The notes under the pieces: generated by a model
Database searches by the model: none
What the model saw: the letters and a program-made list of their open reading frames with translations, nothing else
Told to the model about the DNA's origin: nothing
In this document: in pieces, positions 1 through 64,000 of the stretch
Position numbering within the stretch: the first letter of the stretch is position 1
How the letters are laid out: each line of letters starts with the position of its first letter
Assembly: GCF_021869535.1 (NCBI RefSeq)
Contig: NW_026262690.1
Location: forward strand, 15,996,001 to 16,060,000
Direction of reading: 5' to 3'
From: Mytilus californianus
Taxonomy: Eukaryota
Length of the DNA: 64,000 nt
Program-made: the position numbers and the translations under genes

Positions 1-2149
1 TTCACTTCCAGTGTATATATAAAAGGGCCATTAAACTGACGTCATACTGATATGTAGTAACCGTTTTTAACCTTTTACAGACTTGAAGGATTGACTTTAT
101 TAATCTAAGCACTTTGCAAAAATTTTCTATAGGATTTTCCCACCTAATAGTCGATTTTGAGACTCTCCAGTTTTTTCACCACATAAATTGTACATGTTAA
201 ATGTTGCTTTGTACAGAATAAAAATCACTAATCTGGACCGTAAGCGGATTTTCAACCTTTAATTTGTTTATTTATTTTTTAATTAATTCAGCTGATTTGT
301 TTTCCGTTACTTTTCTTGGAGCCCAAATAATAAAGATACATTGTGTATAAATCCAGACTTGTATTGTAATCGGTAAAATCTTTATTATCTAAATAGATTT
401 CGATTATGACTGAGACAATCATTGATCTATGACAATCAGGCATTTACCTGGTGATTGTATGACCTACATGTATGCATGCTTAAATATTAACGGTATTAAG
501 GACGGACACTAAATATATCCAAACTCGTTTTAAACTAAGAGTCGATGTGACGTCATACATTTGAAAATGAACCACTGATACATTGTACACTATCTGTGAG
601 ATGTTTCCTCTATGCCATTAGTCTAACATTTGGATTAACAAACGAAATGGAAGACATGTTTTAAATTGATTGCTTATTAAATCCTTACACCCTTCAATAT
701 CTGCAATGAAAGACTAAGTAGATACTTGCAATTTAAATATTCTATCAATGCTTTGAATATTGTCGAACCCTATCTACGAGAGGTTAAATGTATAATTTAC
801 AGATCGACTATTATCATCGCGATCTCTGGTATCGACAAAACATGTACACTGATTGAAAACACTAACGTTGTACAGTTGTGAGGAACAGGCAGACAAAAAC
901 GATGACAGAAAAGACGAAAAGGGTTTTAATTTTAAAGACAAGAAGATAATTCCGTATCTAAAGTGAAGATAACGGATTTGAAGAACAAAAGCACGGAGAA
1001 GGAACGATATGCACTCTGAGAAACGAACAGTTGTGGTCTTTTGAAAATATAAAAGAAATATAGAATGGAAAGTTTGATTGCCGTGAACATTGGAATAGGA
1101 ATGAGCAAAACATCTTCCATCGATGAAGTGAGCACATTAAGGAATAACCGAACTAAATTTGTATACGGCTAGGGAGCGGTATATGTAGTACTGGAACTTT
1201 GTTATGTAGAGCATGCTTATTCATTAATCATTTAAACCATGTTAAGCGTCAAACGTAGTCTTTCCAAATTTTCCGGAAGTTTTGCGTTGATTGCTGAGTT
1301 AAAGAGCTTCGGTCCTTCTTGGAATATTGTTCAGAGGGTTATATATATGATTTCGAAACGTTGCTGTGATATTTGTTGAGAATGTAAAGACGTTGAATAT
1401 GTTGTCAAAGTGTTAACTGTTTTTTCATGCTGACTACCGGTATTAATCCGGTTTACTATTAGTTGAAACAGCTGTATTCAAATTTGGTTTTCTCGTTTTT
1501 CTTTTTGGTTGGTCCTCTACCGTTAAATTGTGGCTTGAGTTTTTTATATTTTGAAAGGTCTCACAGATGTCACTTTCAACGTTTTATTCATAGATGTGGA
1601 ACAAAAAGTATACCTTCTCCGAGTTTTGATATTCAAACAACTGATAATTATTGATTGGATCTAATTTCTTAAATCGTAGCCACAATGTACTTTCTAGTTC
1701 ACAACTGTAGTAATATAATCAACTTGACTTCTATGATCTTTAAATTGATTCTCTCAAAGACGTTTTCAATTTCAATTTTGAAGTATCCTTGGGTAATGCG
1801 GTATTCTTATCTGTCAGTATTCAATATTTGAGAGAGCGGTCAAACAATACTTCTCATACACGTTTGTACTCTTTGCTCTCAAAACTGTGTTCTGTTAGAT
1901 ATATTTCTTAGCCAAAACCAAATGTTTAAATTTAATGATCTTTAGAACTTTCGTCGGCTATATTTACCAATGGAGATATGTTTTCTGTAATGCAGAATGT
2001 ATATGTCTGTTGAAAAGTGTTGGGAGTATTTTAAAAGTAAAAACTTAAAGAATTAACTTTGTCCTTTACCATGTTAATCGTACTACTATGAGTGTCTTGT
2101 TTAAGAATTAGGAATAAATGAGCACTCATGTTATCCCACATACAAAAAC

Positions 2150-3693
2150 AGATCATTTGGCAAGAATGAGATTTTGGCGAATCACAATCCTTCATGAACA
2201 TTACATTGAACAGGAATCTGAGGAATTACCTTGTTTGCATTGGATACCTAAGCTTCAGAAAATTCGGTACACACAACGGAAAATTGCCGGCTCATCTGTA
2301 TGTTCTACAAAGGAACTGTCCATTAGATTGACAACATTTCAGTCCGCAGTGAAAGAAGGTCTTCAGAAATACTGTGAAACTGTTTACTCGTGTAATGGTA
2401 TTAACCATATGTGGATTCTAAAACAAATAGTCCACAATGCTTTCCAATATCAAATATTTTTATAACTATATATCAAGACTATAAATTTATTGCTTTGGGA
2501 TACCATACGACATATTTAGTTAATAGTGAACAAAAAGGTAAGTAATGCTACACCGAGGACCAAATGATCAGTTTCTTATTGACAACATATTTGTTGAATT
2601 TGGAGGTAGACTTTTTCAACAAATTGTCGGCATTCCTATGGGAACGAACTGTGCGCCTCTCCTTGCCGACCTCTTCTTGGGTTCTATTTATATATCCTCC
2701 AGAACTAGAAATTAAAGAAACAACAGACACGGCTTCCTCCACCTCATTTTTAGATTTATACTTCGAATTTGAAATAAGCGGTCATCTCAGAACCAGAATC
2801 TATGACAAACGAGACGATTTTGATTTAGAAATTATAAATTTTACACACCTCAGCAGCAATATACCAACTTCACCTGCATATAGGATATACATTTCCCAAC
2901 TCATTCGGTATTCGAGAGCTTACAACTGCTACTCAGACATTATAAAACGTCACCAGTGTCTGATCAAAAAGTTAATGAACCAGGGTTATGTCAAAGAACG
3001 TCTCGTCCTTTTTCTACAAAAGTTCATCGGAAGAGACCAAGACCTTGTTGATAAATATTCAGTATCAACTTCACATATAAAACATGATGGTCTCAAAGTA
3101 TAGAGTCTAGGTACTGACGTTGTTTATCATCTTAACTACGTGTTATAGTGTTCTTTTTATTTGTCTGTTTATTTTCAACCTTTACTGTTTAGTCCATTTT
3201 TGGTAACATCCTTATAGCTTGGCTCGGTATTTATACATCCCGCCATTGTGTTATTGTGCTTTGGTCATTTTTTGTATTCTTGTCGTTCATTTTTGCTTAT
3301 GTGCTTTGTCTATAGAGTGTCTATCTGCCATTTTGTTTTTCTTTGTTGACATAGTTGTTTGTTTTAATAGTGATTAAAATAATAACACAATGTTTACTGC
3401 TGTACGCCAATTTTTTTTACATTTTTATCTTTTATGTCTGTTTGTTTTGCTTACAAATTGCTGTCAATATAATGGAATTTTATGCGACTGTCATACAAGT
3501 GAGAGGTTTAGCTAGCTATAAAACCAGGTTTAATCCACCATTTTCTGCATATGAAAATGCCTGTACCAAGTCAGGAACATGACAGTTGTTTTCCATTCGT
3601 TTGATGAGTTTGAGCTTTGTTTTTTCCATTTATTAAGGGACTTTCCGTTTTGAATTTTCCTTGGAGTTCGGTATTTTTTTTATTTTACTTTTA
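2150..3693 (+). mobile_element. Naiad-type Penelope-like retroelement, subfamily 1; 5'-truncated and internally deleted RT plus 3' UTR
   Basis: ORFs 2118-2465 and 2564-3103 plus adjacent frames give LPCLHWIPKL, GIPMGTNCAP and IYDKRDDF...NIPTSPAYRIYISQLIRYSRA, all PLE RT motifs. The 3' UTR ends in ...ttccttggagttcggtatttt. Same subfamily as the copy at 52905-54530. Confidence 0.88.
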
Positions 3694-4176
3694 ACCACAT
3701 TCTGGAGTGCTCGGGAATTTGTTGTGGCCGTCATGGGCTGATCTGATAAGTTTAAACCGATCTGTTGTACCCGTATTCGATTTCACCTTTTAGTAAATGT
3801 GTGGACAGGACAAACTGCGAATGTATGTTTGTGATTCCTTGTTAAAATAGAAAAGGTAAAATCACTGAATAGCTGCAAAAGTAAACTTGATAATTTATTG
3901 TAGTAAAGATCCATACGACAAACTTGTGGCCGTGTAATATCAACCAAGATTAGGGCTTGATGTTGATGTCAATAAAAGTTTAAAAAAACTTATGTTTAGG
4001 GAAATACATCTATTTCAATGTAGAAGGTTAAATAATTATTTCGTCGTTGTTATTTCAAACTCTTTCCAAACTGTCGTTGTGTTTGTGATCTTTGTTGCTG
4101 CTGAAGTAGTCCTTGTAAAGTTGGACTAACAGTCTGTCTTGACTGGAAGCTTAGATTACTTCACATTTTAGAAAAA

Positions 4177-4270
4177 GTGTTCACATAACCGCCAGGAAAC
4201 ACTCTTATCTAGTAATCAAGTCGGTGTTCACATAGCCGTCAGGAAACACTCTTATCTAGTAATCAAGTCG
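4177..4270. repeat. 47-bp tandem duplication (2 copies)
   Basis: gtgttcacata(a/g)ccg(c/t)caggaaacactcttatctagtaatcaagtcg at 4177-4223 and 4224-4270. Confidence 0.95.
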
Positions 4271-4708
4271 ATATGTTTCTCAAATCATTCTATTATGGTC
4301 TAGAACTGGGGATCAGGGAGATGAGTCAAATCAGTATTGCAATACCACTGTTTAAGGAAGTTAACGTACTTCTCATCTGTGTTTTTGGAGCAGTGGATCT
4401 GTCCTACGGTAAATTCGGGTTTCTTCAAGAACAAATAAACAGCATAACAAGACAAAGTTTGATAAAAGATGGGAAGCAATTTTGTTAGTTGGAACATTCA
4501 TGCGGAGCTAGTGTACAGCCCTCGATATGTTCATATGATACATGTATGATCAAGGTTACACTTACAAAATTGGTAATTTTCGAGTGGCCAACAACTGCTT
4601 TATTATCATATACTTTTCATATCTCTGTGTTACTGTTAATGTTTTACTTCAATAATTTATGTCGCTGTAACAAATTATTATTGTTTGATAAGTAAAAATT
4701 CGTTTGCT

Positions 4709-6471
4709 TAGGTGAAAATATTCACCATTTGAATTAACCCAATGTGGAGATACTTCTTTCAGTGATTGGAATTTGACAATAAACCTTCTGAAGGTTGCAT
4801 TTCTGTAAATATTGACAATGCAATTTCCCATAGGAACTCCTTTTACGGCTAAAACTGTACCACTTTTACTATGAAGTTTTGAACAAAATCTTATCCTAGA
4901 ATTGAAAGTTCATATGCACTACAATTTTTTTCAAAGGTCAAAATATAGGGCTGTGCGGCATATTTTCAACGTTTATATGCCCTGAACTTTTCAGAGTTTA
5001 AACTAACACTAATTTTCTTAACTACCCCTACCTCGAATGAAGGGTTACCACAGATTTCAATGTAAACAATATGCACATGTATATTTACTGGTAACATTCC
5101 CAAGTTATGTCTCTATGAGATGGAACACAGAGAGCATAACTGGGAACCAGTATGTAAACAAAATTAATTTTCTATGAATATTCTAAATCTCCCCAAAAGA
5201 GGCGTGGTTTGAGAAACAGCTGTATTTATAAAGTGCAACCTATACAAACATTTATTCAAATAGAAAACTCTCTAAAATCAGTTTTTCTCACATTAATACT
5301 CATTTATCAGAATTATAGCCTGAAAGAAATCACTGTGTATACTCTAAGTTTTTTTTTACTGAACATTTTATACCCCTCCCCTGTTTCAATTTTTAATAGA
5401 ATTTGAAAACAAGACTTTAATTATTGCCAGCTTACCCTATTTGCATATTTTCTGATATAAAATGCCTAAAACCTGTTTAAAACTGTTTTGATAACATATT
5501 GAAAGCATATCAGAATACTATAAATGTTATGTTTAGCAGTCAATCATTACAACATTCAAGATTATATAAAATATCCAATCCTGCCTCTGTCTCCAGTCCA
5601 CAACTTACTGTATGCCTATTTGTCAATTAAAGTTCACATTTTTCTACCTCAAATGGTCAATTTAGAATTCTTGTCACAACGGTATCATCTGTAACCATAT
5701 ATCTGACACAATTTACCTAATAAATATACTAGAAGTGTTCAAACAAAGCCATATTTGCAATAGTTGTATGTATGCAGATACCAGTCTGAGATATAAATTC
5801 ACTTAAAATGTTATAGAGATGACTGCTAACATCTAATTTTTGCATAACTTCCAAGCATAGTTATTGTTTTCTATATCAAGAACTTAAAAATCATAAAATC
5901 ATAGCATTTACAAGTTAAATTATCTGTTTTATGACCCAGGGGGTAGGCAATTTTCTCTTGTTTTTGCCCCTGGGGCCTCAAATTTCCTAAATTATTCTGC
6001 TGTTTCTAGCAATTTGGAATATTTAGTACATATTCAGGATAGAACACACTATTTAAGTTTTGTTGAGATATTTTTGTATTTCTAGCTTGTATTTTTTATG
6101 CCGTGGTGACAAAAAAGCAGATTTAGGTGTTACGGCTTACTTTTGGGTTAATGACAGGACACAAACATCCCATAAATAATATTCAGGAAGGATCGATGAG
6201 TTTCAATGACTGCGAAGAGTAAATATAAGCACTTCTCAACAATTTAACTTACAAACATGCAAATATTATGAATTAATTTTGTATTCAGGACTTTAAGTAA
6301 ACTATGCATACTGTAAACTGTGAATTTATGCTGAGTCATCATATCTAAGGCCCAGGATTCTATCAATCTTCATGAAATATTTATAAAACTTCATATTTGA
6401 GTTAATTTCTTTAAAATCTGTGAGATAAAGCAAATTTGGTTAAATTCTGAATGTTTTCTTTTTTCACCCTA
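4709..6471. mobile_element. Non-autonomous DNA transposon with imperfect ~40-bp TIRs starting TAGG(G)TGAAAA (possibly Academ-like)
   Basis: Left end taggtgaaaatattcaccatttgaattaacccaatg matches the reverse complement of the right end caaatttggttaaattctgaatgttttcttttttcacccta. No ORF. The superfamily call rests only on the TAG..CTA termini. Confidence 0.6.
4792..5241. mobile_element. 450-bp MITE with AGGTTGCA...TGCAACCT TIRs, copy 1 (nested in the 4709-6471 element)
   Basis: Starts aggttgcattt, ends aaagtgcaacct; near-identical to 6475-6924. Confidence 0.85.
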
Positions 6472-6474
6472 TAT

Positions 6475-6924
6475 AGGTTGCATTTCTGTAAATATTGACA
6501 ATGCAATTTCCCATAGGAACTCCTTTTACGGCTAAAACTGTACCACTTTTACTATGAAGTTTTGAACAAAATCTTATCCTAGAATTGAAAGTTCATATGC
6601 ACTACAATTTTTTTCAAAGGTCAAAATATAGGGCTGTGCGGCATATTTTCAACGTTTATATGCCCTGAACTTTTCAGAGTTTAAACTAACACTAATTTTC
6701 TTAACTACCCCTACCTCGAATGAAGGGTTACCACAGATTTCAATGTAAACAATATGCACATGTATATTTACTGGTAACATTCCTAAGTTATGTCTCTATG
6801 AGATGGAACACAGAGAGCATAACTGGGAACCAGTATGTAAACAAAATTAATTTTCTATGAATATTCTAAATCTCCCCAAAAGAGGCGTGGTTTGAGAAAC
6901 AGCTGTATTTACAAAGTGCAACCT
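6475..6924. mobile_element. 450-bp MITE with AGGTTGCA TIRs, copy 2
   Basis: Direct repeat of 4792-5241; only two substitutions noticed by eye. Confidence 0.85.
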
Positions 6925-7924
6925 GAAATCTGTTTTTGTGTTAGGCACATCATTATATTAAGGCTTGTATTTCCTCTTTCTAAATTAATTTGGCGAGATG
7001 TTTGGTCCCAACAATCTTAGATCAGACCATTCAACCTATGCCAACATTTTACGATTTCTGTGTAAAAATATTGGAAATGCACGCTTGGTCTTATTTATCG
7101 ACTAAAACTCTTTAATTTGATTTATAACATACAAAGTATCTACCAGAATTACAAGTTCCTAAGTTTACAATAAGCAATTCATTTAAACGTAATAAAGTAT
7201 CACATTGCATGCGTAGTTAAGAACCTACGCAATCTAATTAACCTTCGATGTGACTTCCAAAGACTGCCGATGAAAACATAATTTAAAATATAATTATAAA
7301 CAGTCCAATGAGGTGAGTTAGAAGAATGACGATTAAATAGGTCTTTTTTTAAATTTCAAAGCATAGATTCTAAAAGTATGTTAATCATCATTTTGCCTGT
7401 ATATGAAATATTTTTTTATGGCTGAGTCCGTCTACGAAATGGTCCTGGTTTCTCCCTTGTTACACTTTTTAATGTTGACATTATTTTATTTTGTTTTTTA
7501 ATAACATAATGAGCACATGCACAACCAGTTTGCAACTATCAAATTAAAGGTTGCATGCATACGGACTCAAATGAGGTCGAATTATTATCTTGCAAGACAA
7601 TTATATATCAGTGATAAAAAAAAAAGAACCATACTGGCTGATAATAGTGAAGTATTATTTAAATATTCCGCTTTTATTAATGTAATCGTGCTTTCAGTGT
7701 TCATTTAAACCGTGCCTAATGCCCTTCTTATATTGGATATGCAATAAATAATATTACATGTATAATAACATGTTCTTGTGTTATGTATCCCTTCTGTTCG
7801 CCAGATAATGTCGTTACTAACCACGGGATGTTGACATGGAATATTGAGCAAGAATGACCAACGTTCAGGAAAACATGGCTGAGTTTAATATACAAAAAAA
7901 GCATATCCTCTTGGTTGTTCTCAA

Positions 7925-8585
7925 ATATTGGTTCTGGTCCTGAATTTCAAGCTTACAACCTTTAATTTCAAACCTTTAATCTTGTGATACTGCCTGATAT
8001 CAACTGTAAGCTGATTTCCATTTATGGTATTAAATTACAAGTTTTTTTCTTTTCAATTATTATAATGGTTTTCAAATAACCGAATGTTCATGTAAGTTGT
8101 AGCATGTTATTTGATAATTACTACTACATCAATAAAAAAAATTACGATTCGATGGCAATTGAAGAATTGTCCATTGAAATGAGCATTAAACGAATCAGCT
8201 CTATAAGTGGTTCTTCTGCTTTCTGACAATGTTTTTTTTCCAAATAATACGACTGCTTATACGTGTAATCATCTGAAGGACGTAGTCGGTAAATTTCTCA
8301 CATCTCTTATCTTGTGGTGTCACACTGAACACATCTTCTTCAAAGGTCTTCACTATCTCTTAAAAAGGTAAGCTGAAATAATATGCCAATCATTTGCCGA
8401 TATCAGATTGGGTATTGTATTGTTCATCGCGTTATCCAATGCGATGTATTTTGCGCCACCAGGTTGGTAACAAGCATAAACAACATCCTTTAATCATTAC
8501 ATTCGGAACAATTGCTTTAACAAACTTATTGACAGGCCATTCAACTCTGCATGAAAGATTTTGAATGAAAGGTTGCCAGTCTCAG
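7925..8585 (-). pseudogene. Degraded MULE (Mutator-like) DDE transposase, C-terminal half
   Basis: Minus-strand translation across stops and frameshifts: ...KAIVPNVMIKGCCLCLLPTWWRKIHRIG*RDEQYNTQSDIGK*LAYYFSLPF...EDVFSVTPQDKRCEKFTDYVL...RTTYRADSFNAHFNGQFF. This matches the MULE pattern GCxFHxxQAWWRKIQxxG...KFxDYV...RTxNxxESFHxHFN. Confidence 0.8.
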
Positions 8586-11500
8586 ATAAAACGGCTGTGA
8601 TGTTTTTCCAAATGATTTTATAGAGGCCTATCTCGGAACAAACGGTTATAATGTGTGTCCACATGATTTTGTAGAGGCCTATCTCAAAACACACGGCTTT
8701 AATGTGTGTCAACATAATTCTATAGAGGCCTATCTCGGACCAAACGGTTATGTTGTGTGTCCACATGATTCTATAGAGGCCTATCTCGGAACACACGGCT
8801 TTAATATGTGTCCATATGATTTTATAGAGGCTTATCTCGGAACAAACGGTTATAATCTGTGTCCACATGATTCTATAGAGGCCTTTCTTGGAACAAACGG
8901 TTATAATGTGTGTCAACATGATTCTATAGAGGACTATCTCGGAACAAAAGGTTATAATGTGTGTCCACATGATTCTATAGAGACCTATCTCTGAACAAAC
9001 GGTTATAAAGTGTGTTCACATGATTCTATAGATGCCTATCTCAGAAGACGCAGTCTTAATGTGTGTCCACACGACTTTATAGAGGCCTATCTTGGAACAA
9101 ACGGTTATAACGTGTGTCCACATGATTCTATACAGGACTTTCTCAGAAAATACTAGTTTAATGTGTGTCCACATGATTTTATAGAGGCATATCTCTGAAC
9201 AAACGGTTATTATGTGTGTCCATATGATTCTAGAGGCCTATTGCGGAACACACAACTTAATTGTGTGTCCACATGATTTTAAAGAGGTCTATCTCGGAAA
9301 AAACGGTTATTATGTGTGTCCACATGATTCTATAGAGGCCTATCTCGGAACAAACGGTAATAATGTGTGTCTACATGATTCTAAAGAAAACTATCTCGGA
9401 ACAAACGGTAATAACGTGTGTCCACATGCTTTTATAGAAACCTATCTCAGAACAAATGGTTATAATGTGTGTTCACATGATTCTATAGATGCCTATCTCA
9501 GAACACACGGCCTTAATGTGTGTCCAAACGATTTTATAGAGGCTTATCTAGGAACAAACGGTTATAATGTGTGTCCACATGATTCAATAGAGGCCTATCT
9601 CAGAACACACGGCTTTAATGTGTGTCCACATGATTTTATAGATGCCTATCTTGGAACGAACAGTAATATTGTGTGTCCACATGATTTTATAGAGACCTAT
9701 CTCAGAACACACGGTTTTAATGTGTGTCCAAATGATTATATAGAGACCTATCTCGGAACAAACTGTTGTAATGTGTGTACACATGATTCTATAGAAGCCT
9801 ATCTCGGGACAAAAGGCTTTAATGTGTGTCCAAATTATTTTATAGAGGTCTATCTCGGAACAAACAGTTATAATGTGTGTTCACATGATTTTATAGAGGC
9901 CTATCTCAGAACAAACGGTTATAATGTGTGTCCACATGATTATATATAGACCTATCTCGGAACACATGGCTTCAATGTGTGTCCACATGATTTTATAGAG
10001 GCCTATCTCGGAACAAAGGGTAATAATGTATGTCTACGTGATTTTATAGAGGCCTATCTCGGAACACACAGCTTTAATGTGTGTCCACATGATTTTATAG
10101 AGGCCTATCTAGAAACAAACGGTTATATTGCGTGTCCACATGATTCTATAGAGGATTATCTCTGAACAAACGGTTATGATGTGTGTTCACATGATTCTAT
10201 AGAAGCCTATCTCGGAACAAACGGTGAATATGTGTGTCAATATATTTTCATAGAGACCTATCTCGGAACACACGGTTATTATGTGTGTCCACATGATTTT
10301 ATATAGGCCTATCTCTGAGCAAACGGTTATTATGTGTGTCCACATGATTTTATAGATGCCTATGTCGGAACACACGGGTAAAATGTGTGTCCACATGATT
10401 TTATAGATGCCTATGTCGGAACACACGGGTAAAATGTGTGTCCACATGATTTTATAGAGGCCTATCATGAAAAAAACGGTTATAATGTGGTGTGTCCATA
10501 TGATTCTATAGAAGCCTATCTCGGAACAAACGGTAAATATCTGTGTCCATATGATTTTATAAAGGCTTATCTCGGAACCAACGGTTATAACGTGTGTCCA
10601 CATGTTTCTTTAGAGCCCTATCTGGAACACACGGATTTAATGTGTGCCCACATAGTTTTATAGAGGCCTATCTTGGAACAAACGGTTATAATGTGTGTCC
10701 ACATGATTCTATAGAGGCCTATCTCGGAACACACGGCTTTTATGTGTGTCCACATAATTTTATGGTAGCCTATCTCGGAACAAACGGTTATAATGAGTGT
10801 CCACATGATTTTACAGAGGCCTATCTCGAAACAAACGGTTATAATGTGTGTTCACATGATTCTATAGAAGCCTATTTCGGAACAAACGGCTTTAATGTGT
10901 GTCGACATGATTTTTTAAATGCCTATGTCGGAACAAACGGTTATAATGTGTGTTCACATGATTCTATAGAAGCCTATCTCGGAACAAACGGCTTTCATGT
11001 GTGTCCACATGATTTTATAGAGGCCTATTTATTGACTGGCCATTCAAAATCTGCATGAAAGATTTTGAAAGAAAGTTTGCCAGTCTCAGAACAAACGGCT
11101 ATGATGTTTTTCAACATGATTTTTAAAGAGGCCTTTGTCAGAACAAACGGTTATAATGTGTGTCCACGTGATTCTATAGAGGCCTATCTCGGAAGATACG
11201 GCTTTAATGTGTGTCCACATGATTCTTTAGAAGCCTATCTCGGAACAAACGCATTTAATGTGTGTCCACATTATTTTATAGAGGCCTATCTAGAAACAAA
11301 CGGTTATATTGCGTGTCCACATGATTCTATAGAGGCTTATCTCTGAACAAACGGTTATAATGTGTGTTCACATGATTTTATAGAGGCCTATCTCGGAACA
11401 AACGGTTACAATGTGTGTCCATATGATTTTATAGAGGCCCATCTTGGAACAAACGGTTATGATGTATGTTCACATGATTCTATAGAAGCCTATCTCGGAA

Positions 11501-12597
11501 CAAACGGTGAATATGTGTGTCAATATTATTTCATAGAGACCTATCTCGGAACACACGGTTATTATGTGTGTCCACATGATTTTATATAGGCCTATCTCTG
11601 AACAAACGGTTATTATGTGTGTCCACATGATTTTATAGAGGCCTATGTCGGAACACACGGGTTAAATGTGTGTCAACATGATTTTATAGAGGCCTATCTC
11701 GGAACAAACGGTTATAATGTGTGTGCATATGATTCTACAGAAGCCTATCTCGGAACAAACAGTAAATATCTGTGTCCATATGATTTTATAAAGGCTTATC
11801 TCGGAACCAACGGTTATAACGTGTGTCCACATGTTTCTTTAGGGCCCTATCTGGAACACACGGATTTACTGTGTGCCCACATAATTTTATAGAGGCCTAT
11901 CTTGGAACAAACGGTTATAATGTGTGTCCACATGATTCTATAGAGGCCTATCTCGGAACACACGGCTTTTATGTGTGTCCACATAATTTTATAGAGGCCT
12001 ATCTCGGAACAAACGGTTATAATGAGTGTCCACATGATTTTACAGAGGCCTATCTCGAAACAAACGGTTATAATGTGTGTTCACATGATTCTATAGAAGC
12101 CTATCTCGGAACAAACGGCTTTAATGTGTGTCGACATGATTTTTTAAATGCCTATGTCGGAACAAACGGTTTTAATGTGTGTTCACATGATTCTATAGAA
12201 GCCTATCTCGGAACAAACGGCTTTCATGTGTGTCCACATGATGTTATAGAGGCCTATTAATTGACTGGCCATTCAAAGTCTGCATGAAAGATTTTGAAAG
12301 AAAGTTTGCCAGTCTCAGAACAAACGGCTATGATGTTTTTCAACATGATTTTATACAGGCCTATGTCAGAACAAACGGTTATAATGTGTGTCTACGTGAT
12401 TCTATAGAGGCCTATCTCGGAACACACGGCTTTAATGTGTGTCCACATGATTCTATAGAAGCCTATCTCGGAACACACGGCTTTAATGTGTGTCCACATG
12501 ATTCTATAGAAGCCTATCTCGGAACAAACGCATTTAATTAGTGTCCACATGATTTTATAGAGGCCTATCTAGAAACAAACGGTTATATTGCGTGTCC
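8586..12597. repeat. 51-bp minisatellite array (~75-80 units) with a ~1.2-kb higher-order duplication
   Basis: Consensus aatgtgtgtccacatgattttatagaggcctatctcggaacaaacggttat. A 51-bp period explains the 17-aa repeat ORFs on both strands. Paired ORFs are offset by 1229 bp (10594/11823, 10618/11847). One further partial unit lies at ~13307-13340. Confidence 0.97.
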
Positions 12598-13179
12598 GGT
12601 TATATTTTATACCCTCCGGAAGTGACGTATTTTGGAAATTCTGGGAAACCATTTTGAAATTGAAGTAAATATTTGCTCACCTCAAATGGAATCGTATCTT
12701 ATTTTATCATTTCTTTTGGATATTTCTGGAAATATTTTGCATCAATAAGCACAAAAAAGGTAAGACTTTCATGCCAAAATTCGGTCTCAAAGTTCCCCCC
12801 AAAATTCACTCTCAAAGTCCAGACGTAAAAAATGGCTTCAGCGTTATGACGTTGTAGGAAGGCGTCACAGAAAAAAATTAAAATAGCCTTGCAAGACGTC
12901 ATAATTATTTGGACTAATTAGGTATGAAACACATACATACACTAATATTATTTTTTTTCTTTCATTTGACCTGATTGTACTCAAAATCGTCTATCCATAA
13001 TTAATTTTTCAATTATTATTCTATATTAAAGAATCCAACATGTTTGTAAAGTCGTGTGCATGTGAGTAAGAACGAGCGAGTGATTGGATGGGTGTGTCGT
13101 CAAATTACATTCGTATGTCTCGTCTTGTACATATTGTCTTGTCTTGTACATGTTGTCTTGTCTTGTGTTAAACATGACA

Positions 13180-13306
13180 TTGTTAACTTTGTAAACTAAA
13201 AAAATCTTTGTTAATTGTGAATCTGTATATATCTATGTTGAGGAGACCCACACGTAGCCTCTGGCTGTTGGCAATCCTCTTTAAATAAATAAAGAATTAA
13301 ATTAAA
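13180..13306 (+). mobile_element. Probable LINE 3' tail inserted near the end of the 51-bp array
   Basis: gaggagacccacacgtagcctctggctgttggcaatcctctttaaataaataaagaattaaattaaa has a polyA-signal/AT-rich tail; the satellite resumes immediately after it. Confidence 0.4.
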
Positions 13307-14509
13307 TATCTCGGAATACACGGCTTTAATGTGTGTCCACGAAGTTTCATCTATAAATATATATCAGTGACATTCCAACACAAACCATTCGAAGTTTAAA
13401 GTTGGCTAAAATATTAGCACTGTTTGGGACGTCATTAACTTTCATCCGGATGTAACGTCCATGTCACATATCACATCAGGTGACCTATAAATGAATAAAT
13501 AATCAAAATAATAAGCATTGAAGATCATGTAGTGAACACGGGATCTCTGCTGTATGTGTTGATTTGGTGATTTTGTCTCTGTGACATTGTCTCACTTTGT
13601 TCTTTTTTACACTACGTTTTCCTTCTTTCTCACTATGTTGACAAAAGTACATTTGTTATTTGCATTGATTAATTGACTACTAACTTTTAGTATTCAAAGG
13701 CAGCGTTATCTTTATATTTTTTATCGTTAAACGGTTGGTGGCAAACAGACCTTTGTAGTTATTATATATCTGCAGAATCCTTTCTCTAAACAGAAACTCT
13801 TACTTCATGTCGTCCATGTTTGCGCTAGTCGTTTTGGTTGTTGTCAAGATTAAACTTTATAACTGTACTGCTGCTGATTTTAGTTCAGATACTGCAGTTT
13901 TGCACTTGAAATTGGTGCATCTCCGTAATATATACCTGCATCAGCATTCTTCAGCGTGATATTGACATAAAAGGGAAATCCATCAATTTCTTTCCTTTGT
14001 TAGTTTCAACTAATTGTACATTGACCCCATCCATCTTGCATGAATGTTATGTAATAAAGTGACTTGTTTCATTATTTAGCATACTATGCAAGTAGGTTGA
14101 ACAAAAAGATTCAAAAACCCCAAATAGAAATCAATGAACAATATTCATACTGTGGTCAGATCACCTTGAAAACATTTTAAACTGGCCACAAATTAGTCAG
14201 GTATGCAAAGTACAGAAAATTTTGACTTTTTATATTAATTTTTAAGCAAAATTATATCTTAAATCTGATAAACATTTGTTAATACAATGGAAGTTACATG
14301 AAATAAATAGCACATATATAAAAAGATAAAAAGAAAACATAGTATATAAAATAAGGAGAAAAGTAACAACCAGAGACCAAATGACGTAGATGTTAGTAAC
14401 TATAGGTCGCCGTTCATCCTTCAGCATTAAACAAACCCATACCGCATAGCAAGCTATAAAAAGTCCTGCCATTACAAAATGTGTAAAACAATTCATCACA
14501 TTAGAAAAC

Positions 14510-15233
14510 TACGGAAGCCCATTTAGGACCTCCCAAAAATATACATTTGAATTCGAAATAATGAATTTAAGTCGTTATCACGAATTGAAGAATTCGATAT
14601 AACAGATTAAATTCGTGAAAATGAATTTCCAGAATTAGTTATAACAGTTTTTGTAATTCGTAATAACGAATTAAATTCGTTAAAACAATTTTTGTAATTC
14701 GTGATAACGGATTAAAATCATAATAATGATTTTTTTTATAAATAGTTATAACGGATTAAATTCGTTATCGCGAATTCGCAGAAATAGTTATTACGAATTT
14801 AATCCGTTATCACGAAGTATATAACGATTCCTAACCGTAATCACGAATTACAAAAATCTGTGATAACGATTTTAATCAGTAATCACGAATTACAAAAAAA
14901 AACTGTGATAACAAATTACAAATATTCGTAAGAACGAATTTAATCCGTTATCACGAATTATACAATTTGTTATAACGATTCTAAACCGTTATCACGAATT
15001 ACAAAAATCTGTGATTACGTTTTTAATCCCTTATCACGAATTACAAAAAAACTGTGATAACGAATGTAATCCGTTATTACGAATGACAATTACTGTTATA
15101 ACTAATTCCATAAATTCGTGATAACGAATTTAATCTGAGTGTGATAAAGAATTCTACAATTCGTGATAACGATTTTAAATCGTGATATCGAATTCAAATT
15201 ATATTTTTTGGAGGTCCTAAATGGGCTTCCGTA
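14510..15233. mobile_element. MITE with ~40-bp TIRs (TACGGAAGCCCATTTAGGACCTCC) and internal (ttatcacgaatt)-like subrepeats; apparent 6-bp TSD GAAAAC
   Basis: gaaaac|tacggaagcccatttaggacctcc ... ggaggtcctaaatgggcttccgta|gaaaac. Confidence 0.9.
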
Positions 15234-15595
15234 GAAAACCAGCTATTTATGTACACAACAAACGAAAAAAATATGATATACAGCAACACACGACAATCAG
15301 AGAATTACAGGCTCCTGACTCGGGACAGAAATCTACAGAATGTGGCGAGGTTAAACATGTTTAGGGGCGCCCAATCCTTCCAACCTGATCCAAACCAATC
15401 ACAACTAATAAAAACATAATGCATCCAAGACTAAATATCAATAAGTACACATACCGTGACTGGGTTTGGTGTAAAGACGTGATAAACAGTCTATGAAAAC
15501 ATAACCTTTTGCAATGCATAAAATATTATTATGGACAGGACGTAGAACCGTAAGCGTTAATAACTCTATAGCAATACATATTTTGTTATGTTTTA

Positions 15596-15933
15596 ATAGA
15601 CTATTTTCATATTACCGACTTTTGACTCCGGATAATATAATTTGTCGACTGGTTACCTTGGACATCATGGTACTCGGTCAAGTAAGAGCAACCAAAATAA
15701 GTAACCAAACATATAATCGGTGTAACTTGAGGGGAAAGTTTACTGTTTTCCGATGATTTTGTAGTGAAAAAAAAAGTTAAGCAGGTAATTTTCCCCCAAA
15801 ATTGTACCGATTGAATGCTTGGTTTTATTTCTTTAGCTTGCTCTTACCTGACTTGGTACCATGATGTTCAAGGTAACCAGTCGACAAATTATATAATCCG
15901 GAGTCAAAAGTCGGTAGTATGAAAATAGTCTAT
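15596..15933. mobile_element. Foldback MITE with ~130-bp TIRs; apparent TTA TSD (PIF/Harbinger-like)
   Basis: tta|atagactattttcatattaccgacttttgactccggat ... atccggagtcaaaagtcggtagtatgaaaatagtctat|tta. Confidence 0.85.
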
Positions 15934-16789
15934 TTATTGACATGAAAATCAATGTTAGTACCGATGGAAGTGATATGCAAAGATCTGATTACAATGTTAA
16001 ATTGATAACATTTGAGAATAAGTTTATTGAAAGGATCGATAAGCTTACATGGATCGTATCTTCATTTAATACAAAAGTATGCATCTTAACAATTCGGGCA
16101 GGATTGGCCTTCTAATTGTGTTGGGTTACTAATACAAATACAAGGTGGATCCATTTACGCTCCCTCTTGACTCCATATATATTTCTAATTTTTGTGGAGT
16201 TTGAAGCACCATCTGATCTAAAACTTTGGCATAAAAAGAAGAACCCACATAATTTAATGTTTCATTGAAACGTCCCATTTGCAATAATCACGAAAAAAAT
16301 GGTCAGAATTTGCGTGAAACTTTAACTTTGACGCCTGATTCAGTGTTCGAAGAAAGACAACTGTTTTTAAAGAAATATGAACAAAATCATGAAAATAGTT
16401 CCCTACATTTTCAAAAGGTCTGTGACATATTTGGTCTTATTTGACAGAGTACACAAAATCTTCCCCTTTTGTCTTGTAACACAGGTAGATATTACTGGAA
16501 AAGAATTCTTTTTGTCTATTATATTTGGCGGGAAAAAGTTGATGTTTCAGGGGACAATTAATCTGCTATTTATCTCATAGCCAGTAAACAAGTGTACGGT
16601 ATTTCATTGAAAACGCTAGTTTAAACCTTTAAAATATCAATGTCATATCAATGTTTCTGTCCTAAGGCAGGAAGTTTGTCATTAGCTGTGTTCCTTGGTC
16701 CTTTTCTCAATATAGACTAACTGTTGATGGTAAATCTTTTATAGTTTATATTACATTTACATTTTCCCTTCAGGCTTCCTGACGGTAAA

Positions 16790-16878
16790 TGTTGTACCAA
16801 TTATATGTACACGTACTCATTGTTGAAGGCCGTACGGTTTGGAAACTATCTCATTGGCAATCATACCACTTCTTCTTA
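16790..16878 (+). mobile_element. Naiad subfamily 2 terminal fragment
   Basis: gttgaaggccgtacgg...tatctcattggcaatcataccacttcttctt, the family's terminal hairpin and tail. Confidence 0.7.
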
Positions 16879-19077
16879 CAAATAAGTGAATGATAATAAA
16901 TAGATAAGCTTTATTTAGAGTAGGTAGTTAAGTTGACAAAACAAGCTCAAGTTATATAGCTCTATTGAGCTCTTTACCGACAAACAAGGCAGAGCAATAC
17001 AATACAAACAAGCATACAAGCACTATAATTTAGCATGGTAATAGTACGCAGATTTATATGCATGATCACTATGTATCAAAGCAAAAACAAATAAAAAACG
17101 TAAACTAAGCATAATTAAAAAGCTTGTAAAATGCTTAGCACAAACGATTAAAGATAGAATATGATCTAAAATACCAGTAGGTAGAAATTTAACAAAATAT
17201 ATTAATAATCTGCACAAACAGTTTCGATTCCATGACTTTAAATTGTTTTAAACCTGACTGAAATAAACAATATCTGAAATGATCATGCAAGGCAAGTTTT
17301 AAATTTTGTATAGAGCATTTTATAAAACTGCTAGCTGCAAAACGCACAGGAATGGTGCGATTTTCTATGTTTTATTAGGTAGACAACATTCAATATCTTG
17401 TCTTTAAGTTGCATTAACTGCTTAGCAATACTTTAAGCAATTATAAATAACTACACGTAAAATTAACACGTGCCTTCAAATATTCCCTAGAACTCAGACT
17501 AAACACGATAATCATACTAAATAAGTTCATCTAAGTTCTTATTCTGTATCGTTCGTTTCATCAAATGTGTCAAGTGTGTTGATCTCTTACAAATAATCGC
17601 TGTACAATTCGTTGACAAAAACCGTCACAAATCCCTTTCTTTTTAAGATATTCGTGATGGCGGCAGCAACCAAAATAAATGCACGCAAATGTAATGCACC
17701 GATAAAAATCATGTTACAACACATTGATTATTCTTTATTATCTCTTATTGATCATATTTTTTAATTGTAGAGGAGACAACATACAACGTTAAGTTCCTTT
17801 GCATTATATACCATAAAGAAATTTAAATACACATTGATATCAATCTTCAACTTGCTAATATAATTATATATGTTGAATTTATCGCTCTCACAAATGACTA
17901 ACTTGGGAATAGAAATATTGTCATCCAGCTGTAAAATCCTAAGATTGTTGAAATATATATACTCAATCAAGTCGGGTCATAACAGGTATGGATAATACAA
18001 ACGCTTTCATCACGTTAAGGATCTCATGTATTAACTCTTCATGTGGTTCGTTAGTGGCATGTTGCAAGATAAATTTTCTTTCAAAGCTTATCCTGAAAAA
18101 ATTATTTCAGCACATAGCATTAACCATAGATGTATCAATGCATTAACCAACAGCTTATACGATTTTAAAGATAAATACATATTTTTGTGTGTATCAAAAT
18201 TCAAAATTACAGTAAGCACAACTTTGAAGGTGCAGTTCATTTAAAACTGGATTTCAAATGTAAGTCACTGTGATTAAACATCGAATTATGGATTTTATAA
18301 TGAAAATATTACATTTAAATTTATTTCAGTATACTCGATTACAGAGATTATGTCCACTCTATGTATAATCATAAGCTATATGTACAAATTTAATGTGGGA
18401 GATGGTAAGATAAACAGTGAAATACTAATAACATTGCGGATGATAATATAGATTAAGTATTAATTATGAGTTTGAAGTTAAGGGATCTTATGACTTTAAC
18501 CAAAGAATAAAAACTTAGAAAATTTTATAATTCACAAAAATTATTATAAATGAAAGAGTAAGTTACAACGAATCTGAAATTTACCTCTATATATACTGTA
18601 AATGCCAACTTTCTATACGTTTTGACTTTCTTTGCATGGTCATCCTCGAGGGTCATCTCAACATTACTTGACTCATGTACCTTTGTGTTTATAAGTGATT
18701 AATTAGGATTTTATTTTGTGTATGCAAAACGAATAAAGCATGTTTAATAGAAAAATATCACGCACTGCTTTATAATTAGGTGGTCTTTCAACTGTTCGTT
18801 AAAAGCTATTTAAAGGAACAGCAAAAATCGATTCCCCCAACAAAATCAACACCATCGTCTAAACGCGCTCTTGAGTAGTCATTTTAATACACGAAGATTA
18901 AGGTCAACATTGGTAAATATAAACCTATACACTATAACATTACCTTGTATCACAGCGTGTATACACAGTCTCTGGTCAAACATACACGCAAACAAGTGAA
19001 TATAAACATTTAACATTATAGCTTATACGTTAATATTGAAACCAGATCAGTTTAAATATTTCAACCTTAGAATTGTT

Positions 19078-20516
19078 ATGGCAGAAAAAAACTTCAAATG
19101 TGATGTATGTGTAAAGGTTTTTGTCCGAAGCGGTGACTTAAAGAGGCACACGAGAACACACACTGGCGACAGGCCTTACAAATGTGATGTGTGTGATAAG
19201 GATTTCAGTGCATGCAGTTCCTTAAAAAGACACAAGCAGATACATACTGATCAAATGCCTTACAAATGTGAACTGTGTAACAAGGATTTTAGATGCAAGG
19301 GCAACTTGAAACGACACTTGGAAACGCATTCCAGTGAAAAACCTTATAAATGTTACGTGTGTAACAAGTCATTTAAGAGGAACAATGACCTAAAGAAACA
19401 TTCAGCATTACATGATAATGAAAAACGCCATATCTGTGAAGTCTGTGGTAAGAGTTTTCATCAGAATACTTCATTAAAGAGTCACATGAAAACCCATACT
19501 GCTGTCAAACAAAATAGTTGTGATATATGCGGTAAATTGTTCTTACGGAAAGATACCTTACAGCAACACAAAATAATACATTCTGATATCAAACCATACA
19601 ATTGTGACGTATGTGGTAAAGACTTTAGGTGGAATGGAAACTTAATAGAACACAAGAAAACCCACAACAGCGACAAAGCTTATAAATGTGATGTATGTGG
19701 AAAGACGTTCCAACATGCCTACTCTGTGAAGAAACATTATAGAATACACACTGGTCACAAACCATATAAATGTCAAGTGTGTAATAAAGAATTCAGCTGG
19801 ATGTCAAACTTAATAGTTCATAACAGAACACATACCGGCGATAGACCTTTTAAATGTGACGTGTGCGGTAAAATTTTCGTCAGGATGGTACATTAAAGAT
19901 ACATATGAGAACCCATACTGGTGAAAAGCCATATAGATGTGAAATATGTGGGAAAGGGTTTAGTCAAACCTCTTGCTTAAATCTACACAAGAGACATCAT
20001 ACTGGTGCTCAAGCTTTTACATGTAGTGTTTGTGGTAAAGGGTTTACCCAGAAGAACTACTTTCAGGCACACGTACATATGCATTATGGGAAATATCTGT
20101 ACAGATGTAATGTGTGTGGTAAAGGATGGTGTACGGATAGTGACTTACAAAAACATATCAGGGTACACACTGGTGATAAACCTTATAAATGTGATGTATG
20201 CGATAAGAGGTTTAGTTCAAGTAGTTCACATATTACACATATGAAAACACATACTGGTAACAAACCATACAAATGTGATTTGTGTAACAAAGAATATGCT
20301 CACAAAGTTTCCTTACAGATACACATGAGATCACATACTGGGGAAACCCCTTTTGAATGTGATGTATGTGATAAAAGGTTTACTCAAAAAACGCATATGA
20401 AAAGACACATGAGAACACACACTGGTGAAAAACCTTATCAATGTGAAGTTTGTAAGAAAGAGTTTAATGAGGGATACCGCATGAGGAAACACATGAGAAC
20501 ACATCTCGATGTTTGA
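19078..20516 (+). CDS. C2H2 zinc-finger protein (17 tandem fingers, ~479 aa if repaired); 1-bp frameshift at 19874-19877
   Basis: ORFs 19036-19896 and 19905-20516 contain CxxC-x12-HxxxH fingers with TGEKPY-type linkers. Adding one T to the T4 run restores finger 10 ([21 protein letters not shown]). Splice acceptor ttcaaccttag precedes the ATG at 19078; AATAAA at 20848-20853. Confidence 0.93.
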
Positions 20517-21649
20517 ACCTTATTTACTTATGTGATGATATTAGTAACAGATAGAGACACATGAAAGAACTCTCTAGAAATAACATGTCATCAGTTTAGT
20601 GTTACTTTTATGTCGAGGAATAGGTCAATAGTATAAAATACTTACATACATTATGTGGAAAGCGCCATATGACTAGATAGATTCAAGATTGAAAAAAATG
20701 ACTCGATAATTTCTTGCTTAAGACATGTAAGAAAAGCGAAACAATTTCTCAATTAAAATATTGTATTCGTTTAAATGTTGTCTAATTTCATATTTACAAT
20801 TTATTGTTTATTCATTTGCTTGCTATATATGCTACATGCAATTTTTAAATAAAAGGATTAAAAGCTCTTTTGTAAAATGCCTTTAAGATTCAGGCATTCA
20901 TTGAATTGACTGTTTTTTATCATGAATTTTCCATTATGACACGTGTATGACAGAACAAATTGACAGGCATTAAACAAAATGCCTTAAAATATTACATACA
21001 ATAAAATGTTCCCAAAACTCAGCCACTGAAAATAGTGAACCTCTAGAGATCTTTATTATAACACTGGACGTTAAGCAAACAACATTCAATCAATCTATTT
21101 CTGATTTCAAGAGATTTCAATTTAAAAATTTAACATTAAAAAACAACTATACTAAAACATGGCCGAAAAAAAAACCAACAACCTAAATATCCTTTTTTGA
21201 AGTTACCCTCATCCTGAGTTAGAAATGGTAATTCTTTTGTTTCTGTGTGTCTGGTAATTCGAGAAATCTCTAGATAAATTTTGGTTAGAATGATAGCAAA
21301 TAATGGAGTTAGCTCCCCTTAATTGTTAATTTCTAATGCATTTCAACCAAATTATATCTCGAATTACCAGAACAGGAAAAATAAAAGAAAGTGCACCATT
21401 ATACATTTTGAACATAAATTAATGTAAAATTGAGTGGGTTTTTGTTTGTCATGTTTTCACCACTGCCTGATTCCTAAGCAGATTGGCACTTAAATACTCA
21501 TAAGCACTCAACTTGACAATTATTTGTTATTTCTTACATTCAGATGACATCGACTGCTACGCATTTTGCCTTGTTAATTTTGTTCTAATTTTTCTTTAAG
21601 CTATAATTAATTTTTACTTAGAAACACTCAGACACATATATATACATAT

Positions 21650-21845
21650 CAGACCGTTGGTTTTCCTGTTTGAATTGTTTTACACTAGTCTTTTGGGGGC
21701 CCTTTATTACTTGTTGTTCGGTGCGAGCCAAGGCTCCGTGTTGACGGCCGTACTTTGACCTATAATTGTTTACTTTTTATTACACATTGTGACTTGGATG
21801 GATAGTTGTCTCATTGGCACTCATACCACATCTTCTTATTTATAT
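21650..21845 (+). mobile_element. Naiad subfamily 2-like 3' terminal fragment
   Basis: ...gacggccgtactttgacctata...ggatagttgtctcattggcactcataccacatcttctt. Confidence 0.75.
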
Positions 21846-23047
21846 GTATAACAAGATGCAATATACATACTCATCATAAGGTATCAATGGATATGAATGA
21901 ATACATGTTAATTCCTGTGAAATTTAGTTCAAAGTGCTTCCCATCCCAAGGGATGATTAGTTTATAGTAATATGTATTTCTCCCATCCACCACTAAAACC
22001 TTCGGACTTTTATTTGTTTGTGAGTGAATTGGTCAAGTTTATACACCAATAAATTCCTTTAAAAAGGCGTTTAATCCTATAATATCAGAAACATAACTAA
22101 AATACAACATAAAAACAAATGTAAATTACAAATTCGAAGTCTGATTGACATTCGATATTGAACCAATCAAAAGTAACCAAATAATAGAACTTTCTGTTTT
22201 GCCGAAAGCTGGGATCATAGATTAAAACATGTTTCTTTTCTTAAGTTTGTCAAGAGTCGCTTTTGGCAGTTATCACTAAGTGTCAAATTATCTTTAATCT
22301 TTGTTGCCCAATGTTTTAACATAAAGACGGATATAAATCTTGAATAATTAATGTAAAATAAAGGATTATAGTTAAGCGCAAAATACATGTAACTTGTGAA
22401 TGATTTAGATCGAAAAGGAATCAAAATGATAATACAAATCCTGAAATATAAAAAGATATAAAATCAACAATAATAACATTTGAACGAACAATTTTCGGGT
22501 CATATTACCCCGTCGCTCCCAATATGATACTACGGTATCAGTATGCAAGACATTATCAACTTTCATCATTTCAAAATGCACAAAAAAAATTGTAAACTAA
22601 ATCTTATTTACAAGCGCGCTGTTATAAACATTTGTCGACTAATATTTTTACTTTCGAAAATTCATAAAAGTTTATGTACTTAAAACAAGTGTGTCTATAA
22701 AGTGCCAACAAGTATATTTCATGAAGCAATATGTATGAAACGAACAACTTGTCTATATCTCAGATATGCATTATTTGCCACCATGCAAATAACGAAATTC
22801 AATGAACACTGTGTCTTTCTCACATAAATGTGATAATTGAAGCTACATTTATATAGAAAACAGAAAAAAATCATTTAGCATAGTCCTCGCATAAAATCAT
22901 TGTTCTGTCAAATAAATCCGTTTTCATTAATAAATCTATTTCCACCTGAAATGAACATCAAGAATGTCACGGAGATCCTCTGCAATTTTAAGTCAGTTAT
23001 ATAATTGATACATGTAATATTTATAGTTTCAGGAGCATATGTCCGAA

Positions 23048-23395
23048 CTATATCTGTAGCACTAAATATTTATGTATATACACATCTTCACGAAGCCAAT
23101 CTTCCGGTATACTTTTAGTATTATATTTGATTTTCATAACAGTTTGATTTTTGTCTTCATTTTTACTGACTTGGTCTATAACTGAAAAATATAGGCACAT
23201 ATTCCATGTCAATAGTGAATGATCAGGTACTATTTTACGAAGATCGTATCTTAGTTCGCCAAGACTTTGAATGATAGTAGTAGCTCTTGTTACGTTAAAG
23301 GCGTTAAATGAATCCAACATCTCATATGGTAAATTACAGTAGTCAACTACACTGGAATCGCGTGTTGAGACAAAGGTAAAAAGGTTAGGCTTGTT
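23048..23395 (-). pseudogene. LINE apurinic-type endonuclease (APE) domain remnant
   Basis: Extending ORF 23048-23320 upstream gives NLFTFVSTRDSSVVDYCNLPYE...KIVPDHSLLTW, matching the FT...S.VDY and (S/P)DH motifs of L1-type endonucleases. Confidence 0.75.
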
Positions 23396-23656
23396 ATAAA
23401 TTGCCTAAGAGTTCAGGCATTTAACAAAATGCCTATTCGGCCATTTATCAAAATGCCTAATTTAAGAAAATGCCTGTAACATATGATTCAGGGTCTTTAA
23501 AAGATCGGATACTGACGGACAATGACATATGCATCGATTTTATACTTATCGTGTCAATACGTTGTTAACAATCAGAACATAAAACTTTACTTACACCCCA
23601 TTTCTATTGTTGTACTTCATAGTTTCTATTTCTGAAACAAGTGTAAATTGAATAGA

Positions 23657-23770
23657 TCTATTGTTACGAATAACAATGGATTTTGACCACAGGGTGTGAC
23701 GAGCGGGGTTTCTGGAAACCCCTGCTTCTACATCCCGCAAACAAAGTCCATTGTTATTCGTAACAATAGA
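23657..23770. mobile_element. 114-bp mini-MITE with 24-bp TIRs and a central GC hairpin
   Basis: tctattgttacgaataacaatgga ... tccattgttattcgtaacaataga; centre gcggggtttctggaaacccctgc. Confidence 0.8.
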
Positions 23771-24687
23771 AATTGATTATTTTTTAAATAGCATGAACAT
23801 AAGAAATAACTAATAGTGTTCACTACAAATTGTTTCATAATATTAAAAAAAAAACACACATTTTAGGAAATTCCAATAAGCATCTATATGGAATAAAAAA
23901 TAATCCTTTAAATACTCTTAATTTTGCTTGAAGGTAATTTTTTTATCCCAGCCATATGTCTCTATTCTAAAGCATTAATCTTTAAAAAAAAAAGGGGGAT
24001 TCTAACTCCCGTACCATAAATTTTCATGATTTTATAAAAAAGCAGCATTTTTTCCTCTACATTCATCCAAATAAAAAAAATTTCGTCGGTGATTTGTTCA
24101 TAAAATTTGGTAAAAATAATCCACAAACATAATTAAGCCAAATGTCATTTTGAAAAAGAGGGATCTATGTACTAGTTTGAAAGCTAATGGTAAGAATCAG
24201 TCGAAAAGTACATCTTTTAAAAGATCGTTTGTATCAATTTTTATGAACAAATCACCGATGTACTCTTTTCTTAAATAGATAAATATACATTACAAAATGT
24301 CGTTTTTTTTCTAAAATTATGAAAAATTCAATTAAAATTAATTAGTTCCAAAGAATTGTTACATAAATTTAGAGTATACTTATGTAAAGAAGATATTCCA
24401 AATCAAATTCATATACAAAAATCCGCCTGCGTTTATCTTTTATTACAAAAAAGATAGGTATGTCTGTCCAAAGGATAGAAATTCTAAGAAACAGAAATTT
24501 TGAGTAAGTGTCTAAAATTTCGACCCCACTTATCTCTAACAGTAGCACATGAAGATACATTTTTATTACATATTGAATTGACTTGGTAAAAACTAGCGTG
24601 TATGCAAATTGTCGTCAAAATATCACCGTAGGATCAAAACTGTATCGCATACGTCACATTTTGGCTCCCCTAGCATAAAAGGCCATG

Positions 24688-25825
24688 TTTTACACGGGAA
24701 ACTCTACACTAAAATTTACGACAAACAGGATGATTTTTTCTATCCCTATTGTTAATTTTCCTTTTTTGGACGGTGTTTATATACATCACAACTCGTTCGC
24801 TATGCCCGTGTCTGTTGTGACGTTTTGGATTTCAATGAACGTAATCTATGTGTTACTGTATTACTGTTAATTATAAAGCCAGGGATTTCGTTACCACAAA
24901 TTACTTAAAACCTTTACTAAATTCTTCCATAGATATAAAGATTTGGTTTGGATGTACCTGTATAAAACTTATTTTAAACGGGATACCACATCCTAAGTTT
25001 TACGGACAAGTTGTTTACCGAGCCCGGAAATTTAGATACGATGCGGGTAAACTTATCGATCCTTTAAAATTATTCTAAAAGGTTACCAATTCAACACTAT
25101 AACTATATCTTTGAATATTGTTTTTATTGGTATTAATACAAACTAATATTATTTTTATATACATATGCACATTCATGGCTCTACAATTTGTCGATACCTG
25201 TATCTTGGCATTGCACAAGGTCGTGTTTTTCTCTGACTGTTAATGACGTCTTTACACTAAATCCATTGGATGTTGGATGTGTACAGGTTGATATGTTAGT
25301 CTTAGATGCATGTTTTTTTTATTAGTTGCTATTGGCTTTGAACTAGCTGTCAGTAATTGCGAGTACTCTCAGATCTGTACTTATTATCTTTTTGTTGTTT
25401 GGATGTATAAGTACTCTGCCACGTCCACTCTGTGTATTTGTTAGATGTATTTCTGCTTTGTATCTATTTGATGACTTAAGCCCTTTTCAACTGATTTCTA
25501 TAGTTTGTTCTTATGTTGTACTGTTACACTACTGCCCCAGGTTAAGGGGGAAGGGGGATTGGCGCCTTCAAACTAGTTTAACCCCGCCATATTCTGTATG
25601 TGCCTGTCCTAAGTCAGGAGCCTGTAATTCAGTGGTTGTCTTTTTATGATGTATACCATATTTGTTTTTCGTTCATTATTTTGTACATAAATCAGGCTGT
25701 TAGTTTTCTCGTTTGAATTATTTTACATTAGTCATTTTGGGGCCTTTTATAGCTGACTATGCGGTATGGGTTTTACTCATTATTGAAGGCCGTACAGTGA
25801 CCTATAGTTGTTAAATTCTGTGTTA
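24688..25825 (+). mobile_element. Naiad PLE subfamily 2, RT C-terminus plus 3' UTR with SECIS-like hairpin
   Basis: Frameshifted GKLYTKIYDKQDDFSIPIVNFPFLDG...ARVCCDVLDFNERNL...GFRYHKLLKTFTKFFHRYKD...HPKFYG; homologous to the C-terminus of ORF 60532-61839. Confidence 0.88.
25235..25301 (+). promoter_or_regulatory. Candidate type II SECIS element (Naiad subfamily 2)
   Basis: GACTG-tta-ATGAC-GTCTTTACAC-T-AAA-TCCA(TTGGATGT)TGGA-T-GTGTACAGGT-TGAT-atgt-TAGTC. Helix I, AUGA/UGA core, ~10-bp helix II with wobbles and one mismatch, AAA and an apical mini-stem; folded by eye. Confidence 0.6.
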
Positions 25826-26734
25826 TTTTTTTTTAAATTTGTAATTACCGCCTTTACCAAAATGTGGAATTATATGGTTATGAAATCTATATTTATTTTG
25901 ATATTGTTTCAATATTCTCATGTCAGGTGGCAAATGTTTTATTTCTATCTTTTATATATTGTGTGGCTTTTTGTAATTTTTATTTTATGAGCTTGGTTGC
26001 TAAAATTTATGGAAGTCTATAGAATATGTTAATTTTTCCAGCAACATAGACAAAGCATTGTGTGACCAAAATTCACACAAATCACCCGTTCAGAACAATT
26101 TATAGGGAATACAATTAACTACATAACTGTAATGCTAACCACACAAGTCAATAAAACATCGGGCATTTTAAATTATGACATTGATTAAAGACAGTTTGTT
26201 GTCTTCTTGGTGTCTTAGGGGGTGTCACACCTCCTTTTGTTTATATTAGTATAGGAACGTGTTGTTGGTGTTGTCTGTTGTACTGTCAAATATTTGTTTT
26301 AAATTCCTATTACAAGTATCTTTTTGTATATATTAGTAAATTTTTCTCATTTATCATTTGTTCTCTGTGAAATGGACAACACTTTCCTCTGATTGATTGA
26401 TTGTTGGTTGCTTAACGTCCTCACTTTCCTCGGTGCTCGGGGTATTGTTGGGTTATGATGTATGGGTGTATTTTTTTTAAATGTTCACATACGACTAAAG
26501 TACCATCTGACCATAGATGCTTCAATATGATCACGTTCTAAAGTCACAAAATTAAATTAGAAGTCATGTTAAATTAAAGTAATAACTCGAAGTTTGAGTT
26601 GTTCGAGCAATTATAACTAGATTAGATTAAATACATTTTATTGTAACATTATACATTTCTTAAGAATTAGACACACGTTATTACAACTAACAAAGTCTTC
26701 TCCATACACTATTGATATGTATTTAATATAAAAA

Positions 26735-28135
26735 TAAGAAGATGTGGTATGATTGCCAATGAGACAACTCTCCACAAGAGACCAAATATCACAGAAATTA
26801 ACAACTATAGGTCACTGTACGGCCTTCAATAATGAGTAAAACCCATACCGCATAGTCAGGTATAAAAGGCCCCGAAATGACTAATGTAAAATAATTCAAA
26901 CGAGAAAACTAACAGCCTGATTTATGTACAAAATAATGAACGAAAAACAAATATGATATACATCATAAAAAGACAACCACTGAATTACAGGCTCCTGACT
27001 TAGGACAGGCACAAACAGAATGTGGCGGGGTTAAACTAGTTTGAAGGCGCCAATCCCCTTCCCCCTTAACCTTAGGGAGTGGTGTAACAGTACAACATAA
27101 GAACAAACTATAGAAATCAGTTGAAAAGGGCTTAACTCATCAAATAGATACAAAGCAGAAATACATCTAACAAAAACACAGAGTGGACGTGGCAGAGTAC
27201 TTATACATCCCAACAACAAAAAGACAATAAGTACAGATCTGAGAGTACTCGCAGTTACTGACAGCTAGTTCCAGGCCAATAGCAACTAATAAAAAAAACA
27301 TGCATCTAAGACTGAAATATCAATCAGTACAAACCCTACATCCAATGGATTTAGTGTAAAGACGTCATTAACAGTCAGAGAAAACATGTGCCTTGTGCAA
27401 TGCCAAGATACAGGTATCGACAAATTGTAGAGCTATGAATGTGCATATGTATATATAGATTCTTACATTGATACCAGTGGATTATCGGATTTATCCAATC
27501 GAGAGAGTTAAATTATCAGTTTAAAAGTCCGAGCCTCGGCGAGGACTTTAAAATTTATAATTTAACTATCGAGATTGGATAAATCCGATAATTCACCAGT
27601 AACTATGTAAGGATCTGTTTCTCTAATGAATAAAAAATAAATTTTCTTTTTTTGTTAAACGAAAATCCCCTTCGAGTGCCTTTCACATTCCACGAAGTTG
27701 TCAATTTCATTAACACCTGTTAGCATATTTTGATTCATCCAGTTAGTTAAAAAGGTTATGACCCTTAAAATCATCCAATGATCTTTTGAGATCACCGGCA
27801 ACCACACGTTAATTAAATTATTTTATACAATGGGTTCGGAAAGGGATAAATTTCCATTGAATTAGAGAAATAAAAATAATATTAGTTTGATTTTAATTTA
27901 CTGATAACAAAATCAATATTAGTACCAATAAAAACAGTATTCAAAGATCAGACATTATCTAATTATAGTGTTGAATTGGTAACCTTTTAGAATAATTTTG
28001 TTTAAAAGGATCGATAAGTTTACCCAGATCGTATCTAAATTTCCGGGATCGGTAAACAACATCTCCGTAAAAATTAGGATGTGCTATCCCGTTTGAAATA
28101 GTTTTTTTTAAGTTATATACAGGTACAAATGCATG
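26735..28135 (-). mobile_element. Naiad PLE subfamily 2, near-identical inverted partner of 24688-25825, with intact terminal hairpin; interrupted by HINE 27457-27870
   Basis: ORF 27031-27219 is nearly identical to 25392-25649. Terminal aagaagatgtggtatgattgccaatgagacaactctccac; SECIS-like hairpin at 27310-27376; RT C-terminus at 27871-28135. Confidence 0.88.
27457..27870. mobile_element. HINE-like (Helentron-associated) non-autonomous element
   Basis: 160-bp terminal palindrome (27457-27616) followed by short inverted repeats tttctctaat (27618) and attagagaaa (27861). Removing it restores the host Naiad sequence seen at ~25140-25170. Confidence 0.7.
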
Positions 28136-29553
28136 CACCAGCAGTAAATCATATTTAACAATATATATGTAAAATGTAAAATGTATATAAGAAAAAAACA
28201 GTAGCAGAAAGCAAAGATTGATGTATCATTGTACTGTCGTCAGTATTCAATTGATTCTAGTAAAAAGTCTTTAAAATTCTACGTGATTCTTTTTTAGGAG
28301 CAATCTCCAAAATATATCTACTCGAGAAGCCTCTTCTATGAACCAACCATATACACAACCTGGTGTGTTAACCAAATTAACACTAAACAGATCAGATTTT
28401 AAATTGCCGCTTCTGTGCCTCTGCGTTTAGTGTGCATGAATAACATTAAGCACCGTCTCTCACTTTATGATATGCAGGAAACTTTATAGTAATTTTACCT
28501 AAAAAAAGAAGTAAAAAAAGTTAAACAAGTGCTTTTAAACAAACCTCACGACCATTTTTCAACCCAGTCAAGCATCGATATTAGACTATTAGTCGATGGA
28601 GAAGTTTTCCAACAATCACTGGAATAATAAAAGTTACATAAAAGAATATATAATAAATACCATTACAGGCAAATCACTGAATTTTTAAAGTTCAGTATAA
28701 CATACACAAAAACACTAGCAAAAACAAAACAGCAGTGCACATTACAGTATAACAAAATGCTCGCAATTACTGAAAGTTATATAGCTCCAAAATAATGATA
28801 TAATTATGCCGACCTACATTTACATGTTTATTGCAATACAATATCATGTTCATGTTCTAACAGTAAATTAGAAAATAAAATGTAAAAGTTTAATGAATAC
28901 ACCATTAGACTAATCAATGATCAAGCCTCCAGAGGTGTGTTTAATTACGACTTTATGTGGAAATCAATCACCAGACAACGTGATAACTTGATTTAGAGTT
29001 GATTGATTTCAAACGTTCAATTTCTTACATACTATTAATATTTTCCTTATGCATCTTAGTTGCAAACAAAAAATAAGTCTGATATACAGAAGAGAGGCAG
29101 AATAAGTTGACTAGTAGCTATGTTACACTGAATAAAAAAAAATAAACTCTTTATAAAACCCGATATAGGAATGAATAGCGTTTAATTATCTCTAAAATGT
29201 TTTTCAGGATTAAAGTTTCTCTGGCAGATTCAAGGCCAAGTGTTTTAAAAATCAGTTATTCATGACACATTTGGATTATTAAATCCCAAAAGGACCAAAT
29301 CTAATGCAATAAAACATCCCAAGGCTAATTGGAATTAACACATTGTGTCACTTTTATATTTTACTGAGAGGTTTGAAAACCAATTGTTAGTTTTAAAAGC
29401 AACAAAGTAGTTTATTGGATTTTGACTTTAACACTAAATTTTCACGTAACATCTTCAGCTGCGAAGTTTAATTAGATTCTATGCCACTGATTTGTAATCT
29501 ATGTCACTGACTGTATCCCTGAGATTAATAAAGGATAGGCTCCAGTTCAAATT

Positions 29554-29928
29554 TTAGATTATAAAAGTAACACTCTGTATAATTCGTATGATTTCACTAC
29601 CAATGTGATCTCTAGAGGTCTGGACACATTTTTTGTCACTATAATTTCTAGTTATTTCAGTCGTAATCTCTTTCTCCGATAACTTGATACCAATGCTTTC
29701 ATTCAAAGAATCTACACGAGACACTAAATAAAATAAGGTTAAACTAATGACATTATAATCTTCTTCTTTGAAATTAGTTTTGTAGCAATCTTCTTTATGA
29801 ATTAATAAAAGATTTTCATTTTTTGTCTTTAAAATTGATTTAGTGGCAATCCTCTTCCATGCAATCTTCTTATCAAACGTGTTTGAAATAAAGATAGGAG
29901 GGCATAGACATGCAAGTCTTCGTTTCAA
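29554..29928 (-). CDS. Possible coding exon of an unidentified gene
   Basis: 124-codon non-repetitive ORF in AT-rich DNA with plausible acceptor/donor sites. A possible 18-nt mini-exon lies near 29980-29997 and an ATG-containing exon at 31095-31280. No family recognised. Confidence 0.25.
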   Translation of the reverse strand: MKRRLACLCPPIFISNTFDKKIAWKRIATKSILKTKNENLLLIHKEDCYKTNFKEEDYNVISLTLFYLVSRVDSLNESIGIKLSEKEITTEITRNYSDKKCVQTSRDHIGSEIIRIIQSVTFII

Positions 29929-30049
29929 TGAAATATCAAATTAAAACATAGTATTACCTATGCAGCGAATTTCTTTACCTGTTTTCGTGAGGAATGCTTA
30001 AAACAAAATGTTTGGAAACCAAAATGTATAATTGCAACGTGAACTACAA

Positions 30050-31062
30050 TGACTTTAATCAAGAGAGACAAACCAGAATAAATTAAACTGTCAAAGATCA
30101 TCCTTATAATTCAATCAATTTTCAAGTTATCATAATGTACATATTGTACGAGATAAACACTGCTAATACCTAAACTCTATATAATCGAGTTCCATTAAGA
30201 GGCGGAATATATCAAATAAGAAAATCAATCTAGGTCTCACTTTTCCCTACATAAAGGTGTACAACTCAACAACGATAAAAGCTTAAATCGTGAAAATCGA
30301 ACTTGACCTTCATTTAGTCACAGGAAACAACATATCTAAATTTGAAAAGATTTCGTCAAAGCGTTATCAATTTATTGCACGGACAACGCTCTAAGTAACA
30401 CTTCTTGCTACTGAAAGGTCTACAACTCAACAATGATAAAAGCAAAAATCATGAAAATTGAACTTGACCTTCATTTAGTCACAAGAAACAACATATCTAA
30501 ATTTGAAAAGATTTCGTCAAAGCATTTTCAAGTTAATTAACGGACACTGTTTGGCAGCCGCCCGCCCGCCCGCCCGCCGTACATGCCCAAATCAATAACC
30601 AATTTTTCCTTCGGAAATCCGGTAAAGCTGTCAGAATGGCAGTAAACCGGATTTTTTAACATTTATTTGTGTCCTGGCATTTTTCAATATCACAAGGACC
30701 ACAACTCTTGAACGGTAAAAGTGACAATCATCAATATTAAACTTGACCTCCATTTTGTCATCAGTAACAACATATTAAAATTGAAAAGCTTTGGTGAACG
30801 GTCCATGAGTTAAAGCACGGACACGACTGGAAACACCATTTTTCAATCTTTCAAGAACCACAACTCCTGAACAGTGAAAGTGAAAATCGTCAATATCAAA
30901 CTTGACCTCCATTTTGTAATCAGTAACAACATATTAAAATTTTAAATGCTTTGGTTGAACGGTCCATGAATTAATGCACGGACACTGTTTGGCAGCCGCC
31001 CGCCCGCCCACCGTACATCCCAAAATCAATAACCGATTTTTCCTTCGGAAAACCGGTTAAAA
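30050..31062 (+). mobile_element. Two tandem pearl/HINE-like elements with internal cttgacct-containing repeats, (CCGC)n microsatellite and 3' palindrome
   Basis: Repeated aacttgacct(t/c)catt...aacaacatat units; ggcagccgcccgcccgcc then cccaaatcaataacc.atttttccttcggaaa.ccggt at ~30555-30625 and ~30990-31060. Confidence 0.7.
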
Positions 31063-33059
31063 AACAAGCTATTATGTATATCCATCATAGCTGATCAATC
31101 ACTTACAATATTATAAAAAATTACCCCTTTTGCTTCGTACGTTTGTTTTCTTTTTGAAGAACCGATCTCTTGCTGTCTGTCGGGGGAATGTTGGTTAGCT
31201 CTTGTTACATATATATATATACTATAGTTCAACAAGCTATGTGTAATTTGTAGTGTTGAAGTGGTTTTTGATTCAGCCATGCTGGATCTATGCGATCACT
31301 CTGGTTTTGGAGATAGTGCAGATTACTAAGTTGAAGACATATCATGAAACTAATTATATGTTTTTATGACTTGCAGAAACTTTTTACACCATTTTAATCA
31401 TCAACTGCAAACTTTTGACATGTTATTTGCCCTTAAATTAAGAAAAGATTGGTCGAATAGTGACTTTAATTTAGATATACACTTGCATATAGTTCCTTTC
31501 TAAATCTAAGTATATGTTGATTTACTTTTTATGAATTAATTTGAAAAAGTATTTGTATATCAATTGAATCAGTTGATAAGAATTTTGAAAGTATTATATT
31601 AGTATATTGTGCTTGTGTAAATTATTGTTCAATGAAATATAGGTCAACATGTGTATTAATATATCTAAGTTGATTCCCACACTTTTTTGAAATGGTATTA
31701 CTCCAATTATGTCCATAGTAAGAGTCAAAATGATTATTAACTGTCATGATTTTCAAATAAGTATTAATTAGAAACAACCCAGGCTTAATTCAAAACAGTT
31801 AATATCTCACGACCTCTTACATGTACATGATTAAATAGACACAATTTATTACACACCTAACTGAATACACACATTCTTGACCTCAATAGTAAACCTACAA
31901 ATGTGTTATTTATTTTGATCTACACTACATTAAAATATTCTGTTAATTTTGCTAGCTAGCTGAATGATTAATCTGATGTGTTTTTTTTCAAAGAAAATAC
32001 TTAAAATGAAAAAAATATGTAAAAAAATGCAAACAAATTTTATTTTACTTGTAAAATCAGTGCCATTATCATCTGACATAAGTCAATAATCAAGTTCTAA
32101 TTAATAAGTTACAATTATCAGAAATTTGGTTGAAATATAAACAAAATTGCATAACTCTCATCTGAGCCTTTTCTGCAATAAAATGTATTTGTTTGTTTTA
32201 CATTTGTATCCCATTATATTGCTATTTAACAGTAATTGGAAATATCTTAGCATTAGGTTTTTGTACATTCAGATTTGAATATTAATACAGGAAATGTATT
32301 TTTTCTTAATTTTAATTTTTGTTGTTGAGAAAGTGCATTTATAAGGCCTCTTTCTGGAAATTATTAAACCTGTTATTATTTGTGACATATAAAATATATT
32401 AATAATTATTGTTTGACGATTTTCCTTTCCATTCTTGTCAAAAATAAAATCTGACAGAGTCTAAAATTGAAAGATCAGTATATATATCTATATTTGCATC
32501 AATATTGTGAAATTCCCTACCTTTGGACAATAACAAGAAATTTTACAGTAAGATTGGAAATGAAAGGAGAACAAATTTAGAAAAAAGTATGGTCAGAAAG
32601 AATATCAGACTAGCTATGAATTTGGCTGGACCACAACATCAACGATGCTTTGATTTTTTATATTATCATGGAAAATATATTTCAAAACCATACACAAAAT
32701 AAAAAGACTATATATCAATTGTAACGTTCCTCGTATATGTAACTACGCCATTGATGTACTGTGGAATCATTTATTTGTAGTAATCTTGACAAGTCCTTAC
32801 AAAGAGATTAAAACGATATGACAACATATTTGTATTCATTTTTAATTGTGTTTCATTCTGCTTTCTATGGGATGTTTCATTCAAAATATAGCACGATATT
32901 AGTCTCCAATCATCTTTATAAATCTTATCTTTGTTGTATTATGACTGGGGTTATGGCGTAATTCGAAAATATACACTGGTTATCAAGAACATCACTGTTG
33001 TGTCTTAGAAACGTATTTTCCTCCCTTCAATTTTGCCGTACACCTTGTATTTAATATTT

Positions 33060-33125
33060 TTCGTCTTGACTTTGCATGAAATATTTGTCACTGAACGTTA
33101 AGCAAGTAACAAGCAACCAATCAAT
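33060..33125 (+). mobile_element. SINE-like 3' tail fragment (related pieces at ~21000-21035, ~26392-26420 minus, ~62610-62672)
   Basis: Shared tgcatga.atatttgtcactg(g/a)acgttaagca...caatcaatc motif at four dispersed sites. Confidence 0.45.
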
Positions 33126-33164
33126 ATTAAAAAAGATAACTTAAAATACTGACAATAAGCAAGT

Positions 33165-34135
33165 ATCGATAATCAATGTTTTTATGTAGTTTGGGTTATT
33201 ATGACAATAAACAAGTAACGATAATCAATGTTTTTATGTAGTTTGGGTTAATATGACAATAAACAAGTAACGATAATCAATGTTTTATGTAGCTTGGGTT
33301 ATTATGACAATAAACAAGTAACGATAATCAATGTTTTTATGTGGTTTGGGTTATTATGACAATAAACAGGTAACGATAATCAATGTTTTTATGTGGTTTG
33401 GGTTATTATGACAATAAACAAGTAACGATAATCAATGTTTTTATGTCGTTTGGGTTATTATGACAATAAACAAGTAACGATAATCAATGTTTTTATGTCG
33501 TTTGGGTTATTATGACAATAAACAAGTAACGATAATCAATGTTTTTATGTGGTTTGGGTTACTATGACAATAAACAAGTAACGATAATCAATGTTTTTAT
33601 GTAGTTTGGGTTATTATGGCAATAAACAAGTAACGATAATCAATGTTTTATGTAGTTTGGGTTATTATGACAATAAACAAGTAACGATAATCAATGTTTT
33701 TATGTAGTTTGGGTTATTATGACAATAAACAAGTAACGATAATCAATGTTTTATGTAGTTTGGGTTATTATGACAATAAACAAGTAACGATAATCAATGT
33801 TTTTATGTAGTTTGGGTGATTATGACAATAAACAAGTATCGATAATCAATGTTTTTATGTAGTTTGGGTTATTATGACAATAAACAAGTATCGATAATCA
33901 ATATTTTTATGTAGTTTGGGTTATTATGACAATAAACAAGTAACGATAATCAATGTTTTATGTAGTTTGGGTTATTATGACAATAAACAAGTAACGATAA
34001 TCAATGTTTTTATGTAGTTTGAGTTATTATGACAATAAACAAGTAACGATAATCAATGTTTTTATGTCGTTTGGGTTATTATGACAATAAAAAAGTATCG
34101 ATAATCAATGTTTTTATGTAGTTTGGGTTATTATT
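33165..34135. repeat. 52-bp minisatellite, ~19 highly homogeneous units
   Basis: Consensus ataaacaagtaacgataatcaatgtttttatgtagtttgggttattatgaca. Confidence 0.97.
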
Positions 34136-35957
34136 CATTTGATCATTAGTTACAAGTGGTTTAAAGATGACATATCTCAAGAGGCACATGGTAAAACCCA
34201 CCTTATGTGGAAAATGTACAACATTTAAAAGTACTAGTATTGAAATAAATATCAATAACCATATAAATTAAGCAGTTGAATGTATAAAATTGTTCTACTT
34301 TCATCCACGTTGACCATAGAAGATGAGTTTGGAAATACTTGTATATATCTTCCCTTGTATTTTATTTTTTATGTCTATAATTTCTCAATGTTTGTTTTTA
34401 AGTTTTTCTGGTAAAGGAACATTTAAAAGAAATCGAATGCAGCAAAGCGATATATTTTCTTCTTTTCCTTTCTTGTTCCTTTGTATATTATATCTTCTGT
34501 CTTGAATAAAAAGCATATATTAAGGTAAGAACTTGTAAAATAAAAATAAATCTACATTTCACAAGAAAAAAGGGCTTGTAAATTTGATTTAGACTTTATA
34601 AATCGCCACTATTCTGTGCTTTTACTTTATTAAGGCTCCTATTGTCAGTAGTATTTTCCTGAATGATAGTTAGAGCATTGTCTGGATACATATGCATTTG
34701 GTTCAAGAAAATGTTGGGGTGCTGGTAAATGACGCATTAACTCAACTATAAATACAAACAAACGATATTTAGAGTTCAGAATGTATTGATTTTAAAATTT
34801 ATTTCAAATACAAATCTTAAAATGTCAAAGTCAAGATACCACAGGAGATCCTTTTGCATTTTTTCCTAAATCAAATCATCAACTGTACTTGTGGTGCTGT
34901 TATAAAGGCACATTTGATTGGCAGTCCGTATCATTCTACTTTCCGACGATAAAGTGCTTTACATATTAATATCGTTATTTACCCATTATCGAAAATCGTT
35001 GTTGATTACTTTATTTTGAATTGTAAAGGTCTTATTTTTGCGTGCATATGTTGGTGGATTGCTGATAAATTCACGATTTAGCCACAACGAATTGCATTTT
35101 TGGATAACAATTTTGAGAAAAAACAATTACAATTCACCCTCAAAAATTTTATCGAACTCTTTTTCTTATATTGCTCTCTTACAAATTAAGCTTACTGTTT
35201 GTGCCATATATGGATATGTATGTTTTTAGTATCTTTAATAGATTTGATTTCCAGTAGTAAGAATAGTGAAATATAAGTTCTTTTTGGTCTATCAATGGCA
35301 ATAATCTGCATTTAGTTGCTATAAGATATTGCAAAAAAGAGTGCAAAGGTGTCACATATGTCCCTAAAATTTGGCCAAAAATATAAATTCAATTCCTTGG
35401 AATGATATCTTTTTTGAAACTATTTACAAGAAGCTATCACGAGATCAAATTAAAATCATATGTCTTTAGTCTCATTTTTTTCGTAAAACTGCATCGAAAA
35501 GATCGTTTGAAAATGTTTTTGTAAATATTACAATAAGTTCTGGATCTGTGGTCGGAATGGATATGAAAATGCGGAATGTTATCAAGAAAATAGTCCATAA
35601 AACATATACGAAAAAATCTCGATGGTCATGAAAACTCACTTTGAAGGCGATTTTCTTCTTCAGCTATCTAAAAATCACTTTTATTATACAATAATTTTCA
35701 TATTTGAAAAATCTACCTTGGCCAAAATGCGATACCACTCTCCTACCTGTGTCAGTATTGCTATCTTAGCCTTAATAGTATTATTTAGATACTAAACTTC
35801 TTCTCTCTGTATAACCTTCCTTTATAAGGAACATCAAGGATAAGTAGAATATGTATCTATGTACACGGTAAAGGTGTTTTCACTCGATAAAAGGTAAACT
35901 CCAGTTAATATATACACTTCCTTATATACACCGGCACACAAAATTAGATATATATAT

Positions 35958-36485
35958 TTATCTTACCTCCTATACATTTCTAGGAATATGATTGGTTAAA
36001 AACTCAGCGTGGAGACCGTGTATATTCCATATTAGGTTAGTAGGGAGGCGGGGCTTATTTCAATACACGGTTAGTAGTGGTGTTACGTCCCTTTATAAAA
36101 ACAAAACGGTACTGAGAAAAAATCTTAAAGGTTTCAACAAACGAAGAAATTGATGATTAAGATTGAAATAAATTCATAAAACACATTTAAAGCTAACAAG
36201 CTCTTATTGTTGGCATCTGTTTTTGTATGATCAATGGAAGTAGTTTCGTAATGCTAACGGTATTGAATTCAGACTTGCTCATTTTGATAGGTTACTAGTC
36301 TAAATATCACACGGTTAAGATAGTCGGTAAGATAAATTCGTTACATACTTGTGCCAGTGACGTAATACGGTATATAGGGGGTCAGTAAATTCCATATGGG
36401 GATTCGAGCTTCGCTCTCACCCCATATGGAATTTACTGACCCCATATATACCGTATTAGGTCAATAGCACACTATGTAACTAATA
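35958..36485 (+). mobile_element. HINE-like element, copy A
   Basis: 5' ttatcttacc, inverted internal ggtaagataa (~36327), then a ~130-bp 3' palindrome ending gtaactaata; no TSD. Confidence 0.8.
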
Positions 36486-38680
36486 AGATCCTACTTATGT
36501 TAAAAGTTACCGTGGGATAACAGTTACTTCAGTCTTAGGAAAGGTATTTAAAAACTGCATCTTACCAAAACTTAGTATGGCAAATATAAATGAACTTCAA
36601 TTTGGCTTTACAAAAGAACTAAACCCTCTAATCTCAAGTTTTATAACAACAGAATCAAAATATGATCAAGCAAGGAAAAGCAGTGAATTCTACACGAGAT
36701 TTCTTGATGTTCAATCAGCATTTGATGTTGTACAACATGACATTATTTTTGATAAGGTATTAGATTGCAAAATCCCTCCTGTTTTGTGGCTTGTTATCAA
36801 AGATTTATACATCAGCTTGAGTTCAAAAGTTAAATGGCAAGATCAGAAGACATCAGCGAACGTTTTCCGGCGCTCCAAGGTGTGTGACAAGGAGGAATCT
36901 TATCTACTCATGTGTACAAAATCTTTGTTCAAGATCTTCTGGAATTGGAAAAAAGTTCTCTGGGCTACAACCTGGGAAACATATATGTTGGAACACCAAC
37001 CTGTGCTGATGATATGGTCTTCATTTAATCAAACACTGTACGATACACCAGTAACAAATTCAAAGGAAACAACTCATTTAGGTATATCAAGAAGCTGAAA
37101 AAAGAAGGAGAAATTAATGTAGCCAATCGCTTAAAAGATGCAAGAAGAACCTTATATGCATTGATGTGAAGTGGGGGTGATCGGGACAAATGGATTCGAC
37201 CCATTAACATCTTACAAAATTTACACCTATGTTCTGCCACGATTGCTACACGGATTGGAAGTTATTCCTCTAAACAAAACAAACATCTCACAGCTAGAAG
37301 CATTCCATAGAAAAACCTTGACACATCTTCAATCATTACCTCAGCAGACGGCTATAGCAGCAATATACCTTATGATCGGCATACTCTCAATTGAAGATGT
37401 ATTACTTAAAAAGCAGTTATCTTTCCTCTATAACCAAAACTTTACGACAAAAGAGATGATTTCAGCTTTCCAATAGTGAACTTCCCTTTCTATGTAGCAA
37501 CATTCCAGCAGCACCTGCACACGGAGTAAATGTCTCCCAGCTGATACGATATTCAAGGGCTTGTATTTCCTATCATGATTTCCTTGATAGAGGGTTGCTG
37601 CTTACAAGGAAGCTATTAAACCATGAGTTCCAAGTGGTGAAGTTGAAATCGTCCCTTTGTAAATTTTACGGACTATAAAACTATAAAAATCAGTCGAAAA
37701 AGGCTTAACTGATTTATCCATCCCTCATCCCTAACAACAAAAAGGACACTAAGTACAGATCTGAGGGTACTCGCAGTTACTGACAGCTAGTCAATAACCA
37801 CTAATAAAAAATCATGTATCTAAGACTTTGTCACTTTATTTTTGACTTGTGAGTTTTAATGTCCCTATTGTATCTTTCGCCTCTTTTTCTATTAACTTCC
37901 AAAACTCCAGAAAGTAAAAGACATTATCATCAGGCAAATGTCTGTTAATTTTGAGAACCACTACAGTTTTTTTTCTCAACAATTAGAGAGGTTTTTGCAA
38001 AAAACGGGTTGCCACCATTCCACCAATTACACGAGACTATACCTTTAAAAACAAGTTGGAAATTTATGGTAACAAAGAGTTTATAAAAACCATTGGTACA
38101 ACACGTTATTGGATCGCTGAATCGAAAACAACCCTTAAACACTTCGTTATGGAAATAAATCATACCGTTTGAAATATCCACGACAAAACAAAAGTTGACA
38201 TACGAAAAGCCAATATAAAAACCAGAATCTTATCAGGAACATTCAGCCTTAACTCTGATAGAGCTAAATTCAATCGGTCTCCAACATCATTATGCCAGCT
38301 ATGTCGTCTTTCCGACGAAGATATTACTCATTTTCGTCTAAACTGTCCACTTTTAGCGTAAACTTACACAACTTATTTCCAACCGATTAAGATGGAATAA
38401 TACAAAACACTGTTGCCAAAACCTGGCATGGATTATTCAACAAACAAATTGGACATACTCAGGCTTATTATTGACTGTAGACACTTTACTCATCTTTTCA
38501 TTGACATCAATCTGATGGATACAATCGAAGCATTTACTAGGAAACTCTGCAACAGGCTTCACCTCAAACGTTTGAAAATGCTGGAGGCAATGGTTGGTTG
38601 GCGGTCTAAAGCAAATATTGTTAGACCAACAGATAAAAGCGGAAGACATTTGAAATTTATGCACCGTACTCTGTGTGTAT
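36486..38680 (+). mobile_element. Non-LTR retrotransposon (LINE) RT plus C-terminal CCHC knuckle, degraded; inverted 3' portion
   Basis: DPTYVKSYRGITVTSVLGK, LQFGFTK, FLDVQSAFDVVQH, PTCADD-region remnant, LPRLLHGLE; CQLCRLSDEDITHFRLNCP (C-x2-C-x8-H-x4-C) at 38293-38346. Clade not resolved. Confidence 0.88.
37436..37888 (+). mobile_element. Naiad PLE subfamily 3 fragment nested in the LINE, containing an inverted subfamily 2 piece (~37680-37826)
   Basis: KLYDKRDDFSFPIVNF...NIPAAPAHGV..SQLIRYSRAC...KLKSSLCKFYG; terminal tgagttttaatgtccctattgtatctttcgcctcttttt, as at 42970-43007. Confidence 0.8.
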
Positions 38681-39133
38681 TATTAGTTACATAGTGTGCT
38701 AGTGACCTAATACGGTATATATGGGGTCAGTAAATTCCATATGGGGTGAGAGCGAAGCACACTATGTAACAAATTTATCTTACCGACTATCTTAACGTGT
38801 GATATTTAGACTACTGAGTAACCTATCAAAATGAGCAAGTCTGAATTCAATACCATTGATCATACAAAAACAGATGCCAACAATAACAACTTGTTAGCTT
38901 TAAATGTGTTTTATGAATTTATTTCAATCTTAATCATTAATTTCTTCGTTTGTTGAAACCTTTAAGATTTTTTCTCAGTACCGTTTTGTTTGTATAAAGG
39001 GACGTAACACCACTACTAACCGTGTATTGAAATAAGCCCCGCCTCCCTACTAACCTAATATGGAATATACACGGTCTCCACGCTGACGCTTTTAACCAAT
39101 CATATTCCTAGAAATGTATAGGAGGTAAGATAA
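38681..39133 (-). mobile_element. HINE-like element, copy B (inverted relative to A; palindrome partly deleted)
   Basis: Reverse complement of 35958-36485. Confidence 0.8.
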
Positions 39134-39605
39134 TATTAGTTACATAGTGTGCTAGTGACCTAATACGGTATATATGGAGTTTACTGACCCCATATATACC
39201 GTATTACGCCACTAGCACACTATGTAACGAATTTATCTTACCGACTATCTAAACGTGTGAAATTAAGACTAGTGACCTATCAAAATGATCAAGTCTTCAA
39301 TACCGTTAGCATTAAGAAACTACTTCCATTGATCCTACAAAAACAGATGCCAACAATAACAACTTGTTAGGTTTAAATGTGTTTTATGAATTTATTTCAC
39401 TCTTTCATCATCGATTTCTTCGTCTGTTGAAACCTTTAAGATTTTTTCTCAGTACCGTTTTGTTTTTATAAAGGGACGTACCACCACTACTAACCGTGTA
39501 TGAAATAAGCCCGCCTCCCTACTAACCTAATATGGGATATACACGGTCTCCACGCGGACGCTTTTAACCAATCATATTCCTAGAAATGTATAGGAGGTAA
39601 GATAA
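39134..39605 (-). mobile_element. HINE-like element, copy C (head-to-tail tandem with B)
   Basis: Junction ggtaagataa|tattagttac at 39133/39134; more diverged from A than B is. Confidence 0.8.
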
Positions 39606-40200
39606 TTGACTTTATTTAGTACGGGATATAAAATTCCACATTTGAAGGTATCAGGGGTCCTTACAATTTCCAAAATAATTTTGAATAATTCAGTTCAATA
39701 GGGTGCTATTTCAGTTTTGCAAAATTTTAGATGTTCTGCACTGGGTTCAAATTCATCAACACTTTTGTTCATGTTCAATTCATCAATAGCTTTTGTGATA
39801 TCGGAGGTAGTGAAGTAGTTTATGGGTATTGCGTGGTTCTCAAGAAGTTTGTATGCAGTTTGTTGCTATCTGAGAAATGTCCCCTCGTTTCTTCTAATTA
39901 GTCTATAGAACATAAGTGAACCTGTAGTGTTAATGATTTGGTTATGAATGGCGTTTCTATCAATATATATATAGCTTGTTCTATACGTGGACTTTGTCTG
40001 AGTTTTCTCTTTTCTTGTTTTAATTCAATGTGTGGAGAGCAACCTTATGGTTTACCTAGATCGGGCCATTTGATATAGAGGGTTTTACAAATCTTTTATA
40101 ATTCTAAAACTTCTGGCGAGGCTTTCCATTTTGGACCTTTGAGTTGAGTGACTTTGGTTAAAATACACTGTTTTGTGCAGTTTTAAGAAATTTTGATATC
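39606..40200 (-). mobile_element. 5' portion of the same LINE (pre-RT region); may continue at ~40460-40620
   Basis: Minus-strand NKSVDEFEPSAEHLKFCKTEIAPY*TELFKIILEIVRTPDTFKCGILYPVLNKV, the typical AEHLK...F..GI..PV.K motif that precedes NYRGI. Confidence 0.8.
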
Positions 40201-40458
40201 ATATAAAATTGAGAATGGAAATGGGGAATGTGTCAAAGAGACAACAACCCGACCAAAAAGCAGAAAACAGCCCAAGGCCACCAATGGGTCTTCAACACAG
40301 CGAGAAAATCCCGCACCCGGAGGCGGGCTTCAGCTGACCCCTTAACAAAAATGTGTACTAGTTCGGTGAAAATGGACGTCACACTGAACTCCGAAACATA
40401 TAAATGAACTAAAATTTAAAAAACATGCAAGATTAACAAAGACCAGAGGCTCCTGACG
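40201..40458 (-). mobile_element. 3' terminal fragment of the Sec-type Naiad subfamily (same tail as 59891-60150)
   Basis: ataaaattgagaatggaaatggggaatgtgtcaaagagacaacaacccgacc...cccgcacccggagg...ggctcctgac. Confidence 0.85.
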
Positions 40459-42489
40459 TCATGTCTATTCGCTGATTGATTTCCTTTGATGGCAGTTCGT
40501 TCTTTTGCAACTCATTTAAAAGTACCTCCTTATATTTATCTTCATCCCTTTTTTCCAAAGACGATGCATGTTTCTGTCATTATCTAAAATAGTCTTCATT
40601 GCTTATTGTAAGTATTACAACTCAATTAAAGATACAGCAATTAAGTTATAAATTGGAAGTAAACGTATTACCTGATAGGTAGGTTGCGTGCAGACAAAAC
40701 AAACGCTTATTATTTTTTGATAAAAAATTGAATGTTTGTTGTTATAATGTTTCCCTTTCTTCATTACTGTCGGTTAATATGTGGGTTAAAGGATTTATCA
40801 CGCAAAAGTAGATCATTGACATGTCGGAGAGCCTTGTATAGACTGACCAGAATTTTTGGAAATACATTCTGACATCATTTCTGACTTAGTTTATTTCAGT
40901 GAAAAATATAGCTTAGTCCTAGCAAGAACGTATCTCGTATTATATATGAATTTTTCAAGGGCTACTGAAGTTCAGATATAATAAAAGGGTAAAACTCAAA
41001 CACATTCCAAGGGCGATAAAAAGGTGGATTTAAGAAAAAGTCGAAATTCAATCACATTCCAAGGGCGACAAAAAGCTGGATATAAGATAAGGCTGAATCT
41101 CAAACATATTCCAAAAATACTTGTTGTTTTATCACCATATTATCTTGCTACTTTATCGCATCATCAGCATGTAAGTGACTAGAACTATATATAGTAATCG
41201 AGTTTATAACTGAAGAACGAATAATTTTATTGCATTTGATTGTTTGGATGTTTAAATGTAGACGGAAATGAAGATTAATTTGCATTAACTCCAAAAGGTT
41301 TCATTTATGACATAATTTTGTCAATAAATAGCTTCAAAAGGGTTATCGTCTGCTAGGTTATTCACATGAAACTGCTTGACAAGAAACCGGAAATGAAATG
41401 ATTCCGTCATCCCTAATTTGTATGAAATACTGCTGACTGCTTTTGTATAACAAAACCATTCTTCATAACACTTATAAGGTTTGTTTCTTTGAAAATAGAA
41501 ATTAAGAAGGTCTTTGGGAAGGACGGATGTTGGTATACATTCATCTAATAATACTCATGTTATATCTATCTAACATCTATCTATTATAACAATGGCCTTG
41601 GATGTTGTCCTATGGAGAAAAAACACTAGTGTGTTGAGGTGAAAATAAAACAAAATTGGATTACAGAGATGATAATAGCGTCTTTAGTAATAGGCAAGGT
41701 CGAAAAAAGAAAAACACCAAACAACTTTTAAGTAAAACTTGTATCAATGAAAAAAATATAAGGTTTACGCTAACCAGATTGCATCCTGACGACACCAAAA
41801 TGCAAAAATACTGTTTAACAGAGGTCAACAGTAGTACAGTATTTAAATCTCTAGTTCAAAATGTCCAGTAGTCCATACTAAAGAGATCGGGCAGCAGTCA
41901 CATGTATTTATATTACTCACTTGTACAAATTCGGAAATTGCTGAAAATTACCAAATATAAAGTCTCAGTGACACCGTACATTAATATTTCATTTATTTAA
42001 CATTAATCTTGTTTTAATGGTACTATGTACACATCATTCACCAATATGTATTAATTTGTATGTGGAAAGCATGAAATAGCTTCATTTCCGATAGAATATT
42101 TTACAGAAGTCAAAAGAAAAGAAATAAAAACTACAGTAAAGATTTAAGCTTTATAATCTGGGTAAATATTCCGAATACGACAGTATGTTGTCGAGAACTC
42201 ACGATGAAACTTTTATACTGCCAAAAGTGGTAACAATCGAAAGATTTGTATAAATAAGTTCTTTGGTGAAATAATTCAGGAATAATTGGCCCATTAAATT
42301 CATGTAAGCATGTTTGTATGGAACCAATTGAGAAATAAAAATGATGATATTAAATTCCTTTTCTTTCAGATTTGTTGTTCTATTCTTGGTATTACATACA
42401 CAAATATATTTGTTAGCCAAAACAAATGTATTAACTTAAAGAGGAGAAGTTAATTTCCTTTTTTGTTTAAGAATATTATTATCTTGACT

Positions 42490-43007
42490 TGCATCTAAAA
42501 ATTGACAATGAAGGTCGGTTGAAAGCAAAACTTTACGACAAAAGAGATGATTTCAGCTTCCCAATTGTGAACATTCCTATGTAGTTCCAAATGGTGAAGT
42601 TGAGACCATCCCTTCGTAAGTTTTACGAACGCCATCATAAGTTGGTTGACCGTTATGAAATATCCGTTTCGCAGATGATAGCGGATATGTTCCTAATGTC
42701 GTAACTACAATCCCGTCCCCCTTTCCCGAATGTGACCTACCGAATTAGACTTATTACCGGGTTTGTTCTAACATGAGCAACACGATGGGTGCCACATGTG
42801 GAGCAGGATCTGCTTACCCTTCCGGAGCACCTGAGATCACCCCCAGTTTTTGGTAGGGTTCGTGTTGCTCAGTCTTTAGTTTTCTATGTTGTATTTTGTG
42901 TACTATTGTTTGTCTGTTTGTCTTTTTCTTTTTTAGCCATGGCGTTGTCAGTTTATTTTCGACTTATGAGTTTGAATGTCCCTCTGGTATCTTTCGCCCC
43001 TCTTTTA
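42490..43007 (+). mobile_element. Naiad PLE subfamily 3, deleted RT C-terminus plus structured 3' UTR
   Basis: LKIDNEGRLKAKLYDKRDDFSFPIVN...FQMVKLRPSLRKFYERHHKLVDRYEISVSQMI; long stem structure at 42775-42870. Confidence 0.85.
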
Positions 43008-43839
43008 CACAGCGACATATTTCTTATTTATGTACATACCAGATATCTGCTATCTGTTTATTTGTCCCAATACTTAACTCCTCAATTGCAAGTGTAGCGG
43101 ACGACGAATTAATGACAAGTAATCGCATTATATGTACGCTCAGAATGTGTATCGTTAATTGAGATAAAATTTGAAGATTATTTCATCAAGTTAGAGGTAG
43201 AATACAAGATAATCCAACAAACTTTTACTGTTTACATTTTGAAATTATAAAAAAACTGAACGTGACAAATACGTTTGTCAATGCACTATGGACTTCAGGT
43301 TAAAGTCCTAGTAATGGCACATGCGATTGTCAAATATCAATTATATTTGTAAATAGAAGTCACTCAATAATCAATTTAAACATGATCGAATTAGCAGACA
43401 AAATTTACAGAAAAGATGTGAATGAAAGTAAATGATACGACATATATACGTCAATAATATAACAACAACAGCACGACATAAAAAACTGAAACACATCTAG
43501 TGGTCATCATACGGATTTCAACAGGTTAAACGTCCCGAGACTGGAAAAAATATGAGGTTTTTGTTACTCATTCTTATCTCGAAATTATTACTTTTTGGAA
43601 CTTAACCCTCCCCCTTTAATCTCGAATATATTCTGTTGACAGATGTTAGATTTGCTGATACAAGAAAAAGAAACATTTGCTAGTAAATAGGGTGATTTGA
43701 ATTGAATGGTTTTGAACTGAATGATACATGTTCTGTTGGTCAATACTTCATATAAATGCAAATTAATGGACTAAGATGGAACATTTATATCATTACTATT
43801 AGAATTTATAAATAAACCTAAATAAATGGTCAAATAAAC

Positions 43840-44165
43840 ATTAGTTCTTATGTTGTGCTGTTACATTACTGTTCCAGATTATGGGACGGTTGATCGCACA
43901 AACATGTGTAACTCCGCCTTATTCTGTATGTGCCTATTCCATAGTTCAATGATTGCCGTTGGTAGCTGTGTGTAAAATTTGATGTTCGTTTATGTACGAT
44001 TATAATGTTGGTTTTCTTGTTTTGAGTATTTTACATGGCGGGACCTTTGATAGCTTACTATAGTGCTAATATGCCGCACTGTGACCTATAGTTGCTAAAA
44101 TCATCATCATGTTAACTCTGGTGGATAGTTGTCTCATTGGCAATCATACCACGTCTTCTTAATAT
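43840..44165 (+). mobile_element. Naiad subfamily 2 degenerate 3' end
   Basis: aactccgccttattctgtatgtgcc...gtgacctatagttg...ggtggatagttgtctcattggcaatcataccacgtcttctt. Confidence 0.7.
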
Positions 44166-44439
44166 GTTTATATTGATATATGTTTTGTACTTACACTGGT
44201 ATCTATTTATTTTCCCATGAAAACAGAATCAGGGGAAACAATGTAAGAAGTTCCCATGGGAATAAGAGATATGACAGGTGAACATTTAACTTGTTAAAGA
44301 ACACACACACAAGTACATGGGGTGATTCATTTCGTGTAGTAGAACAATAAAATAATGGCTGTTTGAAAATAGTTGCGTGAAAAATCAAATTAAACTAATA
44401 AATTATTAAATTTTGAAATAAAGATGGACAGGAAATTCA

Positions 44440-44712
44440 TTCATCATCTTTCAAAGGATGCTAATATACCATATCTTATAGTGGGATTAATTCAAACCCG
44501 ATAGCCTTCCGTCGGATGTTGATTTGTTGGGTTCGTTCCGCAATCAAATGATTTAATTGAATTAGTTGATTGATGTAAGGATTCAGACTTATGAAATAAT
44601 TATTTCCTTTCTCTGATAAATGTTTGACAATAATCAAATTATGCTTGCGCTACACAGTTAGTCACGAGTTAGAACTAAATATTGGACTAATTGTATCACA
44701 ATATGAAGGAAA
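44440..44712 (+). repeat. Diverged ~280-bp dispersed repeat, copy 1 (copy 2 at 56400-56680)
   Basis: Shared collinear blocks aaggatgctaa, ccttccgtcggatg, gattgatgta.ggattcag, aataatcaaatta.gcttgcgc.acacagttagtcacg, ggactaattgtatca.aatatgaag. Confidence 0.8.
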
Positions 44713-46089
44713 GGAGATGTGGGGGTAGTCAATGAGACATCAACCTCAAAAACAATAAAACCAACAATTAAATAAAAAGGTCAACATAAGCCTGGTATAT
44801 TTGATGATTTTATACAATATAAATCAAAGCACTTTGAGCTTCATGACAGGTTTTGAAACAGTATGAAAGTAGTTATGATGGGCTTCAAATTATGATTATA
44901 ATAGTTTAATAGACTTGTAATTTCATTCGTTTAAAGGAACATTAGTCGTCAAATTCATGTCCACCGATTTGACTCAAATTCTCATATTTATAACATACTA
45001 AAAAGTATATCAAAATTAAAAAAAGTCTAAAATAAACAATAAACAATGCATGGACTCGATAATATATATCAGCATTTCGTGTGTGTATTAGTCTAGACGC
45101 CATCTAATTAAAACCATCGAGATGACCTCTGAAGACTGCCGAGTCATATAACCCGATATAAACATAAGTATGAATATAAATAGATAGCGACCACGTGCAA
45201 TTGGATTTTTCTAGGTTTGTTTGATTTCATGTTAAAGGTTAAAACATATATGTTAATCATCGTTTTTACCTGTATAAGAATGATTTTTGTGGATCGAATC
45301 AGCCAAGGAAATGGTTCACCCTTGTTTCACCTTCAATGTTAACATTAATCTTTTCCTTTTAATAGCTGAACACGCCTAGTATATGCGTAACCCATCTCCA
45401 GCTAAGGGGTTAAATTAAAGTTCACATGAATACGGATTAACATGAGGTCAACTTATTCACTTGCAAGTCAATAATACATCAGTGATGTTTTTGGGCTTAT
45501 TTTGACAAATTTGGGACAAACTAACTGCTTATAACAAAATGTATATTATTTCAAAATTCCGCTTTGATTAAAACTTGAAACAAAAAGAATCGTATTTTAA
45601 TTTTTGTCAAAATCGTAGATAAAGCAGTGCATTAGAATGAATTATTTCGTAACATTCCATAAAGGTTATCAAAGTTATAAGTGTTTAAAAATATTTAACC
45701 CCATAATGTGTGTAAACGTTAACGTTAAATCAAAAACGTATTCCATCTACCAGTAAAACACTGAAGTATAAAACATTATTATATATTTTTGTAAATAATA
45801 ATTGTTAAAATTTTTAAAAAGGGACATGCTAAAAGACATAATTAATTGTCAGTTTGGTCATGATAATGCCGAGTTCGAATTTGAACCTCTCTGTCACATG
45901 AAATGCACATGTTGTACTGTACTTTATGAATGAATTTGATAATTTCATAATCAACCCCCATATATATCATATTTAAAAAATCACACGCGAAATCAAAGGA
46001 ACCAAGATGTGATAATACATTTGTTTTTTATTACAATCCGTACGTTCACTGTTTTACTTTAATTCTAAGCCCGTAAATTTAGATACAAT

Positions 46090-46850
46090 CAATGCAAACT
46101 CTTTGGTCCTTTGAATAAACTTATTGTTAAATGATATCAATTTAACACAGTTGTAAAATCTTTGAATATTGTTTTTATCGGTACAAATGTACTAAGTTTA
46201 ATAATATTGATTTCGTTTTTGATAAAATGAAAACCTTATGTTTTTGTAATTCACAAGGTCATGCTTTTCGCAGACAGTTTATGACGTCTTTACACCATAT
46301 CTGGTGTATGTGCACTGATTGATACTTTAGTCAGGAAGAAAAGGATTTATTTATGTGTTGTCATTGGCTTTGAACTAGCTTTCAGTAACTGTGAGAAGAT
46401 CGGCACTCTGTGTGTTTTGTCTTTATGTCGTTGTTTTTGTCCTTCATGCCGATCTGATGAGTCAAATCTTTTCCAACTGATGTTTACAGCTTGTTCTGAT
46501 GTTATGCTACTACAACCAGTGTCCCAAATTAAGGGAGCGTTGAGACGTCACAAGCATATATAACTCCGCCACATTCCATATGTGCCTGTCTCAAGTCAGG
46601 GGCGTGATGGTTGTCGTTAGTTGCTGTCGGTCATATGTTTGTCGTTTATTGTTTCGTCATTAATCAGGCAGTTGGTTTTATCGTTTGAATATTGTTAAAC
46701 ATTTTGTCATGTCGGAACCTTTTATAGCTATATATGAGTTTTCCTCATTGTTGAAGACCATACGGTGACCTGGTTGCTTAAGTCCGCTTCTGGTGGATTC
46801 TGGTGGATAGTAACTGTTGTCTCATTTGCAATCATAGTTACCTTTATATT
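46090..46850 (+). mobile_element. Naiad subfamily 2, degenerate RT end plus 3' UTR with decayed SECIS-like hairpin (46273-46332)
   Basis: KLFGPLNKLIVK*YQFNTVVKSLNIVFIGTN; atgacgtctttacacc...gtgcactgattgat; ctgatgagtc; tgcctgtctcaagtcagg. Confidence 0.75.
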
Positions 46851-47744
46851 ATTAGTTTACTTTACAAAGTTTTTACTTTCAAATTCAAATCACCAATTAT
46901 GAAAGCTAGTTACTAAAACAATCATGGAGATCAAACTCGTAATAATTATACATGTAATTCATCATATCAATAACGAGGGCGGACGGACTCTGTTAGCTAG
47001 TGAACCCTGGCGAACGGAACCGCTGTTCAATTCTTTATTCATCTATATTCCGACGTTTAAATTCCATACATATAACATTTAACTACTTTACAACAATAAG
47101 ATTTTACTTTTTAATTACTGTAACACGTAACTGTATTAGCAAGCGCCGTTTTTATACAGACAAAGATCAGCAGCCGGTTGTACGAACGTTGCATTAGCCT
47201 AATGGGTCATTAAGTCGTCAATTTAAAGAATGATTAGGTTAATACTTTTTTTGTTTAAGTTTCATTTTGATTAGTAAACAAGTCTGCCATTACTAAAAAA
47301 AAACAAAAAATTCGCACAGAAAAAAAAATCGTTTTCTTGAAACCCATCTAATTAGACAAAAATGAAAAAAAAAAACACTATTTCTTTCCATGGTTCCAGA
47401 GCTGTATTTAATTGACCCCGATCATGCAGTAATGCCATTGAGAAAATACAGTTTTGTGACAATGGAAATGATACATTTTTTTGAGAGAATTGATTAGCCT
47501 ATTGAAACAAAACTTCATACAAGAACGGTTCCGTGTAAGTACAATGGTAATTTTTGTTTTTATATTAAAGTATATGAAAGATAAAATAATATCTTTTCCA
47601 AGAAATACTACATTAGTTGAAAGTTAAAGACACACGGTAAAAATTAGGCTAAATACCACCATTAGGAACATATGGCAAACTTACGTAACTGAGAAAGTAT
47701 GGCTAAATACTAGCATTAGGAAATGTTACAAAACTATATAACTT

Positions 47745-48430
47745 GTATGAAAGTAAGGAGATGTGGTATTGCCAACGAGACAACCGTCCACTTTAGTTCA
47801 AATGAAGTGGATATAAGCAATTATAGGCCAATATACGACCTTCAACTAGGAGAAAATCCCGCACCACATAGCCGGCTATAAAAAGCCCCCCCCCCCCCCC
47901 CCCCCCCCCCCAACATGATAAATGTTAAACAATTCAAACGAGAAAACTAACGACCGCATTTATAACAAATTAATTTATGAAAAATAAATATGACAGACAA
48001 GAACATCGATAACAACTGAATTATAGGTTCCTAACTTGGGACAGGCACATAACTAATGTGGTGGGGGTTAAACTTGTCTGTGAGCGCTCATATTTACCAT
48101 TTACTGAGACAGTGATGTAACAGTACACTATAAGAACCAACTGCAAAATTCAGTTGGCATTAGCAGAACTCAAAAGATCGGTTCCAGACACAAAAGCAAC
48201 AAATATAAAGTCAATAGACACAAAGCACTGATATAAGAGTACTCGCAGTAACTAAAAGCTAGTTTAAAGCTAGTCCAAAGGCAAAAACAACTAATGAATA
48301 AATCATGTTCTCCCAGACTAACGTATCAATCAGTACCCATCTACTGGATTGCATAAACTTGTGCAGTGCCAAAATATAAGTAAGCAGTATCGACAGGATG
48401 TACGATCCTAACTGTACATATATATAGCAA
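47745..48430 (-). mobile_element. Naiad subfamily 2 degenerate 3' end with a C26 tract, inserted into the 54-bp array
   Basis: ggagatgtggtattgccaacgagacaac...ataaaag(c)26...aacttgggacaggcac...gagtactcgcagtaact. Degenerate 54-bp units occur on both sides (~47640-47740 and 48570-49262). Confidence 0.75.
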
Positions 48431-48569
48431 CATATATTTAGTTATGTTTTAATTTTTTTTAAACAAAATCAATCTTAGTACTGGAAATTAAAAAAAAACA
48501 ACAACAAATTCAATGTTATACCAATAAAGACAACAATTAAAGATTTTACATAAATTACGTTCATTGAAA

Positions 48570-49262
48570 TACAACCATTATGAAAGTATGGCAAAACTAC
48601 ATCACTCAGAAAGTTTCACTAAATACAACCATTAGAAAAGAATGACAACATAATATCACTAACAAAGTTTGACTAGATAAAACCATAAGGAAAAATATTT
48701 CAAATTACATCACTGAGAAGGTATGCCTAAATACACCCATTAGGAAAGTATGGCAAAACTACATCACTAAGAAAGTTTGACTAGATAAAACCATAAGGAA
48801 AAATATTTCAAATTACATCACTGAGAAGGTATGCCTAAATACACCCATTAGGAAAGTTTGGCAAAATTACATCACTAAGAAAGTTTGACTAAATACAATC
48901 ATTAGGGAAGTCTGGCAAAACTACATCACTAAGAAATTTTGATTGAATACAATCATTAAGAAAGTATGGCAAAACTACACAACTAATAAAGTTTGACTTA
49001 ATACAATCATTTGGGAAGTATGGCAAAACTACATCACTAAGAAAGTTTGACTAAATACAATCATTAAGGAAGTTGGGCAAAATTACATCGCTAAGAAAGT
49101 TTGACTAAATACAATCATTAAGAAAGTATGGCAAAACTACACAACTAAGAAAGTTTGACTAAATACAATCATTAGGGAAGTCTGGCAAAACTATATCACT
49201 AAAAAAGTTTGACTAAATACAATCATTAGGAAAGTATGGCAAAACAACATCACTAAAAAAAT
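48570..49262. repeat. 54-bp minisatellite built from two diverged 27-bp halves, ~13 units
   Basis: aaatacaatcattaggaaagtatggca + aaactacatcactaagaaagtttgact; period 54 (48891, 48945, 48999 ...). Confidence 0.93.
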
Positions 49263-49858
49263 TTTGCTCTAATACTAGCAAAATTTGGTTAAACGTTTAA
49301 TGATTTATTGCAAGTTCCGGACTACGATTAGATCATACTTTGACATTGATGTCAGCCAATATTGAAATTGCCCGAATACAGTTTTACATGGCAGTCTATC
49401 AGCAAAATATTAAGAAATCATTTACTATATATAGAAATATTGAAATAATTAAAACCAGACAGAACTTTGTAGTTATGGTAATTTAAGTTGGTGTCATTCG
49501 GTCATCTTGCATGTCTGTCAGCAGGCATTACATTTACATTCACAGTAGTGCCTATTATAATATTTTTAAGAGTTTATAGAAACCAGACTGTTGGGAAGGT
49601 TAGTTTTGATACTTTGACAGAGTGTTATTATTTTGATATCTACAAATTAACAAGTATGTCCAGTTGAAGCGACCTGAGTTTTACATTGAGTCAAGAATCA
49701 CGTCTTAAAATTAAGAAACTTTTCATCATATGATACACGATGTGGTTTTACAGGTCTTGAAAATGAGGACATTTTTAACAAACAAGATATATTTGTCAAA
49801 TGGTTAATATATATGAATGTATGCCTTTACTCCGTAGATGCATTGGCATTTACAATTA

Positions 49859-50019
49859 AGAAATAATTCATGGGGGCTCGAATTTATCGTGATTTTACCA
49901 CTGGCTGGCCCTTCATGCTTAATATTTTAGTACGAGCGACAGTGAGGGGTAAATTATCAGCATAAAAGGCCAACCCGTGGTAAAATCAATATAAGTTCAA
50001 GCCCCCTTGAATTATTTCT
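49859..50019. mobile_element. 160-bp imperfect palindrome (MITE or HINE terminus)
   Basis: agaaataattcatgggggctcgaatt...gattttaccac ... gtggtaaaatc...aagttcaagcccccttgaattatttct. Confidence 0.7.
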
Positions 50020-50814
50020 ATTTTAATTGGACAAAGACAGCAATTGTTTTGGATCGAAGCGCTCTATGTGAAGGGAAATGTTTGCTGTTCCCGAAATTGA
50101 ACACACTATTAATATTGACGTAAACGACGAAGGAAATTGAATAAGTAACATTCTTAAACGATATACAATAACATACTAAGACAGATCTGGATGAAATTGA
50201 TTGACTATCTTACTTTCATTTAAGAAGATATGGACATTATACAAATTTTTATCGTTTGTTTGTGTTTTCATGTTTTGACGACTTTCAGTTTCCCTTTCGT
50301 GCATTTTCCTGTAAAATCCTTATATTCTTACGCCATCGTTCAATGACGTCATTTACACCATCTGACGTGAGGTAAACCATTAATGAAAAGCATACGACGT
50401 GGGAGTAAGATTGGAAAAGCCCATACAAATCATGACGTTGACTATCAGCTGACATATGAATATATTCGAATTTTATCGTACTCAAAGCGTTTGAAGAACA
50501 TCATATTAGAATTTTTATTTAACCATGAACTACAATAAATAAACAACGATATCAGGGAAAATAATAAAAATTGCTGAATCATAATAGGAAAACCACAAAA
50601 TCTATTTATAATCTTTGCTTTAAAATCAAATGCTAGTAGTCTTGACATTACATACGCTTTTTTGTTCGACGTAAACGATATCTAACACATGCACATCATT
50701 CAGAACTAGTTAGAGCATTTTTAATACAGGATTATCACTAAACAGCTAAAGAATAAATTATTCTGTTGATATTGAAAAAAAGGATTATGTCGATTTGAAA
50801 TCATCAGTAAGAAA

Positions 50815-51928
50815 ATGAAAAGTTCGCGTACTACTGTGTCCGATTGGAACGATTATTTTGCCATTATACTGATTCCTAATTCTATTTTCCTAGTGTTGTA
50901 TTTATCTCTTGGCATTACCGGAAATAGCTTGGTTATTGCAGTTTACAGATTGAGAATGAAACAACAATCCGAAGACAGGTACTTTATTCCAGTGTTGGCG
51001 GTATGTGCCTTATCAGCTTGTATAGTGTGTGTGTCCATGGCAATTGCATTGAACATGATGTAAATGTCTTTGGTATTGTGCAGCGTCTACCACATTTATG
51101 TCCATATTATAGCGATACATAGATATCTTAAAAGTTGTCGTCCTTTCGGAAAACAGATGTCAACTTTTACCAAAAGGACTGCACTGTTGTTTGCGTTTTG
51201 TTTTTCTTTCCTATACTATATTAGGTGCACCTAGTGCATTTCTTTATGGATCTGTAGAATTTTCCAATCCCGATATGAATCTTACAGGACGACGATGTTG
51301 CAAGCTCAAAGATGTCAGTAAGATTGCATCGCTCGATTATAGTGCAGTACATGTAATTGCAGTAGTTTTGTTAAGCACTGCCAGTATTCTTATTGTACTG
51401 TATGGAAAAATTGGACGTACAATTTTTACACACTTTAAACACAGAAACATAGAAATAAAAGCAATGAATCATTTGACAAGCACAAGTAATTCGCGCTCAC
51501 AAAAAATTGCAGCGACTCCATCAACAAATCAAGAAAGTTTTAAACAAGAACAGTCCTCTGATCCCCACAAAAATCTTGTTATTGAAAATAATGACTACAG
51601 TGGCACAGACTCAAGAAATAAGGATACGAAAACACTAAAGCTTTTTAGCTCAGAGGAACTTAATAGAAGTATTATGTACAAGTTCACACTAATGTTTATG
51701 GCAATAACTATAATATTTCTTATTAGCTTTATTCCCAAAATATTTTTTATGGTTATGGAAGGAAGGGATTCTGAGTTTTGGGAAAAGCTCTCCAGTAGTG
51801 AGAGAGCTGGTTTACGTTTTCTGTATCGATTGTACATTCTCAATAATGTCGTTAATCCTTTTATTTACGCTTTTATGGATATGAAGTTTCGGAAAGAGGC
51901 AAAGAAATTAATAAAATGTATATTATAG
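50815..51928 (+). pseudogene. Single-exon class A (rhodopsin-like) peptide-receptor-type GPCR, disrupted
   Basis: TM1 GITGNSLVIAVY; TM3 remnant KCLWYCAASTTFMSI; IAIHRYLKSCRPFGKQM (DRY variant); TM7 NNVVNPFIYAFMD (NPxxY). TAA at 51061-51063 plus frameshifts near 51060-51110 and ~51200. Confidence 0.85.
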
Positions 51929-52529
51929 AAATTTCAGATTAAACACTGAATGATGTAATACAATTATTAATATCGAAATACATTTCGTATGTATATCTGA
52001 GTTAATAGTGTCAGAAGATAATGTTTGAGACAATCTTATATAAAAGTGCCAAAGATGATAATAAATTAAAAAAAAAGTGAAAGGAAACACAAAGTTATGA
52101 ATCATAAAATATCAGATCAAGGCAATAAAAATCACTAAACCTAAAATACAAACGCCACAAAAACCAAATGCCTGTTAATCATATAAGATCATGGCGACCA
52201 AAAAACAGAAATCAGACAAATACAATGTTGAAAGCAGTCACAATAAACAATGCAAGATAAAAACATTTATATAGATATCGGAGTAGCACAAGCACCAAAG
52301 TAACCAAAAAGAACTTGTCCTACTGTTGAAGAAAACTGCATTAGTTTAACCAACTCAGAAGAAGAATGAAAAAAGCGAGCATTCCCATTATGCTATATAT
52401 AAATGACGCATTTTCAAAGAACACAGTTTGGTGACTTGGATAATCACACGTATCAAATTGAAGTTGAAATAAAGGTCAAACTTTTAGAGCTCGTAAATTA
52501 TGACACGACCAATATAAACGTATTATATA

Positions 52530-52830
52530 ATGAAAAGATGTGGTGTGGTTGCCAATGAGACAACCATAAAAAAGATTTCAAACTACGTACGTGGATTAAA
52601 GCAATTATAGGTCACCATACAGCCTTCTACAGTGCGCAAAATACAATCCCATATAGGCAGCTATAAAATGCCCCGATATGACAAAATGTAAAACCATTCA
52701 AACAAACAAAAAACTGATTTATGACAACAATATACGATTATAACAGTCAGCAACGAAAAACAATCATTGAATTACAAGCTGCAGACTTGGGACATTCACA
52801 TACAGAATTTGGCGAGGTTAAACATGTTTG
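52530..52830 (-). mobile_element. Naiad subfamily 2 degenerate 3' end
   Basis: aagatgtggtgtggttgccaatgagacaacc...ttataggtcacc...gacttgggacattcacatacagaatttggcgaggttaaac. Confidence 0.7.
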
Positions 52831-52904
52831 TTAGCGCACAACCCTTCCCATACCTGTGTATGGAAAAATGTTCCTTTGTAAAACCCGTATTTAAAAGTTA
52901 TCAA

Positions 52905-54530
52905 GAAGTAAAATAACAAACCTACCGAACTCCAAGGAAAATTCAAATCGGAAAGTCCCTTATCAAATGGCAACATCAAAAGCTCAAACACATCAAACGA
53001 ATGGAAAACAACTGTCATATTCCTGACTTGGTACAGTCATTTCTTCATGTAGAAAATGGTGGATTAAACCTGGTTTTATAGCTACTAGTAGCTAAAACTC
53101 TCACTTGTATGACAGTCGCATAAAATTCCATTATATTGACAACAATGGGTGAACAAAACAAACAGAAATTTTAGGTAAAAAAATGTCAAAAATAGGGGTA
53201 CAGCAGTCAACATTGTGTTATAATCTTAATCACTTAAACAAAAACCAAACAAATATGCCAACAAAGAAAAAAAATTGCATATAGACAAAGCACATAAGCA
53301 AAAATGAATGACAGGAATACAAAAAATGACCACAGCACAACAGCACAAAAAATGAATGGCGGGATGCATAAGTACCGAGCCACGCCAAAAGGATATTACC
53401 AAAATATCCTACTAGTAAACAGTAAAGGTATATATTTTACAAATACAAATAAAAGAACACTGTAATATGTAATTTAGATGATAAACAACGTCAGTACCTA
53501 GAATCTATACTTCAAGACCATCATGTATTATTTTTGAAGTTGATACGGAATATTCATCAACAAGGTCTTGGTACCTTCCGATGAACGTTCGTTGACATAA
53601 CCCTGGTTCATCAACCTTCTGCTCAGACACTGGTGACGTTTTATAAAGTCTGAGTAGCAGCTGCAAGCACTTGAATACTGAATGAGTTGGGAAATGTATA
53701 TCCCATATGCAGGTGAAGTTGGTATATTGGTACTAAGGTGGGGGAAATTGATAATTTCAAAATTAAAATCGTCTCGTTTGTCATAGATTCTAGTGCTGAG
53801 ATAGCCGCTTATGTCAAATTCGAGGTATAAGTCTAAAAATGAGGCGGAGGAAGCCGTGTCTGTTGTTTCTTTAATTTCTAGTTCTGGAGGCTATATTAAT
53901 GGAACCCAATCAGAAAAGTTTGGATTGTTAATGGAAACAACAATATCAATATATCTGAATGTAAAATTAAATGATCTCTGGCTTCTTTGATCTTCTTGTT
54001 TTTGACAAGTGTCTGAAGGAACTCCGACTGATATGAAAACAAAAAGAGGTCCGTAAGGAGAGGCGCACAGTTCGTTCACATAGGAATGCCGATAATTTGT
54101 TGAAAAGGTCTACCTCCAAATTCAACAAATATGTTGTCAATAAGAAACTCCAGCATACTGATAACTTTTTCCTCTGTGTAGACTGTTTTACCTTTTTGGT
54201 CACTATTAACAAAATATGCGGTATGGTATCCCAAAGTAATAAATTTATAGCGTATGCTACCATTTTTATATTGAAAAACATTGTGGAATATTTCTTTTAG
54301 ACGATTTTTCAATTTCACATGGGGAATGGTGGTATACAGGGTGGAAAAATCAAAAGTTTTGATAGAATTAATTTCAGAGAAAGATCGCGATTTAAAATTA
54401 TCCAGAAGTTCTCTAGAGTTTTTTATAATCCACATATGGTTAATACCCCTACGCGAGTTAATAGTTTCACAGTATTTCTTAAGACCTTCTTTCACTGCAA
54501 TATATAATGGTAGAAAGGTCTAAGAATATT
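52905..54530 (-). mobile_element. Naiad PLE subfamily 1, 5'-truncated RT plus 3' UTR
   Basis: ORF 54076-54495: HMWIIKNS...KTFDFSTLYTTIPH...LIDNIFVEFGG...QQIIGIPM; then RYIDIVVSINN and downstream motifs. 3' UTR matches 3104-3693. Confidence 0.9.
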
Positions 54531-55089
54531 GTCTGTATGATCAGCACAGATATTAGTTTATTGTTTTATATTTTAATACATAACTAAACATGTATTGCTA
54601 TCAGGTAATACCACTTACGGCCCTACATCATGTCGGTACTTAATCATTCCACAAGACTTCTTTCCATTGGCAGTTAACTTATTGACAGTGAATTGTCTGG
54701 GCGAACATGATTTTTCTATTAGTTAAAATTGGGCTATGAACCAGCTTTCAATTACTGCGATTCTCTTGGATCGGTACTGTGTCTTTTCTATTTTTGTGCT
54801 TAGTATCGATCAAACGAGCCCAACGGGTTTTAACAGATTTTTCGTTTGATATGTTGTTTCACAACAGGTTAAATACATGGTTGAGCTCAGAAACTCCTGA
54901 ACTACACTACATTTTCTATGTGCCTGGCCGCGAACCTGTTGTCCACTAGTTGTAATTGGTTGCTGTCTGCCACTTTTGCTTTTCTTTGATTGTTGTAGTA
55001 TAAATCAGGCCGTTGGTTTTCTCTTCTGAATTGTTTCATGTATAGTCATACTTGATAATGCCCTTTAGATATTACTATAAGGTACGTTT

Positions 55090-55975
55090 TTTCTTTCTAT
55101 CTTTTATGATTTCTGCAAAAAAAATAAAAACGGAGAAAAAACATCTTTTAAGGGCAATAAAGCCAGAAATTTAAGCGGTCAACTGATTATTTCGGTTAAG
55201 TTGACTTATTTGTAGATCTTATTTTGCTGAAAACTTTTGCTGTGCACAATTTCTCTCTATCTATTATAGTTTCTGCAACACAAAAATGAGCATAATAAGT
55301 CTTTTAAACACAACAACTACCACAGGGGATCTATTGACAATTCGTCCATGTTGACTTATTGGTTAATCTTATTCAGCTGAACACTTGACTTTTACAATTT
55401 CTCACCATCTATTATAGTTTCTGCAAAAAATGCAAAAAAATGGGCAAAATTAGTCTTCCAAGGGCAATAACTCCCTTAAAGTGTCAATTGACAATTCTTC
55501 CATGTTGATTTATTTGTAGATTTTATTGTTCTGATCATTTTTAAAAGCAAAATCTCTCACTGTCTGTTGTAGTTTTCAAGATAATAGCTAAAAACTTCGA
55601 AATTGTTTAAAAATTGACATTTCAAGGGCAATAAATCCAAAATGGAGAGTCTGATTATTCTGAAAATTTCGCAGAAAATAGACCTTGACCTGCTGGTCAA
55701 GTTAACTACTGATTAGATTTGATCTAACTGCTTTCATCTTTTCAGATATAAGCCAAACGCTTCATTTTACCCCTATGTTCTATGGCGGCCATGTGTCTTA
55801 ACTCACCGGAATAGAAAACACAACCTTTATACTAGATACCACTAGTATCATTCAATCCATTTTTTTGTTGAAATTGGTCTAGTAGTTTCAGAGAAGATCT
55901 TTGAAAAAGTTTAAACCGAACGACAGACGACGAACGACGAGTGGTGGCAAAAGCGCACATGGCCAGGTGAATTTA
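55090..55975 (+). mobile_element. Pearl/HINE-like element with internal tandem repeats (gttgacttatttgt / agggcaataa units) and a GACN microsatellite
   Basis: Three to four ~150-bp diverged units, then atggcggccatgt..., gacagacgacgaacgacgagtggtggcaaaagcgcacatggccaggtga terminus. Confidence 0.65.
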
Positions 55976-56829
55976 AGAGGAACATGACATTATGCATGTT
56001 TATACGTATTAAAACTTATAAATGGACAAACAAAACCGCACACCTGGATGTATGTGCCAATGCAACAATGGCCACTCTTCAACATTAAAGAATAGAATTA
56101 TTTTTTGTTGATCTTGTATTGCTGTTCATTCTTTTTTCTGTTTCTTTCGTTCTACTATAGATTTGGCCAGACACATACAACAGGGTAAAAATGTTCATTC
56201 AAAGTAACAACTGTCAACTGACAATTTCGGAAATGTTGACTTATTTGTAACTCTTGTGTCATTATTTTTCGCTGTTAACAATACTCAAATATACTAAACT
56301 CAAGGTTTAATGTGTTTTGCATAACCTTACTATAAAATCAATGCTACTTTAAATAACTGTGTGATAAACTCGAATTATAACAATACACTTGTATTTAATA
56401 ATTCACGTATCATTCTCAAAAGGATGCTAACATTAATATCCTATAGTTGTAGGATTTATAAGTCTTAAATTATCCTTCCGTCGGATGACAATTTGTTGGT
56501 TTCGTGCAGCAATAAAAGGAGTTTTCTGATTGATGTAGGGATTCAGCATGTTAAAATAACTGTTTCCTTTCTTTGACAAATATAAATGTTAAGCAATAAT
56601 CAAATTAAGCTTGCGCAACACAGTTAGTCACGTATTAGAGCAAAAAATCGGACTAATTGTATCAAAATATGAAGAAAGGATATATAGTCTTTTCACTCGT
56701 TCTCAATAACAATTTGGTCAATGATCGCATATTTCTTAAAAAACGGTCATACAATACGAAAAACTATATCCTGCTATTAATCACTTTTACAATGTATTTA
56801 CATGCTATTGACTCGTCTGTAGTAATATT

Positions 56830-59375
56830 GTGATTTCAGGAGGCAGGTGTAAATGGCTGCGTATGTGGGCATATTGTGAATTCAGTAAGCAGGTATCTGT
56901 GGCCTTTTCTGTGGTCATATTGTGAATTCAATAAGCAGGTGTCTATGGCCTTTTCCGTGGTCATATTGTGAATTCAATAAGCAGGTGTCTATGGCATTTT
57001 CTGTGGTCATATTGTGAATTCAATAAGCAGGTGTCTGTGGCCTTTTCTGTGGTCATATTGTGAATTCAGTAAGCAGGTGTCTATGGCATTTTCTGTGGTC
57101 ATATTGTGAATTCAATAAGCAGGTGTCTATGGCATTTTCTGTGGTCATATTGTGAATTCAGTAAGCAGGTGTCTATGGCATTTTCTGTGGTCATATTGTG
57201 AATTCAGTAAGCAGGTGTCTATGGCATTTTCTGTGGTCATATTGTGAATTCAGTAAGCAGGTGTCTATGACCTTTTCTGTAGTCATAATGTGAATTTAAT
57301 AAGCAGGTGTCTGTGCCCTTTTCTGTGGTCATATTGTGGATTCAGTAAACATGTGTCTGTGGCCTTTTTTCTATAGTCATAATGTGAATTCAGTAAGTAG
57401 GTGTATATGGCCTTTTCTGTGGTCATATTGTGGATTCAGTAAGCAGGTGTCTGTGGCATTTTCTGTGGTCATATTGTGAATTCAGTAAGCAGGTGTCTGT
57501 GGCCTTTCCTATGGTCATATTGTGAATTCAGTAAGCAGGTGTCTGTGGCCTTTTCTATGGTCATATTGTGAATTCAGTAAGCAGGTGTCTATGGCCTTTT
57601 CTGTGGTCACATTGTGAATTCAGTAAGCAGGTGTTTTTGGCCTTTTCTGTGGTCACATTGTGAATTCGGTAAGCAGGTGGTTATGGCCTTTTCTGTGGTC
57701 ATATTGTGAATTCAGAAAGCAGGTGCCTATGGCCTTTTTTGTGGTCATATTGTGAATTCAGTAAGCAGGTGTTTATGGCCTTGTATGTGACCATATTGTG
57801 ATTTCAATAAGCAGGTGTTTATGGCCTAGTCTGTGAGAATATTGTGAATTCAATAATTAGGTGTCTATGGCCTTGTATGTAGACATATTGTGAATTCAGC
57901 AAGCAGGTGTTTATGGACTTTTCTGTGGTCATATTGTGAATTCAGTAAGCAGGTATCTGTGGCCTTTTCTGTGGTCATATTGTGAATTCAATAAACAGGT
58001 GTATATGGCCTTTTCCGTGGTCATATTATGAATTCAATAAGCAGGTGTCTATGGCATTTTCTGTGGTCATATTGTGAATTCAATAAGCAGGTGTCTATGG
58101 CATTTTCTGTGGTCATATTGTGAATTCAATAAGCAGGTGTCTGTGGCCTTTTCTGTGGTCATATTGTGAATTCAGTAAGCAGGTGTCTATGGCATTTTCT
58201 GTGGTCATATTGTGAATTCAATAAGCAGGTGTCTATGGCATTTTCTGTGGTCATATTGTGAATTCAATAAACATGTGTCTATGGCCTTTTCCGTGGTCAT
58301 ATTGTGAATTCAGTAAGCAGGTGTCTATGGCATTTTCTGTGGTCATATTGTGAATTCAATAAGCAGGTGTCTGTGGCCTTTTCTGTGGTCATATTGTGAA
58401 TTCAGTAAGCAGGTGTCTGTGGCATTTTCTGTAGTCATAATGTGAATTCAATAAGCAGGTGTCTATGGCCTTTTCCGTGGTCATATTGTGAATTCAGTAA
58501 ACATGTGTCTATGGCATTTTCTGTGGTCATATTGTGAATTCAGTAAGCAGGTGTCTGGCCTTTTCTATGGTCATATTGTGAATTCAGTAAGCAGGTGTCT
58601 GTGGCCTTTTCTATGGTCATATTGTGAATTCAGTAAGCAGATGTCTATGGCCTTTTCTGTGGTCACATTGTGATTTCAGTAAGCAGGTGTTTATGGCCTT
58701 TTCTGTGGTCATATTGTGAATTCAATAAGCAGGTGTCTGTGGCCTTTTCTGTAGTCATATTGTGAATTCAATAAGCAGGTGTCTATGACCTTTTCTGTAG
58801 TCATAATGTGAATTCAATAAGCAGGTGTCTGTGGCCTCATCTGTGGTCATATTGTGGATTCAGTAAGCAGGTGGTTATGGCCTTTTCTGTGGTCATATTG
58901 TGAATTCAGAAAGCAGGTGCCTATGGCCTTTTCTGAAGTCATATTGTGAATTCAGTAAGCAGGTGTTTATGGCCTTGTATGTGACCATATTGTGATTTCA
59001 ATAAGCAGGTGTCTATGGCCTTTTCTGTGGCCATATTGTGAATTCAGTAAGCAGGTATCTGTGGCCTTTTCTATGGTCATATTTTGAATTCAGTAAGCAG
59101 GTGTCTGTGGTCTTTTCTGTGGTCATATTGTGAATTCAGCAAGCGTGTGTTATATGGCCTCGTTGGTGGTCATATTGTGAATTCAGTAAGTAGGTGTCTG
59201 TGGTCATATTGTGAATTATGTAAGTAGGTGTCTGTGGTCATATTGTGAATTCAGTTAGTAGGTGTCTGTGGTCATTTTTATGGATTCAGTAAGTAGGTGT
59301 CTGTGGCCATATTGTGAATTCAGTAAGCATGTGTATATAGCCTCGTCTGTGGGTATATCGTGAATTCAGTAAGAG
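56830..59375. repeat. 46-bp minisatellite, ~55 units, EcoRI site in most units; 34-bp deletion variants at the right end
   Basis: Consensus attgtgaattcagtaagcaggtgtctatggccttttctgtggtcat. Confidence 0.97.
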
Positions 59376-60415
59376 TAACGATGACAATTTTAGTTCCAGT
59401 TTTATTATCTAAACTTTTGAACAGGAACGAGAGAAAAAAAAGGAAGCTCAAACTCAGCAGAAAAAAAATATTGATCTAATGTTAAATATGTTACAAACCG
59501 TTCAGTTTTCATTGTTACTCGACGCAAAATTATTATCTACGATATCTTGGACAATCTTATTTTATAAAGGATAATTTTTGTTAAATTAATATTGTACCCC
59601 GAACTTATTGACCTTTAATATCTTTAAGTTGTTTATTTACTTAAAGTTGATCAGGATTGACCAATTAGACACACCTCCTTAGAATTAGGGGGACCAAAAT
59701 AGAATCGAAAGAAACGGCAACAAAAATACCATCTTTACAATTTAAAAGAATGAAAGTGTATTGGGTTGATCATCTCAAGTTAAAATCAGATTTGGAAATT
59801 CAAACCTATAAATCTTATTTACTTATAAATGGCCTTTATAATTCATTTCTTTTTGGCATTTTTCTACCGTGAAAAGAAAGGAAACAAACAATAAAATTGA
59901 GAATGGAAATGGGGAATGTGTCAAAGAGACAACAACCCGACCATAGAACAGACAACAGCAGAAGGTCACCAACAGGTCTTCAATGAAGCGAGAAATTCCC
60001 GCACCCGGAGGCGTCCTTCAGCTGGCCCCTAAACAAATATATATACTAGTTCAGTGATAATGAACGCCATACTAAACTCCAAATTGTACACAAGAAACTA
60101 AAATTAAAAATAATACAAGACTAACAAAGGCTAGAGGCTCCTGACTTGGGACAGGCGCAAAAATGCGGCGGGGTTAAACATGTTTATGAGATCTCAACCC
60201 TCCCCCTATACCTCTAGCCAATGTAGAAAAGTAAACGCATAACAATACGCACATTAAAATTCAGTTCAAGAGAAGTCCGAGTCTGATGTCAGAAGATGTA
60301 ACCAAAGAAAATAAACAAAATGACAATAATACATAATTAACAACAGACTACTAGCAGTTAACTGACATGCCAGCTCCAGACTTCAATTAAACTGATTGAA
60401 AGATTATGTCTTCAT

Positions 60416-60480
60416 CATATGAATATCAGGCACAATCCTTCCCGTTAGGGGTTTAGTATCATACCATCATAACATATATG
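60416..60480 (-). promoter_or_regulatory. Type II SECIS element
   Basis: Minus strand CATATATGTT-ATGAT-GGTATGAT-ACT-AAA-CCC(CTAAC)GGG-A-AGG-ATTGTGCC-TGAT-ATT-CATATG. AUGA at 60467-60470, AAA at 60452-60454, UGAU at 60425-60428; helices I and II and the apical mini-stem all pair. Confidence 0.85.
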
Positions 60481-60531
60481 AGAAGAACATAACCCGTGTC
60501 ATGCCAACAACTGGTTTTTAAATAAATGTGT

Positions 60532-62514
60532 TTAGTGCCGATGCAAAGACCCTATAAGTGAATCAATATTAACGCCAAAATATGCAATCTTTAATGACCT
60601 GACAACAGTATCGTAACTATTTCCCTTCTTAATAAGTCTATTTAAAGGTTTTGTTAGCTTCAGAGGTGAATACTGACATTTTTGTGCTTTATAAAGAATA
60701 TTTCCATAAAAAATTGGATGTGAAATACCTGAACGTATAAGAAGTCTGCACGTTGAGCTATATTTACGAATGATGTCCTTATACCGATGATAAAATTTAG
60801 TAAATGTTTTGACTAGTTTGTGATATCGAAAACCCTGGTGTAATAATTTTTCAGTAATACATAAATTTCTCTCGTTAAAATCTAAAACATTGTTACATAC
60901 ACGAGCGAATCGTACAAGTTGAGATATATAAACACCGTAAGATGGTGACAAGGGAACGTCACCATCTAAAAATGGATAATTAACGATAGGAAATGAAAAA
61001 TCATCTCTTTTATCATATATTTTAGTATTAAGCTTTCCGTTAATGATATAGATATCAAGATCGAGGAAAGGGCAGTGGTCATTGTTAGTATTAGCTTTAT
61101 TTAAAGTAAGTTCAACAGGATAAATTTCTTTAGTATACATACTGAAGTCGTCATTATTGAGAGCCAAAATATCATCCAAATATCTAAAAGTATTATTAAA
61201 TTTGTGTATCAGATGTTGTTTCGATGGGTCTTTGCTGATTTTTGTCATAAATTGTAACTCATAGCAATACAAAAAAAGGTCCGCAATAAGTGGTGCACAG
61301 TTAGTCCCCATTGGAATTCCGATAACCTGACGATATACGGAATCTCCAAAGCGAACAAAAATGTTATCTAGTAAAAATTCAAGGGCATACATAGTATCAA
61401 AGCATGTCCAATTGACATAGTTTTTTTGTTTATTGCTACTAAAAAATGACCTAAAAGAGTTTGAACATATATATTCACATTCTGACTTTTTAAATGCCCA
61501 TTTAATTAGGTGTGTGAATTTTTTCTTAATGAGAATGTGAGGCAATGTGGTATATAGGGTAGAAAAATCAAAACTTTGAACAGATTCAAAATCACCAATA
61601 TATGCATGTAATTTATCAAGTACTTCCAACGAGTTCTTGACACTCCAAAAGTAATTAAGTCCACTATTTTCGAAGGCCTTATTTGAACAATTTATTATCA
61701 GGTTTTTGATTGTACCAAGTGTACTGGTAAGAAGAATAGACAATTTAGTAGTGGAAAAATGGCTTGAAGACGAAATGAATCTATATTTGTAAGGTGTTTT
61801 GTGTAGCTTCGGAAGCCAATACATAGTTGGGACTTTCATTGTATTTGGTTCTGCTTGTAAAGCGGTAGCTAAAAGTTTATGTTTGTTACAGATGTCGTTT
61901 TCTGAAAATGGAGTCAGTTGGAATGTTGGTGAATTGGTGATTTCTTTTTTCAGAACCTCAATGTAAAATTTACGTCAAACAATAAAAATATTATTAGCAG
62001 CTTTATCGGCCGGGACAAAAACAAATTCCTTGGCTAGTTCTTTTAGTTTATGTTTGATACGAGAAATAGGTTTATTGTGGTTATTGTTAAGAGTAAAATG
62101 TTCTTTAAAATGTTGAATACGTATATCAACTATGTTCATTACTGAATTAAAAAAAGAGTCCAAAGATTTTTTGTCAGCTTTTTCCCGTTTTATCCATTTC
62201 AAACAGTAAGTATGGAGTGAGTCGTGTATGATATTACGACACTCATTCCAATTAATAATTGACGGGGGACGATATTTAGGTCCTTTACTGAGGAATGATT
62301 TTAACTCTCGGTCTTGAACGATGTTAAGATCTCCTGTTATAACATGGAAAATGGGTCCATAAATGTATTCGGAATTACTGCAATTACATGAAGTAGGTGT
62401 ATTCTCACTGATATTAACATCTTTACACAATTGGCTATAATTAAACACAAATTTCCGGGTAGATTTCTTGTAAATATAACTGGGTCATGGTTCAACTTTA
62501 TTCTTGTAAGGCAT
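60532..62514 (-). CDS. Candidate selenoprotein RT ORF (up to 660 aa) read through TGA at 61975-61977 and possibly 62485-62487
   Basis: ORFs 61975-62448 and 60532-61839 are in one frame, joined by ...NNIFIV-TGA-RKFYIEVLKKEI...MKVPTMYWLP. Upstream ATG CCT TAC...GAA CCA TGA CCC AGT TAT is also in frame. Terminal stop is TAA. Confidence 0.75.
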
Positions 62515-64000
62515 ACGTATACGTTATGCCTTTTTCTAATGTACCATCTTAATCAAGTGTCACTCTAAATTTTGTTAAACATTTGTTCCCCATCGACCCA
62601 CTTGTCATACCGTCCTGAATATGCATGACATATTATGACATATTTGTCACTGGACGTTAAGAGATCAATCATTAAGTGACTTATGTTACTTTAAGTCTTT
62701 AGTGGTAAATTGTCTCAATAAGATATTTCCTTTTTTTAGATAATCGAATTTTATGCGAGATTAAAAGTAGATTTGATAAGTTTGAATTCGCTTTTACATG
62801 GAGATGTTCAAATACTTCTTTCTTCTTTAATAATGAATCCTACATATAGAAAAAATCAAGAATAATTTTTGTAAATGAAAATCAAAACAATCGATTTGGT
62901 TCTATCCGAAATAAAAGTTTTCGGATGGTAACTTAATATTTAGCTGAATATTACATACATCTGTATTACAACTCAATAAAACAGTGACTTTGTTTCGGAT
63001 TTTCAATTGTACAAAATCTAAAATAAAAATGCGGAAGGGTTAAAGAGCGTCCTGCAACAGAAAATTAGACTGAATTGCAGCCCAGTAATGGGATCATAAT
63101 TAAATCGTTTAGCAAAGCAGATCTACAACGGCGCTCTATTTGGCATTACAATCTGTTAGTTAAACGTAATTTTCAGCTTTTCTTTACTTTTTTGTCTTTC
63201 CATTTGTAATTGTTTTAGATAATGTAGTCATACATGTACATCTTACATATACTAACTCAGTACAATGGATAGAGGACTTAACAATCTATAAAGTTTTTTG
63301 TACTACAGTCCCTGATAAATTCATTTACAAGTAGTCTACTCATTTGAAATAAATACATATTGACACTTGTCTATATCATCGAAGTCCATTTATTAACTAA
63401 TTGTGTCGTTGGATTATTTATTATACTATAATCATTTCTATTTAGAAGCAATTTAGGTCGCAGTCGGTACAAATAACGACACCTGTACACCATGTACACA
63501 ATAAATAAATTATATATACGCCTAAAAAGTGTACAAAACAACACCAATATTAATTTTTACATTCATCATAATCATACTGGTGAAGGATATCTGTTATCAG
63601 AAATATTTATAGATACTTATATTTAATGTTTCCTTTTTTTTCAAAGATATGTGGTATACTTTGAGGAGATAGCAAACAAACAACACAGAAACTGGACACA
63701 TTAAGATTCAACATTTTATAATAAACATTTTCGAAAAGTCCTGGACACTGACACTCATACCGACACTGACTTAGAATATAGAGGGACCGTATCAAAATGT
63801 CGGAATATACTGAATGAATAAACTCGTAAAACTTGAGAGGTAAAAAGTATTAATTCTGAAATTGGTTTTATATAATTTTCTTTTCAAAATCGGAGTTAGA
63901 AATACAGAGTGCTCTCATTAGTTTTGGAATTTTTATAGTGTTGAATTTGTGTTATTCAATCTGGTTCTTTCTACATGTAATTGTCACTATCAACGAATCC

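Follow-up and report, generated by a model that had tools for sequence, protein, structure and literature searches.

Full-length copies of a retrotransposon family from a mytilid mussel, here called family A, very probably encode a Naiad selenoprotein in which four in-frame UGA codons are read as selenocysteine (Sec) through a SECIS element. Lying some 60 nt past the TAA stop, the SECIS hairpin would recruit host SBP2, eEFSec and Sec-tRNA; ribosomes would then insert Sec at all four UGA codons to produce the full endonuclease-reverse transcriptase (RT). By target-primed reverse transcription, this enzyme would copy the element's RNA into new genomic positions, a process that would leave 5'-truncated and partly tandem copies. 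The residue inserted would be Sec rather than another amino acid, and Sec may matter for element activity, which would make retrotransposition selenium-dependent. Sec-coding Naiads are already known from clams and spiders (Craig et al. 2021); what is new is the host, a mussel, together with the positions of Sec and the type and placement of the SECIS.

The window copy and the full-length element

The family A copy in the window (the whole 64-kb stretch of DNA analysed) spans nt 1431-4020 of the 4,020-bp unit (Table 1). Owing to this truncation it has no GIY-YIG endonuclease domain; the 5' UTR, start codon and first 353 codons are also absent, which is why the first-pass annotation of the window saw just one of the four UGA codons. 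That annotation had placed the element at 59891-62514: the boundary at 59891 stands, but the other moves to 62480, where homology to other copies begins. Its account of the coding region is borne out by sequence and translation alike, with a minus-strand frame open from about 62478 to 60535, a sole break at the TGA at 61975-61977 (context ADKAANNIFIV-[TGA]-RKFY), TAA as the true stop and YLDD intact. In blastn comparisons, the window copy and full-length copies have a common 3' end (...TCTCAATTTTAT) and variable 5' ends. The window copy is a dead-on-arrival 5'-truncated insertion, unable to make the protein.

Table 1 Features of the window copy of family A, and the upstream TGA codons of the full-length unit.
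Feature	Position	Strand	Basis
5'-truncated copy of Naiad family A	59891..62480	-	blastn vs full-length copies, 99.3% identity
Linker and N-terminal RT region, open frame, codons 354-521	61978..62480	-	translation; alignment with Naiad relatives
CxC motif, CNC (TGT AAT TGC)	62380..62388	-	sequence
DKA motif, Naiad form of the PLE DKG motif	61999..62007	-	sequence; Craig et al. 2021, PMC8557442
In-frame TGA, codon 522 of full ORF, DKA+8, inferred selenocysteine codon	61975..61977	-	sequence
RT core and thumb, codons 523-1002	60535..61974	-	AlphaFold model; dN/dS 0.067 vs L031
YLDD, within RT core	61171-61182	-	
True stop TAA	60532..60534	-	sequence
Type II SECIS	60413..60482	-	Rfam SECIS_1; model R1; helix II covariation; fold z
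Remaining 3' UTR/element tail, no poly(A), terminus ...CAATTTTAT	59891..60412	-	
Codon 55 TGA, second Cys of CX2-5CxxC motif	family A full-length unit		
Codon 86 TGA, Cys preceding GIY	family A full-length unit		
Codon 97 TGA, first Cys of CCHH motif	family A full-length unit		

The full 4,020-bp unit carries one 1,002-codon frame with four TGA (codons 55, 86, 97 and 522) and no TAA or TAG, followed by the TAA stop; TGA522, at DKA+8, is the only one retained in the window copy. Random nonsense would fall on the Cys-to-TGA route with a computed probability of 0.0625 at each site and 1.5e-5 at all four. The TGA522 site has 1,540 genome-wide matches, with TGA in 100 of 100 among the matches listed. 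TGA522 is likewise present at 30 of 30 loci, the TAA and the exact SECIS core recur at 29-30 of 30 other loci, and the three upstream TGA are kept at all 16 loci that reach that far; TGA522, TAA and exact SECIS are retained at 29 of 29. Such recurrence excludes chance. Across the 587 aa matched, 73 of 74 scored copies contain no stop besides TGA522, and about 30 keep the entire 905-codon frame.

Several mundane sources of an in-frame TGA were considered and rejected. The listed genome-wide matches and the 30 loci rule out a TGA private to the window copy, and an assembly error is ruled out because the site occurs 1,540 times. A decaying pseudogene is ruled out by the absence of TAA and TAG and by a dN/dS much less than 1.

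The 30 loci have 20 distinct 5' ends, one common 3' end and no poly(A). Head-to-tail arrays occur with a 4,020-bp period, full copies being preceded by the tail of another copy. This pattern of partial tandem (pseudo-LTR) copies with ragged 5' ends agrees with the Naiad clade. Copies number roughly 1,500 or more and are 99% identical; family A is a very young Naiad family. Because of this identity, fixation within the family is not proof of function, and our argument rests on comparison between families.

Naiad identity

Family A is a Naiad-clade Penelope-like retrotransposon (PLE) with a GIY-YIG domain, CxC linker, DKA motif and telomerase-like RT, which upholds the Naiad assignment of the first-pass annotation. 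In the full-length unit, GIY-YIG precedes the RT within one ORF (xIY...(U)...CGIQYVGETGR...EH...ELNWI...LGLNDN). An alignment with P0283 covers 99% of the family A protein; the P0283 gene has a faint precomputed Pfam PF01541 match. Zn-finger-like motifs are present in the endonuclease (C-x4-U-x2-C at codons 50-58, and U97-x4-C between GIY and YIG), with Cys in place of U in Cys-type relatives. Both the CxC linker and DKA (not DKG), as defined by Craig et al. 2021 (PMC8557442), precede the RT core, and YLDD is invariant across 26 homologues.

Pfam searches of the TGA-bounded pieces found no RVT_1 and no GIY-YIG, and a PDB sequence-profile search with the element's protein gave no match; the domains were therefore tested with a fold search and an alignment to Pfam-annotated relatives. 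The AlphaFold model of the RT part has a pLDDT of 83.8, and in a Foldseek search with it, PDB ranks 1-15 were all telomerase RTs (E 2.3e-9 to 3.3e-6). Where an insertion-in-fingers domain (IFD) would lie, 83 residues run from the Asp of RT motif A (D136 of the piece) to motif B (G219), and the model includes an extra helix and strands there. As expected for a Naiad, no hammerhead ribozyme was among the Rfam matches at E <= 1 for the full-length unit or E <= 10 for the window copy. Insertion into (TA)n microsatellites is a bias of Naiads, not a requirement (Craig et al. 2021, PMC8557442), and it was not seen in the flanks of 30 copies, which are AT-rich, not microsatellites.

The SECIS element

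The type II SECIS described in the first-pass annotation is present: AUGA (60467-60470), 12 nt, AAA (60452-60454), a CCC/GGG mini-stem and UGAU (60425-60428), with a helix I and a 10-bp helix II. Its reported distance of about 50 nt after the stop holds for the base of the stem, whereas AUGA lies 61 nt past the stop. The minimum-free-energy fold recovers helices I and II and the mini-stem (z = -3.0). Rfam SECIS_1 scores the hairpin at 31.7 bits (E 0.0013 in the 3.4 kb searched), below its gathering score of 35, and the SECIS of a related family reaches 34.3 bits. The element is conserved across copies, and across families with compensatory changes. A purpose-built model (R1), made from downstream-type SECIS elements, scores it at 65.2 bits; R1 misses the stop-overlapping SECIS of families L053 and L055, both of which Rfam SECIS_1 matches.

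Rfam SECIS_1 matches the corresponding 3' region of six families, and across mussel families the SECIS lies 50-140 nt past the stop. When eight sequences representing seven families were aligned with MAFFT, helix II was 95% paired, with changes on both sides in 9 of 10 pairs; none of 500 shuffles matched the observed covariation score, and slid registers were only 41-51% paired. The hairpin might nonetheless be a SECIS-like 3' structure recognised by the RT, with the TGAs being ordinary nonsense in a non-autonomous lineage whose RNA is copied by Cys-type Naiad proteins acting in trans. PLE RTs are believed to recognise their own RNA 3' ends, and a score under the Rfam gathering threshold would suit a structure that merely resembles a SECIS. 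A recognition hairpin does not readily account for an AUGA...AAA...GA core that is kept while helix II covaries, nor for its absence from Cys-type Naiads; the core accompanies TGA in every Sec-type family examined.

Five Naiad-type SECIS hairpins lie within the 64-kb window. In the full-length unit, a single SECIS must serve four UGA codons, as far as 2.9 kb upstream.

Cys/Sec exchange and selection among related families

In seven related families, 56-80% identical to family A in the RT part, TGA is either kept or exchanged with TGT or TGC at homologous codons. L031 has TGT at codon 522, where family A has TGA; at codon 385 it is family A that has TGT, with TGA in both L031 and L035. L038 carries TGC at codon 55 and L036 carries TGA at codon 58, and the first Cys of the CxC motif is TGA in L031, L034, L035/B and L053; the last is a new Sec site, unlisted as such in Craig et al. 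2021. Altogether, six homologous positions alternate between Sec and Cys among the sister families. All four family A UGA codons align with Cys in the Cys-type Naiads P0281-P0283, and codon 522 does so in P0002-4 as well. The first-pass annotation had taken the TGA of this copy to lie at a position normally occupied by Cys, which agrees with these read-through relatives and with the DKA+8 Sec site of PMC8557442.

The Cys-type Naiad loci L058 and L059 contain no in-frame TGA and no SECIS match at E <= 10. Together with TGA in the listed matches and at the 30 loci, they fit the earlier picture of a TGA fixed in the family alongside SECIS-less, Cys-coding relatives. In a tree, all eight sampled Sec-bearing families form one 100/100 clade, separate from Cys-type Naiads.

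Between family A and L031, synonymous differences are saturated (pS 0.45-0.92) and nonsynonymous differences are few (pN 0.11-0.20). Wherever dS was computable, dN/dS was 0.07-0.24 per segment between or after the TGAs, including 0.068 for codons 98-521 and 0.067 for codons 523-1002. These ratios show strong purifying selection on both sides of every TGA. Such selection, with synonymous sites saturated, is hard to reconcile with the trans-copied nonsense lineage introduced above, as are four stops that are all TGA at conserved Cys codons and the exchange of TGA and TGY at homologous codons in the intact frames of several families. Family A copies are admittedly too alike for conservation within the family to prove anything, yet given the evidence between families we consider the nonsense lineage extremely unlikely.

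A second alternative is that the UGA codons are read through without Sec, either with near-cognate Trp, Cys or Arg inserted, or as programmed leaky stops governing how much short product is made relative to long. Retroelements commonly show leaky read-through of UGA, and Sec at these codons is what we infer. However, the sites are exclusively Cys positions within metal-binding-like motifs, the classic Cys/Sec signature, and a canonical SECIS core tracks TGA in Sec-type families and is missing in Cys-type ones; leaky stops would moreover yield products ending inside the GIY-YIG domain, without obvious use. Non-Sec read-through is therefore very improbable in our judgement, and decoding of the four UGA codons as Sec remains the preferred reading.

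Host machinery, expression and annotation

The genome contains two tRNA-Sec(TCA) genes (79.6 and 77 bits, cut-off 47). An alternative host genetic code is ruled out by this Sec machinery and by an ORF that stops at TAA; the 'W' that public proteins show at TGA comes from gene calling under code 4 and is an artefact. Raw RNA-seq reads with the same species label span the whole window copy, including the TGA and SECIS, with no variant reported at 61975-61977. Coverage climbs steeply toward the 3' end and is found on both strands, so part of it may be read-through from host genes. The reads place the family in RNA libraries; they do not imply a defined full-length sense transcript or translation.

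As had been foreseen for annotators of this sequence, gene calling starts the protein P0001 at MKVPTMYW, truncated just behind the TGA. RefSeq models of the sister family are 432 and 512 aa long, and dozens of related families are mis-called in public assemblies, as ORFs starting behind a TGA or as Trp-containing proteins. The lesson for annotation is that RefSeq-style gene sets split or truncate Sec-Naiads.

Implications

To our knowledge, selenoprotein-coding transposons have so far been the subject of one paper, covering four families by sequence inference only. Since the host is a Mytilus-type mussel, the known host range of Sec-Naiads is extended, and such mussels contain at least two, probably three, Sec-Naiad families. 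A young, abundant and transcribed family in an easily obtained animal offers a practical system for testing a multi-Sec transposon enzyme.

Because most Naiad copies are 5'-truncated, these families have strewn the mussel genome with thousands of SECIS hairpins ready for use. It is a long shot, but some may lie in host 3' UTRs, where they could enable new Cys-to-Sec recodings, and element tails may compete for SBP2. If so, this competition would make both the synthesis of host selenoproteins and the activity of the transposon depend on how much selenium is available.

Comparison with known systems

Sec-Naiads have been described in two clams and two spiders, with Sec at DKA+8 in all four (Craig et al. 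2021, PMC8557442). The clam elements (Naiad_Scon and Naiad_Mmer) resemble family A in architecture, in the presence of three or four in-frame UGA codons, including those before GIY, at the first Cys of CCHH and at DKA+8, and in having one 3' UTR SECIS, a bivalve host and high copy number. They differ in host (heterodont clams, as against a mytilid mussel of the Pteriomorphia) and in lacking the fourth Sec of family A, at the second Cys of CX2-5CxxC, which PMC8557442 reports in spiders only. Compared by description, their SECIS is type I and overlaps the stop or lies 1-21 nt past it, whereas that of family A is type II at about 50-60 nt. The Stegodyphus elements (Naiad_Sdum and Naiad_Smim) share UGA in CX2-5CxxC, before GIY and at DKA+8, and a SECIS, but have an arthropod host. 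Chelicerate Naiads are without the IFD, and their Sec usage was judged to be of independent origin (Craig et al. 2021, PMC8557442).

Whether mussel Sec-Naiads extend a known range or arose anew had been left as alternatives in the first-pass annotation. The new host stands; an origin independent of the clam elements is unlikely, because three of the four Sec positions are clam-like and the eight Sec-bearing families form one clade. Precedent exists, as Craig et al. 2021 (PMC8557442) infer separate origins for spider and clam Sec usage, and both the codon 55 Sec, shared only with spiders, and the type II SECIS 50-140 nt past the stop, as against type I at 1-21 nt in clams and spiders, would accord with another. 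However, the sites before GIY, at the first Cys of CCHH and at DKA+8 are exactly the clam set, and L038, a family with just these three Sec sites and with its SECIS at the stop as in clams, falls beside the mussel families in the 100/100 clade.

Cys-type Naiads (the Mytilus galloprovincialis Naiad of PMC8557442, L058/L059 and P0281-P0283) share domain order and motifs with family A and have Cys where it has UGA; they differ in having no in-frame TGA and no SECIS, and are 29-34% identical to family A in the EN-linker region. The M. galloprovincialis element also has a 5-aa insert in CX2-5CxxC that is absent from family A (Craig et al. 2021, PMC8557442). Telomerase reverse transcriptase appears, from the model, to be the closest solved fold to the RT part, as expected for PLEs, though identity is 10-14%, the family A RT is without TEN and TRBD, and telomerase is not mobile. 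Selenoprotein P is encoded by a host gene that usually has two SECIS elements and Sec-rich tails; it belongs to the small set of proteins in which several Sec are read processively from UGA, as is proposed for family A. Its Sec content is described as particularly high in bivalves (Baclaocos et al. 2019, cited in PMC8557442). Family A differs from it in having one SECIS, and in that Sec would replace metal-ligand-like Cys of an enzyme.

The window copy and its family

The first-pass annotation described a Naiad-type Penelope-like element with a single frame broken only by TGA, a true TAA stop, an intact YLDD and a type II SECIS beyond the stop, and this observation was confirmed. The minus-strand frame (~62478-60535) is open, its sole interruption being the TGA at 61975-61977 within ADKAANNIFIV-(TGA)-RKFY. 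The Rfam SECIS_1 match (31.7 bits vs gathering score 35; E 0.0013 for 3.4 kb searched) comprises AUGA, a 10-bp helix II, unpaired AAA, a 3-bp mini-stem and UGAU, and is therefore of type II; the unconstrained minimum-free-energy fold gave identical helices (z = -3.0). Two details needed correction: AUGA lies 61 rather than about 50 nt past the stop, and of the proposed limits (59891-62514) the 3' end stood, while the 5' limit is 62480. Since the copy (window 59891-62480) spans only positions 1431-4020 of the unit, it is missing codons 1-353 together with the start codon and the 5' UTR. This locus holds only an inert fragment, a dead insertion; its family (family A) is what is of interest. The Phe of NNIFIV is private to the window copy: at 61986 its plus strand has A, whereas almost every RNA read and other copy has T, which gives Ile.

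Features located in the window (R1, our own model built from downstream-type SECIS)
Feature	Position	Strand	Remark
Stop TAA	60532-60534	minus	frame end
YLDD	61171-61182	minus	inside same frame
SECIS_1 match	60416-60480	minus	Rfam, end to end, 31.7 bits
SECIS-like hairpin	25231-25304	plus	R1 39.3 bits
SECIS-like hairpin	27311-27380	minus	R1 28.5 bits
SECIS-like hairpin	15425-15495	minus	R1 16 bits
SECIS-like hairpin	46269-46335	plus	R1 15.6 bits
Decayed Naiad-like RT fragment	2208-3094	plus	
Decayed Naiad-like RT fragment	37433-37669	plus	
Decayed Naiad-like RT fragment	42480-42611	plus	
Decayed Naiad-like RT fragment	53597-54447	minus	

In the same genome (1.65 Gb in 175 contigs), a DNA search gave 3,684 first-look candidates, of which the 40 scored were 99-100% identical. 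Comparison of 30 loci defined a 4,020-bp unit with a constant 3' terminus, ...CAATTTTAT, that lacks poly(A), and many 5' truncation points that differ between loci. Head-to-tail arrays with a 4,020-bp period, in which the tail of another copy precedes full copies, represent the pseudo-LTR or partial-tandem arrangement of Penelope-like elements.

The full-length frame has 1,002 codons from ATG to TAA, with TGA at codons 55, 86, 97 and 522 and no internal TAA or TAG in full-length copies. Codon 55 is placed in C-x4-U-x2-C (U, predicted Sec), codons 86 and 97 stand on either side of the GIY half of GIY-YIG (..IT-U-KTNSIIYLLT-U-NKPGCGIQYVGETGR..), and codon 522 is the TGA visible in the window copy. 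All four positions are Cys in the Cys-type Naiad proteins P0281, P0282 and P0283 (29-34% identical). Were the TGAs random nonsense, Cys to TGA would make up 6.25% of single-base routes on this frame, giving p ~1.5e-5 for four out of four. The three upstream TGAs occur in 16/16 loci reaching far enough, and TGA522, TAA and the exact SECIS core in 29/29. With the codon left free, the site pattern occurs at 1,540 sites, and all 100 of the matches listed carry TGA; the expectation of a family-wide TGA thus held on the collected copies, and a TGA private to the window copy is ruled out. No stop besides TGA522 interrupts the matched 587 aa in 73 of 74 scored copies, about 30 of which retain the entire 905-codon frame behind codon 97.

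Exchange of TGA and Cys among related families

Since fixation is weak evidence inside a 99%-identical family, diverged relatives were sought. The RT piece has 3,268 homologues among public predicted proteins; many are ~480 aa with an N-terminus directly behind the TGA position, and others continue through it with Cys or 'W'. We fetched seven related families as DNA (53-80% identity to family A in the RT part), tabulated here together with L034.

TGA codons in DNA loci of related families (family A numbering)
Locus	RT identity	State
L031	80%	TGA at 55, 86, 97 and first Cys of CxC; 522 = TGT
L034	75%, 5' end cut	TGA at first Cys of CxC and 522
L035	69%	five TGA; counterpart in this genome, family B (94%)
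L036	62%	five TGA
L032	61%	TGA at family A's four sites
L038	56%	three TGA, the published clam pattern
L040 + L055 (one clade)	53% (L040)	broken copies; TGA at 522
L053 (clade of L040)		TGA at 86, 97 and CxC; 522 = Cys

In these DNA sequences, TGA and TGT/TGC appear as interchangeable states of homologous codons in otherwise intact frames. Cys had been proposed as the usual residue at TGA522, and it does occupy that site in L031, L053 and P0281-P0283. Comparison of family A with L031 showed essential saturation at synonymous sites (pS 0.45-0.92) against a non-synonymous divergence of 0.11-0.20; dN/dS is 0.07-0.24 in the segments before, between and after the TGAs for which dS was computable. 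It follows that the whole frame is translated under selection, and that the TGAs have persisted over that time. Our data thus support decoding of the family A TGAs, probably as Sec, and with it the first-pass reading of a Sec-coding Naiad.

Conservation of the SECIS

Every Sec-type family has a SECIS_1 match, or an equivalent checked by hand, shortly 3' of the stop: 50-140 nt beyond it in the group of families A and B, and overlapping the stop codon in the L038/L040/L053 group, where the AA of the TAA stop is the unpaired apical AA. In this more distant group the SECIS begins within the final ORF codons (L040 4980-5032, L053 5335-5401). When eight sequences from seven families were aligned with plain MAFFT, 95% of the cells of the 10-bp helix II were paired, with both sides changed in 9/10 pairs; 0/500 shuffles reached the observed score, and sliding the register left only 41-51% paired. 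AUGA varies in its first letter (G in L036); its UGA, the apical AA and the 3' GA do not change. The anticipated conservation across copies is borne out by the exact core in 29/29 family A loci, and helix II covariation across families shows that the Sec-Naiad SECIS is conserved as a structure. In-frame TGA is absent from the Cys-type loci L058 and L059, as is any SECIS match at E <= 10 (~19 kb searched), agreeing with the prediction that SECIS-less relatives would lack the TGA.

Naiad identity, host machinery and expression

Pfam recognized none of the TGA-bounded family A pieces, and a profile search of PDB sequences with a family A piece was empty. The 15 best PDB matches to an AlphaFold model of codons 523-1002 (mean pLDDT 83.8; 26-sequence alignment) are all telomerase reverse transcriptases (E 2.3e-9 to 3.3e-6), and other RTs come next; the telomerase likeness of this predicted fold is a hallmark of Penelope-like elements. 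The N-terminal region aligns lengthwise with a relative whose gene bears a precomputed, faint Pfam GIY-YIG match. CxC, DKA, two Zn-finger-like motifs and tandem structure match the Naiad definition of PMC8557442, as does the absence of a hammerhead from Rfam matches of the full-length unit and window copy; the (TA)n target bias of that paper was absent from 30 family A flanks.

Two genes for tRNA-Sec (anticodon TCA) occur in the genome, scoring 79.6 and 77 bits against a cut-off of 47. At G000:C154:27755505-27807263, a tandem array whose period is 728 bp contains at least 50 identical weak matches to the tRNA-Sec model (42.8 bits, under that cut-off) and is probably an ordinary tandem tRNA gene array. 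Raw RNA-seq reads under the same species label cover the entire window copy, with no variant reported at the TGA. Both strands are covered, the 3' end far more deeply, so that the reads demonstrate that the sequence is present in RNA rather than that it is translated. Sequencing runs under four species labels contain near-identical copies of family A sequence, as do marine and gut metagenomes.

Other Naiad remains and annotation artefacts

Naiads form a visible share of the window. The four additional SECIS-like hairpins resemble the family B type, and decayed pieces of the Naiad RT C-terminus (24684-25170, 15948-16079, 46069-46203) precede three of them by ~60-450 nt on the 5' side. These hairpins appear to be short tails, truncated at the 5' end, of a third Sec-Naiad family, which with the family A copy makes five SECIS-bearing tails in 64 kb. 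The four decayed RT fragments in the table contain frame changes and share 37-70% identity with the protein of family A.

Annotators were expected to truncate the protein at MKVPTMYW, and P0001 (435 aa) begins exactly there; RefSeq models of family B, 'uncharacterized' proteins of Mytilus edulis and M. californianus, are likewise cut (432 and 512 aa). The 'W' of read-through homologues is TGA under code 4, as verified on DNA for L055; P0241 shows the same pattern. Trp at Sec positions from such translation occurs in L055 (2501-4183), P0078, P0085, P0096, P0103, P0112 and P0241, and many other public Naiad proteins start at TTG, GTG or ATG just after a TGA. Such calls conceal Sec-coding transposons in protein databases. 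A RefSeq 'sulfotransferase 1A1-like [Mytilus edulis]' (P0291) shares a stretch of ~55 aa (84% identity) with the linker region of family A, and is apparently a host gene model chimeric with a Naiad fragment.

Origin of Sec use and comparison with published Sec-Naiads

When eight Sec-bearing families were placed in a maximum-likelihood tree with three Cys-type Naiads (a small sample, midpoint-rooted), all Sec-bearers fell into one clade (100/100) with two subclades, (L038, L053) and (B, L032, L036, (L034, (A, L031))). Every member that retains the region has TGA at codons 86 and 97, and all except L031 and L053, each nested among TGA-bearers, have it at codon 522; at codon 55 it is confined to the second subclade, and the CxC site varies repeatedly. 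These distributions point to a single origin of Sec use in this clade, followed by repeated toggling. An independent origin in mussels, raised at first pass, is less likely because the clade contains the exact published clam pattern (L038).

Sec-coding Naiads are known from Craig et al. 2021 (PMC8557442), who described them in two clams and two spiders. Those elements have three or four UGA, replacing the Cys before GIY and the Cys eight residues past DKA in 4/4; in clams UGA also replaces the first Cys of CCHH, and in spiders the cysteines of CX2-5CxxC. The only Naiads that the paper attributes to Mytilus are ordinary ones. Full-text literature searches found no later paper on Sec-Naiads. The Sec phenomenon and the codon at DKA+8 were therefore already published, and family A is a further case of a known, rare kind of element. 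The published SECIS are of type I, 1-21 nt past the stop or overlapping it, whereas that of family A is of type II and placed further downstream. Besides this SECIS arrangement, the mytilid host, the combination of Sec sites in family A, Sec in the CxC motif of sister families, the evidence from Cys/Sec toggling and from covariation, and the breadth of Sec-Naiad families in public assemblies are new.
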